Below, one piece after another: positions 1 through 42,421 of a stretch of 42,421 nt of DNA. The DNA comes from a virus, in UHGV virus genome UHGV-0165032. One strand, 5' to 3'. The notes beneath the pieces were generated by a model. It did not search any database and was not told the origin of the DNA. It worked only from the letters and a program-made list of their open reading frames with translations. Each line of letters begins with the position of its first letter. Position 1 is the first letter of the stretch. Position numbers and translations under genes: made by a program.

Positions 1-100
1 ACTACGGAGCAGCAACGGCCGGGTACTACGGAGCAGCAACAGCTGGGGACAGCGGAGCAGCAACAGCCGGGGACAGCGGAGCAGCAACAAGTCGTGGAAA
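1..100 (+). repeat. Tandem 24-nt coding repeats (ggagcagcaacagccggggacagc-like units) inside the wrap-around gene
   Basis: Direct repetition of gcagcaacagc(c/t)gg(g)(g/t)ac(a/t)(g/a)cgga, about 4 units here and 3 more at 42356..42421. Confidence 0.85.
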
Positions 101-311
101 ATCATCAACAGGCGAAAACGGATTATCTGTTGCAAGAGGAAAAGGGGTAAAAGCAAAAGGAGGGCTAGGTTCGATTTTGGTTATTGCAGAAGAAGAACAA
201 AATAGCTGTAAAATTTCCGACTGGAAAGCAGTAGTTGTTGATGGAGTAAACATCAAAGCAGATACATGGTACACGCTTAAAGATGGAGAACTCATAGAAT
301 CGGAAGATTAG
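1..311 (+). CDS. 3' portion of a wrap-around repeat protein (continues in frame from 42016..42421): GAATAG(D/N/Y)(S/Y) octapeptide tandem repeats followed by a Gly/Lys-rich C-terminal domain
   Basis: Joining 42421 to 1 completes the codon a+ac = N and the frame stays open to TAG at 309-311. The 24-nt tandem repeats are identical at both window ends. Confidence 0.6.
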   Translation, partial: YGAATAGYYGAATAGDSGAATAGDSGAATSRGKSSTGENGLSVARGKGVKAKGGLGSILVIAEEEQNSCKISDWKAVVVDGVNIKADTWYTLKDGELIESED

Positions 312-400
312 ATTTATAAAATGCCCCGGCGGTGCAGCGAACACCAACCGGAGCCGTAACCACATTACCATACTAATGCGGATACAGGAATATTTTACCA

Positions 401-433
401 TTTCCTCCTGTATTACGCAAGCACAGGAGGAAA
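401..433 (+). promoter_or_regulatory. 11-bp stem-loop (tttcctcctgt / acaggaggaaa) that sequesters the AGGAGG ribosome-binding site of the 440..706 ORF
   Basis: Perfect inverted repeat with an 11-nt loop. The 3' arm contains the SD 7 nt upstream of ATG 440. Confidence 0.45.
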
Positions 434-439
434 ATATTT

Positions 440-706
440 ATGAACATTGAAAACCAGAAGGACAAGCCAACATGGGAAGGGCTGGAGCAGTATTTTGCTG
501 TAGAGGTAATCGAGCAGAGCAAGAGGAATGCAAAGCATTGGTTTATAGCGTTCCTGGTAACGCTGGCGGCGTTGATAGGCACCAATGCTGCATGGCTTTA
601 TACCGCGGGTACATATGACTATGTTTCCCAGGATGGCACCGGATTGAACAACATCAACACAGGAACACAAGGAGACTTAGAGAATGGGACAGAAAGCCAG
701 GATTAA
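440..706 (+). CDS. hypothetical small membrane protein (one predicted TM: WFIAFLVTLAALIGTNAAWLY)
   Basis: ORF with strong SD; hydrophobic segment. Confidence 0.55.
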   Translation: MNIENQKDKPTWEGLEQYFAVEVIEQSKRNAKHWFIAFLVTLAALIGTNAAWLYTAGTYDYVSQDGTGLNNINTGTQGDLENGTESQD

Positions 707-755
707 GAAGAACGGCAAGAGCCGGGGAATTAAGAGAAAGAGGAGGAGATAAACG

Positions 756-854
756 ATGTACATTAATCCATTTTTAGCAGGAGTTGTTTGCACTGTTTTT
801 GCAGAGATACTAATAATTATAGCAATAGCGTTTTACCAGTATTTTAACATTTAG
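756..854 (+). CDS. 32-aa hydrophobic peptide (MYINPFLAGVVCTVFAEILIIIAIAFYQYFNI)
   Basis: AGAGGAGGAG SD 6 nt upstream of ATG. Single TM-like peptide, not in the ORF track because it is under 60 aa. Confidence 0.35.
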   Translation: MYINPFLAGVVCTVFAEILIIIAIAFYQYFNI

Positions 855-867
855 GAGGAGAGAAGCT

Positions 868-1056
868 GTGAAGGTTGTAGATGTAAAAAAAGAACTGTTT
901 GACAATAAAATACTTATCTTGGCATCAGATATAATATCACTCAGCCGTGATAATGCTAGTCTTGATGACAGGTACATAAACCTTATCAGGAGCAAGGCGC
1001 TTGCCATACTTACAAAGTGTGATGATTATTTGTTAAGAGATAATCCACAAAACTGA
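868..1056 (+). CDS. hypothetical early protein
   Basis: GTG start after AGGAGGAG SD. Confidence 0.45.
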   Translation: MKVVDVKKELFDNKILILASDIISLSRDNASLDDRYINLIRSKALAILTKCDDYLLRDNPQN

Positions 1057-1076
1057 GAGTTAAGGAGGAAGTAAGA

Positions 1077-1304
1077 GTGAAAACTAAGAAGCCGTCAGAA
1101 TGGCAAAAGGACAGTATCCGGCTACTGATAGAAGAAGCCAAAATAAGAAATAACTTTGATGATAATGAGCTGGCCTTGTATTTGGGTTTTTGTACAAGCT
1201 CGTTTAGAGAGCGTAAAGCCAACCCTGAAAAACTGACAATAGAAAAATTACAGATACTTCTGCAATTGACCGGAAAGGAGATGAAATTTGTTGAAACGGC
1301 TTGA
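1077..1304 (+). CDS. hypothetical early protein
   Basis: GTG start after AAGGAGGAAG SD. Confidence 0.45.
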   Translation: MKTKKPSEWQKDSIRLLIEEAKIRNNFDDNELALYLGFCTSSFRERKANPEKLTIEKLQILLQLTGKEMKFVETA

Positions 1305-1596
1305 ATACATACCTGTTGGTAAAACACACTTAAGCCCGCGGCAGAAAGACCGGATGATTATTCGCGGTTTAACCGCTGCGGTGATGGTCTTAAGCGGATT
1401 GCTGGTGATATGCATGGCGGTGATATTATGAGCCGCCGCCGGAATGGAACCAACCGGGCCGGGGCAATGATAAATGCTAGTCGGTACACCGGATATGGTA
1501 AGCCAATAAAAAAGGTCGTCAGCTTGACAGAGCTAAACGACCGGATACAAAAAATAACTCAGTCTGATTATATCAGAGATTATGGAGGTTTGCAAG

Positions 1597-1779
1597 ATGG
1601 AAGAAAGAACAGTTGAAATTACGGCCAATGAATATAGAAAGCTTATTGAGCTTGAAGGTCGGGTAAATGCAGCTTTGGTTTTTTTGGATACAGATGAATA
1701 TGCCCAGCGTAATGTGTTGGTCGGTATTTTGAGAGGCGTACCGGCTAAAGTTCCCAATGATAAAACACATGATGAATAA
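1597..1779 (+). CDS. hypothetical early protein
   Basis: ATG 1597 preceded by GGAGG. The upstream part of the listed ORF (1582) lacks an SD. Confidence 0.4.
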   Translation: MEERTVEITANEYRKLIELEGRVNAALVFLDTDEYAQRNVLVGILRGVPAKVPNDKTHDE

Positions 1780-1960
1780 TTCTAAATGTGATTCTTGTGG
1801 ATGTTTTCTTGACCCGGAACATTGGAAAGAATGTGATAAATGCCATCAGAGGGAACTTAAGCGAGTGAAAAAGGCAGAAAGAATGCAGGAGCCTATCAAA
1901 TCAGAGGGTCAGAATTACACTTTATATTCAGATGGAGGACAAGTAGATGAACTTATATGA
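1757..1960 (+). CDS. Cys-rich (CxxC...CxxC) small protein, probable zinc ribbon
   Basis: CDSCGCF...CDKCH motif pairs. Confidence 0.45.
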   Translation: MIKHMMNNSKCDSCGCFLDPEHWKECDKCHQRELKRVKKAERMQEPIKSEGQNYTLYSDGGQVDELI

Positions 1961-2408
1961 AATTGATACAGAAATATTGGGTTGCGTTGACATGGAAACA
2001 GGGGAAATCATAGACGATGGACGTCTGGACCGACTCCAGATGGAAAAGGAAAAGAAAATTGAGAATATAGCTTGCTGGTACAAAAATCTCAAAGCGGAGG
2101 AGGGTGCCATTGATTCTGAAATTAAAAATCTTAATGCAAGAAAAGTAGCCGCAGGTAATCAGGCCGAACGGCTTAAGGAATACTTATCTGGATATCTTGA
2201 CGGTGAGAAGTTCAAAACGGCGAGAATTTCAATATCTTACCGTAAATCAGAATCGGTTGTGATTGAGGATACATCTAATATCCCTACAGAATACCTTGTT
2301 ACCAAGGAGCCGGAACCGAGCAAAACCAAAATTAAAGAAGCCATAAAAGGAGGTCTTACAGTTCCAGGGGCGCATATTGAACAGAAACAGAATATACAGA
2401 TTAAGTAG
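1947..2408 (+). CDS. siphovirus Gp157-family protein
   Basis: N-terminal MNLYEI...CWYKNL pattern and its position immediately upstream of the annealing-protein gene. Confidence 0.6.
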   Translation: MNLYEIDTEILGCVDMETGEIIDDGRLDRLQMEKEKKIENIACWYKNLKAEEGAIDSEIKNLNARKVAAGNQAERLKEYLSGYLDGEKFKTARISISYRKSESVVIEDTSNIPTEYLVTKEPEPSKTKIKEAIKGGLTVPGAHIEQKQNIQIK

Positions 2409-2417
2409 GTGTTGTGT

Positions 2418-3092
2418 ATGGAAAATCTTGACTTATACCAAAAGGTCCGTTCTGTTCCAGATAGCGCCAAGAAAACCATTAAGGGAGGCCGTACTATCGG
2501 TATGACCGATATTAACCCCATGTGGCGCATAAAAGTCCTTACTGAGCAGTTCGGGCCATGTGGGATAGGATGGTACTACATTACAACGCGGAAGTGGTTG
2601 GAAACATCGGGTAATGAGATTGCGGCTTTTGTAGATATCGAATTATACATAAAGGTTGACGGAGAGTGGTCTAAACCAATCCCAGGAAACGGCGGGAGTA
2701 TGTTTGCTCAAAAGGAGAAGTCTGGAATATATGTATCTGACGAATGTTACAAGATGGCAACCACAGATGCTATATCGGTAGCGTGTAAGCAGCTCGGAAT
2801 TGGCGCGGATGTGTACTGGGATTCAGACCGAACTAAATACAATAAGCAGCATAATCCTGATTTGATTACTGAATCCGATATCAATGAAATATTTTTGGAA
2901 CTGAAACGGACGGGAATAGGGATTAAGAATGTGCTATCAAAGTATGGACTGACTGATATCCATGATATGACTAATTCCCAGGCAAATGAAACAATTAAAA
3001 AACTGAAAGAGAATCCAAATAAAGAGTTAGTTATGCAGCCACCGAATGATATGCAGGATAGTGAACTACCATGGAATGACCCAAAGAGGTGA
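2418..3092 (+). CDS. single-strand annealing protein (Rad52/Sak/ERF-like recombinase)
   Basis: Conserved core GGRTIGMTDINPMWRIKVLTEQFGPCGIGW...GNGGSMF...AISVACKQLGIGADVYW, typical of phage Rad52-like SSAPs. Sits next to the Gp157 gene. Confidence 0.6.
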   Translation: MENLDLYQKVRSVPDSAKKTIKGGRTIGMTDINPMWRIKVLTEQFGPCGIGWYYITTRKWLETSGNEIAAFVDIELYIKVDGEWSKPIPGNGGSMFAQKEKSGIYVSDECYKMATTDAISVACKQLGIGADVYWDSDRTKYNKQHNPDLITESDINEIFLELKRTGIGIKNVLSKYGLTDIHDMTNSQANETIKKLKENPNKELVMQPPNDMQDSELPWNDPKR

Positions 3093-3096
3093 TTAT

Positions 3097-3726
3097 ATGC
3101 ATGAGGCAGCAGACATAATAGCATACAAGCTTGTTCCAGAGGGAACGTATCTAAAGATATTTATTACTGGAAAAAATCTTATGGAACCAATCGTTGATAA
3201 GCACATGAATAGATGCAGTGTATGGCTTGACGATGGTAGACATATAAGTGCAGACCAGCGCAGGAAGATTTATGCCACAGTTAATGACATCTCCGCCTAT
3301 TCCGGGAACGTGCCGGAGGTTGAGAAAGAATGGCTTAAGTATTTACACATCAACCGGACCGGATGCGGATATTTTTCACTGTCTGATTGCTCTATGGATA
3401 CTGCCAGGGAATTTATCAATACCATGCTGGATTATGCGCTGGAACAGGGGATACCATTATTAGATTTTGCCCTTAACCGTACCGATGATATAGGTCATTA
3501 CCTATATGCTTGCATAAAGCTTCGTAAATGCGCCATATGTGGGAAAGAAGGAGAAATCCATCACGTAGACACGATTGGGATGGGGAATGACCGAAGGAAG
3601 GTTGATGATTCTAAGTACCGAAAAATATGTCTATGTCGTAAGCATCATACAGAGGCACATAACATCGGTATGATAGCGTTTGAAAGAAGATACAAGGTAT
3701 ACGGAATTACATATTCTGATAAGTAA
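3097..3726 (+). CDS. DUF968-type HNH-like nuclease
   Basis: C-terminal CAICGKEGEIHHV...LCRKHHTEAH Cys/His motif; ATG 3097 with AAAGAGGTG SD. Confidence 0.55.
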   Translation: MHEAADIIAYKLVPEGTYLKIFITGKNLMEPIVDKHMNRCSVWLDDGRHISADQRRKIYATVNDISAYSGNVPEVEKEWLKYLHINRTGCGYFSLSDCSMDTAREFINTMLDYALEQGIPLLDFALNRTDDIGHYLYACIKLRKCAICGKEGEIHHVDTIGMGNDRRKVDDSKYRKICLCRKHHTEAHNIGMIAFERRYKVYGITYSDK

Positions 3727-3747
3727 CAGGTATTAATCCCCTAAGGG

Positions 3748-4227
3748 ATGATACATAGAACAACACTTGGTCAGATTGCGATATGTCACGATATACTTTC
3801 TGACCCTGGGCCGGGACCTATCAGACCTCCTTTACCCGGCCCGAAAGGAGGGATTGAATTGAGATACACAAAAAATTCTGATGTTATCCAATGTGCTGTG
3901 TACAATGCCCTGGGCGTAGGAAAACAGAATGCCATAAGCAGGGCGGAACTCAGCCGGATTACTGGATATAAGGATAGACGTATCCGTGAGGCAATAGAGG
4001 GCATGCGATACAGTAAGGTTATCATTAACCTGGACAATGGTGACGGATATTACATACCTGACTCAACGCTCCAGGGCCGCCGTGAAGCCGCTGCCTGGAT
4101 TGCAAGGCAGGACAGGAGGATACAGTCCATGAAGGCAGCTACAAAGGGCGCTAGGCGGTTCGTGAACGGGGTAAGGAGCAAGGGTATCCCAGGCCAGATA
4201 AGTATGTTCGGGATGGGAGGCATGTAG
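3748..4227 (+). CDS. hypothetical DNA-binding protein (winged-helix-like: ISRAELSRITGYKDRRIREAIEGM)
   Basis: HTH-like segment; replication-module context. Confidence 0.4.
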   Translation: MIHRTTLGQIAICHDILSDPGPGPIRPPLPGPKGGIELRYTKNSDVIQCAVYNALGVGKQNAISRAELSRITGYKDRRIREAIEGMRYSKVIINLDNGDGYYIPDSTLQGRREAAAWIARQDRRIQSMKAATKGARRFVNGVRSKGIPGQISMFGMGGM

Positions 4228-4590
4228 ATGGGGAAATCGCAGCGTGAAAAAGGGAAGCGCGGAGAACGGGAACTTGCCAATCTCCTTAAGGACCATGGAT
4301 ACAACTGCCGTAGGGGCCAGCAGTATTGTGGCACCAACGGGGATGCGGATGTGGTGGGACTTCCAGGCATACATATCGAGTGCAAGAGGGTAGAGCGCCT
4401 TAACCTTGAGGATGCCATGACACAGGCCATAGATGATACAGCGGCAGAGAAATTACCATTCGGCGAGGAAATATACCCTGCAGTGTTCCACCGCCGCAAT
4501 CGTGGCTCCTGGTTGGTTACAATGCGCCTGGATGACTGGATGAACCTGTATCGAGAATGGGGTTCTGGTAGACAGTTGGATGGTGGTTGA
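4228..4590 (+). CDS. Holliday-junction resolvase, Hjc-like PD-(D/E)XK fold
   Basis: KGKRGERELANLLKDHGY...GDADVVG...IECK pattern resembles Hjc-type resolvases. Confidence 0.5.
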   Translation: MGKSQREKGKRGERELANLLKDHGYNCRRGQQYCGTNGDADVVGLPGIHIECKRVERLNLEDAMTQAIDDTAAEKLPFGEEIYPAVFHRRNRGSWLVTMRLDDWMNLYREWGSGRQLDGG

Positions 4591-5326
4591 TATGAGGGAG
4601 AGCGTAGTATTTTACAGAAGTTTTTATGAAGCTGTCAAGGAACTCCCGCCAGAACAGTTCAAAGCTGCGGTAACTGCGATTATGGAGTATGGTCTGAATG
4701 AGAAAGAACCGGAAACAAGTGGGATTGAACGGACGATATTCCTCCTCACCAAACCCCAGATTGATGCCAATAACCGCAAATACCTAAATGGAACCAAGGG
4801 AGGCAGACCTAAAACCTCGCAGGAACCTACCAATAACCAAACCAGAACCAAAAGTAAACCTACAAATAACCAAACCGAAACCAAACCAGAACCCAAGGTA
4901 AAGGATAAGGTAAAGGATAAGGTAAAGGTAAAGGATAATGATAATACATTTTGCCCGGAGCCGGATAAATCCGCTCCAGGCAGCCCGGTGGCAATATCCT
5001 TTATGCTAAATGATAAATCCATGTATGATGTGACGGAGAATGACGTGGACATGTTCCAGAAGCTCTATCCGGCCATTGATGTCATGCAGGAGATGCGTAA
5101 GGTTGTGGGGTGGTGTGAGAGCAATCCGAAGAACCGAAAGACCAGAAGCGGGGCAAAGCGGTTCCTGAACGGATGGCTGTCAAGGGCGCAGGACAGGGCA
5201 AGACCATCCCAAATACCCGTAAAGCAAAACAATAATAAATTCCACAATTTTGACCAGCGTGATACAGATTATGATGCCATTGCCATGCAGAAAACGCAGG
5301 AATGGCTAAAAGGAGGAGATGATTGA
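4580..5326 (+). CDS. phage replisome organizer / replication initiation protein with a DnaD-like C-terminal domain
   Basis: N-terminal ESVVFYRSFYEAVKELPPEQFKAAVTAIMEYGL plus C-terminal DnaD-like FQKLYPAID...GWCESNP...RFLNGWLSRAQ, separated by a low-complexity linker. Confidence 0.6.
   Translation: MVVDMRESVVFYRSFYEAVKELPPEQFKAAVTAIMEYGLNEKEPETSGIERTIFLLTKPQIDANNRKYLNGTKGGRPKTSQEPTNNQTRTKSKPTNNQTETKPEPKVKDKVKDKVKVKDNDNTFCPEPDKSAPGSPVAISFMLNDKSMYDVTENDVDMFQKLYPAIDVMQEMRKVVGWCESNPKNRKTRSGAKRFLNGWLSRAQDRARPSQIPVKQNNNKFHNFDQRDTDYDAIAMQKTQEWLKGGDD
4896..4940 (+). repeat. tandem ggtaaaggataa-type repeats encoding the KVKDKVKDKVKVKD linker
   Basis: direct repetition visible in the sequence. Confidence 0.7.
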
Positions 5327-5329
5327 TTT

Positions 5330-5506
5330 ATGGGAAAACCGGATGGAAGGAGCGCACTGTTTTTGGAAATGGATGCCAAGTTCCGGGCAATCCAGAATAA
5401 CCAGGAGCGTATTATTAAGCTTCTGGAAGGAGGGGATGAGAAGCCGAAAAAAGAGGAAACCATAACGGAAGCCTACGCCTGGACACACACCAAGATGCCC
5501 ATTTAG
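5330..5506 (+). CDS. 58-aa hypothetical protein
   Basis: AAGGAGGAGATGA SD then ATG 5330. Not in the ORF track because it is under 60 aa. Confidence 0.4.
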   Translation: MGKPDGRSALFLEMDAKFRAIQNNQERIIKLLEGGDEKPKKEETITEAYAWTHTKMPI

Positions 5507-5521
5507 CGGAGGAAGGAAACC

Positions 5522-6448
5522 ATGGGATTAGAAGTGTTTGACCATTACGAATGTGATGGTCAGATGGGGATAGAGGACATTGCCCCGGGACGGCAGCTCA
5601 CCCACCTGTCCCTATTCAGCGGGATTGGGGGCCTGGATTTGGCTGCGGAGTGGGCAGGATTTGAAAGTGTGGGGCAATGCGAGTTTGCGGATTACCCCAC
5701 AAAGATACTGGAGCGGCATTGGCCGGATGTGCCACGCTGGAGGGATATAAGGACATTAACGGGAGAAAGCTTTTATGAACGAACAGGTTTGCGGACAGTT
5801 GACATTATTTCAGGAGGATTTCCCTGTCAACCATTTTCTAACGCCGGGAAGCGCAGAGGCGAGGAAGATGACCGTTACCTCTGGCCGGAAATGGTTAGGG
5901 TTATCGCGGAACTGCGGCCCACTTGGGTTGTTGGAGAAAATGTTGCTGGAATCATCAATATGGCATTCGACAAGGTGCTATCTGACCTGGAGGGCCAAGG
6001 ATACGCCACACGGACATTTCTTATACCAGCTTGCGGCGTCAACGCCCCACACCAGCGATACAGGACCGCAATCGTGGCCCACGCCAACCGCATCGGACAG
6101 TTTCACAGGACAGATGAGGTCAAGCCAGCAGAAAGAGGGAAGCCGCCACAGCCTGAATCTTGCAGATGCTGTGAAAATATGGCCGACACCAGTAGCAAGG
6201 GATTTCAGGACGGGTCAGGGAAAAAGATGCCAGAGGAGCAGGACGCTGAACGATACAATAGCCGCGGAGGGGAACCAGATGGAACCAGGCAGTGGGCAGT
6301 TGAACCCAACGTGGGTAGAGTGGCTCATGGGATTCCCAACCGGGTGGACAGAATCAAGTGCCTTGGAAACGCGGTAGTGCCGCAGCAGTTCTATCCGATT
6401 TTCCGAGCAATATCAGAAATAGAGTTAGGGACCAAAACACGTATTTAG
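5522..6448 (+). CDS. DNA (cytosine-5)-methyltransferase, phage Dcm-type
   Basis: Motif I LFSGIGG, motif IV GGFPCQPFSNAG, motif VI VVGENV, motif VIII PHQRYRTAIVA, and C-terminal EPNVGRVAHGIPNRVDRIKCLGNAVVPQ (motif X-like). Confidence 0.85.
   Translation: MGLEVFDHYECDGQMGIEDIAPGRQLTHLSLFSGIGGLDLAAEWAGFESVGQCEFADYPTKILERHWPDVPRWRDIRTLTGESFYERTGLRTVDIISGGFPCQPFSNAGKRRGEEDDRYLWPEMVRVIAELRPTWVVGENVAGIINMAFDKVLSDLEGQGYATRTFLIPACGVNAPHQRYRTAIVAHANRIGQFHRTDEVKPAERGKPPQPESCRCCENMADTSSKGFQDGSGKKMPEEQDAERYNSRGGEPDGTRQWAVEPNVGRVAHGIPNRVDRIKCLGNAVVPQQFYPIFRAISEIELGTKTRI
5775..6377 (+). CDS. 200-aa ORF in the +1 frame, nested inside the MTase gene. It carries TRD-like WPTP(T/V)A(S/R)D repeats and LNPTWVEWLMGFPTGWTE, a motif IX-like segment
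   Basis: Own SD (GGAGA 5762-5766) 8 nt before ATG 5775. The frame is open from 5760 to 6377. The motifs resemble target-recognition and motif IX segments of C5-MTases. Confidence 0.35.
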   Translation: MNEQVCGQLTLFQEDFPVNHFLTPGSAEARKMTVTSGRKWLGLSRNCGPLGLLEKMLLESSIWHSTRCYLTWRAKDTPHGHFLYQLAASTPHTSDTGPQSWPTPTASDSFTGQMRSSQQKEGSRHSLNLADAVKIWPTPVARDFRTGQGKRCQRSRTLNDTIAAEGNQMEPGSGQLNPTWVEWLMGFPTGWTESSALETR

Positions 6449-6460
6449 AGGAGAAAAGCC

Positions 6461-6580
6461 ATGAGTAGCAGATACAGAGAAGAACAGGAGTCAGTAAAGG
6501 GCTGTTCTGGGGAATGCGATTATTGCGGAGATGCCGAAGCGTGTGAACAAAGCGGCTATTGCAAGGAGGCAGAGAGATGA
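6461..6580 (+). CDS. 39-aa Cys-rich peptide (CSGECDYCGDAEACEQSGYC)
   Basis: GAGGAGAAAAG SD then ATG 6461. Confidence 0.35.
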   Translation: MSSRYREEQESVKGCSGECDYCGDAEACEQSGYCKEAER

Positions 6581-6795
6581 AGGCAATGTTAGAAATAAAA
6601 AATATGCCAGAAAGCTGCTATGATTGCCCATGCTGCTCCATTGATAAGCAGTGCAAGGCCAAAGAACACAAAGACATACCAAATGTGTTTCATGGAAGGC
6701 CGGGATGGTGTCCGCTCATAGTGGTGGAGGATGCACCGTTGGCGGAGGCCCGGTGTTACCTGGACATGCCATGCCGGTTCCAGACACCAATATAG
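6577..6795 (+). CDS. Cys-rich small protein (CYDCPCCS...C...C)
   Basis: ATG overlaps the previous stop (ATGA); AGGAGG SD upstream. Confidence 0.45.
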   Translation: MKAMLEIKNMPESCYDCPCCSIDKQCKAKEHKDIPNVFHGRPGWCPLIVVEDAPLAEARCYLDMPCRFQTPI

Positions 6796-6809
6796 GAGGA
6801 GGCATAGGG

Positions 6810-7148
6810 ATGAAATTTGACAAGGAAAAGTTTGAAGGTATGCCAGATGAAAAAAAGTTGGGATTGATAAAGATGTACTTAGGGCTGGCAACCCACAATG
6901 GCATAACAAGGGCAGAATTGCTCATGCTTTTAGACTGGCTCTATCGCAAAGTAAAGCTGGATGAAAAGACAATTAAACAAGCTATTTGCCACTGTTATAT
7001 GACCGAACGTTTTGAATATCCAGGAATGGAAGAAGGGTTATGCGCTGGACTAAGGACCATGGATGGGGATGGAGAACCCTGTGAAATATGCAAAGAATGC
7101 CGTTTGCATTACCAGTATGATGAAATGCATGAGGAGGCAGAGGGATGA
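6810..7148 (+). CDS. hypothetical protein
   Basis: AGGAGGAGG SD then ATG 6810. The longer listed ORF 6651..7148 has no SD upstream. Confidence 0.45.
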   Translation: MKFDKEKFEGMPDEKKLGLIKMYLGLATHNGITRAELLMLLDWLYRKVKLDEKTIKQAICHCYMTERFEYPGMEEGLCAGLRTMDGDGEPCEICKECRLHYQYDEMHEEAEG

Positions 7149-7513
7149 AGGAGATATTATTCCGAGGGAAAAACTTGAAAAATGATGTATGGATATATGG
7201 TAATCTGCTTCGCACTGATGATGGAATGTACATCATCCAGAATCATGTGCCGCACCATCGGTTAAAGGATTATGAAGTTAATCCGAAAACTGTTTGTCAG
7301 TATATAGGCCTTGTAGACAAAAATAGAAGGAAGATATTTGAAGGGGATATTATCAAGGTTCCATACTGCCGGAATGACATATGTACTCTTGGGTTGCGAG
7401 GATGCAATTATTATTTCAAGGGAAAACAAAGTGACTATGAAATCGCAAGTAGCGAAAGTAAGCACTTTGAGGTGATGGGAAATGTTTTTGATAACCCAAA
7501 GTTAATATTGTAA
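7145..7513 (+). CDS. YopX-family protein
   Basis: MKEILFRGK...EVMGNVFDNPKL, the characteristic YopX N- and C-terminal motifs. Confidence 0.6.
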   Translation: MKEILFRGKNLKNDVWIYGNLLRTDDGMYIIQNHVPHHRLKDYEVNPKTVCQYIGLVDKNRRKIFEGDIIKVPYCRNDICTLGLRGCNYYFKGKQSDYEIASSESKHFEVMGNVFDNPKLIL

Positions 7514-7539
7514 ATCGATGTTTATAGGAGAGCTGCGAC

Positions 7540-7719
7540 ATGAAAAACGAAACAATGACAGTAGACGATATTGAGTGTCCTTACTGTGGCAGAGTATTTG
7601 ATGGTGGTGAGGCAACAAATTATGATACCACATGTGATTTTATAAACTGTCCTACGTGTGATGGCGAGATAGAAGTATTACAGTCTGTAACTTATACTTG
7701 TCACCCAGTAAAAAACTAA
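7540..7719 (+). CDS. 59-aa zinc-ribbon protein (CPYCG...CPTCDG)
   Basis: AGGAG SD then ATG 7540. Confidence 0.4.
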   Translation: MKNETMTVDDIECPYCGRVFDGGEATNYDTTCDFINCPTCDGEIEVLQSVTYTCHPVKN

Positions 7720-7741
7720 AATTAGGATTTAGGAGGTCAAG

Positions 7742-8014
7742 ATGGGAAAAGAAATATTAGTTCATGGGGCTATGAAATACAGATGTGAAAAGTGCCACAA
7801 AGAGTGGTGGATGTTTCTTGAAAAGGGAATAGAGGAATTTGGAGAAAACCATAAGCCAAGTCCATTTACAATCAGGTGTAAATGTGGCGGTATGGCGAGA
7901 GATATATCTGGAATCTGCAAAATACCATCTGGAAAATATGAGCCACTTCCACACGGAGAAAGCTATTTTGCAAATAAACCGGAATCAGAATGTGCTGTAC
8001 CAATATTAAACTGA
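7742..8014 (+). CDS. hypothetical Cys-rich protein (CEKCHKEWW...CKCGG)
   Basis: AGGAGG SD 6 nt upstream. Confidence 0.5.
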   Translation: MGKEILVHGAMKYRCEKCHKEWWMFLEKGIEEFGENHKPSPFTIRCKCGGMARDISGICKIPSGKYEPLPHGESYFANKPESECAVPILN

Positions 8015-8055
8015 CAATTGAGCAATATTAACATTTTAACGGAGGTGTAAAGTAA

Positions 8056-8319
8056 ATGGTTACTGTATTTTGCCAGGGCAGGGATATCGGTGGAAATGTG
8101 ACATTTTGGAAAGAAGGAAAATCTTATTTTTATCAATCGGAAGGCATTGGAAATCCGACAAAATGCAGTAAGAAACTATATGATGATGCAGTTGTAGAAT
8201 ACAAGAAACAAAAACGGCAAATTAATATTTTGATGGAGGATAAGAATTGTGGTAAAAGGAAAAGCAAAGTTAATATTTGGAACTGGGGATATTATGATGA
8301 CACCTGTCCTGCGCAGTGA
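8056..8319 (+). CDS. hypothetical protein
   Basis: GGAGG SD upstream. Confidence 0.4.
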   Translation: MVTVFCQGRDIGGNVTFWKEGKSYFYQSEGIGNPTKCSKKLYDDAVVEYKKQKRQINILMEDKNCGKRKSKVNIWNWGYYDDTCPAQ

Positions 8320-8566
8320 AAACGATACTCCTCAATATGGTATGTTAGCGTTTAAAACAACAGAACCGCATGAAATAGGCTCATATGCAGGGAATGACAA
8401 AAGGTTTATGTTGTCAAATGCAGATACATTGATGGTGTTTTACAGGGTAGAGAGCATTGATGTCTGTATAGAAAGGCTTAATACACTTAAAGAAATGATG
8501 CTTGGAAGCACTGATGATGTTATGGAATTGGATGCGGTAGAAACCGAGGATGATTTTATCATCTAA
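8294..8566 (+). CDS. hypothetical protein
   Basis: ORF overlapping the end of the previous gene; start uncertain (8249 or 8294). Confidence 0.35.
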   Translation: MMTPVLRSENDTPQYGMLAFKTTEPHEIGSYAGNDKRFMLSNADTLMVFYRVESIDVCIERLNTLKEMMLGSTDDVMELDAVETEDDFII

Positions 8567-8582
8567 AACAGTGAAATTAACA

Positions 8583-8690
8583 TTTGGGCGGTGTATGGTA
8601 CACAGGGCCAGGTTCGACTCCTGGGCGGTCTACGGACTGTAACTGTGGGGAAAGTAAGAGGGTGCCGGTTCGACTCCGGCCGCCGCCAAC
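8583..8690 (+). other. two tRNA 3'-end-like fragments (..CCAGGTTCGACTCCTGGGCGGTC and ..GCCGGTTCGACTCCGGCCGCCGCCA) that do not fold into a complete tRNA
   Basis: T-arm (GGTTCGACTCC) plus acceptor-like 3' sequences with no matching 5' halves. They sit 450 bp upstream of the second tyrosine recombinase. Confidence 0.5.
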
Positions 8691-8723
8691 TTAGCATTTG
8701 CGATACGAAGGAGAGTGATATGC

Positions 8724-8966
8724 ATGTCGGCCAAAGCGGAGGCATTATATGACCTATATGACTGCGGGAGACTGGATGGGCGATACAGCACATCGGAATT
8801 AATGGTGATGTTAGGTATCCGGCATCGTACCATGATTCCCAACTATAGTGTCTCAGGAGTGCTATATCGTAAGCGCTACCTATTTGAAAGGGTGGATGAT
8901 GATCCAATAAGTAAGGCGTTGGCAGCGGAATGGGACAAGACAAGGAAACAGATATTGGAGCAATAA
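8724..8966 (+). CDS. hypothetical protein
   Basis: GAAGGAGAG SD 8 nt before ATG 8724. Confidence 0.45.
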   Translation: MSAKAEALYDLYDCGRLDGRYSTSELMVMLGIRHRTMIPNYSVSGVLYRKRYLFERVDDDPISKALAAEWDKTRKQILEQ

Positions 8967-8976
8967 TATAAGGCAA

Positions 8977-8995
8977 GCCGGGGGAATCCCCCGGC
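8977..8995. terminator. GC-rich hairpin gccggggg-aat-cccccggc (possible bidirectional terminator)
   Basis: 8-bp perfect stem with a 3-nt loop; a T-rich tract follows on the minus strand. Confidence 0.45.
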
Positions 8996-9142
8996 AAATA
9001 AAAACGAAAGCAGAGAACGTATGTGCGAAAATAACAAGCGATGGTCACCCGCCAAGATGATTCCACCGCTCCCGTAAATACGTCTGAGTATATTATACCT
9101 TACTCGGACGTGAAAATCAATACGAATGAGGAGGATATAATT

Positions 9143-10189
9143 ATGAGTACACAGACAATAAAAGCTGAAATCATCAACAATGTACTGGTAGCAATGTCCT
9201 TATATATCATGGAGCAGCAGACTCTTACCATTCTGCAAAATGTAATGCAGCAGGAATTGGTTAGGGTGAACATGGAAGAAATAACTACACTTCCAGTAGA
9301 AAGAAAAAATGATATAAGTCAACGGAATCAGTACATAATACAGTTATTCCTGATTAAAAAGCGTGATTTAGCAAGAGGAACCAAAGAAAACTATCTTAAT
9401 TCCATACGAAGATTGCTGACAGAGATAAGCACAAAATCACTGGACCAGATGGACACCACTGATATTGATTGGTATTTATCGCGATATGAAATCAGAAATG
9501 TGTCCAGTGGAGGAAAGAAAAACCAGCCTAGCACTTATAATAACGAGCGCCGTTTTTTGTCAGCATTCTTTACATGGATGCGCCTTGAGAAGCTTATTAC
9601 AGATAATCCGGTAGAGTCTATACCGGCTAAAAAAGTACCCATTAAACCAATTGATTACTACAGCCCGGAAGAATCTGCAAGATTAAGGGATGCGTGCAAA
9701 AATATCCGCGAGAGGGCCTTGCTAGAGGTACTTCGAAGTACTGGAGCCAGGATAGGGGAGATTGCAGAAATAACTCTGGACCAGATAGACATGAGAACCG
9801 GCGATATTTGGATACAGGGAGAGAAAGGCGGAAGATATCGGACTATCTATCTGGATGATGATGCGCGTCATTACTACGGACTGTATTTGGACAGCAGGAA
9901 AGATGATTGTCCATATATGTTCCCACGCTCCAGAAAACCGTATGGAAAGATGACTACTTGTGGATTTCGGGCGATATTGAAAACCATAAGGAAAAGAGCT
10001 GGACTCACATGTCGCGTATATCCGCATAAGTCACGAAAGACGCTGGGGATGAATCTGAAAAATCGAGGGGTTGATATTGGAACCATACAGGAAATTATGG
10101 GACATGCAGACCCAGGAGTTACGGCACGTTATTATGCACAGTCTAACCCGCGCACTCTTCGTTCAGTAAGAGAAAGAGTTAATGTGTAG
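9143..10189 (+). CDS. tyrosine site-specific recombinase (XerC/XerD-like phage integrase family), second copy in this genome
   Basis: Catalytic residues in order: R (ARIGE), K, HxxR (HKSRKT), H (GHAD) and Y (ARYY). SAM-like N-terminal domain. GAGGAGG SD before ATG 9143. Confidence 0.8.
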   Translation: MSTQTIKAEIINNVLVAMSLYIMEQQTLTILQNVMQQELVRVNMEEITTLPVERKNDISQRNQYIIQLFLIKKRDLARGTKENYLNSIRRLLTEISTKSLDQMDTTDIDWYLSRYEIRNVSSGGKKNQPSTYNNERRFLSAFFTWMRLEKLITDNPVESIPAKKVPIKPIDYYSPEESARLRDACKNIRERALLEVLRSTGARIGEIAEITLDQIDMRTGDIWIQGEKGGRYRTIYLDDDARHYYGLYLDSRKDDCPYMFPRSRKPYGKMTTCGFRAILKTIRKRAGLTCRVYPHKSRKTLGMNLKNRGVDIGTIQEIMGHADPGVTARYYAQSNPRTLRSVRERVNV

Positions 10190-10200
10190 GAAGGAGGGCT

Positions 10201-10503
10201 ATGAGGACCAGGTATAAGAACTATAGTGATTATGGAATTACGGAGGATGAAGCCAAACGCATAAAAGAATACTGCCAGACCGCCAGTGTAGAAGATAAGC
10301 TAACATTGTTCCAGTGCGCCATATCCTCGGCTCCTGGATTGGAGGTGGAGATATACGAAAGCCTTGTAAGTAATATCGGATATGACAAGCTGAGTAAGAT
10401 GAAGAATATACCAATTAAACGGGATGACTTTTACGGGTATCAAAGAAAAACGCTGGATGAATATAGGCGGTTGATGACATTGTTTGGGAGGTGGAAAGGA
10501 TGA
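10201..10503 (+). CDS. hypothetical protein
   Basis: GGAGGG SD; translationally coupled to the recombinase gene. Confidence 0.45.
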   Translation: MRTRYKNYSDYGITEDEAKRIKEYCQTASVEDKLTLFQCAISSAPGLEVEIYESLVSNIGYDKLSKMKNIPIKRDDFYGYQRKTLDEYRRLMTLFGRWKG

Positions 10504-10520
10504 TTAGTGTATATGCTTAA

Positions 10521-10536
10521 ATGTGGGGACGATTTA
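10521..10536 (+). promoter_or_regulatory. candidate late-promoter/activator motif aaatgtggggacgatt (copy 1), followed 16 nt later by ggtaaaat
   Basis: 16-nt identity with 20451..20466. Located about 65 nt upstream of the terminase small-subunit start. Confidence 0.4.
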
Positions 10537-10601
10537 CATTACATACGCATGGTAAAATTAGTATAGGACTATTATACCGTGTGAAGCACAAAGAATAAGA
10601 G

Positions 10602-11027
10602 GTGGTGAGTGTGGCTTCCAGGCTGACGGATAAGCAGAAAAAAGATATTATCGCTGATTATGTGGAGACTGGAAGTTATAATGCCACAGCAAAGAAATTT
10701 GGAGTGGCGCTGAACACAGTCAAAAAGATATGCACACAAAATGCAGATATTGCACAAAAATGCAAACAAAAAAAAGAACAGAACACAGCGGACATGTTAG
10801 CTTATATGGATTCCCGAAAAGAGCAGGCACAAGGGATAATAGATAAGTACCTTGAAAAGCTGGCAGACCCGGAAAAGCTGGAAAGTGCAACTATATCCCA
10901 AATTGCAACAGCGATGGGGATAGTAGTTGATAAATTTATGGATAATACAAAAAAAGGAGAAAATGCAGAAGGAGTCACCATTTTGAATGATATACCAAAG
11001 CCGGGAAAGGGGAATGGTGATGCATGA
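10602..11027 (+). CDS. terminase small subunit (HTH-containing)
   Basis: N-terminal HTH (LTDKQKKDIIADYVETGSYNATAKKFGVALNTVKK). It immediately precedes the large subunit and overlaps it. Confidence 0.65.
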   Translation: MVSVASRLTDKQKKDIIADYVETGSYNATAKKFGVALNTVKKICTQNADIAQKCKQKKEQNTADMLAYMDSRKEQAQGIIDKYLEKLADPEKLESATISQIATAMGIVVDKFMDNTKKGENAEGVTILNDIPKPGKGNGDA

Positions 11028-12277
11028 GTGACATAATAAATCTGACTGATGTAATCGCCCCTTCCTTTTATGACGTTCACTGGGATATCCTGGACGGAAA
11101 GCATACATATTATGACCTCTACGGCGGGCGCGGCTCCACGAAGTCCTCTTTCATGTCCGTGGAAATTATACTGGGGATGATGCAGGACGAAAAGGACGGA
11201 GTTTTCAGCAATTCGGCAGTATTTCGTAAGGTAGGAAACACCTTACGGGAATCTGTATTTGAACAAATTGCATGGGCGATTGATGCACTGGGGGCCAATG
11301 ACCTGTGGGCGTCCAGTGTTAGCCCCATGCAGTATGTGTATAAACCCACTGGCCAGAAAATCATCTTCCGAGGACTGGACAAGGCGAAGAAAACGAAATC
11401 TATCAAGACGAGCCGAGGATATTTTAAATACCTCTGGTTCGAGGAATTGGACGAGTTTGCCGGGATTGAGGAAATCAGAACAGTGCAGCAGTCCGTCCTT
11501 CGTGGCGGGAGTAAATTTGTGGTGTTCAAGTCCTTCAACCCTCCAATCAGCCGGAGCAACTGGGCGAATGTGTACGTCAACGAGCCAAGAGAGGACAGCT
11601 GCCGGCACAAGAGCGACTATACCACAGTGCCGGAGGAATGGCTGGGAGAACAGTTTATAGCAGACGCCGAACATCTGAAAGCCACCAATCCAAGGGCATA
11701 TGAACATGAATACATGGGCAATCCCGTTGGACTGGGAACGAATATTTTTGATATGTTGGATGTGCGTACAATAACAGACGAAGAAATCAGCCGCATGGAG
11801 CGTATCTATCAAGGGCAAGACTGGGGCTGGTATCCTGACCCGAAAGCCTTTATCCGGGCGGCGTACATCCATAGCACTGAAACAATCTATCTGTTGGACG
11901 AGTTGGGCGGCTGTAAAATCCGTAACAGCCAAATGGCAGAGGATATAAAGGAAAAGGGCTATGATGATTATGAAATCCGCTGCGGCGCTGATGAACAGGA
12001 AAGCATAGTTGACTTTAGGGATGCTGGACTTCCGGCCAGACAGGCCAATGTTGGGCCGGGTAGTGTGAAATATACCTTTGAATGGCTTCAGTGCCGGACA
12101 ATCGTTATAGACCCGGCCAGAACGCCGAGAGCATACAAGGAAATCATAGAGTATGAACATGAAGTAGACAGCAATGGGGAAGTGATTGCAGACTATCCAG
12201 ACCACAATAACCACTGGATTGACGCACTCCGCTATGCTACAAGCCCATTATCAATGAGAAGGGGAAACAGCGCATGA
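11024..12277 (+). CDS. terminase large subunit (PBSX/XtmB-like)
   Basis: Walker A YGGRGSTKS; 417 aa; a conserved nuclease half follows. Confidence 0.85.
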   Translation: MSDIINLTDVIAPSFYDVHWDILDGKHTYYDLYGGRGSTKSSFMSVEIILGMMQDEKDGVFSNSAVFRKVGNTLRESVFEQIAWAIDALGANDLWASSVSPMQYVYKPTGQKIIFRGLDKAKKTKSIKTSRGYFKYLWFEELDEFAGIEEIRTVQQSVLRGGSKFVVFKSFNPPISRSNWANVYVNEPREDSCRHKSDYTTVPEEWLGEQFIADAEHLKATNPRAYEHEYMGNPVGLGTNIFDMLDVRTITDEEISRMERIYQGQDWGWYPDPKAFIRAAYIHSTETIYLLDELGGCKIRNSQMAEDIKEKGYDDYEIRCGADEQESIVDFRDAGLPARQANVGPGSVKYTFEWLQCRTIVIDPARTPRAYKEIIEYEHEVDSNGEVIADYPDHNNHWIDALRYATSPLSMRRGNSA

Positions 12278-12495
12278 CAGAATATAGCAAAAAGCGAATA
12301 GGACAATTTCTAAAAAAGTATGTTGATATTTCCCCTGGTCATTCATACACAGAAGAATGCGTTATACGGCAAGGAATAAATGAACTAACATCAAACTGCG
12401 TCTATACACCTAAAGGATTGCAGAGACAGATATTAAAGGAACAATCGGTATTGTTGCCTTTAAGCTATATTGAAAATTGTGCAAAATACAGGTGA
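12274..12495 (+). CDS. hypothetical protein
   Basis: small ORF between terminase and portal. Confidence 0.4.
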   Translation: MTEYSKKRIGQFLKKYVDISPGHSYTEECVIRQGINELTSNCVYTPKGLQRQILKEQSVLLPLSYIENCAKYR

Positions 12496-12499
12496 GTAA

Positions 12500-13927
12500 A
12501 TGGGACTAATAAAATGGGCTAAAAAGGTGATAGGAATGATATTCAAGCGACAGGCAGAAGAAGATTTCAACGTTGAATCAGTGGTATCCCCGGAGATGGA
12601 AAGCAAGATTACAGAGTGCGCCAATATCTACCGGGGTACGCCATATTGGGTAAACGCTGATGATAACGTTAAGACAATCAACTTTGCAAAGGCTATATGC
12701 TCGGAGACGGCCCGCCTTGCTACCCTGGCAATTGGAATACAGATTGATGGGAGCGCGCGGGCGGCATGGCTCCAGGAGCAGATTGACAAGATATATTTCC
12801 AGATTCGTCACTGGGTAGAGTATGGTATGGCCTACGGCACAATCATCCTTAAGCCCAATGGAAAAGGACTGGACATATTTACACCGATGGACTTTATCAT
12901 TACAGATTGTGATAATGAGGGTATCTATGGAATCGTATTCAAGGATAGCTACAGTGAAAATGATAAGTATTATACCCGGTTTGAGTATCATCGGTTTGTT
13001 GAGGTAAAGGATGGGGAGAACACCTATTACCCATATTACATATCCAATAGAGCTTATGTGTCTCACTCTGCAAAAAGTGTGGGGGACCCGATAGCATTAA
13101 ACAGGACTAAGTGGTCTGACTTACTTCCAGAGACACCGCCTATACTCAAGGCTAACAATGATAAAATAGACGGCCCCATGTTTGGTGTACTCCGCACTCC
13201 ACAGGCTAACAATTTGGATATCTCATCACCTTTGGGATTGCCAATGTTTGCCGAGGCCATAGAAGAATTAAAGGACCTTGATGTGGCATATAGTCGGAAT
13301 GTGGGTGAAATATTTGACAGTGAGAAAATTATATTAATTGATGACCAATTAATGCTTGGTGATGGAAGAAATTTAAAACGCCCAGGAGTAAATAAAGTTA
13401 AATTACCCCATTATGTAAGAAATGTATTTGGAAATAGTAATGGAGAATTTTACCATGAGATTAATCCATCGTTAAATACTGATATAAGACTTACTGGAAT
13501 TAATAATCTTCTTTCATTTATTGGATTCAAGTGCGGATATTCCAATGGGTATTTTGTGCTTGATGAAAAAACAGGAATGGTCACAGCCACACAGGTAGAG
13601 GCTGACGACAGGAGAACCATACAGCTAATCAAGGATGTGCGCGACAAACTGGAAAGTTGTCTTGACGGGGCAATATATGCGCTCAATGTATATGCTGACC
13701 TGTACGGACTGGCACCAGCCGGAAACTACGAAATAACATATGATTTTGGGGACATTACATACAACCGTGAAGAGGACCGGGCAAGATGGTGGCAGTATGT
13801 TGTGCAGGGAAAGGTGCCGGCCTGGATGTATTTTAGAAAGTTTGAAGGATTATCTGAAGAAGATGCAAAAGCTATGGTAAAGGAAGCACAGCCGAAGGAT
13901 GGACCTAGGATGTTTGAGGAGGAATAA
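12500..13927 (+). CDS. portal protein
   Basis: 475 aa, position after the terminase, SPP1-portal-like features. Confidence 0.75.
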   Translation: MGLIKWAKKVIGMIFKRQAEEDFNVESVVSPEMESKITECANIYRGTPYWVNADDNVKTINFAKAICSETARLATLAIGIQIDGSARAAWLQEQIDKIYFQIRHWVEYGMAYGTIILKPNGKGLDIFTPMDFIITDCDNEGIYGIVFKDSYSENDKYYTRFEYHRFVEVKDGENTYYPYYISNRAYVSHSAKSVGDPIALNRTKWSDLLPETPPILKANNDKIDGPMFGVLRTPQANNLDISSPLGLPMFAEAIEELKDLDVAYSRNVGEIFDSEKIILIDDQLMLGDGRNLKRPGVNKVKLPHYVRNVFGNSNGEFYHEINPSLNTDIRLTGINNLLSFIGFKCGYSNGYFVLDEKTGMVTATQVEADDRRTIQLIKDVRDKLESCLDGAIYALNVYADLYGLAPAGNYEITYDFGDITYNREEDRARWWQYVVQGKVPAWMYFRKFEGLSEEDAKAMVKEAQPKDGPRMFEEE

Positions 13928-14033
13928 ATTGAGAAGCTTATTAATTTGGATAGTATTCAATATACCACTTGGTCCATTTGCCCCGAAAGTATTTGAATGG
14001 TCGATTAGACATAAGGGAAAGAAGGAAGAGTAA

Positions 14034-15251
14034 ATGTTAAGCCCTGATTACCTTGCAAGAATCGCAGAAGGAAGCGAAGAAATAGCCTCCCAGCTTCATA
14101 CATACATTATCCGTCAGATAATAGACCGCATGATGATACGCATAGGCCGCGGCGATGATTACCTGCTCACCTCCTCTGACCGATGGCGAATACAGATATT
14201 GCAGGATGCAGGATATCTGCTGGAGGACATAACGGCAGAGTTATCCAAAATCACTAATCGACAGGAAAAAGAAATCAAGGCCGCAATGGAAGAAGCTGGA
14301 GTCAAGGCCCTGGAATACGACCATAAAATATATGAGGCTGCTGGTTTGTCTCCAACACCGCTTACACAATCTCCGCAGCTTATTAGGCTAATGGAACGAA
14401 ACATGAATGCCACTATGGGGGAATGGGAAAACTATACCAGAACCACCGCAGAAGCCGCACAGAGGATTTTTATAAACGCATGTGATAATGCATACCACCT
14501 TGTATCTTCTGGGGCTGTATCGTACACACAGGCTGTCAAAGAGGCAGTTAATAATGTGGTATCTGGCGGAGTGATAGTACACTATCCTTCGGGCCATAAA
14601 GACACCATAGAAACTGCCACAGCGCGCGCAGTACGCACCGGAGTAGCCCAGGCCACGGGAGATATCTCTATTAAGCGTATGGAAGAAATGGATTGGGATA
14701 TCATACTGGTGTCGGCGCACATCGGGGCCAGAACCGGGGATGGAGGGCAGAATCCAGGAAATCATTTATGGTGGCAAGGGCAGTTTTACAGCAGGACTGG
14801 AAAGGATAAGCGCTTTCCTCCATTTTCCCAGACTGGATACGGAACAGGTGAAGGGTTATGTGGATGGAACTGCCGTCATTCCTTCGGAAGCGGTGATGGG
14901 GTAAACAATCCATACAAAGACATCCAAACCGCAGACAATTACAAGGTTGAGCAGCTGGAGAAGCGGCAGAGAACGCTTGAACGGCGCATCAGAAAGACCA
15001 AACGCGAAGTCATGGGGATGCAGGAGGCCGTGGATAAATGCAAGGACGAATCAGTTAAATTTGAAATGCAGTTAGACCTTGACCGCAAGTCGTATCTGTT
15101 ACAGTGGCAGAATAAGGCATATAACGAATTTTGTAAAGAAAACGACTTACGCACCCAGCAGGAACGGCTACAGATTGCCAGATGGAACCGGGAGCAGGCG
15201 GCAAAGGCTAGGGGCGCAGCAAAACGATATGAAAATGCGAAAGGAAAATAA
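14034..15251 (+). CDS. head morphogenesis protein, SPP1 gp7 / Mu F-like
   Basis: Conserved MuF-like core (VHYPSGHKDTIETATARAVRTGVAQATGDI...) with a C-terminal coiled coil. Confidence 0.75.
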   Translation: MLSPDYLARIAEGSEEIASQLHTYIIRQIIDRMMIRIGRGDDYLLTSSDRWRIQILQDAGYLLEDITAELSKITNRQEKEIKAAMEEAGVKALEYDHKIYEAAGLSPTPLTQSPQLIRLMERNMNATMGEWENYTRTTAEAAQRIFINACDNAYHLVSSGAVSYTQAVKEAVNNVVSGGVIVHYPSGHKDTIETATARAVRTGVAQATGDISIKRMEEMDWDIILVSAHIGARTGDGGQNPGNHLWWQGQFYSRTGKDKRFPPFSQTGYGTGEGLCGWNCRHSFGSGDGVNNPYKDIQTADNYKVEQLEKRQRTLERRIRKTKREVMGMQEAVDKCKDESVKFEMQLDLDRKSYLLQWQNKAYNEFCKENDLRTQQERLQIARWNREQAAKARGAAKRYENAKGK

Positions 15252-15252
15252 A

Positions 15253-15465
15253 ATGCAAGTTAAATTTTCTGATTTTGAAACAACACACTGCAATTATTGT
15301 GCAAACAATGGTACAGAAATGTGTACATGTTGTAGTTCTCCTAATGGTTATATTGGTATACCGAGTTCTTATTATCCATCTGTTGAGTGGGGGAATTCAT
15401 ACTTTCGGTTATTGGAAGAATACAGTAAACTCTTATATAATATGGGTTTTGAGGTAACAAGATAA
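15253..15465 (+). CDS. 70-aa Cys-rich protein (CNYCANNGTEMCTCC)
   Basis: ATG 15253, 2 nt after the MuF stop. Confidence 0.4.
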   Translation: MQVKFSDFETTHCNYCANNGTEMCTCCSSPNGYIGIPSSYYPSVEWGNSYFRLLEEYSKLLYNMGFEVTR

Positions 15466-15842
15466 TGAGTAGATGGAAACAATACAATCCAAATCCTAAA
15501 AATGCCCGCGTAGGGGACTGCCCCATCCGGGCTATAACCAAAGCCCTAGATAGCGACTGGGAAACGGTATTTGCCGGAGTGACTGTATGTGCGTGTGCTC
15601 TATCTGATATGCCATCAGCCAATCATGTGTGGGGTGCATACCTACGCCAGAATGGGTTTAAACGGTACATAGTGGATGACCACGGACAAGATGTATACAC
15701 GGTCGAGGACTTTTGCCAAGATAATCCTATGGGAACATACATTTTAGCAATTACAGGGCATGTGGTGTGTGTGCAGAACGGTTATTACTGGGACACATGG
15801 GACAGCGGGCAGGAAATACCAATATACTACTGGGAAAGGTGA
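15465..15842 (+). CDS. hypothetical protein with a papain-like Cys...His arrangement (GDCPIRAI ... ITGHVVCV ... WDTWD)
   Basis: Motif spacing fits a cysteine-peptidase-like fold; family not recognised. Confidence 0.3.
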   Translation: MSRWKQYNPNPKNARVGDCPIRAITKALDSDWETVFAGVTVCACALSDMPSANHVWGAYLRQNGFKRYIVDDHGQDVYTVEDFCQDNPMGTYILAITGHVVCVQNGYYWDTWDSGQEIPIYYWER

Positions 15843-15846
15843 TAAC

Positions 15847-16152
15847 ATGGACATAATGGAGTTTGGAAAAACGGTTTTGGCAATATTTGGAGCGATATCT
15901 GTTTTAGGTGGTGGGTTTGCTGTAATACATAAATGGATATCTCCTGCTATTAAAATGAATAAGCGTGTAGAGATATTAGAGGAACATGATAGACGAGATT
16001 ATGATGTCATGAAGAAGTATGCCGAAAGAGATTCGCTAATTCTTGAAGTACTGCTAACGATGCTTGATAGCCAAATTGCGGGGCCTGGAAGCAACCTTGA
16101 ACAGTTAAAAAAAACGAGAGAAAAACTTATTTTGTATCTTGCGCAGAAATAA
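15847..16152 (+). CDS. small membrane protein with an N-terminal TM (TVLAIFGAISVLGGGFAVI)
   Basis: hydrophobic N-terminus; ATG 15847. Confidence 0.45.
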   Translation: MDIMEFGKTVLAIFGAISVLGGGFAVIHKWISPAIKMNKRVEILEEHDRRDYDVMKKYAERDSLILEVLLTMLDSQIAGPGSNLEQLKKTREKLILYLAQK

Positions 16153-16160
16153 TAAGAGGT

Positions 16161-16367
16161 GTGTTTTTGAAAGTATATGACTTTACGGTGCCAGAGTTAA
16201 ACTATTTCCGTACATACTGCAATTTCACAAATGATGAGCGGCAGCTATTTGAATTACGTGCACAGAACATGCCACTGGAACAATGTGCAGAACAAATGAA
16301 TGTCAGTGTGTCTACAGCAAAGAGATTGAGCCGAAAAGTCAACAATAAAATAATTAGAGTATGCTGA
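16161..16367 (+). CDS. small sigma-70 region-4-like / ArpU-type HTH regulator, candidate late-gene activator
   Basis: LEQCAEQMNVSVSTAKRLSRKVNNKI is an HTH of the sigma region 4 / LuxR type. The start is probably TTG 16167. Confidence 0.45.
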   Translation: MFLKVYDFTVPELNYFRTYCNFTNDERQLFELRAQNMPLEQCAEQMNVSVSTAKRLSRKVNNKIIRVC

Positions 16368-16393
16368 TACTTGCATGATACTTTTATAAGTCT

Positions 16394-16408
16394 TTGACGA
16401 CCTGTCAA
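16394..16408. promoter_or_regulatory. perfect palindrome TTGAC-gacct-GTCAA followed by a T-run
   Basis: Inverted repeat downstream of the regulator gene; operator or weak terminator. Confidence 0.3.
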
Positions 16409-16459
16409 GGGCTTATTTTTTATGGGATAATTGGATTATAAAAGAACGGAGGGGATATA

Positions 16460-16930
16460 ATGCCGCAACCATTTATCAATCCAAACTATCTGAATACATA
16501 TCCAAACGCATACCCATATCAACCACAGATACAACCACCTATGGACCGATTGCAGCAGCTACAAGCACCATACCAGATGCCGCAACAGACGCAGGTACCA
16601 CAGGTCCCGCAGACCAACCAGGGAATATTATGGGTGCAGGGTGAGGCCGGGGCAAAGTCATATTTAGTAGCACCCAGCACTTCCATATTACTGATGGATA
16701 GTGAAAATGAGTATTTTTATATTAAGACAACCGATGCGGCAGGAATGCCAACACTTCGCACTTTTGAATATAAAGAGATTGTCAATGGGCAGAAGAAGGA
16801 ATCTGCACCGGCTGAAAATCTGGATGAAAAATATGTTACCAGAAACGAATATCAGGATTTAAAGGCAAAATATGATGAATTATACGGCCTTTTAGATTCC
16901 AGCACAGCACCAAGCGGAAAGGGGAAATAA
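16460..16930 (+). CDS. Pro/Gln-rich protein with a globular C-terminal domain
   Basis: GGAGGGG SD; N-terminus NPNYLNTYPNAYPYQPQIQPP. Confidence 0.5.
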   Translation: MPQPFINPNYLNTYPNAYPYQPQIQPPMDRLQQLQAPYQMPQQTQVPQVPQTNQGILWVQGEAGAKSYLVAPSTSILLMDSENEYFYIKTTDAAGMPTLRTFEYKEIVNGQKKESAPAENLDEKYVTRNEYQDLKAKYDELYGLLDSSTAPSGKGK

Positions 16931-16933
16931 TAT

Positions 16934-17182
16934 ATGAATCCATTATTTAGTATGTTGGGCGGCGGCTCGCCAATGGGTGGCATGATGCCTGGAATGGGTG
17001 GGGGAAACAACCCAATGCAGATGATTCAGAAGTTTATGGAATTTAAGAACAACTTCAAGGGGAATCCCCAGGAAGAAGTGCAGAAGATGCTCCAGTCTGG
17101 TCAGATAACTCAGCAACAGTTAGACCAAGCCCAGCAGATGGCACAACAGTTTCAGCAGATGCTTGGAGGCATGAAAAAATAG
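16934..17182 (+). CDS. Gly/Met/Gln-rich low-complexity protein
   Basis: GGGSPMGGMMPGMGGGNNPMQM...QQQLDQAQQMAQQFQQ. Confidence 0.45.
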   Translation: MNPLFSMLGGGSPMGGMMPGMGGGNNPMQMIQKFMEFKNNFKGNPQEEVQKMLQSGQITQQQLDQAQQMAQQFQQMLGGMKK

Positions 17183-17235
17183 TACATAAATCAATGCGCA
17201 TGATTTTGTAAATAAATTTAAAGGAGTAAATATTT

Positions 17236-17946
17236 ATGGAAAGTGGTTACTCTTTAGCGGACATTGCAGCCGCTACAGGAAACGGAAATAACAGAAATGG
17301 TGATGGCATGTGGGGCGATTGGATTTGGATTATCGTTCTGTTCCTGTTCGCCGGAGGAGGCTGGGGCAATGGCTTCGGCGGAAACGGTGCAAATGGCGCG
17401 GGACTCCAGGGTCTTGCTACCAGAGCAGATATTAATGAGGGCTTTGCTTTGAACGGTATAGAAAACGGAATCAGGGGTATCCAGCAGGGTATCTGTGACA
17501 GCACATACGCGCTGAACAACACTATCACCAGCGGATTCAACGGTGTTGACCGCAGCTTATGCCAGATGGGCTATCAGCTCCAGGATTGCTGCTGCCAGAC
17601 ACAGCGCGCAATTGATGGCGTAAACTACAATCTGGTTACACAGTCATGCGATACCAGAAACACCATTCAGACCGCAACTAGGGATATTCTGGACAACAAC
17701 AACAGCAATACAAGAGCTATTCTTGACTTCTTAACTCAGGATAAGATTTCTACCTTACAGGCGGAGAATCAAACCCTTAGATTCCAGGCAAGCCAGACTG
17801 CCCAGAACGGATTTATTGATGCAGTTGGTAACTCAATCGTTGCACAGCTTCGTCAGCCGCAGCCTGTACCGGCTTATACGGTTCCAGCGCCATATCCATA
17901 TGCCTCTAACTGTGGTTGTGGATACAATACTGGATGCGGGTGCTAA
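17236..17946 (+). CDS. Gly-rich, Cys-rich membrane protein (TM WIWIIVLFLFAGGGW; C-terminus CGCGYNTGCGC)
   Basis: AAGGAG SD; composition. Confidence 0.5.
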   Translation: MESGYSLADIAAATGNGNNRNGDGMWGDWIWIIVLFLFAGGGWGNGFGGNGANGAGLQGLATRADINEGFALNGIENGIRGIQQGICDSTYALNNTITSGFNGVDRSLCQMGYQLQDCCCQTQRAIDGVNYNLVTQSCDTRNTIQTATRDILDNNNSNTRAILDFLTQDKISTLQAENQTLRFQASQTAQNGFIDAVGNSIVAQLRQPQPVPAYTVPAPYPYASNCGCGYNTGCGC

Positions 17947-18152
17947 TGAGAAACGAACAGTTTTACGATAATCTTGCTCTGTATGCAACTGCATTGCAAA
18001 TGATAGATTTGCTTTTACTCGTTGGTGACGTTTCTAATAGTGATATATTAGAAGCGTTGCAACAGCAAAATAAGGAATACATGGAGAAGATTATCGACCA
18101 AAACAACCGTATATTGCGTATCTTGTCCGAAAAGGACATGTCTACTGAATAG
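17946..18152 (+). CDS. hypothetical protein
   Basis: ATG overlapping the previous stop. Confidence 0.4.
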   Translation: MRNEQFYDNLALYATALQMIDLLLLVGDVSNSDILEALQQQNKEYMEKIIDQNNRILRILSEKDMSTE

Positions 18153-18218
18153 TAGTATTACACACATGGAGGGGTAGGCACAGGCTTGCCCTTCTGTGCA
18201 TATAAGGAGGATTTTATT

Positions 18219-18617
18219 ATGGCAGATTTTGTAACTGCTGGCACACAGACTGTTGAAGTCAATGGAAGTGTACTGTTTGCAGCAAACCGGGTATATTCCT
18301 GTAATTGCCCAAATATAAGGCATGAGCCACTTTCTGGGAGAGTGGTTTTACTTCCTGGCCTGTACCGTGTAGGCTTTAACGGAAACTTTTCCGCAGCCGC
18401 AGCAGGTGACGTTATATTTGAAGTGCAGCAGGACGGCGAAGGCATTCCCGGTGCAAGAATCCAGAACACAGTTGCCGCCGGCGCAACAATCAATGGAGCA
18501 GCAACGGTAGAAGTAAGGGTGTGCAAACCATGTTGCGCTACCTTATCGGTAAAAAACGTTGGAGCCACAGCGGCGACAGTATCAGACGCTAACCTTGTTG
18601 TTAGCAGAATAGGTTAA
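18219..18617 (+). CDS. C1q/TNF-like (BclA C-terminal-domain-like) beta-sandwich protein
   Basis: AAGGAGG SD 8 nt before ATG 18219. Alternating beta-strand pattern with Gly/Ala/Val/Asn-rich loops resembles the exosporium BclA C-terminal domain. Confidence 0.35.
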   Translation: MADFVTAGTQTVEVNGSVLFAANRVYSCNCPNIRHEPLSGRVVLLPGLYRVGFNGNFSAAAAGDVIFEVQQDGEGIPGARIQNTVAAGATINGAATVEVRVCKPCCATLSVKNVGATAATVSDANLVVSRIG

Positions 18618-18629
18618 GGGGGTAAGGCT

Positions 18630-19169
18630 ATGAGTTATAAGATGATGCAGAATATCCATGAAGAGCTGGATAAAATTGCGGAAAAGGGCCTGAACACTAG
18701 CAACCTTGAAACCGCATACAAATTGATAGACATGTGGAAAGACATGGAGAATGTGGAGTACTGGAAGTGCAAAGAAGAGTACTACAATCAGGTAATAGAC
18801 GAAATGGACGGCGGAGAACACAGCGAAGCGCGTCGCAAGCGCGACAGCATGGGACGTTATAGCCGTGCTGATGGAATGTCACAGGACTATGATAATGACA
18901 GCTCATATCGCGGCACACGCGGAAAACATTACGTCAGAGGACACTACAGCCGTGCGACCGGTCCGGCCTATGACGATTACATGAACCAGAAACAGAGTTA
19001 TCGAAGCGGTGGGAAAGATGAAGATTGCAAGCGGCGTATGCTTGCAGCCTTGGAAGAGCATATGGACGAACTGACAGAAGAATTAGGCGAAATGTCTAAA
19101 GATGCGGATTGCCGTGAAGAACGGGAAACTATGAAAAGATACATTGAAAAATTACGTAATATGATGTAA
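18630..19169 (+). CDS. charged helical hypothetical protein
   Basis: GGGGGTAAGG SD; 179 aa. Confidence 0.45.
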   Translation: MSYKMMQNIHEELDKIAEKGLNTSNLETAYKLIDMWKDMENVEYWKCKEEYYNQVIDEMDGGEHSEARRKRDSMGRYSRADGMSQDYDNDSSYRGTRGKHYVRGHYSRATGPAYDDYMNQKQSYRSGGKDEDCKRRMLAALEEHMDELTEELGEMSKDADCREERETMKRYIEKLRNMM

Positions 19170-19175
19170 CAAATT

Positions 19176-19206
19176 GGCGGTGGGAATAATTTCACCGCCT
19201 TTTTAA
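19176..19206 (+). terminator. rho-independent terminator ggcggtg-ggaataatttc-caccgcc-TTTTT
   Basis: 7-bp GC stem plus T-run directly after the 18630..19169 stop. Confidence 0.7.
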
Positions 19207-19227
19207 GATGTATAACCAAATAGTGTC

Positions 19228-19256
19228 TTGACAAATAAGAGAATAGGATATAATAT
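19228..19256 (+). promoter_or_regulatory. sigma70-like promoter: TTGACA, 17-nt spacer, TAATAT
   Basis: consensus -35 with good spacing to an AT-rich -10. Confidence 0.45.
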
Positions 19257-19262
19257 TTAGCT

Positions 19263-19394
19263 ATAAGGTATCAGCAGATGGGGTTGATACTGGTCACCGC
19301 TCTCCAATCTGAGAGGTGTGGATTGAAATATTAGGTTATTCGTTTTTATTAAAAAAATATCGCCAACTCATATTGAGAAGGCGATATTTTTTTA
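19263..19394 (+). ncRNA. candidate small RNA (promoter plus intrinsic terminator with no credible ORF)
   Basis: Bounded by the promoter at 19228 and a terminator hairpin at 19351..19394; the longest ORF is about 17 aa. Confidence 0.25.
19351..19394. terminator. bidirectional terminator aaatatcgcc-(15-nt loop)-ggcgatattt flanked by A-run and T-run
   Basis: 10-bp stem. Terminates the plus-strand unit and the minus-strand operon that ends at 19392. Confidence 0.6.
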
Positions 19395-19739
19395 TAATAA
19401 ATCTTTCCTGCGATACAGAATGTATTCACGGGTGTATCCCAGCTTTTCCATTGCCGATATCACTGCTTTTACCGCCTCATCTCGCGAGCCAAAATTATAA
19501 TAATCTGTTTCGTAATCGCTAGACGGGAGGCTTGCCATCCAGCCCTCACCATTAAATACCCCATACTGTCTTGTCTCATTGTCAAACTTAGCATCTCTAG
19601 CAACAGCTTTTGCGCCAGCCAAAGTTTTACACCACGGACACTTGTCAATGATAGGGTCATCTCCATATGTTGCCAAACATACTCTATAACCGCCCTCTGA
19701 TTTAAAAATATCATATTTTTCCATAATATTATCCTCCAA
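19392..19739 (-). CDS. hypothetical protein (moron operon gene 3)
   Basis: minus-strand ORF that ends at the bidirectional terminator. Confidence 0.5.
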   Translation of the reverse strand: MEDNIMEKYDIFKSEGGYRVCLATYGDDPIIDKCPWCKTLAGAKAVARDAKFDNETRQYGVFNGEGWMASLPSSDYETDYYNFGSRDEAVKAVISAMEKLGYTREYILYRRKDLL

Positions 19740-19759
19740 ATTTCCTGAGTAAGTATTTG

Positions 19760-20080
19760 TTACAAAAAATCATCAACATCGCAGTCAAGGGCTTTTGCCA
19801 GAGCCAGAGCATTGCGCAGGGTCATGTTGCCAAGATCCCCTTCTCCAGACTCAAACTTCTGAATCTGGCGGATATTTATTTCGGCGGCATCCGCTACCTG
19901 CCGTTGGGTCATCTCCGCCAAAGAGCGTTGATATAACAGCTTGTTTATTTTGTTGTTGTGGCAATCCAGGCCGCGGCTGGATGCAGAGCACAGCCCGCAC
20001 AGCCCGTCTGTTCTGATACAATCTGGATATCTTCTCAATTTTTCACACCTCCTATTTGATAATATATAATACTTCTGCAT
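19760..20080 (-). CDS. XRE-family HTH transcriptional regulator; the start is possibly the internal M, giving a 59-aa HTH-only protein
   Basis: C-terminal MTQRQVADAAEINIRQIQKFESGEGDLGNMTLRNALALAKAL is an XRE HTH. Confidence 0.55.
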   Translation of the reverse strand: MQKYYILSNRRCEKLRRYPDCIRTDGLCGLCSASSRGLDCHNNKINKLLYQRSLAEMTQRQVADAAEINIRQIQKFESGEGDLGNMTLRNALALAKALDCDVDDFL

Positions 20081-20381
20081 CTTTTAATATTACCTCTCCT
20101 GCATCAAGACCATATTCAAAACGGTTACTTGCAAGTAGGGCTATGTGGGAACCAAAATATCCACGACCATTGAGTGCACCAGCAGCTTCCGGAGAGTTTA
20201 AATTAATGGCACATATTCCATCAAGTTCCTCTTCTGTTTCCTCTCCATCAACCCAGACTTTTGAGTTGTGGTCAACAGTTCCGAGTTCAAAGTCCTGTTC
20301 TTGAATGCGGATACCATATTTTTCGTAAGAATCCCAATCATTATTGTTCGCAATCATTTCCTTTAATTCGGCCACTGTCAT
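20052..20381 (-). CDS. hypothetical acidic protein (moron operon gene 1)
   Basis: first gene downstream of the minus-strand promoter. Confidence 0.45.
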   Translation of the reverse strand: MTVAELKEMIANNNDWDSYEKYGIRIQEQDFELGTVDHNSKVWVDGEETEEELDGICAINLNSPEAAGALNGRGYFGSHIALLASNRFEYGLDAGEVILKDAEVLYIIK

Positions 20382-20413
20382 TGTTTTAATCCCCTTCCCT
20401 TATTTCTAATTAT

Positions 20414-20442
20414 ATTATACGCCAATATTGGCGTAAAGTCAA
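20414..20442 (-). promoter_or_regulatory. minus-strand sigma70 promoter (TTGACT, 17 nt, TATAAT) whose spacer is the perfect 14-bp palindrome CGCCAATATTGGCG (20420..20433)
   Basis: Reverse complement reads ttgactttacgccaatattggcgtataat. The palindrome is a likely operator for the XRE regulator. Confidence 0.6.
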
Positions 20443-20450
20443 CAGTATAT

Positions 20451-20466
20451 TTAAAATGTGGGGACG
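20451..20466 (+). promoter_or_regulatory. candidate late-promoter/activator motif aaatgtggggacgatt (copy 2), followed 15 nt later by ggtaaaat
   Basis: Identical 16-mer to 10521..10536; upstream of the KTR gene, tRNA and scaffold region. Confidence 0.4.
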
Positions 20467-20523
20467 ATTATTTTAGGCCAATACGGTAAAATGGGAGTAA
20501 GAATAAACAGAAAGGGTGAAAAC

Positions 20524-20694
20524 ATGGTGAAAGATGGTTGGGTATACTGCCCCATATGCAGTAATAAGACAAGAACAAAAATCAGAAAAGATACCGAAGC
20601 CAAGAATTTACCTGTGTTTTGTCCAAAATGTAGGAATACAACTGTAATGGATATATACGGAAGTGAAATAAAAAGAATGCAAAGCATTAATTAG
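20524..20694 (+). CDS. cysteine-rich KTR-type zinc-ribbon protein
   Basis: CPICSNKTRTKIRKDT...CPKCRN matches the Cys_rich_KTR pattern. Confidence 0.55.
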   Translation: MVKDGWVYCPICSNKTRTKIRKDTEAKNLPVFCPKCRNTTVMDIYGSEIKRMQSIN

Positions 20695-21043
20695 AGCCAG
20701 TCGCCAGCCGCAGAGCCATACAGATTACAGCAATGTAGTTTGCATGGCTTTTTACTATATTTGAACCTCCCTCATATAGCACATGTCCTTAACAGAAACA
20801 GGTCCTAGCTCATAGAGTAAACGGCCTAGAGGTTGAAAAGCGGATGCAATTTCCGGCATGTGCATTCCTTCTAAAGGCTATCCTCCTCCCGTAATGGAGA
20901 TAGAAAAAACTTGTCAGTTATGACCTGGACGAAACTGAAAAATGATACGGCATTGTTTTGGTGGGATATCGGCGGGCTGACAGCATTTCAGAGTACATAT
21001 GCGGCGCAAAAAGGCGTGACGAGGAGTTTTCAAGAAATGCAAT

Positions 21044-21116
21044 CGGGAAATAGCTCAGTTGGTAGAGCAGCAGCCTTATAAGCTGTGTGTCAGAGGTTCG
21101 ATTCCTCTTTTCCCGA
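21044..21116 (+). tRNA. tRNA with anticodon UAU (AUA-decoding Ile-like)
   Basis: The cloverleaf was folded by hand: acceptor CGGGAAA/TTTCCCG, D-arm GCTC-AGTTGGTA-GAGC, anticodon arm GCAGC-CTTATAA-GCTGT, T-arm AGAGG-TTCGATT-CCTCT. Confidence 0.7.
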
Positions 21117-21265
21117 TGTAGTCGGGTCGCTCCCGGATGATGTGAGAGCACGCAGAATGCCTCACAGAGAATGACAATGCCTGCTGAAAACTACTGCGAT
21201 AGTTCCAGGGACTAGGACACGGGACTGAAATTCGCAGTGTGACAATCTAAGCAGGAACTGCATCA

Positions 21266-21354
21266 TGAGGATTCGCCAAGCGGTTAAGGCACCGGGTTTT
21301 GACCCCGGCAAAGAAGGAACACTCTTTACGCTGGTTCAAATCCAGCATCCTCAG
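21266..21354 (+). tRNA. class II-like tRNA with a 21-nt variable arm, U1:A72, G73 and an apparent anticodon UUG; isotype ambiguous (Gln-like identity elements on a Ser/Leu-like scaffold)
   Basis: Acceptor TGAGGAT/ATCCTCA, D-arm GCC-(10 nt)-GGC, anticodon arm CCGGG-TTTTGAC-CCCGG, extra arm AAAGA...TCTTT, T-arm GCTGG-TTCAAAT-CCAGC. Confidence 0.5.
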
Positions 21355-21445
21355 TTTTGGACACGCCAAGTCCTACAAAATGGCAAACCGTTGGTGGACG
21401 GTTACACACCTACAAATAACCTAATAACGGAAAAGGAGAATCATC

Positions 21446-22066
21446 ATGAAAACCGAAGAATTAAAAGCACAAGGATTGACAGAGGAACAGATATCTTTTG
21501 TTATGGCTGAAAATGGAAAAGACCTTAAAAAGTTGCAGAAAGAAAATGACAATCTGATAACCGAACGGGATACCTGGAAAAAAAAAGCAGAAGCAGCAGA
21601 AACAACGCTGAAAGGCTTTGAAGGGGTTGACCTGGAAACGATGCAGAAAGAGTTGTCTGACTGGAAACAGAAGGCTACAGAGGCCGAAAAGAACGCCCAG
21701 GCACAGCTTTATGAACGTGATTTCGCGGATGCGCTTAAGACAGAATTTGAAGGTATTAAATTTTCCAGCGAGGCAGCTAAACGTGCAATTATGGCAGAAG
21801 TAAAAGAGGCCGGTTTAAAGCTGAAAGATGGTAAAATTCTGGGGCTGAATGACCTTTTGTCTCAAATGAAAGAAAAAGATGCTTCGGCTTTTGTTGATGA
21901 TGCACAGCAGCAGGCACAGCAGAACATGGCGAGGTTTACCACACCAGTAGGTAAGCAGAATACGCCAGGAACTATGACACGAAAGGATATTGAAGCAATT
22001 AAAGACCCGTCTGAGCGCCAGTCTGCAATTGCCAATAACCTGCATTTATTCGGTAAAGGAGAATAG
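21446..22066 (+). CDS. scaffolding protein
   Basis: Coiled-coil-rich, acidic, 206 aa, immediately upstream of the major capsid gene; AAAAGGAG SD. Confidence 0.65.
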   Translation: MKTEELKAQGLTEEQISFVMAENGKDLKKLQKENDNLITERDTWKKKAEAAETTLKGFEGVDLETMQKELSDWKQKATEAEKNAQAQLYERDFADALKTEFEGIKFSSEAAKRAIMAEVKEAGLKLKDGKILGLNDLLSQMKEKDASAFVDDAQQQAQQNMARFTTPVGKQNTPGTMTRKDIEAIKDPSERQSAIANNLHLFGKGE

Positions 22067-22068
22067 TA

Positions 22069-23241
22069 ATGGCAGCAAAAGCCAATTTAATCACAAGCGC
22101 GGACATACAGGTTACAGCGCGTGAAATTGATTTTGTGACACGCTTTGAGAGGAACTGGCAGCATCTTCGGGATATTCTGGGGATTATGCGTCCTATTAAG
22201 AAAACACCGGGAGCAGTGCTGAAAAGCAAATATGCAGAAGGAACTTTACAGAGCGGTGCTGTAGGCGAAGGAGAAGAAATCCCTTACAGCAAATTCACAG
22301 TAAAGGAAAAGACGTATGCGGAAATGACCATTGAGAAGTATGCAAAGGCCGTTTCCATTGAAGCAATTAAGGACCACGGATATGAAAATGCCGTTCAGAT
22401 GACAGACGATGAATTTTTGTTCCAGCTTCAGTCGAATGTAACAGAACGATTCTATACATATCTGAATACTGGTACACTTACTGGAACGGAAACTACATTC
22501 CAGATGGCCCTTGCTATGGCAAAAGGAATGGTAGAAAACAAATTCAAACAGATGCACCGTAATGTTACGGGGGTGGTTGGATTTGTGAATATTCTGGATG
22601 TATATCAGTACCTGGGTGCCGCTGAAATCACTGTGCAGAATCAGTTTGGTTTCCAGTATCTTAAGGATTTCATGGGATTCAATACAATCTTTCTGCTATC
22701 TGATTCTGAAATAGAAAGTGGAAAAGTAATAGCTACACCAGTGGAAAACATTGTAATGTACTATGTAGACCCAAACGAAAGTGATTTTGCACGTGCCGGT
22801 CTGGTGTATACGACTGGGGACGGGGATACAAACCTTATCGGATTCCATACCCAGGGTAATTACAATACCGCTGTTTCCGAAGCATTTGCAATCATGGGAC
22901 TTACCTTGTTTGCAGAATATATTGACGGAATCGCAGTTGTTGATATTACTGATAATCCCGTTCTTGGAACACTGACGGTAACTTCTTCGGCCGGAAGCAC
23001 ATCAGGAAACACAAAATTAACCGTTGAACCTCCCCTCGAAACAGGACACATGTACAAGTACAAAGTGGCAGCTGATTCCGCTCCAGAAGTGAAATATGGT
23101 CAGAATGTAAAGACGTGGACAGCATGGGACGGTAAATCTGATATCAAGGCAACGACCGGGAATCATATCACAGTAGTTGAGTGTGACAATACCTATAAGG
23201 CGTTGAAATCTGGAAATGACGATGTAACGTCTCACTCTTAA
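22069..23241 (+). CDS. major capsid protein
   Basis: 390 aa ORF directly after the scaffold gene in the canonical position. Confidence 0.65.
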   Translation: MAAKANLITSADIQVTAREIDFVTRFERNWQHLRDILGIMRPIKKTPGAVLKSKYAEGTLQSGAVGEGEEIPYSKFTVKEKTYAEMTIEKYAKAVSIEAIKDHGYENAVQMTDDEFLFQLQSNVTERFYTYLNTGTLTGTETTFQMALAMAKGMVENKFKQMHRNVTGVVGFVNILDVYQYLGAAEITVQNQFGFQYLKDFMGFNTIFLLSDSEIESGKVIATPVENIVMYYVDPNESDFARAGLVYTTGDGDTNLIGFHTQGNYNTAVSEAFAIMGLTLFAEYIDGIAVVDITDNPVLGTLTVTSSAGSTSGNTKLTVEPPLETGHMYKYKVAADSAPEVKYGQNVKTWTAWDGKSDIKATTGNHITVVECDNTYKALKSGNDDVTSHS

Positions 23242-23258
23242 AGAAAGGAGAATCCGGC

Positions 23259-23756
23259 ATGGCATATGCAGACTATGAGTTTTACACAACAAAATACTAC
23301 GGCAGTTCCATACCGGATTCCCAATCATTTGATAAGCAGGCAGAACGGGCAAGCGACTTTCTTGACATTGTAACTAGAGATAGGTTGGTTGACGGCCTCC
23401 CAGACAATGAACGAGCGCAAACCAAAATCAAGAAAGCCGTATGTGCCTTAGCTGATAAGCTGTATGGTTTGGAACTGTCAGAAAAACAGGCGCTATCTGC
23501 CGCCGCTGGAAGTGATTCTAAGATAGATATTAATGGAAAATCTTCTGGAATTATTATTTCTCGCAATTCCGGTTCCGAATCAATCAGCTATGCATCCCCT
23601 TCTGAAATAGCTAACGGAGCCAAAGCCTGGAGTACTGTATACTCTGCGGCAGGGGATGAACAGGCAACCAATAAACTCCTGTATGATACTGCAAAGGTGT
23701 ATCTGATGGGAGTAAAAGATAACGAAGGGACTCCACTTTTATATGCAGGATTGTAA
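23259..23756 (+). CDS. head-tail connector / DNA-packaging (gp6-like) protein
   Basis: MAYADYEFYTTKYYGSSIPDSQSFDKQAERASDFLD resembles the Phage_connect_1 N-terminus. Confidence 0.5.
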   Translation: MAYADYEFYTTKYYGSSIPDSQSFDKQAERASDFLDIVTRDRLVDGLPDNERAQTKIKKAVCALADKLYGLELSEKQALSAAAGSDSKIDINGKSSGIIISRNSGSESISYASPSEIANGAKAWSTVYSAAGDEQATNKLLYDTAKVYLMGVKDNEGTPLLYAGL

Positions 23757-23863
23757 AGTAAACATTCTGGGAACGGAATGGGGAAGTTGTCCAGCGTGAT
23801 GAAAAATCGGATGAAAACCTGGACGGGAAATTTAGGGATGGATATACCGATTTTTCTGCACAT

Positions 23864-24094
23864 ATGATTGTGATTTGCAATAAAAAGGACGATTGCGAAT
23901 TAAAGGACTATGAAGGATATAAAAATGCCATATTACGTCATGAACTCATCCATGCGTTTTTGTATGAAAGCGGTCTGGATTCTTCAAGTTCAAATACATG
24001 CGGAGCGTGGGCAACTAATGAAGAAATGGTTGACTGGTTCGCTATTCAGTCTCCGAAGATTTTCAAAGTATTCATGGAATTGGGTTTGCTCTGA
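23864..24094 (+). CDS. small HExxH-motif protein (ILRHELIHAF), putative zinc metallopeptidase-like
   Basis: HELIH motif. The frame is open upstream to 23768 without an ATG, so a frameshift or alternative start is possible. Confidence 0.35.
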   Translation: MIVICNKKDDCELKDYEGYKNAILRHELIHAFLYESGLDSSSSNTCGAWATNEEMVDWFAIQSPKIFKVFMELGLL

Positions 24095-24112
24095 TTCCAG
24101 AAAGGAAAAGAT

Positions 24113-24376
24113 ATGGACATTACAACATTGGGAACATGTGTGGCTATTGTGGCTCTGAGCTATGTGGTTGGCCTTGGATGCAAGGCGGCAAAAAAGATAC
24201 CGGACGAATGGATACCGGTCATTATGGCTGTTGTAGGTGGTGTTCTCGGCGCGCTTGGTATGGGAACTATACCAGACTTCCCGGCATCTGACTACATCAC
24301 GGCTGTAGCAGTTGGCGCTATGTCTGGCCTTACGGCTACGGGAGTTAACCAGGTGTATAAGCAGGCTAAAAAATGA
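24113..24376 (+). CDS. two-TM small membrane protein, holin-like
   Basis: Two hydrophobic helices and a charged C-terminus (KQAKK); 87 aa. Confidence 0.4.
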   Translation: MDITTLGTCVAIVALSYVVGLGCKAAKKIPDEWIPVIMAVVGGVLGALGMGTIPDFPASDYITAVAVGAMSGLTATGVNQVYKQAKK

Positions 24377-25014
24377 TTAATTACAGAAACCGCAGAAATT
24401 ATGAAAATCTGGAGCGCCAAATATTTGACGGCGTGGGAGAATACGACATACCGCAGATAGAGCCAGTAACCTACGAGGGAGGCTGTAACTGGATTGGTTT
24501 CAACTATGCTAAGACGTGCAAGGAGCCGGAAAAGAAAGGCGTGCATTTCTTCCTTGATGATTACCAGTTTAACAGGCTCTGGACGAATATTGACCGATAC
24601 ATACCCATGTTGCAGAGGTTTCGTTATGTGATGTCGCCTGACTTCTCAACTTACACAGACTTTCCAAAAGCTATTCAGATATACAATCACTATCGCAAGC
24701 ACTGGGTAGGCGCATATTTGCAAAAGTCAGAAATACAGGTTATCCCGACAATCTCATGGAGTACGCCGGATAGCTTTGCATGGTGCTTTGACGGCGAGCC
24801 AGAGGGCGGAGCTATGGCAGTATCGTCTGTGGGTGTAATGAACAGTATAGGCAAAAAACGCCTATTCTTGCAAGGCTATAAAGAAATGGTGCGACGATTG
24901 CACCCGGATACGATTATCTTTTATGGCTCTGTGCCGGATGAGTGCATGGGGAATATCGTGAGGGTACGGGCGTTTACAGAAAGGTTTAATGAGGTATTAT
25001 GCAATGGGTGGTAG
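24373..25014 (+). CDS. DUF4417-like protein
   Basis: The FFLDDYQFNRLW segment is recalled as DUF4417-like. Confidence 0.35.
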   Translation: MINYRNRRNYENLERQIFDGVGEYDIPQIEPVTYEGGCNWIGFNYAKTCKEPEKKGVHFFLDDYQFNRLWTNIDRYIPMLQRFRYVMSPDFSTYTDFPKAIQIYNHYRKHWVGAYLQKSEIQVIPTISWSTPDSFAWCFDGEPEGGAMAVSSVGVMNSIGKKRLFLQGYKEMVRRLHPDTIIFYGSVPDECMGNIVRVRAFTERFNEVLCNGW

Positions 25015-25366
25015 AGGTGGAGCGAGTGGATTATCTGCTAAAAACCAGAAAATATCTTTTAAAGGACTGCCAACTTTAAAAGGTTCAGAGAAACAAGTTC
25101 AATGGGCCGAACAAATCAGAAATAATGCTATTGATACTATCAATAGAAATATTGATTTAGCTAATGAAAGGATAAAGAAGTATCCCAGCGCTCAAAAAAT
25201 ATATCAAAATCAAATTGAATCTTTGCAAGAGATAGGTAAACAGCTAAAAGAAGTATTATTAAAAGTATCTAATGCTTCTCAAATTATTGAAAAGCGTCAC
25301 ATATTTGACTCATCTAGAATATTGGATGAAGCATCAAAAATCGAACAAAGAAAAAAGAAACGATAA
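25004..25366 (+). CDS. hypothetical protein
   Basis: GAGGT SD 8 nt before ATG 25004. Confidence 0.4.
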   Translation: MGGRGGASGLSAKNQKISFKGLPTLKGSEKQVQWAEQIRNNAIDTINRNIDLANERIKKYPSAQKIYQNQIESLQEIGKQLKEVLLKVSNASQIIEKRHIFDSSRILDEASKIEQRKKKR

Positions 25367-25369
25367 CAG

Positions 25370-25846
25370 GTGGTGAATATGTATAATGCCACGGTGACAG
25401 TTTTTAATTACTATGAATCATCCACAACTGGCATTGGTATTTGGTATCCCCATGTATTATCTGGTGTTGACCTTAATACCGACAAAGGCGCAATACTAAA
25501 AAAGTATGGGGTAGATAGCACGGATAATGCCGAATTACACATAGTTTACGAATTACAAGACGGTAAACAGATAATCCGCGATGCAGACGGTAAAGAATTG
25601 CCGTGGCTTCCTCCGAAGGAGTGGAGGAGACAGGTAAATGATTTGTTAGACGATACCATTACCTTTGATTTTTCAGACGATTGTTTTTTTTGGGAAGGAG
25701 TATGGGATAATGGCCCGGTAAACGAGGAAGATTATCGTGACGGTTTTTATGCCTATATGAACAACCGGAACGACTTCGTATATTTGGTATCTTCTGTTGG
25801 AGGTCCATACTCTGTGATTCCTCACTTTGAAATATTGGGTAAGTAG
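25370..25846 (+). CDS. head-tail joining / head closure protein (position-based)
   Basis: gene order between connector and major tail protein. Confidence 0.4.
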   Translation: MVNMYNATVTVFNYYESSTTGIGIWYPHVLSGVDLNTDKGAILKKYGVDSTDNAELHIVYELQDGKQIIRDADGKELPWLPPKEWRRQVNDLLDDTITFDFSDDCFFWEGVWDNGPVNEEDYRDGFYAYMNNRNDFVYLVSSVGGPYSVIPHFEILGK

Positions 25847-25847
25847 T

Positions 25848-26339
25848 ATGGCAAGCAAAACAACACATTTTAAAGGATTTTCTGTTGTTGATGGTGATAT
25901 CAATATCAAGCTCAATTTATCTCGATTTGACAAGCAATTTCAGTGCGCGCAGTATCAGCTTGACGGAAATGTCATGAATAGTATGGTCCCTTTTATGCCT
26001 ATGGTTACAGGCGATTTTGTGGATGTTACCAGAGCAGCGAGCGCCGCAGTACAAGGGAGCGGAAAAGTATATGCCGCATATGGACCTGCTGGTCGTTTTT
26101 TATATCAGGGTAAAACTATGGTTAGCGCTGTTACTGGTAGTACCTGGGCTACAAAGGGTACTAAAAAGGTATTAGTAAGCCAATATGGAGGAAAAACCAA
26201 AGCAAAAGAGGATTTACAGTATACAAAAACAGCGCATCCTAAGGCGCAGGCTAAATGGTTTGATGCAGCCAAAAAAGCAGACGGTAAATCATGGATAAAG
26301 CAAGCCAAGAAAACGGCTGGAGGTGGAAAGCGTGGATGA
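25848..26339 (+). CDS. tail completion / minor structural protein (position-based)
   Basis: gene order; Lys-rich C-terminus. Confidence 0.4.
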   Translation: MASKTTHFKGFSVVDGDINIKLNLSRFDKQFQCAQYQLDGNVMNSMVPFMPMVTGDFVDVTRAASAAVQGSGKVYAAYGPAGRFLYQGKTMVSAVTGSTWATKGTKKVLVSQYGGKTKAKEDLQYTKTAHPKAQAKWFDAAKKADGKSWIKQAKKTAGGGKRG

Positions 26340-26838
26340 TGAACGAAAACCAATCGGAAAAGATGCAAGCGGTTATGATGTATTAACGACCGCGGTAAAG
26401 GCTTTGCTTAATCAATTTCCAGGTTTATATGAATATGAAGCTGTTAAATTTGAAGAACTAGAAAAAGATTACGGAATTGCATTTTCGGCAGATAACGGAG
26501 CTTTAATCTTTTCTGAAACAGAGGACGTGATTGGAGGAGTTCACCAGACCTGCCAGTATCCTTTCTATATTATATACCGTACATCATCCACAAAAGAGCG
26601 CCAGAAAATGAGCATACAGGAATTTCTTGATACATTTGGAAAGTGGTTATGCCGGGAGCCGGTTGTGATTGATGGGAGTGAGCAACGATTATCAAATTAT
26701 CCCACATTATCCCAGGGAAGGAAGATAACCAAAGTTACCCGTGATAACTCTTATGGCCTGGAACCGCAGGAAAGTGGTGTGCAGGATTGGATACTTCCGG
26801 TATCGATAGAATATAAATATGATTTTGAAAGATGGTAG
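26323..26838 (+). CDS. tail completion / minor structural protein (position-based)
   Basis: gene order; GTG start overlapping the previous gene. Confidence 0.4.
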   Translation: MESVDDERKPIGKDASGYDVLTTAVKALLNQFPGLYEYEAVKFEELEKDYGIAFSADNGALIFSETEDVIGGVHQTCQYPFYIIYRTSSTKERQKMSIQEFLDTFGKWLCREPVVIDGSEQRLSNYPTLSQGRKITKVTRDNSYGLEPQESGVQDWILPVSIEYKYDFERW

Positions 26839-26856
26839 AGCCAGACGCTAAGACGC

Positions 26857-26887
26857 AGAGCCTTGTGTGATGGCTCTATTTTTATTT
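26857..26887 (+). terminator. intrinsic terminator cagagcc-ttgtgtgat-ggctct-ATTTTTATTT
   Basis: stem-loop plus T-run upstream of the major tail gene. Confidence 0.5.
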
Positions 26888-26902
26888 GAAAGGAGAAAGA
26901 CA

Positions 26903-27430
26903 GTGGCAACATGGACTTATGCCGATGGAGAGGCAAAAAGAAAAGACTTTATGGTCTTTTGGATAACTGATGGAAGTACCACAAATATCACAAAAGATAA
27001 ACTTGAGATTATTGGAAAAGGCGTTGAAGATATGCCGATTTCGATGAATCCAGAGACGGAAGAAAGCCAGGATGTGCTTGGAAATAATAACTATGACATC
27101 ACCGGCTATGCAGAAAGCATGACAGTGGACCCAACCAATGTATCTGGAGAAAGTAAATACGCTCAGAAGATAGATACGCTCATGGAAGAAAGGGCAACTC
27201 TGTCAGATTTGAGATTGAAATATCTCTGTGTAAAGCGATACAAAACCGATAGTACCGGAAATATGCGTGCATGGGTGCAGGAGGGTGTTGTTGAGTTGGG
27301 AGACTTTGCAGGAGGCCTGAAAGGTGTTTCTGCAACGCATACGGTGCACTATGTAGGTGATAGGACTCTTGGCGCTGTAAACCCTACAACGATGACTTTT
27401 ACGGCTGATGGAGCTTCTTTGTCAGAGTAA
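26903..27430 (+). CDS. major tail protein
   Basis: AGGAG SD then GTG 26903. About 175 aa, directly upstream of the chaperone pair and the tape measure gene. Confidence 0.6.
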   Translation: MATWTYADGEAKRKDFMVFWITDGSTTNITKDKLEIIGKGVEDMPISMNPETEESQDVLGNNNYDITGYAESMTVDPTNVSGESKYAQKIDTLMEERATLSDLRLKYLCVKRYKTDSTGNMRAWVQEGVVELGDFAGGLKGVSATHTVHYVGDRTLGAVNPTTMTFTADGASLSE

Positions 27431-27443
27431 AGGAGGATAAATT

Positions 27444-27914
27444 ATGCCTAATATTCCAATAAATATTGAAAGCCCAGTTAAATACTACGATTTTACGGAC
27501 CAGCATGGAGATGTGCTGGCAACTTTCAAATTTGTTCCAACCGACCTTGACATATTCGAGCGGCAGCAGAATGTGTATAAAGCATTCGAGGATATGTGGA
27601 TGGAATTAAAAACAACTCTTGATAACAAGAAGAAGGAAGAAATGTCGTTAGAGATAATTAATAAATATGCAAAGTCGCTTCAGGAAAAATTTGATTATCT
27701 ATTTAACGCAGACACTTCTGGCTTCTTCAAAATCGCCAGTCCATTTACCCCTATGGAAAATGGCGACCCTTGGGCGCTGGTGATACTTGAGAGCGTTAAA
27801 AAAATTATAGAGCAGGAAACGGGTAAAAATTTCACGGAAATGGAAAGTAAAGCCGGGAAATATACACAACAGTATAATGCTGGTCCTGGAAAATATCCAT
27901 TTCCTGTTAAATGA
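27444..27914 (+). CDS. tail assembly chaperone (G-like)
   Basis: position upstream of the tape measure gene; acidic. Confidence 0.6.
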   Translation: MPNIPINIESPVKYYDFTDQHGDVLATFKFVPTDLDIFERQQNVYKAFEDMWMELKTTLDNKKKEEMSLEIINKYAKSLQEKFDYLFNADTSGFFKIASPFTPMENGDPWALVILESVKKIIEQETGKNFTEMESKAGKYTQQYNAGPGKYPFPVK

Positions 27915-28468
27915 GTGCAGCGTGGTCCCTCCCATATTCTCTCTCTGTTAATGGGGTAAATTATGAAATTCGTGAGGACTTCCGGGCAATATTAGATATT
28001 TTATCAGCCTTTGCGGATGAAGAATTGTCTGACCCAGAGAAAACACAAGCAATGCTTGAAATTCTTTACTGGCCCGTTATCCCGCCTCCGCAGGATTTAA
28101 CAGAAGCGGCAGAAAAAGCATTATGGTTTATCGACTGTGGTGTGGTGCATGAAGATACTCCATCACCGCGCGTAATTGACTGGGAACAGGACGCAGGAAT
28201 TATTTTCCCGGCGGTTAACAGGATTGCAGGGTTTGAAACACGCGGATGCCAGATAATCCATTGGTGGACTTTCTACGGATGGTTCACGGAAATTGGGGAC
28301 GGATTGTTTTCTCAGGTCCTTTCTATCCGGCAGAAACTGTCAAAAGGGAAGCGCTTAGAAAAGTGGGAGCAGGAGTTTTTACAGAACAATAAAAAGCTAT
28401 GTGAACTTGAAAAATCCACTGACAAATCTAAAGAAGAATTTGATTATTTTGCAGAGTTGCTAAAGTGA
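27911..28468 (+). CDS. tail assembly chaperone, -1 frame partner (GT-like)
   Basis: Overlaps the G-like gene in the -1 frame, the canonical G/GT arrangement. Confidence 0.5.
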   Translation: MSAAWSLPYSLSVNGVNYEIREDFRAILDILSAFADEELSDPEKTQAMLEILYWPVIPPPQDLTEAAEKALWFIDCGVVHEDTPSPRVIDWEQDAGIIFPAVNRIAGFETRGCQIIHWWTFYGWFTEIGDGLFSQVLSIRQKLSKGKRLEKWEQEFLQNNKKLCELEKSTDKSKEEFDYFAELLK

Positions 28469-28469
28469 G

Positions 28470-30926
28470 GTGATATCTTTGCAACCTGATGGAACTGTAT
28501 TAATAGATACTAAAATCAAAACGGATGGTGCAAAAACAGGAAGCGAAGATATCAAAAGAACGCTATCCGGCACAATGGATTATATAAAATTGCTACCTCA
28601 GGCTTTTAAGGATATTCCAGGCATTATGAAACATACATTTTCATCTGCTTCTAAATCCATACAAAGTCTTGCTCCAAGTGTACGCAATTTGCAAGATGAG
28701 GTGGACCAATATAAAGATGCATTGTATTACGCTGAAAAGGCTGGTTATGGACTTGGCGATGCGCCATATGACAAGGCATTAGCAGGATTGCAGCGGGCTA
28801 AAAAAGCAATGCAGGATTACAAGAAAAAGTTGCTCGGTGTTGATAATGAACAAAAGAAGGCAAGCAAAAGTGGAAGTAAGCTCAATAAATCATTAAAAGG
28901 TACTGAGAAAGCATCCCGAGGTGCACGAATGGGATTGGGCCGAATGCTTGCAACATCTATCTTATTTAGCACTGTTTTCCGTGCCATTTCCGCAGTAACG
29001 GGCGGATTAAAAGAAGGTATGGATAATCTGGCCCAGTATTCAGATGATACCAATAAAGCGTTATCCATGCTGATGTCCAGTATGACCCAGCTTAAAAACT
29101 CTTTTGGCACAGCCTTTTCCCCGTTGGTGGAATACGCAACTCCGGCCCTGGCACAGTTTATCAATTTGCTATCCCAAGCCGTTACCTGGACGGCGCAACT
29201 GCTGGCGGCATTAACTGGTAAGGATACATTTGTCAAGGCGGTTAAGGTCCAGCAGGATTACGCGGACAGTCTGGACAAAACCAAAGATGAAACAAAAGAT
29301 GCAGCCAAAGAAACAGAAAAGGCATTAGCACCATTTGATAAGCTGATACAGATAACAACGGGAAAGAAAAAAAGCGAAGATAAGAACGAGCTTAAACCAG
29401 AGGATATGTTTACCACGGAAGAAGTATCCAATGATATTAAGCTACAGGCAGAGGCTATAAAGAATACGCTTGGGAAACTGTTCGACCCGCTTAAAGAATC
29501 ATGGCTTGAAAATGGCCCACAGGTAATGAGTTCGTTGCAAAATACATTCTCTGCTATTAAACAGCTTGCAAGTGATGTAGGCGCATCGTTTATGCAGGTG
29601 TGGAATGTAGAGGGATATGGGAAAGCAATCACGGATGATTTGCTAATTACTTTTGCAAATCTGGTTGATACAGTTGGTAATCTAGTTACAAACTTTGATA
29701 AGGCGTGGGTATCTGGAGATACTGGAACAAACATTTTAAGGCATCTTGGGGATATTATTCTTGAGATAACAGGATTTTTCCGTCAGGCATCAGAAAGTTT
29801 AAAAGAATGGTCTGCGGATTTGGATTTTTCACCTTTATTGGAAAGCTTTGACAGAATTTTAATTTCTGTAAAACCTATTGTATCAGATGTTGGAAACTTG
29901 CTATTGTGGTTTCTTAACGATGTACTACTTCCAATTGCAAAATGGGGAGTAGAGCAAGCGTTGCCAGCCGTATTTTATTTAATTGCAGCAGCCCTGAAAG
30001 CAATACATAGTGTGATTGATGCACTGAAGCCATTGGGAATATGGTTATGGGAAGAATTTTTACAGCCATTAGGAGAGTGGACCGGAGCAGTTATCATAGC
30101 TGCATTAGAAAAAGTTGTTGAATGGTTGACTAAATTTTCGGATTGGGTAAGTCAAAACCAGACATTGGTGGAAAATATTACACTTGCAGTGCTGGCATTT
30201 TTTGCAGCGTGGAAGTTTTCAGAATTTGTATTGGGAATAGGACAATTAATAAGCAATCTTGGAGGATTTTTAGCAATTGGAGAACGTGTTATTTCACTTT
30301 TAGCAAGAACTGTATCAAATATAAATCCACTTGTCCTTGCTATATCAGGCATAATATCGCTGATTGCTGTATTGGCCAAAAACTGGAACAACATGTCCCC
30401 AACAGAAAAAGTCATAGCAAGTATACTGGCAGCGGCTTCAGCAGTAGGAATCTTGGCGGTTGCTTTGGGCGCTTTGGCTGGTGGTGTAGGCGCTGGTGTT
30501 GTAGCTGCTTCATTAGCTGCTGGAATAGCTGCTGCTACAATAGCAATTAATGCTGGTAAGCGTGCTGCATCTGCCGGATATTCTGGTGGGTATGGAGGAA
30601 GAAGTGCCTACCCCATGTCTGCCTATGCAGCAGTCCCATATAAAATGCCAATGCTTGCAACTGGTACAGTAGTGCCACCACGGGCCGGAATGTTTGCTGC
30701 TATCCTGGGAGATAACAACCGTGAAACGGAAGTTGTATCTCCGCTATCAACTATGAAGCAAGCTCTTAAAGAAGCACTGGCAGAAAGCAATATATCAAGC
30801 GGAAACCAGATTGCTAAAGCGGAGCTAATACTTGATGGTACAAGATTTGGTCAGCTTGTAGTCAAATTCGGAAACAACGAAAAGAATCGTGTGGGTGTAA
30901 GAATGGTTACGGAGGGAAGCGTATAA
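28470..30926 (+). CDS. tail tape measure protein
   Basis: 818 aa, helical, with a hydrophobic Ala/Gly-rich TM-like block near the C-terminus; GTG start. Confidence 0.85.
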   Translation: MISLQPDGTVLIDTKIKTDGAKTGSEDIKRTLSGTMDYIKLLPQAFKDIPGIMKHTFSSASKSIQSLAPSVRNLQDEVDQYKDALYYAEKAGYGLGDAPYDKALAGLQRAKKAMQDYKKKLLGVDNEQKKASKSGSKLNKSLKGTEKASRGARMGLGRMLATSILFSTVFRAISAVTGGLKEGMDNLAQYSDDTNKALSMLMSSMTQLKNSFGTAFSPLVEYATPALAQFINLLSQAVTWTAQLLAALTGKDTFVKAVKVQQDYADSLDKTKDETKDAAKETEKALAPFDKLIQITTGKKKSEDKNELKPEDMFTTEEVSNDIKLQAEAIKNTLGKLFDPLKESWLENGPQVMSSLQNTFSAIKQLASDVGASFMQVWNVEGYGKAITDDLLITFANLVDTVGNLVTNFDKAWVSGDTGTNILRHLGDIILEITGFFRQASESLKEWSADLDFSPLLESFDRILISVKPIVSDVGNLLLWFLNDVLLPIAKWGVEQALPAVFYLIAAALKAIHSVIDALKPLGIWLWEEFLQPLGEWTGAVIIAALEKVVEWLTKFSDWVSQNQTLVENITLAVLAFFAAWKFSEFVLGIGQLISNLGGFLAIGERVISLLARTVSNINPLVLAISGIISLIAVLAKNWNNMSPTEKVIASILAAASAVGILAVALGALAGGVGAGVVAASLAAGIAAATIAINAGKRAASAGYSGGYGGRSAYPMSAYAAVPYKMPMLATGTVVPPRAGMFAAILGDNNRETEVVSPLSTMKQALKEALAESNISSGNQIAKAELILDGTRFGQLVVKFGNNEKNRVGVRMVTEGSV

Positions 30927-31336
30927 TGGCACAGAATGGAAACGGAGTATTTACCATAGACGGAGTTAATCTCCGCCTATGGGTAAAATCCTTAAAACGG
31001 AATTTTTCGGTCACAGATAGTGAAAATTCTGGACGTTTGCAGTCTTACCGGATGCACCGGGATATCATTGGTACATTTTACAATTATACGCTTGATATTG
31101 ATGCGGAAAGAAGTAATCCGGCTGACTATGATACGTTTTATGAAATCATATCTGCTCCGGTTGAGTCTCACGATATGGTATTTCCTTATGGACAGGAAAC
31201 CAAAGAGTTTGAGGCATACATAACAAGCGGGGATGATGAAATAAAAATCAACAAGAATGGAAAAGAAGGGCAGCGTAACCATTGGACCGGGTTATCTATT
31301 ACCTTTACCGCTATGGAGCCGCAGAGGAGGCCGTGA
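30926..31336 (+). CDS. distal tail protein (Dit-like)
   Basis: ATG overlapping the tape measure stop (TAATG); position. Confidence 0.5.
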   Translation: MAQNGNGVFTIDGVNLRLWVKSLKRNFSVTDSENSGRLQSYRMHRDIIGTFYNYTLDIDAERSNPADYDTFYEIISAPVESHDMVFPYGQETKEFEAYITSGDDEIKINKNGKEGQRNHWTGLSITFTAMEPQRRP

Positions 31337-31337
31337 T

Positions 31338-33134
31338 GTGTTTTTAAAGCAATCCATATTATCTGACGCAGAACAGAACACTGAGGGATTAAAGATTGTT
31401 TATGACGACTTGGCCCCTTATGCCAAAGAAAATAGTACAGCATCCATTACAAGACCTGGATTAAGACCGAGATTAGGGCTTCATCCAGGCCCTGGTTTAC
31501 ATCCGCGTGGGACGATAACAGAGCAAGAATTCCCGGAATTAAAGCGGGATGATATTTCTTATCCCGGATACGCTCTATGCTTTCCACGGTTTTCTTTATT
31601 AAATGGAAAGTATATTAATTTTCCAGATAATCCGCTTCCTTACGGATACATAAGCCCGGAAGTATCAAATGAGCAGGGATTGTTTGGGTATGTTAAGCAG
31701 ATCCAGGGGCTTAAACCTCAAATGGGTTTGCATCCAGGAATGTTTTTATACCCGAAATCAACAACTGAAACATTGATTGAATCCCCCATGTTAACAGTGA
31801 CATTTAATCAACAGAAATTTACCAGTGTAGGGCTGCTTTTTACTTTTAATATGATGTCGGGCGATTATTGCACCAGAATGAGAATTAAGTGGTACTCGGA
31901 TAATAATCTATTGTCAGATATGGAGTTTTACCCGGATTCAGTGCGATATTTTTGTAATAATTATGTGAGAGGATATAACAAGCTGGAAATCACATTTTTA
32001 CAGACATCAAAACCAATAAGACCAGTATTTGTTACCAGAATAGATTATGGAATATACCGTGATTTTCTGGACAACGAATTATTGGAAAGAAACTGTTTGC
32101 AAGAAATCAATGCAATATCAGAAAGCATAAGTATTAACACTTTGAATTTCACGGTCCGGACAACATCCAACATACCGTTTGATTTACAGAAAAAGCAGAA
32201 ACTTACTTTATATTTCAACGGTGAGTTGATAGGAAATTTTTATCTTAAAAACGGCGCAAGGAAAAACAAAACAGATTACCATATGGACGCGCATGATGCA
32301 GTGGGTGTATTGGATGGTAATGAGTTCACTGGAGGAATATATACAGGCCAGCCGGTTTCTGAGGTATTAGAGAAAATATTTGAGAATGAAGATTTTAATT
32401 ATTTGTTGGATGAATCATTCTCAGATATTCCGCTTTATGGTTACATACCGTATACCACAAAGAGAAACGCGTTAGTATACATATGCTTTTCTATTGGAGC
32501 TATTGCAGATACAAGCAATTACGATGGAATTGTTATATATCCGCAAGAAAATGCTTTGAGTGATGAATTTTTAAATGATGAAGTATTTTCTGGCGTTACA
32601 TTGGAGCATTCTGATATTGTCACTGGAATCCGCTTGACAGTCCATTCTTATCAGAAATCAAACGAAACGCAGGAATTGTATAATGATAATTTGAATGGCA
32701 CGGCAGAAGTTATTTTTAGTGAACCTTATCACAGTTTGGAGATAACTGGTGGTACCATTGCTCAGTATGGTGATAACTATGCCTATATAACTGGAACCGG
32801 TGGCAATGTAACACTAACTGGTAAGAGATATAACCATCTTACCACTTCAATCCTTAAGGAAAATCCAGATATTGTATTTAACAAAAATATTCGCGAAGTG
32901 ACAGATGCAACATTAGTTTATAGCGGAAATGCGCAGCAAGTGCTTGACCGCGTATATGCATATTACCAGCGAGCAGAAAATGTGGTGGGGGATGTGCTTG
33001 TTGGAACGAAAAAATTAGGACAGAAAGTCAAGATTGATACAGATTACGATGGATACCGCACAGGTATCATTGAGAGCTATAATTATAGCTTTTCTCCCAA
33101 CGAAATTAAGGCAGAGGTAAAAATACATGAGTAA
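31338..33134 (+). CDS. tail-associated / baseplate hub-like minor structural protein (Tal position)
   Basis: large ORF after Dit; GGAGG SD then GTG 31338. Confidence 0.5.
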   Translation: MFLKQSILSDAEQNTEGLKIVYDDLAPYAKENSTASITRPGLRPRLGLHPGPGLHPRGTITEQEFPELKRDDISYPGYALCFPRFSLLNGKYINFPDNPLPYGYISPEVSNEQGLFGYVKQIQGLKPQMGLHPGMFLYPKSTTETLIESPMLTVTFNQQKFTSVGLLFTFNMMSGDYCTRMRIKWYSDNNLLSDMEFYPDSVRYFCNNYVRGYNKLEITFLQTSKPIRPVFVTRIDYGIYRDFLDNELLERNCLQEINAISESISINTLNFTVRTTSNIPFDLQKKQKLTLYFNGELIGNFYLKNGARKNKTDYHMDAHDAVGVLDGNEFTGGIYTGQPVSEVLEKIFENEDFNYLLDESFSDIPLYGYIPYTTKRNALVYICFSIGAIADTSNYDGIVIYPQENALSDEFLNDEVFSGVTLEHSDIVTGIRLTVHSYQKSNETQELYNDNLNGTAEVIFSEPYHSLEITGGTIAQYGDNYAYITGTGGNVTLTGKRYNHLTTSILKENPDIVFNKNIREVTDATLVYSGNAQQVLDRVYAYYQRAENVVGDVLVGTKKLGQKVKIDTDYDGYRTGIIESYNYSFSPNEIKAEVKIHE

Positions 33135-33564
33135 GTATTTAGAATCCCTTATTTTTGACCGTACGCAGTCAGACATAATAGAATTAACCGACAAGGCTTA
33201 CATTGATTACAAAGACCTAAACCGTGTCGAACAGGCAATCAAATGGGTATCTTATGTCCTTAATCAGTACGGATATAGAAATACGATTGTATCTAAGACA
33301 TGGAAACCGCAGGACCATAGGACGGATTACGAAATGGACCGTCTGAGAAAAAATATAGTTGCAATAAGGAATGCATACTATACAGACAGCAACACCCCGC
33401 TAACCCCTGATAAGATAACATACACATCAATTTATCAGGCCAACGCTATAGAAAGAATCATTTATGATTTGGGGAATCTGATTGTAAAATCCTGTCCAGG
33501 TCCAAACCATCTTGCATTCACACTCGGAAGGAAAACATTAGGAAACAGGAGTATAAGCCTATGA
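33127..33564 (+). CDS. tail / baseplate component
   Basis: overlapping-gene series in the tail module. Confidence 0.4.
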   Translation: MSKYLESLIFDRTQSDIIELTDKAYIDYKDLNRVEQAIKWVSYVLNQYGYRNTIVSKTWKPQDHRTDYEMDRLRKNIVAIRNAYYTDSNTPLTPDKITYTSIYQANAIERIIYDLGNLIVKSCPGPNHLAFTLGRKTLGNRSISL

Positions 33565-34028
33565 GTTTGAAAACTGATTATAAAAATGATAAATTTTCTG
33601 GAATGCGTAAATACAAAATTGAAACTGATTCTGAAACCGGACTATCTACATTGGATGATAAAACCGAATATGTGGAGGTAGGGGACATATTCTCTGCTGA
33701 TGATATCAATAATACAAATAAGGCCATTAACAAGATAGAAGGAACAGTTAATGATATGATTGGGGCAATCAGGCTCGATTTCCCTAAAACTGGGTGGAGC
33801 ACCCAGGCACCATATAAACAGACTGTAAACAATGCGGGTATAAATGATACGGATGTCCCAGTGCCAATGTTCGAGTATCCTGTCATTAATTCGGAACAGC
33901 AACAGAAAGACGTGGACAGAAGCGTGGGGTATATCACCGACATAACAACGAATAATGGATCAGTGACCATTACATGTAATTATAGGAAACCAACAGCAGA
34001 TTTCATACTTGTATTGAAAGGAATATGA
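33561..34028 (+). CDS. tail / baseplate component
   Basis: overlapping-gene series in the tail module. Confidence 0.4.
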   Translation: MSLKTDYKNDKFSGMRKYKIETDSETGLSTLDDKTEYVEVGDIFSADDINNTNKAINKIEGTVNDMIGAIRLDFPKTGWSTQAPYKQTVNNAGINDTDVPVPMFEYPVINSEQQQKDVDRSVGYITDITTNNGSVTITCNYRKPTADFILVLKGI

Positions 34029-34450
34029 CAATGAGAATCGGATTACCGTTTAAAGGAAGTGGGGTTGATGTGACCGGCCTAACCGCTACATCACCAAGAG
34101 TCAGAAAAGGAAAAACATTTTATGGAGCTGGGACTGATAATGAACAGTCTGGGACAATGCAAGATGTTGAATCGATTAATAAAAAGATGGACGTAAATGA
34201 AACATATAATATTACGCCTGGATACCATGATGGAAATGATACATTCTTCCAAAACCTTGAAACATACAGAGGTGGATTTGTTGACCCTGGTCCTGGTAAA
34301 CAGGTGATTGAAACAAAAGGAAAATACGTAATGTATGATATTATTGTATTGGAAGTAAGCGGATTGCGACCGGAAGTGATAAAATATGGCGTGACTGTTG
34401 GTGAAGGTGAAGGGGCGGTAACTGGTACATGGCAGGGTTTTGTAAGTTAG
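34025..34450 (+). CDS. tail fibre-associated protein (paralogue A)
   Basis: shares the ...PGY..G...GPG...I..K.KY...DI.I...P..IK.G..V.G.G.G...G.W.G.V pattern with the next gene. Confidence 0.45.
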   Translation: MTMRIGLPFKGSGVDVTGLTATSPRVRKGKTFYGAGTDNEQSGTMQDVESINKKMDVNETYNITPGYHDGNDTFFQNLETYRGGFVDPGPGKQVIETKGKYVMYDIIVLEVSGLRPEVIKYGVTVGEGEGAVTGTWQGFVS

Positions 34451-34458
34451 TGGAATGG

Positions 34459-35370
34459 ATGGTGTATATGGCGAAGTTGGCGTTACATAAATTTGGTAGT
34501 CAAGCGAATCTGGATGACTTAACAGCAATGCCAGAGGATGTATTGGAAGGTAATATATTCCTTGGGAAAGGAAGCGAGGAGAAACAGACCGGAACACTTC
34601 CAGACAAAAAATCCCCAACAATTATATTGTCGGCAAACGGGGAAATAAAACTTGAACCTGGATATTATTCAGGTGGGAAAATCACCCAGAACATTGAAAC
34701 ATTTGATGCACAGACAATCGGTCCTGGAGCAAAACAAATCACGGTCAAGACTGCTGGAAAATACGGGAATGGTGATATCACTATTAATCCGGTTAAAAAC
34801 CTAACCCCTTCGGTCATTAAGAAAGGTGAATATGTTGCAGGCGTAGGTCCTGGACTGTGGGAAGGATATGTAAATGAGGACCCATATACCCCATATCTAT
34901 TCGGGACATTTTCTGGCTCACAGGGTATTACATATTTTAGGTATACAACATATAGACAAGGTACTGGTACGGTAAAACTGTCAAAGGACCACATAGAAGC
35001 AAGTGCAGGTTCAGGAGAAACAGTCGCATTTGTTTTTGACCTACCCATCAACCTTACAAATGTAAAATCGGTTACGGTCCAAATGTCTGGAACCGGAAAG
35101 GTTTGCAAGGTTATGGTATGCCGGAATAGGGTGGAAAACTATATTGAGGAAGCATATCAGTCCGGTTCAAGCGTGCAATATAGATATAATCCGAATCTAG
35201 GTGACATATTACTTGATGGGTCAATTGGAAGAAGTAGCTCTTCCGGCGCTGAATGGGAGCAAGAAAAAACATTTACCTTAAGCGGAATAACTGGCAATGC
35301 CTACCTGTATATTGGAGCTTCTGGGGCTGCGTTTGACTACAATTTATATTTGGCTAGATTTAATCTGTAA
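34459..35370 (+). CDS. tail fibre / receptor-binding-associated protein (paralogue B with a C-terminal extension)
   Basis: N-terminal region paralogous to 34025..34450. Confidence 0.45.
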   Translation: MVYMAKLALHKFGSQANLDDLTAMPEDVLEGNIFLGKGSEEKQTGTLPDKKSPTIILSANGEIKLEPGYYSGGKITQNIETFDAQTIGPGAKQITVKTAGKYGNGDITINPVKNLTPSVIKKGEYVAGVGPGLWEGYVNEDPYTPYLFGTFSGSQGITYFRYTTYRQGTGTVKLSKDHIEASAGSGETVAFVFDLPINLTNVKSVTVQMSGTGKVCKVMVCRNRVENYIEEAYQSGSSVQYRYNPNLGDILLDGSIGRSSSSGAEWEQEKTFTLSGITGNAYLYIGASGAAFDYNLYLARFNL

Positions 35371-35379
35371 GGAGGTTAC

Positions 35380-36141
35380 ATGAATAACATAGAAAATATC
35401 CAAGAATATATACCTACTGTGTATGTTAATGACTCTGAGCCAGATTTGGATGAGACAAACTTAAACAAAACAGAACAGGCAATAAAACGGGTAACCGATG
35501 CAGCCAATAAAGCAATTGATGCATTAAAGCAACTGGACCGGGAGAAGTTAGCGTTATCTGCTATATCTAACGTATTATCTGATGCTACAGATAAGGTTCC
35601 ATCATTGGCTTTAGCTAATACAATGCAGCTCGCGATTAATGACTTAAATAGCAATTTAGGAATGAAAATCACTTCTGGTAACATGACCGAAATTATCGGT
35701 GCCTTGCCGGTCGGAAAATATGCTGGGTACTATAGTTCTGGCTCATTTGGTGCACCCTCACATTACGGTACATTTGAGGCGGTTGTGATGAATTCTTCTA
35801 CCGCTACCATCACTGCAATAGATACCAGTAATAAAGTATCCTATCTCAATGTAAAAACAAGTGACGTTTGGTGTGGTTGGCAAAGCAATTCATATGGAAT
35901 ATATTTGTCTGATAGGGATTTGAATACAGTAAAACTACCAGGAACATATATACAGACCGCTAATGCATCTGCAACAACCACCCTACATTACCCCGTAGCT
36001 GGAGCTGCTGGCTTTTTAGAAGTCATAGGTTTAAATAATAATGACTGGTTATTACAACGCTATACTGGCTGGGGTACTGCTAATCAGACCTATAAACGTG
36101 TTTTGTATCAAGGTTCTTGGCGTGATTGGATGGCTGAGTAA
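35380..36141 (+). CDS. tail fibre protein with an exchangeable C-terminal tip domain
   Basis: GGAGG SD; N-terminal coiled-coil-like segment; C-terminal domain paralogous to the inverted segment downstream. Confidence 0.55.
   Translation: MNNIENIQEYIPTVYVNDSEPDLDETNLNKTEQAIKRVTDAANKAIDALKQLDREKLALSAISNVLSDATDKVPSLALANTMQLAINDLNSNLGMKITSGNMTEIIGALPVGKYAGYYSSGSFGAPSHYGTFEAVVMNSSTATITAIDTSNKVSYLNVKTSDVWCGWQSNSYGIYLSDRDLNTVKLPGTYIQTANASATTTLHYPVAGAAGFLEVIGLNNNDWLLQRYTGWGTANQTYKRVLYQGSWRDWMAE
35646..35659. repeat. left copy of the 14-bp inverted repeat aaatagcaatttag, inside the fibre gene (codons for LNSNL)
   Basis: its exact reverse complement is present at 36697..36710. Confidence 0.8.
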
Positions 36142-36145
36142 ATGA

Positions 36146-36710
36146 TTATTTTGGAATTAATAACAGCTGAGCGGAAGGTGATGTTGTAATAGCGGCATTG
36201 GTGACGTTTCTGAGCTGTAGTGTAATGTTTGTACCATCAGCTCTAAAATAGTAGATATAACAACCATTATTTCCACTTCCTACTTCTCTGGCATCTAGTA
36301 GCTTGTATCCAGATGGGATTTGGCCGGAAATATTTGTTGTTGAGCCAGCAATACCAGCGTTGGCAGGTACAGTTACTTGATTTAAGCTTACTATTTTTGT
36401 GAGAAAATCCGCATTTGTTAAAAGTGATGATTCATGTTCCCACTTGTTTGCAATAGGGTTCCAAATCCGCTGATGATTCTGTTCTATGTCGTATTGAGTG
36501 AATGATTGTCTGATATATTGAGTGCCATTTGTATAATCCACTTTTAGGATAAATGCTTTGCTGAGTGGACAATTTTTTAAAGTTGCGGCATTAGCATTAC
36601 CCGGACAATAATAATTGCCGGGAACTTTATAATCATCTGAATACAGATCCGCGTTGTCTGGTATCAATATACCTCCAGACAAGCTATAACAATTTTCTAA
36701 ATTGCTATTT
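36146..36710 (-). CDS. alternative tail-fibre C-terminal domain cassette, inverted orientation (Sv'-like); it would be expressed only after inversion
   Basis: The minus-strand ORF is paralogous to the fibre C-terminus (PG.Y...NA.A...P...W..W pattern). Its 3' end abuts the fibre stop and its 5' boundary is the inverted repeat. Confidence 0.5.
36697..36710. repeat. right copy (ctaaattgctattt) of the 14-bp inverted repeat
   Basis: reverse complement of 35646..35659; encodes NSNL in the minus-strand cassette, in the same frame. Confidence 0.8.
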
Positions 36711-36743
36711 GTAATATAAAAACATACCCATGAAAGGAGTAAA

Positions 36744-37157
36744 ATGAACCAATTAAAACTATCAAACAACACAAAATACGACTTAATAACAAACGGGGTG
36801 GAAGAATCAGGCGATTACCTAACCCTGTCGTTTCTTCCCGGCCTAGACAGTTTTGAAACGGTAGAATCCGAATTTAATCCGACAAATACAGAAAAAATTT
36901 ACATACTTGGTTTGGACGGTCAGCCGATGGAAGTAAAAACCGGATTTACTCAGCTGGTTGAGATGCGCAAGAAAATGGATTATGTCATTTCATCTGAGAC
37001 AGTAAATACCGGAACCGAGGAAGAGCCGAATTATGAAACCAATGAAGTGAAGGATACCATTATGGTTGTTAAACTTCGTAGGCCAGATATCCGGGATACA
37101 GTGCGGACATTGCAAGATACAGTGGATGCAATAATTTTAAGTCAGCTGGAGGTGTAA
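36744..37157 (+). CDS. hypothetical acidic protein (XkdW-position)
   Basis: GAAAGGAG SD. Confidence 0.45.
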   Translation: MNQLKLSNNTKYDLITNGVEESGDYLTLSFLPGLDSFETVESEFNPTNTEKIYILGLDGQPMEVKTGFTQLVEMRKKMDYVISSETVNTGTEEEPNYETNEVKDTIMVVKLRRPDIRDTVRTLQDTVDAIILSQLEV

Positions 37158-37158
37158 C

Positions 37159-37284
37159 ATGTATACAACATTAAAAAGGCTATATAACAATGGTAAAGGT
37201 CCATTAACTGTTGCCGAACTTAACCGGGCTGTGTCAATTGGATGGATTACAGAGCAGCAGAAAAACAGTATAATCGGAGGATGA
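37159..37284 (+). CDS. XkdX-family small protein
   Basis: 41 aa, MYTTLKRLYNNG...ITEQQKNSIIGG, typical XkdX size and position before the lysin. Confidence 0.5.
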   Translation: MYTTLKRLYNNGKGPLTVAELNRAVSIGWITEQQKNSIIGG

Positions 37285-37286
37285 TT

Positions 37287-38027
37287 ATGAGAGATATCAC
37301 ATTGTGCCATCCAAGCTTGCAGCTTTTAGCGGGTCAGTTGGTGTATGAATGCAATAAACAGGGATTAAAAATTAAGATAGGCGAAACACTGCGAACCGTG
37401 GCAGAACAGGATGCTTTATACGCTCAGGGCAGGACTAAACCGGGGAACATTGTAACTAATGCTCCTGGCAGCAGCTACAGTTCCTATCATCAGTGGGGTA
37501 CTGCCTTTGATATCTTCCGCAATGACGGCGCTGGTGCTTATAATGAAATTGGGGGCTTTTTTAACCGTGTAGGTGCTATCGGTGTATCTTTAGGACTTGA
37601 ATGGGGTGGAAATTGGAAGTCTCCTGTGGACAAGCCACATTTCCAGTTGCCGAATTGGGGAAGCAGCACATCTGGAATCAAGAAACTGTATCGTAACCCG
37701 GATGAATTTATGAAAACCTGGGTTACGGAGGAGCGCACAGGCTGGATTAAAGATAATAACGGCTGGTGGTACCGCAGACCGGATGGAACTTGCCCAGCTA
37801 ATAAGTGGTGTATCATAAATCACCATTGGTACTTATTTAATAAGGATGGTTATGCCTGCACCAGCTGGCACCGCTGGAATGGCAGTACATGTGACCCGGA
37901 TGACGGTTCGGGTGATTGGTATTACTTTGACCCTACACCAAACGGTCCTTTGGAGGGGGCATGCTGGCATAGTCAAGATAATGGCGCGCAGGAAATCTGG
38001 TACATAGAGGATTCTAACTCAATATAA
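37287..38027 (+). CDS. endolysin: N-terminal peptidase M15 (VanY / L-Ala-D-Glu peptidase-like) plus C-terminal cell-wall-binding repeats
   Basis: SYHQWGTAFD and DKPHFQ zinc-ligand motifs; C-terminal GW/WYY repeats (NNGWWYRRPDG, HHWYLFNKDGY, GDWYYFDPTPNG). Confidence 0.8.
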   Translation: MRDITLCHPSLQLLAGQLVYECNKQGLKIKIGETLRTVAEQDALYAQGRTKPGNIVTNAPGSSYSSYHQWGTAFDIFRNDGAGAYNEIGGFFNRVGAIGVSLGLEWGGNWKSPVDKPHFQLPNWGSSTSGIKKLYRNPDEFMKTWVTEERTGWIKDNNGWWYRRPDGTCPANKWCIINHHWYLFNKDGYACTSWHRWNGSTCDPDDGSGDWYYFDPTPNGPLEGACWHSQDNGAQEIWYIEDSNSI

Positions 38028-38083
38028 AAGCGCCAGAACTTAACTCTGACGCTTCTATGTATAATATACCATCTTCGGAAATA

Positions 38084-38104
38084 TGCAACACGAAATGCAA
38101 CACG
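38084..38104 (+). repeat. two direct TGCAACACG arm-type repeats (P-arm candidates)
   Basis: the same 9-mer is repeated twice more at 38280..38298, flanking the tRNA-like core. Confidence 0.55.
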
Positions 38105-38136
38105 GAGCCTGGAAACCGCATAAAACCGTTGTATTT

Positions 38137-38162
38137 TGCGGGTTCGAATCCCGTATGCTCCA
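38137..38162 (+). other. attP core candidate: tRNA 3' end (T-arm GCGGGTTCGAATCCCGT plus acceptor ATGCTCCA)
   Basis: tRNA 3'-half-like sequence without a 5' half, between the lysis gene and the integrase gene. Confidence 0.55.
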
Positions 38163-38170
38163 TTTTATTA

Positions 38171-38216
38171 AAACCTTGTAGATACGGGAAAAACAACGTA
38201 TTTACAAGGTTTTTTC
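38171..38216. terminator. 15-bp stem-loop aaaccttgtagatac...gtatttacaaggttt followed by a T-run
   Basis: Near-perfect inverted repeat; likely terminator of the late operon, or an architectural site within attP. Confidence 0.5.
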
Positions 38217-38279
38217 ATGTTTTAAAACAGCACTTCCTATGCCTACCACGGTGGAAAATATGCTATTTTTTATTATATA

Positions 38280-38298
38280 TGCAACACGATGCAACACG
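38280..38298 (+). repeat. two direct TGCAACACG arm-type repeats (P'-arm candidates)
   Basis: matches 38084..38104. Confidence 0.55.
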
Positions 38299-38315
38299 GA
38301 AAATATGTTATTTTA

Positions 38316-39389
38316 TTACATGCTGTTTAATTTTTCAAAGTGCTTATTAATTTTTTTGTTCTGCCGGACGCTTTCCAGGTCAATTACATTTCTATATACT
38401 GCTTTCATGATATTGTCGCTGGCCCATCCCCCCCGTTGTAAAATATATTGGTCCGGTATGCCTATGGCGTGCATAATGGATGCAGCATAATGCCGGAGGT
38501 CGTGAAAGCGGAAATGGGGTATGTCAATCTTTTTGAGTACTCGTCCGAATCGGTGTGTGATGTAATCCGGGTTCATGTCAACCAATTTTCCTTTTTTTCC
38601 AGATATCCGGTCAATTACAAATGCTGGCATTTCTACATCCCGTGTGCTATCATCCGTCTTAGGCTGTTTAATGTACCATTGATTATCTGGCCCCTTGACC
38701 ATATTGTCTCTTACATGGATTATCTTTCCGTCCACGTTCTTGTCGGTTAGGGCGCTTATTTCTCCACGCCTAAGTGGTCCAAAGGCTGCTAGTAATACAG
38801 CTATTTCTAAATCAGTACTTTTGATTGCCTCCAGCAGCTTTTTAATATCATTGTCATTGGGGCAATATAAGTCAGGACGTTTTTTCTGAGGCAGCTTAAC
38901 TTTTAGAGTTAAATACGGTGCAAACATCTCCAGGGATGCAGATAACAGGCCATAGGCATTACGGACCGTCTTTGGAGAGAGTTGTTTTGAAGCCAAATCA
39001 CTTATCCATATCTGTACAGATGGATTAGTTAGCTCTGAAAGCCGTTTACGCCCAAATGCGCCGCTGAAATACTGTCTTTGCAATCCGGTATACCCTCTGA
39101 GCGTAGAAGGGCTTAAAACGCCTTTCTTGACGCTCAAATAACGCTCGATAGCTTGGCTCACTGTTATATCTTCTTCCCCGTCCTCTTCCGGGTCATTGTA
39201 TTGTTCTATAGGTTTATCTTTCATGTCTAATTTCCATCTGGTAGCCATCTCCTTTGCCTCTTTACGTGATGGGGCAACAAAGCTTTTGTAATGCCGCTTA
39301 CCTTTATCATCTGTATACAGATACACTTGCACTCGGACATTTCCAGACGGCAGTACTCCTTTTTTTCTTTTCGGGGCTTTTGTAGTCAT
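38316..39389 (-). CDS. int: phage integrase (tyrosine recombinase with an N-terminal AP2-like arm-binding domain)
   Basis: VRVQVYLYTDDKGKRHYKSF N-domain; catalytic R (LRRGE), HxxR (HDLRH), W (GGWAS), Y (AVYRN). Start at MTTKAP, with GGAGGAAAGAGAA SD. Confidence 0.85.
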   Translation of the reverse strand: MTTKAPKRKKGVLPSGNVRVQVYLYTDDKGKRHYKSFVAPSRKEAKEMATRWKLDMKDKPIEQYNDPEEDGEEDITVSQAIERYLSVKKGVLSPSTLRGYTGLQRQYFSGAFGRKRLSELTNPSVQIWISDLASKQLSPKTVRNAYGLLSASLEMFAPYLTLKVKLPQKKRPDLYCPNDNDIKKLLEAIKSTDLEIAVLLAAFGPLRRGEISALTDKNVDGKIIHVRDNMVKGPDNQWYIKQPKTDDSTRDVEMPAFVIDRISGKKGKLVDMNPDYITHRFGRVLKKIDIPHFRFHDLRHYAASIMHAIGIPDQYILQRGGWASDNIMKAVYRNVIDLESVRQNKKINKHFEKLNSM

Positions 39390-39555
39390 TTCTCTTTCCT
39401 CCTTCAATTGATTTTCCTAAAAATAGGTATAAAAAATACAGCTCCGCAAACATCTTGCAAAGCCGCCCCGAAGATGGTACAATATAGGTGCGAATTATAG
39501 TACATATCTTCGGGTATGTAAGCCGGTTCCTGTTGGCGCAGGGGCCGGTTTTGTT

Positions 39556-40464
39556 TTACATATTTAAAATCTGTTTCTTTTTTTCATCAAACTCTTCTTG
39601 TGTTAATGCTCCAATGTCAAGTAATTCTTTTAAGGCCTTAATCCCTTCTAAATTTTGTTTCACATCATTAACTATTATCGCTTTATCAGGAATTTTAGAG
39701 AAATCAAAACATCGTATTTTTGAATCAATTTCTCTAGTGCATTTGAATGACAATTTGAAAATTTTTTTGCTATCTTGATTTCTGAAAGTAATAGTAGCAT
39801 TGGTAGACTTTTCAATATTAGATGATAGTTCTGTAGAATTTGAAACTACATTCCCTATAGTTTTTGATAATCCCTTATTTTTTCCATTTATTCCACCAAG
39901 CATTATATTACCTACAACTGCTCCTAATCCAATGTTAGATGTTTTTTCCTTTGATTTTGTCTTGCTCTTTTCTGTAGTAGTTCCTGAAGAAGTTGTTAAA
40001 GTTGAAAACTCTGGTCCATCCCATTCATATTCAATTAAATCGTAGAATGTAGACTTATCTTTATTTAAAAATATTTTTCCAGAAGATTCTTGAGTAATAA
40101 TTATGTCTCCTGTTTTCATCCCCAATTCTTTATATCCAAAAATAGCCTGTATTTTTATTGAACGGTTCTTTTTTTCATCGTCTAAATGATATTCTATCAT
40201 TTCTAAATTAGGAGCGTATTCATGAATAAAGTCAACAGTTTTTTGAATCAATTCATTTGCATTATTAGAAAAATTAAAATTTTCTATAATGTTTGCTTGC
40301 GTTACAAAATTCATATACCCTTTTTTGCTGGTAGCATAACAATAATCAATTCTTTTCATTTGTTCATATGTAAGGGATACTTTATTCCCCATAAATGTAA
40401 TCAAATTAACTCCTGTTTTACCGATATATAATTCCTTAGTCGTTCCTTTAATACTCATGAACAT
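39556..40464 (-). CDS. SHOCT-domain protein with an unknown N-terminal domain, an S/T/K-rich linker and a Gly-rich hydrophobic segment; AT-rich moron
   Basis: C-terminal ALKELLDIGALTQEEFDEKKKQIL is a SHOCT motif. The gene has markedly lower GC than its neighbours. Confidence 0.55.
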   Translation of the reverse strand: MFMSIKGTTKELYIGKTGVNLITFMGNKVSLTYEQMKRIDYCYATSKKGYMNFVTQANIIENFNFSNNANELIQKTVDFIHEYAPNLEMIEYHLDDEKKNRSIKIQAIFGYKELGMKTGDIIITQESSGKIFLNKDKSTFYDLIEYEWDGPEFSTLTTSSGTTTEKSKTKSKEKTSNIGLGAVVGNIMLGGINGKNKGLSKTIGNVVSNSTELSSNIEKSTNATITFRNQDSKKIFKLSFKCTREIDSKIRCFDFSKIPDKAIIVNDVKQNLEGIKALKELLDIGALTQEEFDEKKKQILNM

Positions 40465-40685
40465 CCTCCGTAATGTGCATCATATTCAATGTTCTGCACA
40501 TCATTTTTTTCAAAATCATTTCCCTCTAAATGCCTCATAACATGCCAGAACCTTTGTCTTTGAGATTCCCTGGTTGCATTTTTATCTAAAAATATAGTAA
40601 CGGTTCCATCCTCATTGGGCGTTACAGCTTCATGTATTTTTCCAGATGGAAAGCTAATCAATTGGACGTTGTAGTCAATCGACAT
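40455..40685 (-). CDS. hypothetical protein downstream of the repressor gene
   Basis: overlaps the repressor gene by 11 nt. Confidence 0.45.
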   Translation of the reverse strand: MSIDYNVQLISFPSGKIHEAVTPNEDGTVTIFLDKNATRESQRQRFWHVMRHLEGNDFEKNDVQNIEYDAHYGGCS

Positions 40686-41055
40686 TGCCTCGTTCCTTTC
40701 TTTTCAAAGCTAAAAGCATATCATGTGTAGTTTTCAAATCATCTACCGTTGCATCCCTGGCAGCATCGAATAGCAGACGCAGTTCTTTATTCTCGAAAAT
40801 GTCTTGTGCTATGGCCGCAGTTTCTGGATTGATATAGTATCTGTCAGCTTCTGCTTTCTCGTTTCCGGGCATTAAATCATTGATCGACACTCCAAAATAG
40901 TCAGCTATTTGTTGGAGTTTTTTTATTGTCGGGCTTGTGCCTCTGGTCTTAAATTTACCAATATACCCCCTTCCAAATCCCAATTCCTTTTCTAAGGCCG
41001 TAATCGCAATTCCGCGTTGTTTGCAAAGGTCAGAAATTATATCATATGTTGTCAT
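40675..41055 (-). CDS. CI-like repressor, XRE-family HTH (no S24 peptidase domain)
   Basis: N-terminal HTH (ISDLCKQRGIAITALEKELGFGRGYIGKF); divergent from the cro-like gene across an operator-rich region. Confidence 0.75.
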   Translation of the reverse strand: MTTYDIISDLCKQRGIAITALEKELGFGRGYIGKFKTRGTSPTIKKLQQIADYFGVSINDLMPGNEKAEADRYYINPETAAIAQDIFENKELRLLFDAARDATVDDLKTTHDMLLALKRKERGNVD

Positions 41056-41073
41056 GGTGGCCTCCTAATAAAA

Positions 41074-41259
41074 GTAGAAAAAAGTCTACAAAAACTATTG
41101 ACAACATAGAATATAGTCTGTATAATACAGATATATGGAGTAGAAAAAATTCTACCAAATGTAAAATACAGATTTTGATGTTGTCTATGATTTTGCTGGT
41201 AACTTGATTATAGAATAAAATCTACATCATGTCAATATATAAGGTAGAATTTTTTCTAA
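41074..41259. promoter_or_regulatory. operator region with three GTAGA-N6-TCTAC-type sites (41074..41089, 41140..41155, 41244..41259)
   Basis: repeated near-palindrome gtagaaaaaa(g/t)tctac between the divergent cI-like and cro-like genes. Confidence 0.6.
41098..41126 (+). promoter_or_regulatory. consensus sigma70 promoter TTGACA, 17 nt, TATAAT (PR-like)
   Basis: exact consensus hexamers with a 17-nt spacer, between operators O1 and O2. Confidence 0.65.
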
Positions 41260-41277
41260 AAGAAAGGAGGATATAAG

Positions 41278-41463
41278 TTGCTGATTTACGATAGGATTAA
41301 AGCAATATGTGAAGAAAAAGGTATTAGTGTTCGACAAGTAGAAACAACTGCTGGACTTAAAAACGGTGCTATTAGCAAATGGAATGATTCAAGTCCGACT
41401 GTAAAAAGCCTTAAAGCGGTTGCAGATGTTTTAAAAGTCAAAGTGGACAAGCTTATTTCTTAA
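41278..41463 (+). CDS. Cro-like XRE HTH regulator (TTG start)
   Basis: AAAGGAGG SD 7 nt before TTG; HTH (ICEEKGISVRQVETTAGLKNGAISKW). Confidence 0.7.
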   Translation: MLIYDRIKAICEEKGISVRQVETTAGLKNGAISKWNDSSPTVKSLKAVADVLKVKVDKLIS

Positions 41464-41475
41464 AGGAGGTGAAAA

Positions 41476-41721
41476 ATGATGAATGGACCAAAGTTTAGGT
41501 TGGTGAGCGATGGAAAACATACCTATTTTGAATTATGTGGAAAATCTATAGGGAAAGGTATTTCATCCGTTTCTTATGTTCATGAAGCAGGTGGGAATCC
41601 AGAAATTACCATTTCTTTTAACTTGAATGATTTTGAATTTTTGGAAGATGGGAAGGTTGATATGGTAACAAATACTCTGATTGGAGTAGAGCCGCCCGAC
41701 AAGACGGCTCTTAGGAATTAA
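41476..41721 (+). CDS. hypothetical early protein
   Basis: AAGGAGG SD. Confidence 0.5.
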   Translation: MMNGPKFRLVSDGKHTYFELCGKSIGKGISSVSYVHEAGGNPEITISFNLNDFEFLEDGKVDMVTNTLIGVEPPDKTALRN

Positions 41722-41924
41722 TTGGTTGCCTTTTCGTATCCGGCAGATGTTAATTCTATTGAAGCTATAACATCATTTCGGCAAATGATATATCCATATG
41801 ATTCTAATTCATTAATAATTCTATCAGAGAAAGCAATATAAAAGTCAGAATCAAAAGATTTACGCTTCGTTTTATCAAATTCATTGGCCATTTTACGAAG
41901 AAGCAACATTGCATTTTCAGACAT
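41718..41924 (-). CDS. hypothetical protein
   Basis: minus-strand AAAGGAGATAAT SD before ATG (MSENAMLLL). Confidence 0.45.
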   Translation of the reverse strand: MSENAMLLLRKMANEFDKTKRKSFDSDFYIAFSDRIINELESYGYIICRNDVIASIELTSAGYEKATN

Positions 41925-42015
41925 ATTATCTCCTTTCTTATGTACTCGGCGCGGCAACGCCTGTACTTAAATTATAAAGGAGAGGGGTAGGAATGACAAG
42001 ATTAAAGGAGGAAAC

Positions 42016-42421
42016 ATGGAAGAAATAATAAAATCGTATAAAGGTTTTAATAAGGATATGACCTGCAAAAATAAACAATATGAAGTGGGAAAGGATTACG
42101 AGGAAGATAAAGCCGTGGCTTGTGAATGCGGTATGCATGCATGCGAATACCCACTTGATTGTTTTAAATATTATCCACCATCAAAATCTGTGTATTGTGA
42201 GGTAGAGCAGAGTGGAGACATAAGCAGACACGATGATGATAGTAAAATTGCATCAACAAAGATGCGCATTGGTGCGCAACTGAATATTGCTGGAATTGTA
42301 AATGCAGCAATTAAATATACCAAAGAAAAGGTTGAAAAAACTTGTATAGAATCTAAAGCAGCAACAGCCGGGGACTACGGAGCAGCAACAGCTGGGAACA
42401 GCGGAGCAGCAACAGCCGGGA
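42016..42421 (+). CDS. 5' portion of the wrap-around repeat protein: Cys-rich N-terminal domain (YKGFNKDMTC...CECGMHACEYPLDCFKYYPP...CEVEQSG) followed by GAATAG octapeptide repeats
   Basis: AAGGAGGAAAC SD then ATG 42016; the ORF runs off the window end in frame with 1..311. Confidence 0.6.
   Translation, partial: MEEIIKSYKGFNKDMTCKNKQYEVGKDYEEDKAVACECGMHACEYPLDCFKYYPPSKSVYCEVEQSGDISRHDDDSKIASTKMRIGAQLNIAGIVNAAIKYTKEKVEKTCIESKAATAGDYGAATAGNSGAATAG

What the first reader, a model, noticed from the sequence alone, without database searches (positions are those of the whole stretch)
5522..6448. C5-methyltransferase locus encodes conserved MTase motifs in two overlapping reading frames (nested +1-frame 200-aa ORF with its own SD)
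Frame 1 (5522..6448) is a complete phage Dcm-type MTase. It has motif I FSGIGG, motif IV GGFPCQPFSNAG, motif VI ENV, motif VIII QRYRTAIVA and C-terminal EPNVGRVAHGIPNRVDRIKCLGNAVVPQ. The segment between motif VIII and the C-terminal motif is low-complexity and charged: KPAERGKPPQPESCRCCENMADTSSKGFQDGSGKKMPEEQDAERYNSRGGEPDG. The same DNA read in the +1 frame is open for 206 codons (5760..6377). It starts with GGAGA (5762..5766), then 8 nt, then ATG 5775. It encodes duplicated WPTPTASD and WPTPVARDFRTGQ motifs and LNPTWVEWLMGFPTGWTE. These resemble the target-recognition and motif-IX (LxGFPxxW) segments found between motifs VIII and X in other C5-MTases. Both frames staying open is unlikely by chance, roughly 0.05 for frame 1 across 6100..6290 and 0.006 for frame 2 across 5760..6075. 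Three explanations are possible. First, an overprinted gene encodes a separately translated TRD/motif-IX subunit that complements the catalytic frame-1 protein, as in the two-subunit M.AquI that is encoded by overlapping ORFs. Second, +1/-1 ribosomal or transcriptional frameshifting yields a conventional VIII-TRD-IX-X enzyme with switchable specificity. Third, a recently frameshifted gene or a sequencing error.
Basis: partly seen in the sequence, partly recalled or inferred. Interest (0 to 1): 0.8.

Follow-up and report, generated by a model that had tools for sequence, protein, structure and literature searches.

The report
Methyltransferase gene with nested second subunit
This phage DNA cytosine methyltransferase gene carries a second, conserved protein-coding gene inside it in another reading frame, which most likely supplies the DNA-recognition part the main protein lacks; this layout has been demonstrated for only one enzyme but proves to be widespread and unannotated.

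Summary
Frame 1 (5522..6448, 308 aa, "alpha") carries C5-methyltransferase motifs I, IV, VI, VIII and X. The +1 frame (ATG 5775..6377, 200 aa, "beta") has its own Shine-Dalgarno sequence and carries two WPTP modules plus LNPTWVEWLMGFPTGW.

This is not chance, a sequencing error or a recent frameshift. The same nested layout occurs in most related viral loci and in 68 of 73 bacterial and archaeal genome loci found through beta alone. It is present in phages of Firmicutes, Proteobacteria and Actinobacteria. Both frames are under selection:
- Alpha's synonymous sites become constrained exactly where beta starts.
- Beta dominates over the TRD and motif IX region.
- Alpha's frame is kept open there against expectation (about 0.4% of permutations).
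- The beta start codon and SD are conserved.

Profile comparison places beta's C-terminal motif on canonical motif IX. Alpha alone has nothing matching TRD or motif IX.

Best reading: a two-subunit C5-methyltransferase, closest to M.EcoHK31I rather than M.AquI, but with the TRD on beta and beta's N-terminus overprinted on motifs IV-VIII. Frameshifting is not supported. Both structure predictions were inconclusive, and activity is untested.

The parts
5508..5513 (+). Shine-Dalgarno sequence (GGAGGA) of the alpha gene, 8 nt upstream of ATG 5522
   Evidence: Read directly from the sequence.
5522..6448 (+). Alpha ORF, 308 aa, 34.5 kDa, pI 5.6. It is the catalytic subunit with motifs I, IV, VI, VIII, a linker, then motif X.
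   Evidence: PF00145 matches aa 27-200 at 9.5e-37. phrog_363 matches aa 24-304 at 2.3e-85. hhalign to conventional enzymes aligns only I-VIII (23-187) and, separately, X (278-300).
5615..5632 (+). Alpha motif I, FSGIGG (AdoMet binding)
   Evidence: aligned to M.HhaI.
5813..5839 (+). Alpha motif IV, GGFPCQPFS (catalytic Cys). The same DNA encodes beta EDFPVNHF.
5936..5944 (+). Alpha motif VI, ENV. The same DNA encodes beta LEKMLLES.
6053..6079 (+). Alpha motif VIII, QRYRTAIVA
6080..6295 (+). Alpha linker (aa 187-258). It is low-complexity, not conserved as protein, and is a passenger reading of beta's TRD DNA that is kept free of stop codons.
   Evidence: Alpha identity here is 0.24 versus 0.39 for beta, and beta third codon positions vary most. 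The frame stays open in only 0.4% of beta-synonymous permutations. The VIII-to-X distance is always a multiple of 3.
6362..6385 (+). Alpha motif X, LGNAVVPQ. Beta's TAG stop (6375-6377) is embedded in its GTA GTG codons.
   Evidence: hhalign places it on the canonical motif X.
5762..5766 (+). Internal Shine-Dalgarno sequence (GGAGA) for beta, inside alpha codons T-G-E
   Evidence: An SD-like GGAG or AAGGAG lies 8-10 nt upstream of the aligned start in 44 of 48 distinct loci. It is retained even where the alpha residues differ.
5775..6377 (+). Beta ORF, 200 aa, 22.3 kDa, pI 8.4, in the +1 frame and wholly inside alpha. It is the proposed TRD plus motif IX subunit.
   Evidence: phrog_1008 at 2.6e-39. 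6,744 homologs with near full-length coverage. 38,052 representative clusters. Start codon conserved.
5775..6074 (+). Beta N-terminal region (aa 1-100), overprinted on alpha motifs IV-VIII. Its proposed role is association with alpha.
   Evidence: Alpha synonymous-codon identity rises from 0.42 to 0.68 exactly at the beta ATG (Mann-Whitney p = 1.8e-9). Beta-frame similarity exceeds the alpha-only null with median z = 5.8. The role is inferred from M.EcoHK31I beta deletion data.
6075..6179 (+). Beta TRD module A, WPTPTASDSFTGQMRSSQQKEGSRHSLNLADAVKI
   Evidence: The module recurs in L004, L006 and other loci. Selection here is dominated by the beta frame.
6180..6296 (+). Beta TRD module B, WPTPVARDFRTGQGKRCQRSRTLNDTI..., with a spacer
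   Evidence: The window has the L006 layout minus two internal modules.
6297..6347 (+). Beta motif IX, QLNPTWVEWLMGFPTGW. It overlaps alpha AVEPNVGRVAHGIPNRV.
   Evidence: Beta identity is 0.81 versus 0.62 for alpha. hhalign places it on the canonical motif IX: P = 0.066 alone, and E = 1.1e-5 together with X and collinear. In the homolog Eris gp77 it is followed in frame by motif X.

Best explanation
The locus encodes a two-polypeptide DNA (cytosine-5) methyltransferase from one stretch of DNA read in two frames.

The two products:
- Alpha (5522..6448) is the large catalytic domain. It has motifs I-VIII, then a non-conserved linker, then motif X.
- Beta (5775..6377, +1 frame, with its own SD and ATG inside alpha) carries an N-terminal region, two WPTP-headed target-recognition modules and motif IX. 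Together these make up the small domain that alpha lacks.

What is shown: both reading frames are real coding frames under purifying selection. The layout is ancient and widespread. Alpha has no TRD or motif IX of its own. Beta's C-terminal motif aligns to canonical motif IX.

What is inferred:
- Beta is translated by internal initiation on the same mRNA.
- Alpha and beta associate non-covalently into an active enzyme that methylates phage DNA against host restriction, as shown experimentally for M.EcoHK31I.
- Beta's N-terminal 100 residues serve association with alpha.
- The number and order of WPTP modules set target specificity.

Likely origin: a frame change after motif VIII split a single-chain enzyme, giving the layout still seen in Mycobacterium phage Eris. 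A second one-base change between IX and X then returned motif X to the alpha frame.
For: 1. ORFs and motifs are as described.
2. The layout is conserved.
 - 56 of 84 alpha-selected loci meet strict criteria. Most of the rest are cut by contig ends or are poly-G variants, and motif X is always at the motif IX frame minus 1.
 - In 68 of 73 beta-selected genome loci, one alpha-frame ORF spans the whole beta match, and 64 of 73 alpha ORFs have motifs IV, VI and X.
 - The same layout occurs in phages of Mycobacterium, Bacillus, Paenibacillus, Lacticaseibacillus, Burkholderia, Pseudomonas, Klebsiella, Salmonella, Escherichia and Vibrio.
3. Selection acts on both frames.
 - Alpha synonymous-codon identity is 0.42 before the beta ATG, 0.68 inside the nested ORF and 0.55 after the beta stop (p = 1.8e-9).
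 - In TRD and IX, beta third codon positions vary most, and beta identity exceeds alpha identity.
 - Beta-frame similarity over IV-VIII exceeds the alpha-only null with median z = 5.8.
4. The alpha frame stays open across TRD in only about 0.4% of permutations. TRD length varies from 183 to 714 nt but is always a multiple of 3.
5. The beta ATG (GTG in a few loci) with an SD is conserved in 44 of 48 loci.
6. Alpha lacks TRD and IX. Pfam, NCBIfam and PADLOC methyltransferase profiles stop at about aa 200. hhalign of native alpha gives I-VIII and X as separate pieces. The in-silico chain alpha(I-VIII) + beta(TRD-IX) + alpha(X) aligns collinearly over 261 columns with conventional enzymes at E = 7e-39, with IX on IX and X on X.
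7. The window's beta profile hits Eris gp77 at E = 1e-17, and in gp77 motif IX is followed in frame by motif X.
8. There is experimental precedent. M.EcoHK31I beta is encoded entirely in another frame within alpha, carries motif IX and is required for activity. N-terminal deletions of beta weaken association with alpha (PMC2836561 and PMC3404938).
Against: - There is no direct evidence of beta translation, alpha-beta binding or methylation for this locus or this sequence family.
- Both structure predictions were low-confidence: beta alone gave pLDDT 53, and a natural I-VIII-TRD-IX fusion gave pLDDT 56 with the TRD below 50.
- The motif IX assignment rests on a short alignment. It is not significant alone (P = 0.066), and Pfam did not extend over it.
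- The beta profile has no hit in the PDB.
- For the most distant proteobacterial-type phages, the excess beta-frame similarity over IV-VIII is weak (z = 1.3-2.4).
- About one fifth of related viral loci carry frame variants that break the layout, so intact alpha and beta are not always maintained.
Confidence: 0.75

Rival explanations
1. Beta is a real, selected overlapping gene, but it is not a methyltransferase subunit. It would have an independent function, such as a regulator or an anti-defence protein, and alpha would work alone or with another partner.
For: Beta has no Pfam, NCBIfam, PADLOC or PDB match. Its N-terminal 100 residues have no counterpart in conventional C5-methyltransferases. 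The structure models are uninformative.
Against: Beta is essentially never found apart from alpha. Alpha lacks any conserved TRD or motif IX. Beta's C-terminus aligns collinearly with canonical motif IX directly upstream of alpha's motif X. In the Eris homolog the beta-type TRD, IX and X form one polypeptide.
Confidence: 0.1
2. One conventional polypeptide, I-VIII-TRD-IX-X, is made by programmed frameshifting: +1 after motif VIII and -1 between IX and X, or transcriptional slippage.
For: The motif order along the DNA is the conventional one, and the in-silico joined chain aligns end to end with single-chain enzymes. Natural one-frame I-VIII-TRD-IX variants exist.
Against: Two shifts per gene would be needed. 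Alpha's frame is kept open through 60-240 codons of TRD against expectation, which frameshifting would not require. Beta's frame is open and selected for 100 codons upstream of the supposed shift site and has its own conserved SD and ATG. A canonical slippery heptamer lies between IX and X in only 1 of 48 loci. The window has no homopolymer run of 6 or more.
Confidence: 0.05
3. The gene is recently frameshifted, a pseudogene or a sequencing error. The +1 ORF would be the remnant of the original frame.
For: Related loci do show frame variants, many at poly-G tracts.
Against: The same two-frame layout, with both frames open, recurs from Clostridia to Actinobacteria and Proteobacteria phages. It shows selection signatures in both frames. 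A near-identical alpha protein (P0121, with 19 member sequences) exists in independent assemblies.
Confidence: 0.02
4. The frame-2 conservation is only a by-product of frame-1 conservation, and no second protein is made.
For: Over motifs IV-VIII alpha is the dominant constraint: alpha identity is 0.78 versus 0.63 for beta. The null model itself gives 28-45% beta-frame identity.
Against: Over TRD and IX the beta frame is the more conserved one, and its third codon positions vary most. Beta-frame similarity over IV-VIII exceeds the alpha-only null, with none of 300 permutations reaching the observed score for nearly all loci at 55-90% alpha identity. The synonymous-site step coincides with the beta ATG. 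Conventional C5-methyltransferases with the same motifs have 10-33 stops in the +1 frame.
Confidence: 0.02

Closest known systems
M.EcoHK31I (E. coli, YGGCCR), a two-polypeptide C5-methyltransferase (Lee, Kam & Shaw 1995, as described in PMC2836561 and PMC3404938)
   Same: Beta is encoded entirely within the alpha gene in another reading frame. [quoted passage not shown] Both are needed for activity in that enzyme. The beta N-terminus contributes to alpha-beta association there.
   Different: In M.EcoHK31I the predicted TRD is assigned to alpha. Here the VIII-to-X interval of alpha is an unconserved passenger frame, and the TRD-like WPTP modules are on beta. Here beta also extends 100 residues upstream over catalytic motifs IV-VIII. 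M.EcoHK31I is part of a restriction-modification system, whereas this gene is an orphan in a phage replication module.
M.AquI (Agmenellum quadruplicatum, CYCGRG), an alpha/beta C5-methyltransferase encoded by overlapping ORFs
   Same: It is a split C5-methyltransferase in which the small subunit carries part of the variable region and motif IX. A true homolog of the window's beta, Mycobacterium phage Eris gp77, has this layout: gp78 carries I-VIII and gp77 carries TRD+IX+X in the +1 frame with a 173-nt overlap.
   Different: In M.AquI the small subunit also carries motif X, and the ORFs overlap only at their ends. In the window, motif X is read in the alpha frame and beta is wholly nested.
Multispecific C5-methyltransferases of Bacillus phages (SPR, phi3T, rho11s, H2); cited from my own knowledge
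   Same: These are phage-encoded orphan C5-methyltransferases with several target-recognising modules in tandem between motifs VIII and IX. Here, 1 to 6 shuffled WPTP-headed modules occupy the same position.
   Different: Those enzymes are single polypeptides read in one frame. Whether each WPTP module confers a separate specificity is untested.
Annotated but uncharacterised nested ORFs in phage records
   Same: These are the same gene family and arrangement: 'putative Mte8-like protein' ORF30 inside the C-specific methylase ORF31 of phage K1G, the 'g55 internal gene' of Paenibacillus phage Shelly, paired 'DNA methyltransferase (x2)' annotations in RefSeq Paenibacillus phages, and PHROG 1008.
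   Different: They are annotation labels only. I found no functional or evolutionary description in the searchable literature.

Membership tests
DNA (cytosine-5) methyltransferase, PF00145 / TIGR00675 | Catalytic-domain motifs I (FxGxG), IV (PCQ), VI (ENV) and VIII (QxRxR) in one polypeptide | tested here: met
   Alpha aa 27-200 matches PF00145 at 9.5e-37 and TIGR00675 at 2.7e-29. It aligns with M.HhaI and M.HaeIII.
DNA (cytosine-5) methyltransferase, PF00145 / TIGR00675 | Motif X (GNxVxxxV) at the C-terminus of the same polypeptide | tested here: met
   Alpha 278-300 aligns to canonical motif X at E = 0.0049 for full alpha and 3.2e-4 for the C-terminal piece.
DNA (cytosine-5) methyltransferase, PF00145 / TIGR00675 | TRD and motif IX between VIII and X in the same polypeptide (conventional monomer) | tested here: not met
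   Nothing in alpha aligns to the canonical 163-288 interval. This interval is unconserved in the alpha frame. The motif IX-like sequence is in the +1 frame.
M.EcoHK31I-type two-polypeptide C5-methyltransferase | Small-subunit ORF lies entirely within the large-subunit ORF in another frame | tested here: met
   Beta 5775..6377 lies inside alpha 5522..6448 in the +1 frame. This is conserved in related loci.
M.EcoHK31I-type two-polypeptide C5-methyltransferase | Large subunit has motifs I-VIII and X; small subunit has motif IX | tested here: met
   The motif IX assignment has moderate support only: P = 0.066 alone, E = 1.1e-5 collinear with X, and natural IX-X contiguity in Eris gp77.
M.EcoHK31I-type two-polypeptide C5-methyltransferase | TRD located on the large subunit | tested here: not met
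   Selection in the VIII-to-X interval acts on the beta frame: beta identity exceeds alpha identity, and beta third codon positions vary most. The modular WPTP units are in beta.
M.EcoHK31I-type two-polypeptide C5-methyltransferase | Both polypeptides are made and both are required for methylation | not testable with these tools
   This needs expression and methylation assays. The only indirect evidence is the conserved SD and ATG and selection on both frames.
M.EcoHK31I-type two-polypeptide C5-methyltransferase | Sequence homology to M.EcoHK31I alpha and beta | not tested
   The M.EcoHK31I sequence could not be obtained. The original paper and the supplements are not held.
M.AquI-type split C5-methyltransferase | Small subunit carries motifs IX and X; ORFs overlap only terminally | tested here: not met
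   In the window, motif X is in the alpha frame, and the X frame equals the IX frame minus 1. The feature is met in the homolog Eris gp77/gp78.
Programmed ribosomal frameshift gene | Conserved slippery site at the frame junction, with the zero frame closing soon after | tested here: not met
   A heptamer is present in 1 of 48 loci. The alpha frame stays open to motif X.
Phase-variable (simple-sequence-repeat) methyltransferase | Homopolymer or short repeat tract within the ORF whose length varies between close relatives | tested here: not met
   The window has no run of 6 or more. The feature is met in a related lineage with G8, G9 and G10 variants.

The most novel reading that the evidence does not exclude
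The nested beta gene defines a very large, ancient and uncurated family of overprinted subunits of phage and prophage C5-methyltransferases.
- It comprises tens of thousands of 50%-identity clusters across bacterial phyla.
- The entire DNA-recognition domain is encoded in the alternative frame as a shufflable array of WPTP modules.
- Recombination between modules would retarget or multiply specificity, while alpha reads through the same DNA as a neutral linker.
- Beta's N-terminal domain arose by overprinting on the catalytic core itself.

If so, two-subunit C5-methyltransferases would be a major class among mobile elements rather than rare exceptions. The TRD assignment in M.EcoHK31I might also need revisiting.
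Probability: 0.4. Interest if true: 0.8.

Novelty: new variant of a known kind. Interest (0 to 1): 0.62.

Why it matters
- Textbook and review statements treat C5-methyltransferases as monomers with two known exceptions (PMC3404938). This locus belongs to a family showing that a nested two-subunit design is common in phages and prophages of many phyla.
- Gene callers and curated libraries (Pfam, NCBIfam, PADLOC) miss or mislabel the second gene.
- At 600 nt, it is among the longer same-strand overlaps in prokaryotic viruses supported by comparative evidence for selection on both frames, including an overlap with catalytic motifs.
- Practically, expressing alpha alone would probably give an inactive enzyme.
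- Specificity prediction for such enzymes must read the +1 frame.
- The modular TRD array and the poly-G switches in relatives suggest rapid retargeting of phage anti-restriction methylation.

Tried and rejected
- Pfam and NCBIfam on frame 2 gave no hit.
- Pfam on the in-silico chimera and on the IX+X piece gave no extension or hit. The library is insensitive to this family's C-terminus, including alpha's genuine motif X.
- The beta profile against PDB sequences gave nothing relevant.
- AlphaFold2 of beta alone gave pLDDT 53, so no fold search was run.
- AlphaFold2 of a natural one-frame I-VIII-TRD-IX variant (P0240) gave pLDDT 56 with the TRD below 50. This was inconclusive, so no fold search was run. 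My first alignment for it was discarded because beta N-termini were misaligned under catalytic columns.
- The database search with the chimera at first seemed to show single-chain relatives with 100% coverage. Inspection showed they are ordinary alpha proteins plus 21 frameshift-type I-VIII-TRD-IX variants lacking X. No true I-to-X single chain with a WPTP TRD was found.
- A look-up of the contig encoding P0026 found no record.
- Literature searches for EcoHK31I, Mte8, internal gene, overprinting and heterodimeric C5-methyltransferase found no description of this family. The original M.EcoHK31I paper and the supplements are not held.
- Two profile scans failed on wrong coordinates.
Full report
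**1. Observation**

- Frame 1 (5522..6448, 308 aa, here called alpha) follows a GGAGGA Shine-Dalgarno sequence. It carries FSGIGG (motif I), GGFPCQPFS (IV), ENV (VI), QRYRTAIVA (VIII), a charged low-complexity stretch (aa 187-258), and EPNVGRVAHGIPNRVDRIKCLGNAVVPQ (motif X).
- The +1 frame is open from 5760 to 6377. GGAGA at 5762-5766 is followed by 8 nt and then ATG 5775. The 200-aa product (here called beta) contains WPTPTASD, WPTPVARDFRTGQ and QLNPTWVEWLMGFPTGW.
- Pfam PF00145 and TIGR00675 match only alpha, and only motifs I-VIII (aa 27-200 and 29-204). PADLOC methyltransferase profiles likewise stop near aa 200.
- Beta has no Pfam, NCBIfam or PADLOC match, but it hits PHROG 1008, labelled "DNA methyltransferase", at 2.6e-39.
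- The window is a temperate siphovirus-like genome. RusA lies just upstream of the methyltransferase gene, and portal, head, tape-measure and integrase genes lie elsewhere in the window.

**2. Not chance, and not an error**

I held one protein fixed and permuted its synonymous codons.
- The alpha frame stays open across beta's TRD-IX region in 0.4% of permutations. This holds for the window and as the median of 48 distinct relatives.
- The +1 frame stays open over alpha motifs IV-VIII in 1.6% of permutations for the window, with a median of 6.9%.
- Six conventional phage C5-methyltransferases have 10-33 stops in their +1 frame.

Conservation of the layout:
- Eighty viral loci were retrieved with alpha's catalytic part only, so they were unbiased with respect to frame 2. 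Most have the same layout: alpha open from motif I to GNAVVP, the +1 frame open from just upstream of motif IV to motif X, and LMGFP starting 41 nt before GNAVVP in the +1 frame.
- 56 of 84 loci meet strict criteria. Most of the remainder are cut by contig ends or are poly-G variants.
- Loci were also retrieved through beta alone from one genome per species. These come from Clostridia, Bacilli, several proteobacterial classes, Coriobacteriia, Bacteroidota, Chlorobiota, a CPR genome and methanogen MAGs. In 68 of 73, a single alpha-frame ORF spans the whole beta match, and 64 of 73 have motifs IV, VI and X in it. Beta is therefore essentially never a standalone gene.
- The nested layout is also present in phages Zerg (Mycobacterium), yong1 (Bacillus), BcepC6B, PMG1, KpV2811, SI7, K1G, Fayden, Shelly, R23.9 and Lc-Nu.
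- Some annotators have recorded the inner ORF, as the "g55 internal gene" in Shelly and the "putative Mte8-like protein" in K1G.
- The beta family is very large: 6,744 hits in the word-indexed search, and 38,052 representative clusters at E ≤ 1e-3 (20,866 at E ≤ 1e-10) in the exhaustive search.

**3. Both frames are selected**

In an alpha-guided codon alignment of 48 distinct loci, I measured the identity of synonymous codons among sequence pairs that share the same residue. It is 0.42 upstream of the beta ATG (alpha aa 25-84). It jumps to 0.68 within the nested ORF (aa 86-186) and falls to 0.55 after the beta stop. The step coincides with the beta start (Mann-Whitney p = 1.8e-9).

In a beta-guided alignment, which frame dominates switches along the gene:

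| Region | Alpha identity | Beta identity | Most variable position |
|---|---|---|---|
| Motifs IV-VIII | 0.78 | 0.63 | alpha third codon position |
| TRD | 0.24 | 0.39 | beta third codon position |
| Motif IX | 0.62 | 0.81 | beta third codon position |

Across 73 more distant loci, beta-frame BLOSUM similarity to the window over motifs IV-VIII exceeds a null that preserves each alpha protein and its codon usage. The median z is 5.8, and none of 300 permutations reached the observed score for nearly all loci at 55-90% alpha identity. The signal is weak (z = 1.3-2.4) for the most distant proteobacterial-type phages.

The beta start is conserved. An ATG (GTG in a few loci) sits at the same aligned position, with GGAG or AAGGAG 8-10 nt upstream in 44 of 48 loci. 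The SD persists even where the underlying alpha residues differ.

**4. What beta contributes**

Alpha has no TRD or motif IX.
- Against an alignment of six conventional phage C5-methyltransferases, native alpha aligns as two separate pieces: I-VIII (23-187 to 1-162) and X (278-300 to 289-311). Nothing matches the canonical 163-288 interval.
- An in-silico chain made of alpha 1-186, beta 100-193 and alpha 278-308, built from the same loci, aligns collinearly over 261 columns (24-303 to 1-311 of 315, E = 7e-39). Beta's QLNPTWVEWLMGFP falls on canonical motif IX (LTxRECxRLQGFPD), and alpha's LGNAVVPQ falls on motif X.
- A 54-residue IX+X piece aligns collinearly at E = 1.1e-5. Alpha's own C-terminus gives 3.2e-4 for X only.
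- Beta's profile alone gives only this motif IX match, and it is not significant (P = 0.066). Pfam did not extend over the chimera.
- A natural control supports the assignment. In Mycobacterium phage Eris, gene 78 encodes I-VIII and stops. Gene 77, in the +1 frame with a 173-nt overlap, encodes LPTP/FPTP modules, LNAAFSEWMMGWEEGW and then IIGNGVVVQ in one frame. The window's beta profile hits gp77 at E = 1e-17.

The region between motif VIII and motif IX is a mosaic of recognisable modules, each headed by [WFY]PTP. There are 1-6 per locus, shuffled among loci whose catalytic parts are 80-96% identical. The VIII-to-X distance takes 32 distinct values between 183 and 714 nt, always a multiple of three. 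The window has the L006 layout minus two internal modules.

**5. Mechanism**

The best-supported reading is a heterodimeric C5-methyltransferase.
- Alpha is the large catalytic domain (I-VIII and X, joined by a passenger linker).
- Beta is the small domain (TRD modules and motif IX), plus an N-terminal region overprinted on alpha's catalytic core.
- Beta is translated from its own SD and ATG.

This matches the one experimentally characterised case. In M.EcoHK31I, beta lies entirely within another frame of the alpha gene, carries motif IX and is required for activity. Progressive N-terminal deletion of beta weakens association with alpha (PMC2836561 and PMC3404938). By analogy, I infer that beta residues 1-100 serve alpha binding.

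The steps that are shown are coding and selection in both frames, the absence of TRD and IX from alpha, and the motif IX-like segment on beta. The steps that are inferred are translation of beta, heterodimer formation, activity, the role of the N-terminal region, and specificity set by the modules.

A plausible origin runs from a single chain, through a frame change after motif VIII (the Eris / M.AquI-like layout), to a one-base change between IX and X that returned X to the alpha frame (the window / M.EcoHK31I-like layout).

**6. Rivals**
- **Frameshifting to a single chain.** This is disfavoured. Alpha's frame is kept open through the TRD. Beta's frame is open, selected and has its own start 100 codons upstream of any shift site. 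A slippery heptamer between IX and X occurs in 1 of 48 loci. The window has no homopolymer run of 6 or more.
- **Recent frameshift or sequencing error.** This is excluded by the cross-phylum conservation.
- **By-product conservation.** This is excluded by the beta-dominant selection in TRD and IX and by the permutation tests.
- **A beta with an unrelated function.** This cannot be excluded, but it is disfavoured by beta's obligate nesting, alpha's missing parts and the Eris homolog.

**7. Limits**
There is therefore no structural support.
- The M.EcoHK31I sequence was not obtainable, so membership in its sequence family is untested.
- About a fifth of related viral loci carry frame variants. 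Thirteen of these 16 contain a G8-G12 tract. Among database proteins, 21 of 120 hits are one-frame I-VIII-TRD-IX products lacking X. Their DNA shows a frame change just after motif VIII, which leaves beta's N-terminal ORF and motif X orphaned.

**8. Novelty**

The principle is known from M.EcoHK31I. What differs here is that the TRD lies on beta rather than alpha, that beta is overprinted on catalytic motifs IV-VIII, and that the family is far larger and more broadly distributed than the literature suggests. Reviews describe two-polypeptide C5-methyltransferases as two exceptions. I found no description of this family in the searchable literature. I rate it a new variant of a known kind.

Noticed in passing
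Related loci L022, L026, L030, L035, L038-L042, L044, L045, L047 (for example L038:3104); also L034, L052, L054, L061, L063, L071: Phage contigs that are 97-98% identical differ in a poly-G tract (G8, G9 or G10) about 25 nt upstream of motif IX. G9 gives the standard alpha/beta layout, and G8 or G10 break it. Thirteen of 16 frame-variant loci carry a G8-G12 run. This is either homopolymer sequencing error or a phase-variable on/off switch of the phage methyltransferase. The window has no such tract.
   Followed up: partly
Window 6075-6296; L004, L006, L007, L012 and others: The beta TRD is built from shuffled [WFY]PTP-headed modules, 1-6 per locus. The window has the L006 layout minus two internal modules, consistent with deletion between WPTP repeats. 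This is reminiscent of the tandem TRDs of multispecific Bacillus phage methyltransferases.
   Followed up: partly
L182 (Mycobacterium phage Eris) 1235-2330: This is a homologous but different split. Gene 78 carries motifs I-VIII. Gene 77, in the +1 frame with a 173-nt overlap, carries TRD modules plus motif IX plus motif X in one frame, which is an M.AquI-like layout. Many Cluster A mycobacteriophage records list two 'DNA methylase' features at this place.
   Followed up: partly
L172-L175 (contigs encoding P0216, P0177, P0192, P0196): In these variants a frame change just after motif VIII fuses I-VIII to TRD-IX in one ORF. Motif X is left in the -1 frame, still open across the TRD, and the beta N-terminal ORF is orphaned. 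21 of 120 database hits have this form. It is unclear whether they are functional, decaying or assembly errors.
   Followed up: partly
Window 6375-6377: Beta's TAG stop codon is embedded in alpha's motif X codons (GCG GTA GTG, encoding A-V-V). The end of beta is thus fixed by alpha's most conserved C-terminal residues. The same is seen in most related loci.
   Followed up: no
Window 9041-10189 (+) and 38316-39407 (-): There are two separate integrase-family genes (PHROG 1) in one 42-kb phage-like window.
   Followed up: no
Window 6462-6580 and 6559-6795: Two small cysteine-rich ORFs lie directly downstream of the methyltransferase gene (CSGECDYCGDAEACEQSGYC; CYDCPCCSIDKQC...). Their function is unknown.
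   Followed up: no
Window 4580-5326: This 248-aa ORF upstream (PHROG 15768, unknown function) has a low-complexity KVKDKVKDKVKVKD / TNNQT repeat segment in its middle.
   Followed up: no
L084 (Pseudomonas phage PMG1) 1426-2187: In this RefSeq record only the beta-frame ORF is annotated, as 'DNA methyltransferase'. The enclosing alpha-frame ORF (1377-2210), which has motifs I, IV, VI, VIII and X, is not annotated. This shows that gene callers pick one frame or the other.
   Followed up: yes

What the first reader, a model, noticed from the sequence alone, without database searches (positions are those of the whole stretch)
8570..10510. Second tyrosine recombinase preceded by orphan tRNA 3'-end fragments, wedged between the early region and the late promoter
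The genome already has a canonical int-attP next to the repressor (38.1-39.4 kb). It carries a second, XerC/D-like tyrosine recombinase (9143..10189) with a SAM-like N-terminal domain and no AP2-like arm-binding domain. This sits about 450 bp downstream of two incomplete tRNA 3'-end-like sequences, both containing GGTTCGACTCC T-arms, and a GC hairpin. A coupled 100-aa ORF follows, and the whole block sits directly before the terS late-promoter motif. It could be a dimer-resolution or plasmid-prophage maintenance recombinase. It could be the invertase for the tail-fibre switch. It could also be the remnant of a small integrative element that inserted into a phage-borne tRNA gene, with the tRNA-like fragments as att scars.
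Basis: partly seen in the sequence, partly recalled or inferred. Interest (0 to 1): 0.6.

Follow-up and report, generated by a model that had tools for sequence, protein, structure and literature searches.

The report
Spare phage recombinase beside tRNA-like RNA
A temperate phage of gut Lachnospiraceae carries, besides its real integrase, an optional second DNA recombinase with a conserved sequence element in front of it. The nearby 'tRNA fragments' are one small tRNA-shaped element from a family absent from Rfam, not an integration scar.

Summary
The sequence features exist, but the reading needs correcting.

1. **The tRNA-like sequence.** 8587-8688 is not two orphan tRNA 3' ends. It is one 102-nt tRNA-like unit: a 7-bp acceptor stem stacked on a T-arm, plus an inner second T-arm-like hairpin. 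It recurs in 25 viral contigs with compensatory changes. It always sits between co-directional early ORFs and is not linked to the recombinase. ARAGORN and Rfam do not recognise it.

2. **The recombinase.** 9143-10189 is a catalytically intact Xer-type tyrosine recombinase. It lies deep inside prophages and is missing or decayed in close relatives. It is therefore accessory, not the integrase. Int (38316-39407) is the integrase, and its attP carries a genuine tRNA 3' end.

3. **ORF100.** It is not coupled to the recombinase. It precedes terS in many phages that lack the enzyme.

4. **New observation.** A conserved ~105-nt leader (9037-9142) with two inverted repeats accompanies this recombinase family down to 24% protein identity.

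5. **The tail-fibre switch.** It inverts in nature, but it persists in relatives without this recombinase.

The enzyme's substrate is unproven. My best guess (about 0.3) is a lox-like action at its own upstream repeat.

The parts
8587..8688 (+). Type-A tRNA-like element. Acceptor stem 8587-8593/8681-8687, discriminator A8688, no encoded CCA. Stem 2: 8596-8599/8642-8645. Inner T-arm-like hairpin: 8608-8612/8620-8624, loop TTCGACT. Optional hairpin: 8625-8630/8635-8640. True T-arm: 8664-8668/8676-8680, loop TTCGACT.
   Evidence: The MFE fold closes the acceptor stem. In 8 distinct variants, all 27 pairs are 100% paired and 4 pairs show changes on both sides; slid controls give 26-56%. The covariance model scores 100.8 bits, E 5.6e-24. 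No ARAGORN or Rfam call.
8721..8966 (+). Small ORF (81-83 aa, phrog_25231), function unknown. A homolog lies directly upstream of the recombinase leader in 19 of 58 loci, including phages whose recombinase is only 24% identical.
   Evidence: The AF2 model has low confidence (pLDDT 70) and no PDB fold match at E<1.
8977..8995 (.). GC hairpin GCCGGGGG-AAT-CCCCCGGC after the small ORF. It is not followed by a T-run on the + strand.
   Evidence: Sequence. Not listed by the terminator scan.
9037..9142 (+). Conserved leader of the recombinase gene. IR-1 is 9037-9044/9063-9070, with intervening sequence TCACCCGCCAAGATGATT. IR-2 is 9080-9090/9101-9111 (ACGTCTGAGTA / TACTCGGACGT) around the centre TATTATACCT. 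The motif GAAAATCAATAC, the RBS and the ATG follow.
   Evidence: The left edge of the homology block shared with relatives is exactly 9037. The leader is present upstream of all homologs at 55-99% identity. In IR-1, 5 of 8 pairs are compensatory. IR-2 arms covary while the centre stays constant across 136 leaders. The same leader precedes recombinases only 24-26% identical. The window holds a single copy.
9143..10189 (+). Accessory Xer-type tyrosine recombinase (348 aa): an N-terminal extension of about 65 aa, a SAM-like core-binding domain and a catalytic domain. Catalytic residues: R203, K228, H295, R298, H321, Y331.
   Evidence: Pfam. NCBIfam best hit XerA, 145 bits, below its cut-off. PDB relatives are XerC-like 4a8e, XerA 5hxy and XerD 1a0p. 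The catalytic residues are invariant in 22 homologs.
10201..10503 (+). ORF100, a conserved all-helical pre-terS protein of unknown function. It is not specific to the recombinase.
   Evidence: No Pfam, PHROG or NCBIfam hit. Homologs precede terS/terL in 49 of 80 related loci, of which only 2 carry a full recombinase. Of 39 close loci, 13 lack an intact recombinase. AF2 pLDDT 93.5 with no PDB fold match.
10520..10578 (+). Conserved box before terS: AATGTGGGGACGATTTACATTA ... TATTATACC. Presumed late promoter or regulatory region.
   Evidence: Unique in the window. Conserved in relatives after variable 345-3500-nt inserts, and duplicated in L017/L018. It shares TATTATACC with the IR-2 centre.
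35646..36710 (.). Context: invertible tail-fibre segment. IRL is 35646-35662 and IRR is 36694-36710, with core AAATAGCAATTT. It lies between the convergent fibre C-terminal cassettes 35380-36141(+) and 36146-36772(-).
   Evidence: Homology with relatives breaks exactly at the repeats, and the same 466-nt segment is found in both orientations.
38316..39407 (-). Context: the true integrase. Its attP is at ~38080-38300, with a tRNA 3' end at 38137-38161 and ATGCAACACG arm repeats.

Best explanation
The 8570-10510 block is three independent mosaic modules that happen to be neighbours at the early/late junction of a temperate Lachnospiraceae (Enterocloster-type) siphophage.

**(i) The tRNA-like element (8587-8688).**
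- Shown: it is a 102-nt element embedded in the early operon. It has a 7-bp acceptor stem stacked on a canonical T-arm, a discriminator A and no encoded CCA. The anticodon arm is replaced by a second T-arm-like hairpin.
- Inferred: it is transcribed with the early genes and folds into a tRNA-like L-shape. The host tRNA-end enzymes (RNase P, RNase Z, CCA-adding enzyme) then recognise it. They would cut the polycistronic early mRNA at that point and release a stable small RNA.

**(ii) The recombinase cassette (9037-10189).**
- Shown: it is a facultative, moron-like unit made of a conserved two-repeat leader plus a catalytically intact Xer-type tyrosine recombinase. It is not the integrase.
- Inferred, about 0.3: the enzyme works like single-site systems such as Cre/loxP or XerS/difSL. 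It would act on the one inverted repeat next to its own gene (IR-2, 9080-9111). That would fuse and resolve circular phage genomes (monomer-multimer interconversion) just before the terminase genes are expressed.

**(iii) ORF100.** It is a general pre-terS gene, unrelated to the recombinase.

The stated confidence covers the whole statement, mechanism included. The structural claims alone (one tRNA-like unit, independent modules, accessory non-integrative recombinase) I hold at about 0.85.
For: **tRNA-like unit**
- The fold and covariation support one closed structure.
- It occurs in 25 contigs as 8 variants. Neighbouring ORFs lie on the same strand, ending 1-32 nt upstream and starting within about 30 nt downstream in most contigs. 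These flanking ORFs differ between contigs.
- In relatives its distance to the recombinase ranges from about 0.45 to 3 kb, and most close relatives lack it.

**Not the integrase**
- The recombinase lies between early genes and terS, at least 10 kb inside the fetched prophage loci.
- Prophage-host junctions and the attP tRNA end lie next to Int.

**Facultative**
- 13 of 39 loci with 89-96% identical ORF100 lack an intact gene: 5 keep a remnant and 8 have none.
- Some copies are internally deleted but keep the leader.

**Active**
- The R-K-H-R-H-Y residues are invariant in homologs at 55-96% identity.

**A site next to the gene**
- The leader is co-inherited with the gene; the homology block starts at 9037.
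- The IR-2 arms change in concert between clades while the 8-nt centre ATATTATA stays constant. This holds even upstream of recombinases only 24% identical.
- IR-2 can be read as 12-8-12, like lox or FRT.
- The window holds a single copy, as expected for a resolution-type site.
- L031 is a hybrid whose junction falls inside the IR-2 centre. The left arm comes from one clade; the right arm and the gene come from another.
- The order small ORF, leader, recombinase, regulator, terS, terL is kept in very different phages.
Against: - No experiment supports any of this.
- The perfect IR-2 arms are 10-14 nt apart in most clades and 19-21 nt apart in the 58% clade. Tyrosine-recombinase cores have 6-8-bp spacers.
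- The repeats could equally be an RNA leader or an operator around a -10-like TATTATA. Mismatches in IR-2 are U-G type on the + strand, which suits RNA. The one mismatch in IR-1 is A-C.
- Mosaic breakpoints cluster at 9037, not at IR-2. Only one hybrid was seen in 136 leaders, and homologous exchange in the shared 16 nt would explain it.
- An integrating phage that carries a Gp157-type recombination-module gene has no obvious need for this function.
- For the tRNA-like unit, the single-sequence fold z-score is not significant. Only 8 variants exist, and transcription and processing are untested.
Confidence: 0.3

Rival explanations
1. The recombinase is the invertase of the tail-fibre switch. 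It would act in trans on the repeats at 35646-35662 and 36694-36710 to swap the fibre C-terminus, as Gin does for the Mu G segment or Rci for the R64 shufflon.
For: - The switch is real and flips in nature. Homology breaks exactly at the repeats, and the same 466-nt segment occurs in both orientations. Many contigs end at IRL.
- The window has no serine recombinase. Only Int and this enzyme are candidates.
- Int's arm and core sequences do not resemble the fibre repeat.
- phiCs5676-1 has the same two-recombinase layout and a candidate 16-nt in-frame repeat pair in its tail genes.
Against: - At least six related contigs have no detectable recombinase homolog but keep intact fibre repeats.
- More distant relatives have a serine integrase and no Xer upstream of terS, yet carry perfect 22-40-nt fibre repeats.
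- Contigs break at IRL in recombinase-less assemblies too.
- The gene lies 26 kb from the switch, and its position next to terS is conserved even in phages with different tail modules.
- The fibre repeat does not resemble IR-2.
Confidence: 0.15
2. The leader is purely cis-regulatory, either an RNA structure or an operator/promoter. The recombinase would then act on a target outside the phage, such as host invertible promoters or a secondary site. In that case it is a moron that benefits the lysogen.
For: - The cassette is facultative with sharp boundaries.
- The loop and centre sequences of the leader are conserved while the stems covary, which is typical of a structured regulatory element.
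- No second site exists in the phage.
- Phages with several tyrosine recombinases of unknown role are documented (PMC9703825).
Against: - No host target was identified.
- The leader has no Rfam match.
- Strict synteny with the packaging genes across very divergent phages suggests a role in the phage cycle.
Confidence: 0.25
3. The block is the remnant of a small integrative element that inserted into a phage tRNA gene, and the T-arm sequences are att scars.
For: - Two T-arm motifs lie 450 nt upstream of a recombinase.
- tRNA genes or tRNA-like elements recur near this junction in relatives.
Against: - The two motifs belong to one closed, covarying structure that is conserved as a whole in 25 contigs.
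- That structure occurs far from, or without, the recombinase.
- The cassette boundaries (9037 and ~10188) carry no direct repeats and do not include the element.
Confidence: 0.03
4. The tRNA-like element is a decaying phage tRNA pseudogene with no function of its own.
For: - No consistent anticodon, and no ARAGORN call even with relaxed settings.
- The element's covariance model also hits real phage tRNAs weakly.
- tRNA genes are common at this junction.
Against: - All 27 pairs are kept in all 8 variants, with compensatory changes in four helices.
- Long single-stranded stretches are invariant across phages whose flanking genes are unrelated.
- A second, smaller family (type B) shows the same design with its own compensatory changes.
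Confidence: 0.15

Closest known systems
Xer-family single recombinases (archaeal XerA, XerS/difSL, XerD)
   Same: - Two-domain tyrosine recombinase without an arm-binding domain.
- Best NCBIfam and PDB relatives are XerA, XerC-like and XerD.
- Full catalytic hexad.
- An inverted repeat lies immediately upstream of the gene, as difSL does for xerS (this comparison is from my own knowledge).
   Different: - Scores fall below every equivalog cut-off.
- It has an extra N-terminal region of about 65 aa.
- It is phage-borne and facultative.
- The adjacent repeat is 11-10-11 rather than 11-6-11, and its spacing varies between clades.
Cre/loxP of phage P1
   Same: A non-integrative phage tyrosine recombinase with a single site close to its gene and near the packaging functions, used for cyclisation and multimer resolution (from my own knowledge).
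   Different: - P1 is a plasmid prophage, whereas this phage integrates through a separate Int.
- No sequence similarity beyond the superfamily.
- Site function here is untested.
Phage DNA-inversion host-range switches (Mu Gin/G segment, P1 Cin/C segment; R64 Rci shufflon)
   Same: - The fibre gene has a constant N-terminal part followed by alternative C-terminal cassettes in opposite orientation.
- The cassettes are bounded by short inverted repeats, and both orientations are seen in nature.
   Different: - No adjacent invertase gene and no serine recombinase in the genome.
- The switch is kept in relatives lacking the Xer-like enzyme, so the enzyme responsible is unidentified.
Accessory Xer-like recombinases of other phages (e.g. 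the three in Bacillus 'Tyroviruses')
   Same: These are additional tyrosine recombinases with Xer-type domains. They are placed among lytic-cycle genes and their role is unresolved (PMC9703825).
   Different: - Different phage group and no close sequence relationship.
- The family here has a distinctive conserved leader and a fixed position before terS.
tRNA-like RNAs (tmRNA tRNA-like domain, bacterial YrlA Y RNAs, plant-virus TLS, mascRNA)
   Same: An acceptor stem stacked on a T-arm with a consensus T-loop, without a decoding anticodon arm. This is an expected substrate shape for RNase P, RNase Z and the CCA-adding enzyme.
   Different: - No match to any Rfam family, tmRNA and tRNA included, beyond a 17-nt T-arm hit.
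- No mRNA-like domain (aragorn -m).
- No Ro/Rsr gene was noticed among the window ORFs scanned.
- It has a unique inner second T-arm and sits in a phage early operon.

Membership tests
Tyrosine recombinase superfamily (Pfam PF00589) | Catalytic domain match above the curated cut-off | tested here: met
   107.3 bits against a cut-off of 27.1.
Tyrosine recombinase superfamily (Pfam PF00589) | Catalytic R-K-H-R-H/W-Y residues present and conserved | tested here: met
   R203, K228, H295, R298, H321 and Y331 are invariant in 22 homologs at 55-96% identity.
Xer chromosome-dimer resolvases (XerC/D/A/S) | Scores above the NCBIfam equivalog cut-off | tested here: not met
   XerA 145 bits against 220, XerD 101 against 330, XerC 96 against 335.
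Xer chromosome-dimer resolvases (XerC/D/A/S) | Acts on a dif-type 11-6-11 site | tested here: inconclusive
   The only adjacent repeat is 11-10-11, readable as 12-8-12. Its spacing is 19-21 nt in the 58% clade. Activity is not testable here.
Phage integrase (lambda-Int type) | Gene sits at a prophage end next to attP/attL, with arm-type repeats and identity to the host target | tested here: not met
   The gene is at least 10 kb from either end of the fetched prophage loci. Junctions, the tRNA 3' end and the ATGCAACACG repeats lie beside the other int.
Tyrosine DNA invertases (FimB/E, Rci, RecV type) | An invertible segment bounded by inverted repeats exists in the genome | tested here: met
   The fibre switch at 35646-36710 occurs in both orientations in relatives.
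Tyrosine DNA invertases (FimB/E, Rci, RecV type) | The recombinase co-occurs with, or lies adjacent to, the invertible segment | tested here: not met
   The gene is 26 kb away. The switch is retained in at least 6 contigs without any homolog, and in serine-integrase relatives.
Canonical tRNA | Cloverleaf with an anticodon arm, recognised by ARAGORN or the Rfam tRNA model | tested here: not met
   No call at 8570-8700. Relaxed ARAGORN gives inconsistent or no anticodons across variants.
tmRNA | tRNA-like domain plus a tag-encoding mRNA-like domain | tested here: not met
   Only a 17-nt T-arm match at E 0.11. aragorn -m finds nothing. The element is only 102 nt long.
tRNA-like elements (acceptor/T-arm mimics) | A 7-bp acceptor helix contiguous with a 5-bp T stem, a TTCRANY T-loop and a discriminator base, kept by covariation | tested here: met
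   All 27 pairs are 100% paired, with 4 compensatory pairs including G1-C72 to A1-U72.
tRNA-like elements (acceptor/T-arm mimics) | Processed by RNase P/RNase Z, or CCA-tailed or aminoacylated | not testable with these tools
   Needs RNA end-mapping or enzyme assays.
att site / integration scar derived from a tRNA gene | A partial tRNA 3' end at an element boundary, matching a host tRNA, with empty and filled sites in relatives | tested here: not met
   The element is a closed, complete structure. It is not at the cassette boundary (9037) and occurs in 25 contigs between unrelated ORFs. Comparison with host tRNA genes was not done.

The most novel reading that the evidence does not exclude
The tRNA-shaped elements are a new class of phage non-coding RNA. 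Type A is at 8587-8688, with its nested second T-arm. Type B is a 64-66-nt family found in relatives. Host tRNA-end enzymes would cut them out of early polycistronic transcripts, a bacterial-virus version of 'tRNA punctuation'. The released acceptor/T-arm mimic might also serve as a decoy or sponge for host factors or defence toxins that recognise tRNA acceptor ends. Separately, the two-repeat leader of the recombinase would be a new cis element, either a recombination site or an RNA switch. It defines a widespread phage recombinase module placed just before the packaging genes.
Probability: 0.3. Interest if true: 0.65.

Novelty: new variant of a known kind. Interest (0 to 1): 0.45.

Why it matters
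- **Annotation.** A second gene annotated as 'integrase' in the middle of a prophage, together with T-arm-like sequences, invites wrong attP calls. It may also cause wrong provirus boundaries: many IMG/VR proviruses start 0.2-1.2 kb upstream of this gene.
- **New conserved elements.** Two uncatalogued elements emerge, a tRNA-like RNA family in early operons and a leader that tracks a recombinase family down to 24% identity. Both are directly testable and common in human-gut Lachnospiraceae phages.
- **An orphan switch.** The fibre switch clearly flips but has no assigned enzyme. This is an open question relevant to host-range variation of gut phages.

Tried and rejected
- **Rfam.** Gathering-threshold and E<=10 searches of 8500-9200 found nothing for the tRNA-like unit or the leader.
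- **ARAGORN.** Default, relaxed, intron and tmRNA modes gave no consistent gene.
- **Single-sequence fold.** The z-scores are not significant, so I relied on covariation instead.
- **Phage GenBank.** The only relative found was phiCs5676-1.
- **Literature.** Four searches found no description of this module or element. One paper (PMC9703825) documents unexplained accessory Xer-like recombinases in other phages.
- **ORF100 and the small ORF.** No family, name or significant fold match. My guess that the small ORF is an excisionase-type HTH was not supported by the model, which has β-β-α-α-β-α topology at pLDDT 70.
- **Second copies of the leader repeats.** None in the window.
- **Inversions or repeats around 8000-11200.** None of note.
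- **Fibre-segment orientation versus recombinase presence.** Too few near-identical pairs to decide. The five recombinase-less segments match their relatives in a single orientation, and the only whole-segment inversion involves contigs of unknown status.
- **Serine invertase.** None. A weak Hin tblastn hit at 18258-18368 (E 0.033) has no Pfam support.
- **TATTATACC as a repeated promoter box.** Only 3 copies in the window, one of them inside the portal gene.
Full report
**What is in the sequence**

The window is a ~42-kb temperate siphophage genome. Its early genes run up to about 8.5 kb, and terS/terL start at 10602/11024 (PBSX-type terminase). Structural and tail genes follow, then a lysin at 37242-38027. 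The lysogeny module holds int at 38316-39407(-) and repressor/cro at about 40.7-41.5 kb. Relatives occur in Enterocloster bolteae, E. citroniae, E. hominis, Dorea and other Lachnospiraceae.

ORF 9143-10189 is a tyrosine recombinase with a SAM-like core-binding domain and no recognisable arm-binding domain. Its nearest named and solved relatives are XerA, XerC-like and XerD, but it scores below every curated cut-off. The catalytic residues R203, K228, H295, R298, H321 and Y331 are invariant in 22 homologs at 55-96% identity. The enzyme is therefore under selection as a catalyst.

**The 'two orphan tRNA 3' ends' are one tRNA-like element**

GGTTCGACTCC does occur twice, at 8611 and 8667. However, GGCGGTG at 8587-8593 pairs with CGCCGCC at 8681-8687, directly adjacent to the second T-arm. 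This gives the acceptor/T-arm coaxial stack of a tRNA with a discriminator A and no encoded CCA. The minimum-energy fold finds the same closure.

The first T-arm-like hairpin lies inside, within a 4-bp stem (8596-8599/8642-8645), together with an optional extra hairpin. ARAGORN and Rfam call nothing here. Relaxed ARAGORN runs give inconsistent anticodons across variants.

A pattern search found the element in 25 viral contigs, as 8 distinct variants. On their alignment:
- All 27 proposed pairs are standard pairs in every sequence.
- Four pairs change on both sides. One is G1-C72 to A1-U72, and two lie in the inner hairpin (CCAGG/CCTGG to CGGGG/CCCCG).
- Structures slid by 1-3 columns pair in only 26-56% of cells.

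A covariance model built from the alignment finds only these elements, plus weak hits to genuine phage tRNAs. The sample is small and the single-sequence z-score is not significant. The structure is therefore supported but not proven.

**The element is independent of the recombinase**

In every contig the element lies in a short gap between co-directional small ORFs. The upstream ORF ends 1-32 nt before it, and in most contigs the next ORF starts within about 30 nt. The flanking ORFs differ from contig to contig.

Most relatives whose recombinase is 97-99% identical lack the element. Where it is present, it lies 1.5-3 kb from the recombinase.

A second, smaller family (type B, 64-66 nt) folds as a compact cloverleaf without a credible anticodon loop. 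It shows compensatory changes in the acceptor and T stems. It sits about 210 nt upstream of the 58-60% homologs. Other relatives have real tRNA genes at this junction.

The early/late junction is thus a general landing place for tRNA and tRNA-like genes, not an att site. My inference is that the element is transcribed within the early operon and recognised by RNase P and RNase Z/CCA-adding enzyme. These would cut the mRNA and release a stable RNA. This step is untested.

**The recombinase is not the integrase**

An exact-protein look-up of a 96% homolog shows the gene at least 10 kb inside the fetched prophage loci. The order is always early genes, recombinase, ORF100, terS, terL, portal.

In integrated relatives, homology to the window ends just after the lysin, at window ~38137-38154. 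Bacterial or other-element DNA follows. That region of the window carries a genuine tRNA 3' end (GCGGGTTCGAATCCCGTATGCTCCA, 38137-38161). Four ATGCAACACG arm-type repeats flank it.

**The recombinase is a facultative cassette, and ORF100 is not its partner**

Relatives share one block, 9037 to about 10505, with sharp edges. Of 39 loci with 89-98% identical ORF100:
- 26 have the recombinase.
- 5 keep only a 74-aa remnant.
- 8 have none.

Internally deleted copies also occur. ORF100 homologs at 32-56% identity precede terS/terL in 49 of 80 terL-related loci. Only two of these have a full recombinase. ORF100 is a confident all-helical protein with no family and no fold match. It is probably a late-region regulator or packaging accessory, but that is a guess from its position.

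**A conserved leader travels with the recombinase**

The 105 nt from 9037 to the start codon contain two inverted repeats:
- IR-1: 9037-9044/9063-9070, around TCACCCGCCAAGATGATT.
- IR-2: 9080-9090/9101-9111, ACGTCTGAGTA/TACTCGGACGT around TATTATACCT.

Both are present upstream of every homolog examined, including phiCs5676-1 at 55% identity. The arm sequences differ but stay complementary. RNAalifold recovers IR-1 with 5 of 8 pairs compensatory.

In 136 leaders from viral, genome and metagenome contigs, the IR-2 arms appear as CTGAG/CTCAG, TTGAG/CTCAA and CTGGGA/TCCCAG. The more distant clades add CTTAAGG/CCTTAAG and AAAAGAG/CTCTTTT. The centre ATATTATA is constant across the 136.

The same leader precedes 362-aa recombinases that are only 24-26% identical to this one. 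The order is again small ORF, leader, recombinase, regulator, terS, terL. The leader is thus more conserved than the protein. It has no Rfam match and only one copy in the window.

One locus, L031, is a hybrid. Its left arm comes from one clade, and its right arm plus gene come from another. The junction lies inside the IR-2 centre.

**The tail-fibre switch is real but not tied to this enzyme**

The repeats at 35646-35662 and 36694-36710 (17 nt, 94% complementary) lie in convergent fibre ORFs. Homology with relatives stops exactly at them. The same 466-nt segment occurs in both orientations in different contigs. Many contigs end at the left repeat. The core AAATAGCAATTT is kept even where the fibre N-terminus is only about 40% identical.

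The window has no serine recombinase. Int's binding sequences look unrelated to the fibre repeat. This keeps the invertase idea alive. Three observations count against it:
- At least six related contigs without any detectable homolog keep intact repeats.
- More distant relatives with a serine integrase and no Xer before terS have perfect 22-40-nt repeats.
- Contig breaks at the repeat also occur in recombinase-less assemblies.

A host enzyme or Int may do the flipping.

**Most likely mechanism, and how sure**

Firmly shown:
- The sequence at 8587-8688 is one tRNA-like unit.
- The three modules are independent.
- The recombinase is accessory, intact and non-integrative, and carries a conserved leader.

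For the enzyme's action I commit, at about 0.3, to a single-site lox/dif-like role at IR-2. That role is fusing and resolving phage circles just before packaging. The reasons are the co-inherited adjacent repeat with covarying arms and a constant centre, its single copy, the L031 hybrid, and the fixed position before the terminase genes.

Against this stand the 10-21-nt arm spacing, the possibility that the repeats are an RNA leader or operator, and the clustering of mosaic breakpoints at 9037 rather than at IR-2. The rivals are:
- A cis-regulatory leader with an unknown, possibly host, target: 0.25.
- Fibre invertase: 0.15.
- Integrative-element remnant: 0.03.

**Comparison with known systems, and novelty**

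The enzyme is a new member of the poorly understood accessory Xer-like recombinases of phages (compare PMC9703825). It fails the membership tests for Xer equivalogs, for integrases, and, on co-occurrence, for dedicated invertases. The tRNA-like element resembles acceptor/T-arm mimics such as the tmRNA tRNA-like domain or YrlA, but it matches none of them. Overall I rate this a new variant of known kinds. Interest is moderate and comes mainly from the two uncatalogued conserved elements and the orphan fibre switch.

Noticed in passing
window 35646-36710: An actively inverting tail-fibre segment. The 17-nt inverted repeats (core AAATAGCAATTT, encoding LNSNL) bound alternative fibre C-terminal cassettes. 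Relatives carry the same segment in both orientations, with shuffled cassettes. No dedicated invertase gene is present in the genome.
   Followed up: yes
window 38080-38300: attP of the canonical Int. It holds a tRNA 3' end (GCGGGTTCGAATCCCGTATGCTCCA, 38137-38161) and four ATGCAACACG arm-type repeats at about 38083, 38095, 38274 and 38288. In prophages the attR side carries a diverged copy, ACGGGTCCGATTCCCGTCAGCAGCT.
   Followed up: partly
window 38060-38078 and 39468-39486: A 19-nt inverted repeat (89% complementary) brackets the int gene and attP region. Its significance is unknown.
   Followed up: no
window 20778-21423: An RNA cluster inside the structural region. It comprises a RAGATH-21 RNA (78 bits), tRNA-Ile(UAU), an 89-nt tRNA-Gln(UUG) with an 18-nt insertion in the variable region, and a GP20-b motif directly before the scaffold gene. 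Just upstream, at 19.4-20.4 kb, lie three minus-strand ORFs including an HTH protein, which looks like a moron.
   Followed up: no
L038-L058 (e.g. L044 420-486), L046 ~3740-3815: Type-B tRNA-like elements of 64-66 nt. They have a compact cloverleaf with an atypical 'anticodon' loop and compensatory changes in the acceptor and T stems. They lie about 210 nt upstream of the 58-60% recombinase homologs.
   Followed up: partly
L158 1143-1235; L046 3458-3549: A Ser-like long-arm tRNA gene sits at the same junction. In L158 it has an aberrant anticodon loop and occupies the place of the recombinase directly upstream of ORF100.
   Followed up: no
L005, L008, L009, L011, L025, L036, L038, L042, L044, L057 (starts of IMG/VR records): Many IMG/VR provirus records begin only 0.2-1.2 kb upstream of this internal recombinase. 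Boundary callers may be taking it for the prophage-end integrase and truncating the early region. This is an inference and was not checked.
   Followed up: no
L100 14672-17665: Next to the prophage attR of a relative lies a different 397-aa tyrosine integrase plus a MobV/Pre-type relaxase. This is probably a mobilisable element integrated in tandem at the same tRNA site.
   Followed up: no
L070 12194-14321, L072 12194-14321: In some relatives the large terminase gene is split by an inserted NUMOD4/HNH_3 homing-endonuclease ORF.
   Followed up: no
L017 5321-5351 and 8842-8900; L018 5463-5493 and 8984-9042: The conserved pre-terS box (AATGTGGGGACGATTT...) is duplicated as direct repeats around a 3.5-kb insertion between ORF100 and terS. 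Other relatives carry 345-1600-nt inserts there, translationally coupled to ORF100.
   Followed up: partly
L085 (phiCs5676-1, OR574845) 12801-13927: The only cultured relative has the same two-recombinase layout. It also has a candidate tail-gene switch: 16-nt repeats, each encoding IIE(K/T)N in frame in convergent ORFs, next to an IS200-like transposase.
   Followed up: partly
L311, L312, L368: The leader is retained but the recombinase is internally deleted. An example is a 77-aa fusion of the N- and C-termini, which shows ongoing loss of the gene.
   Followed up: partly
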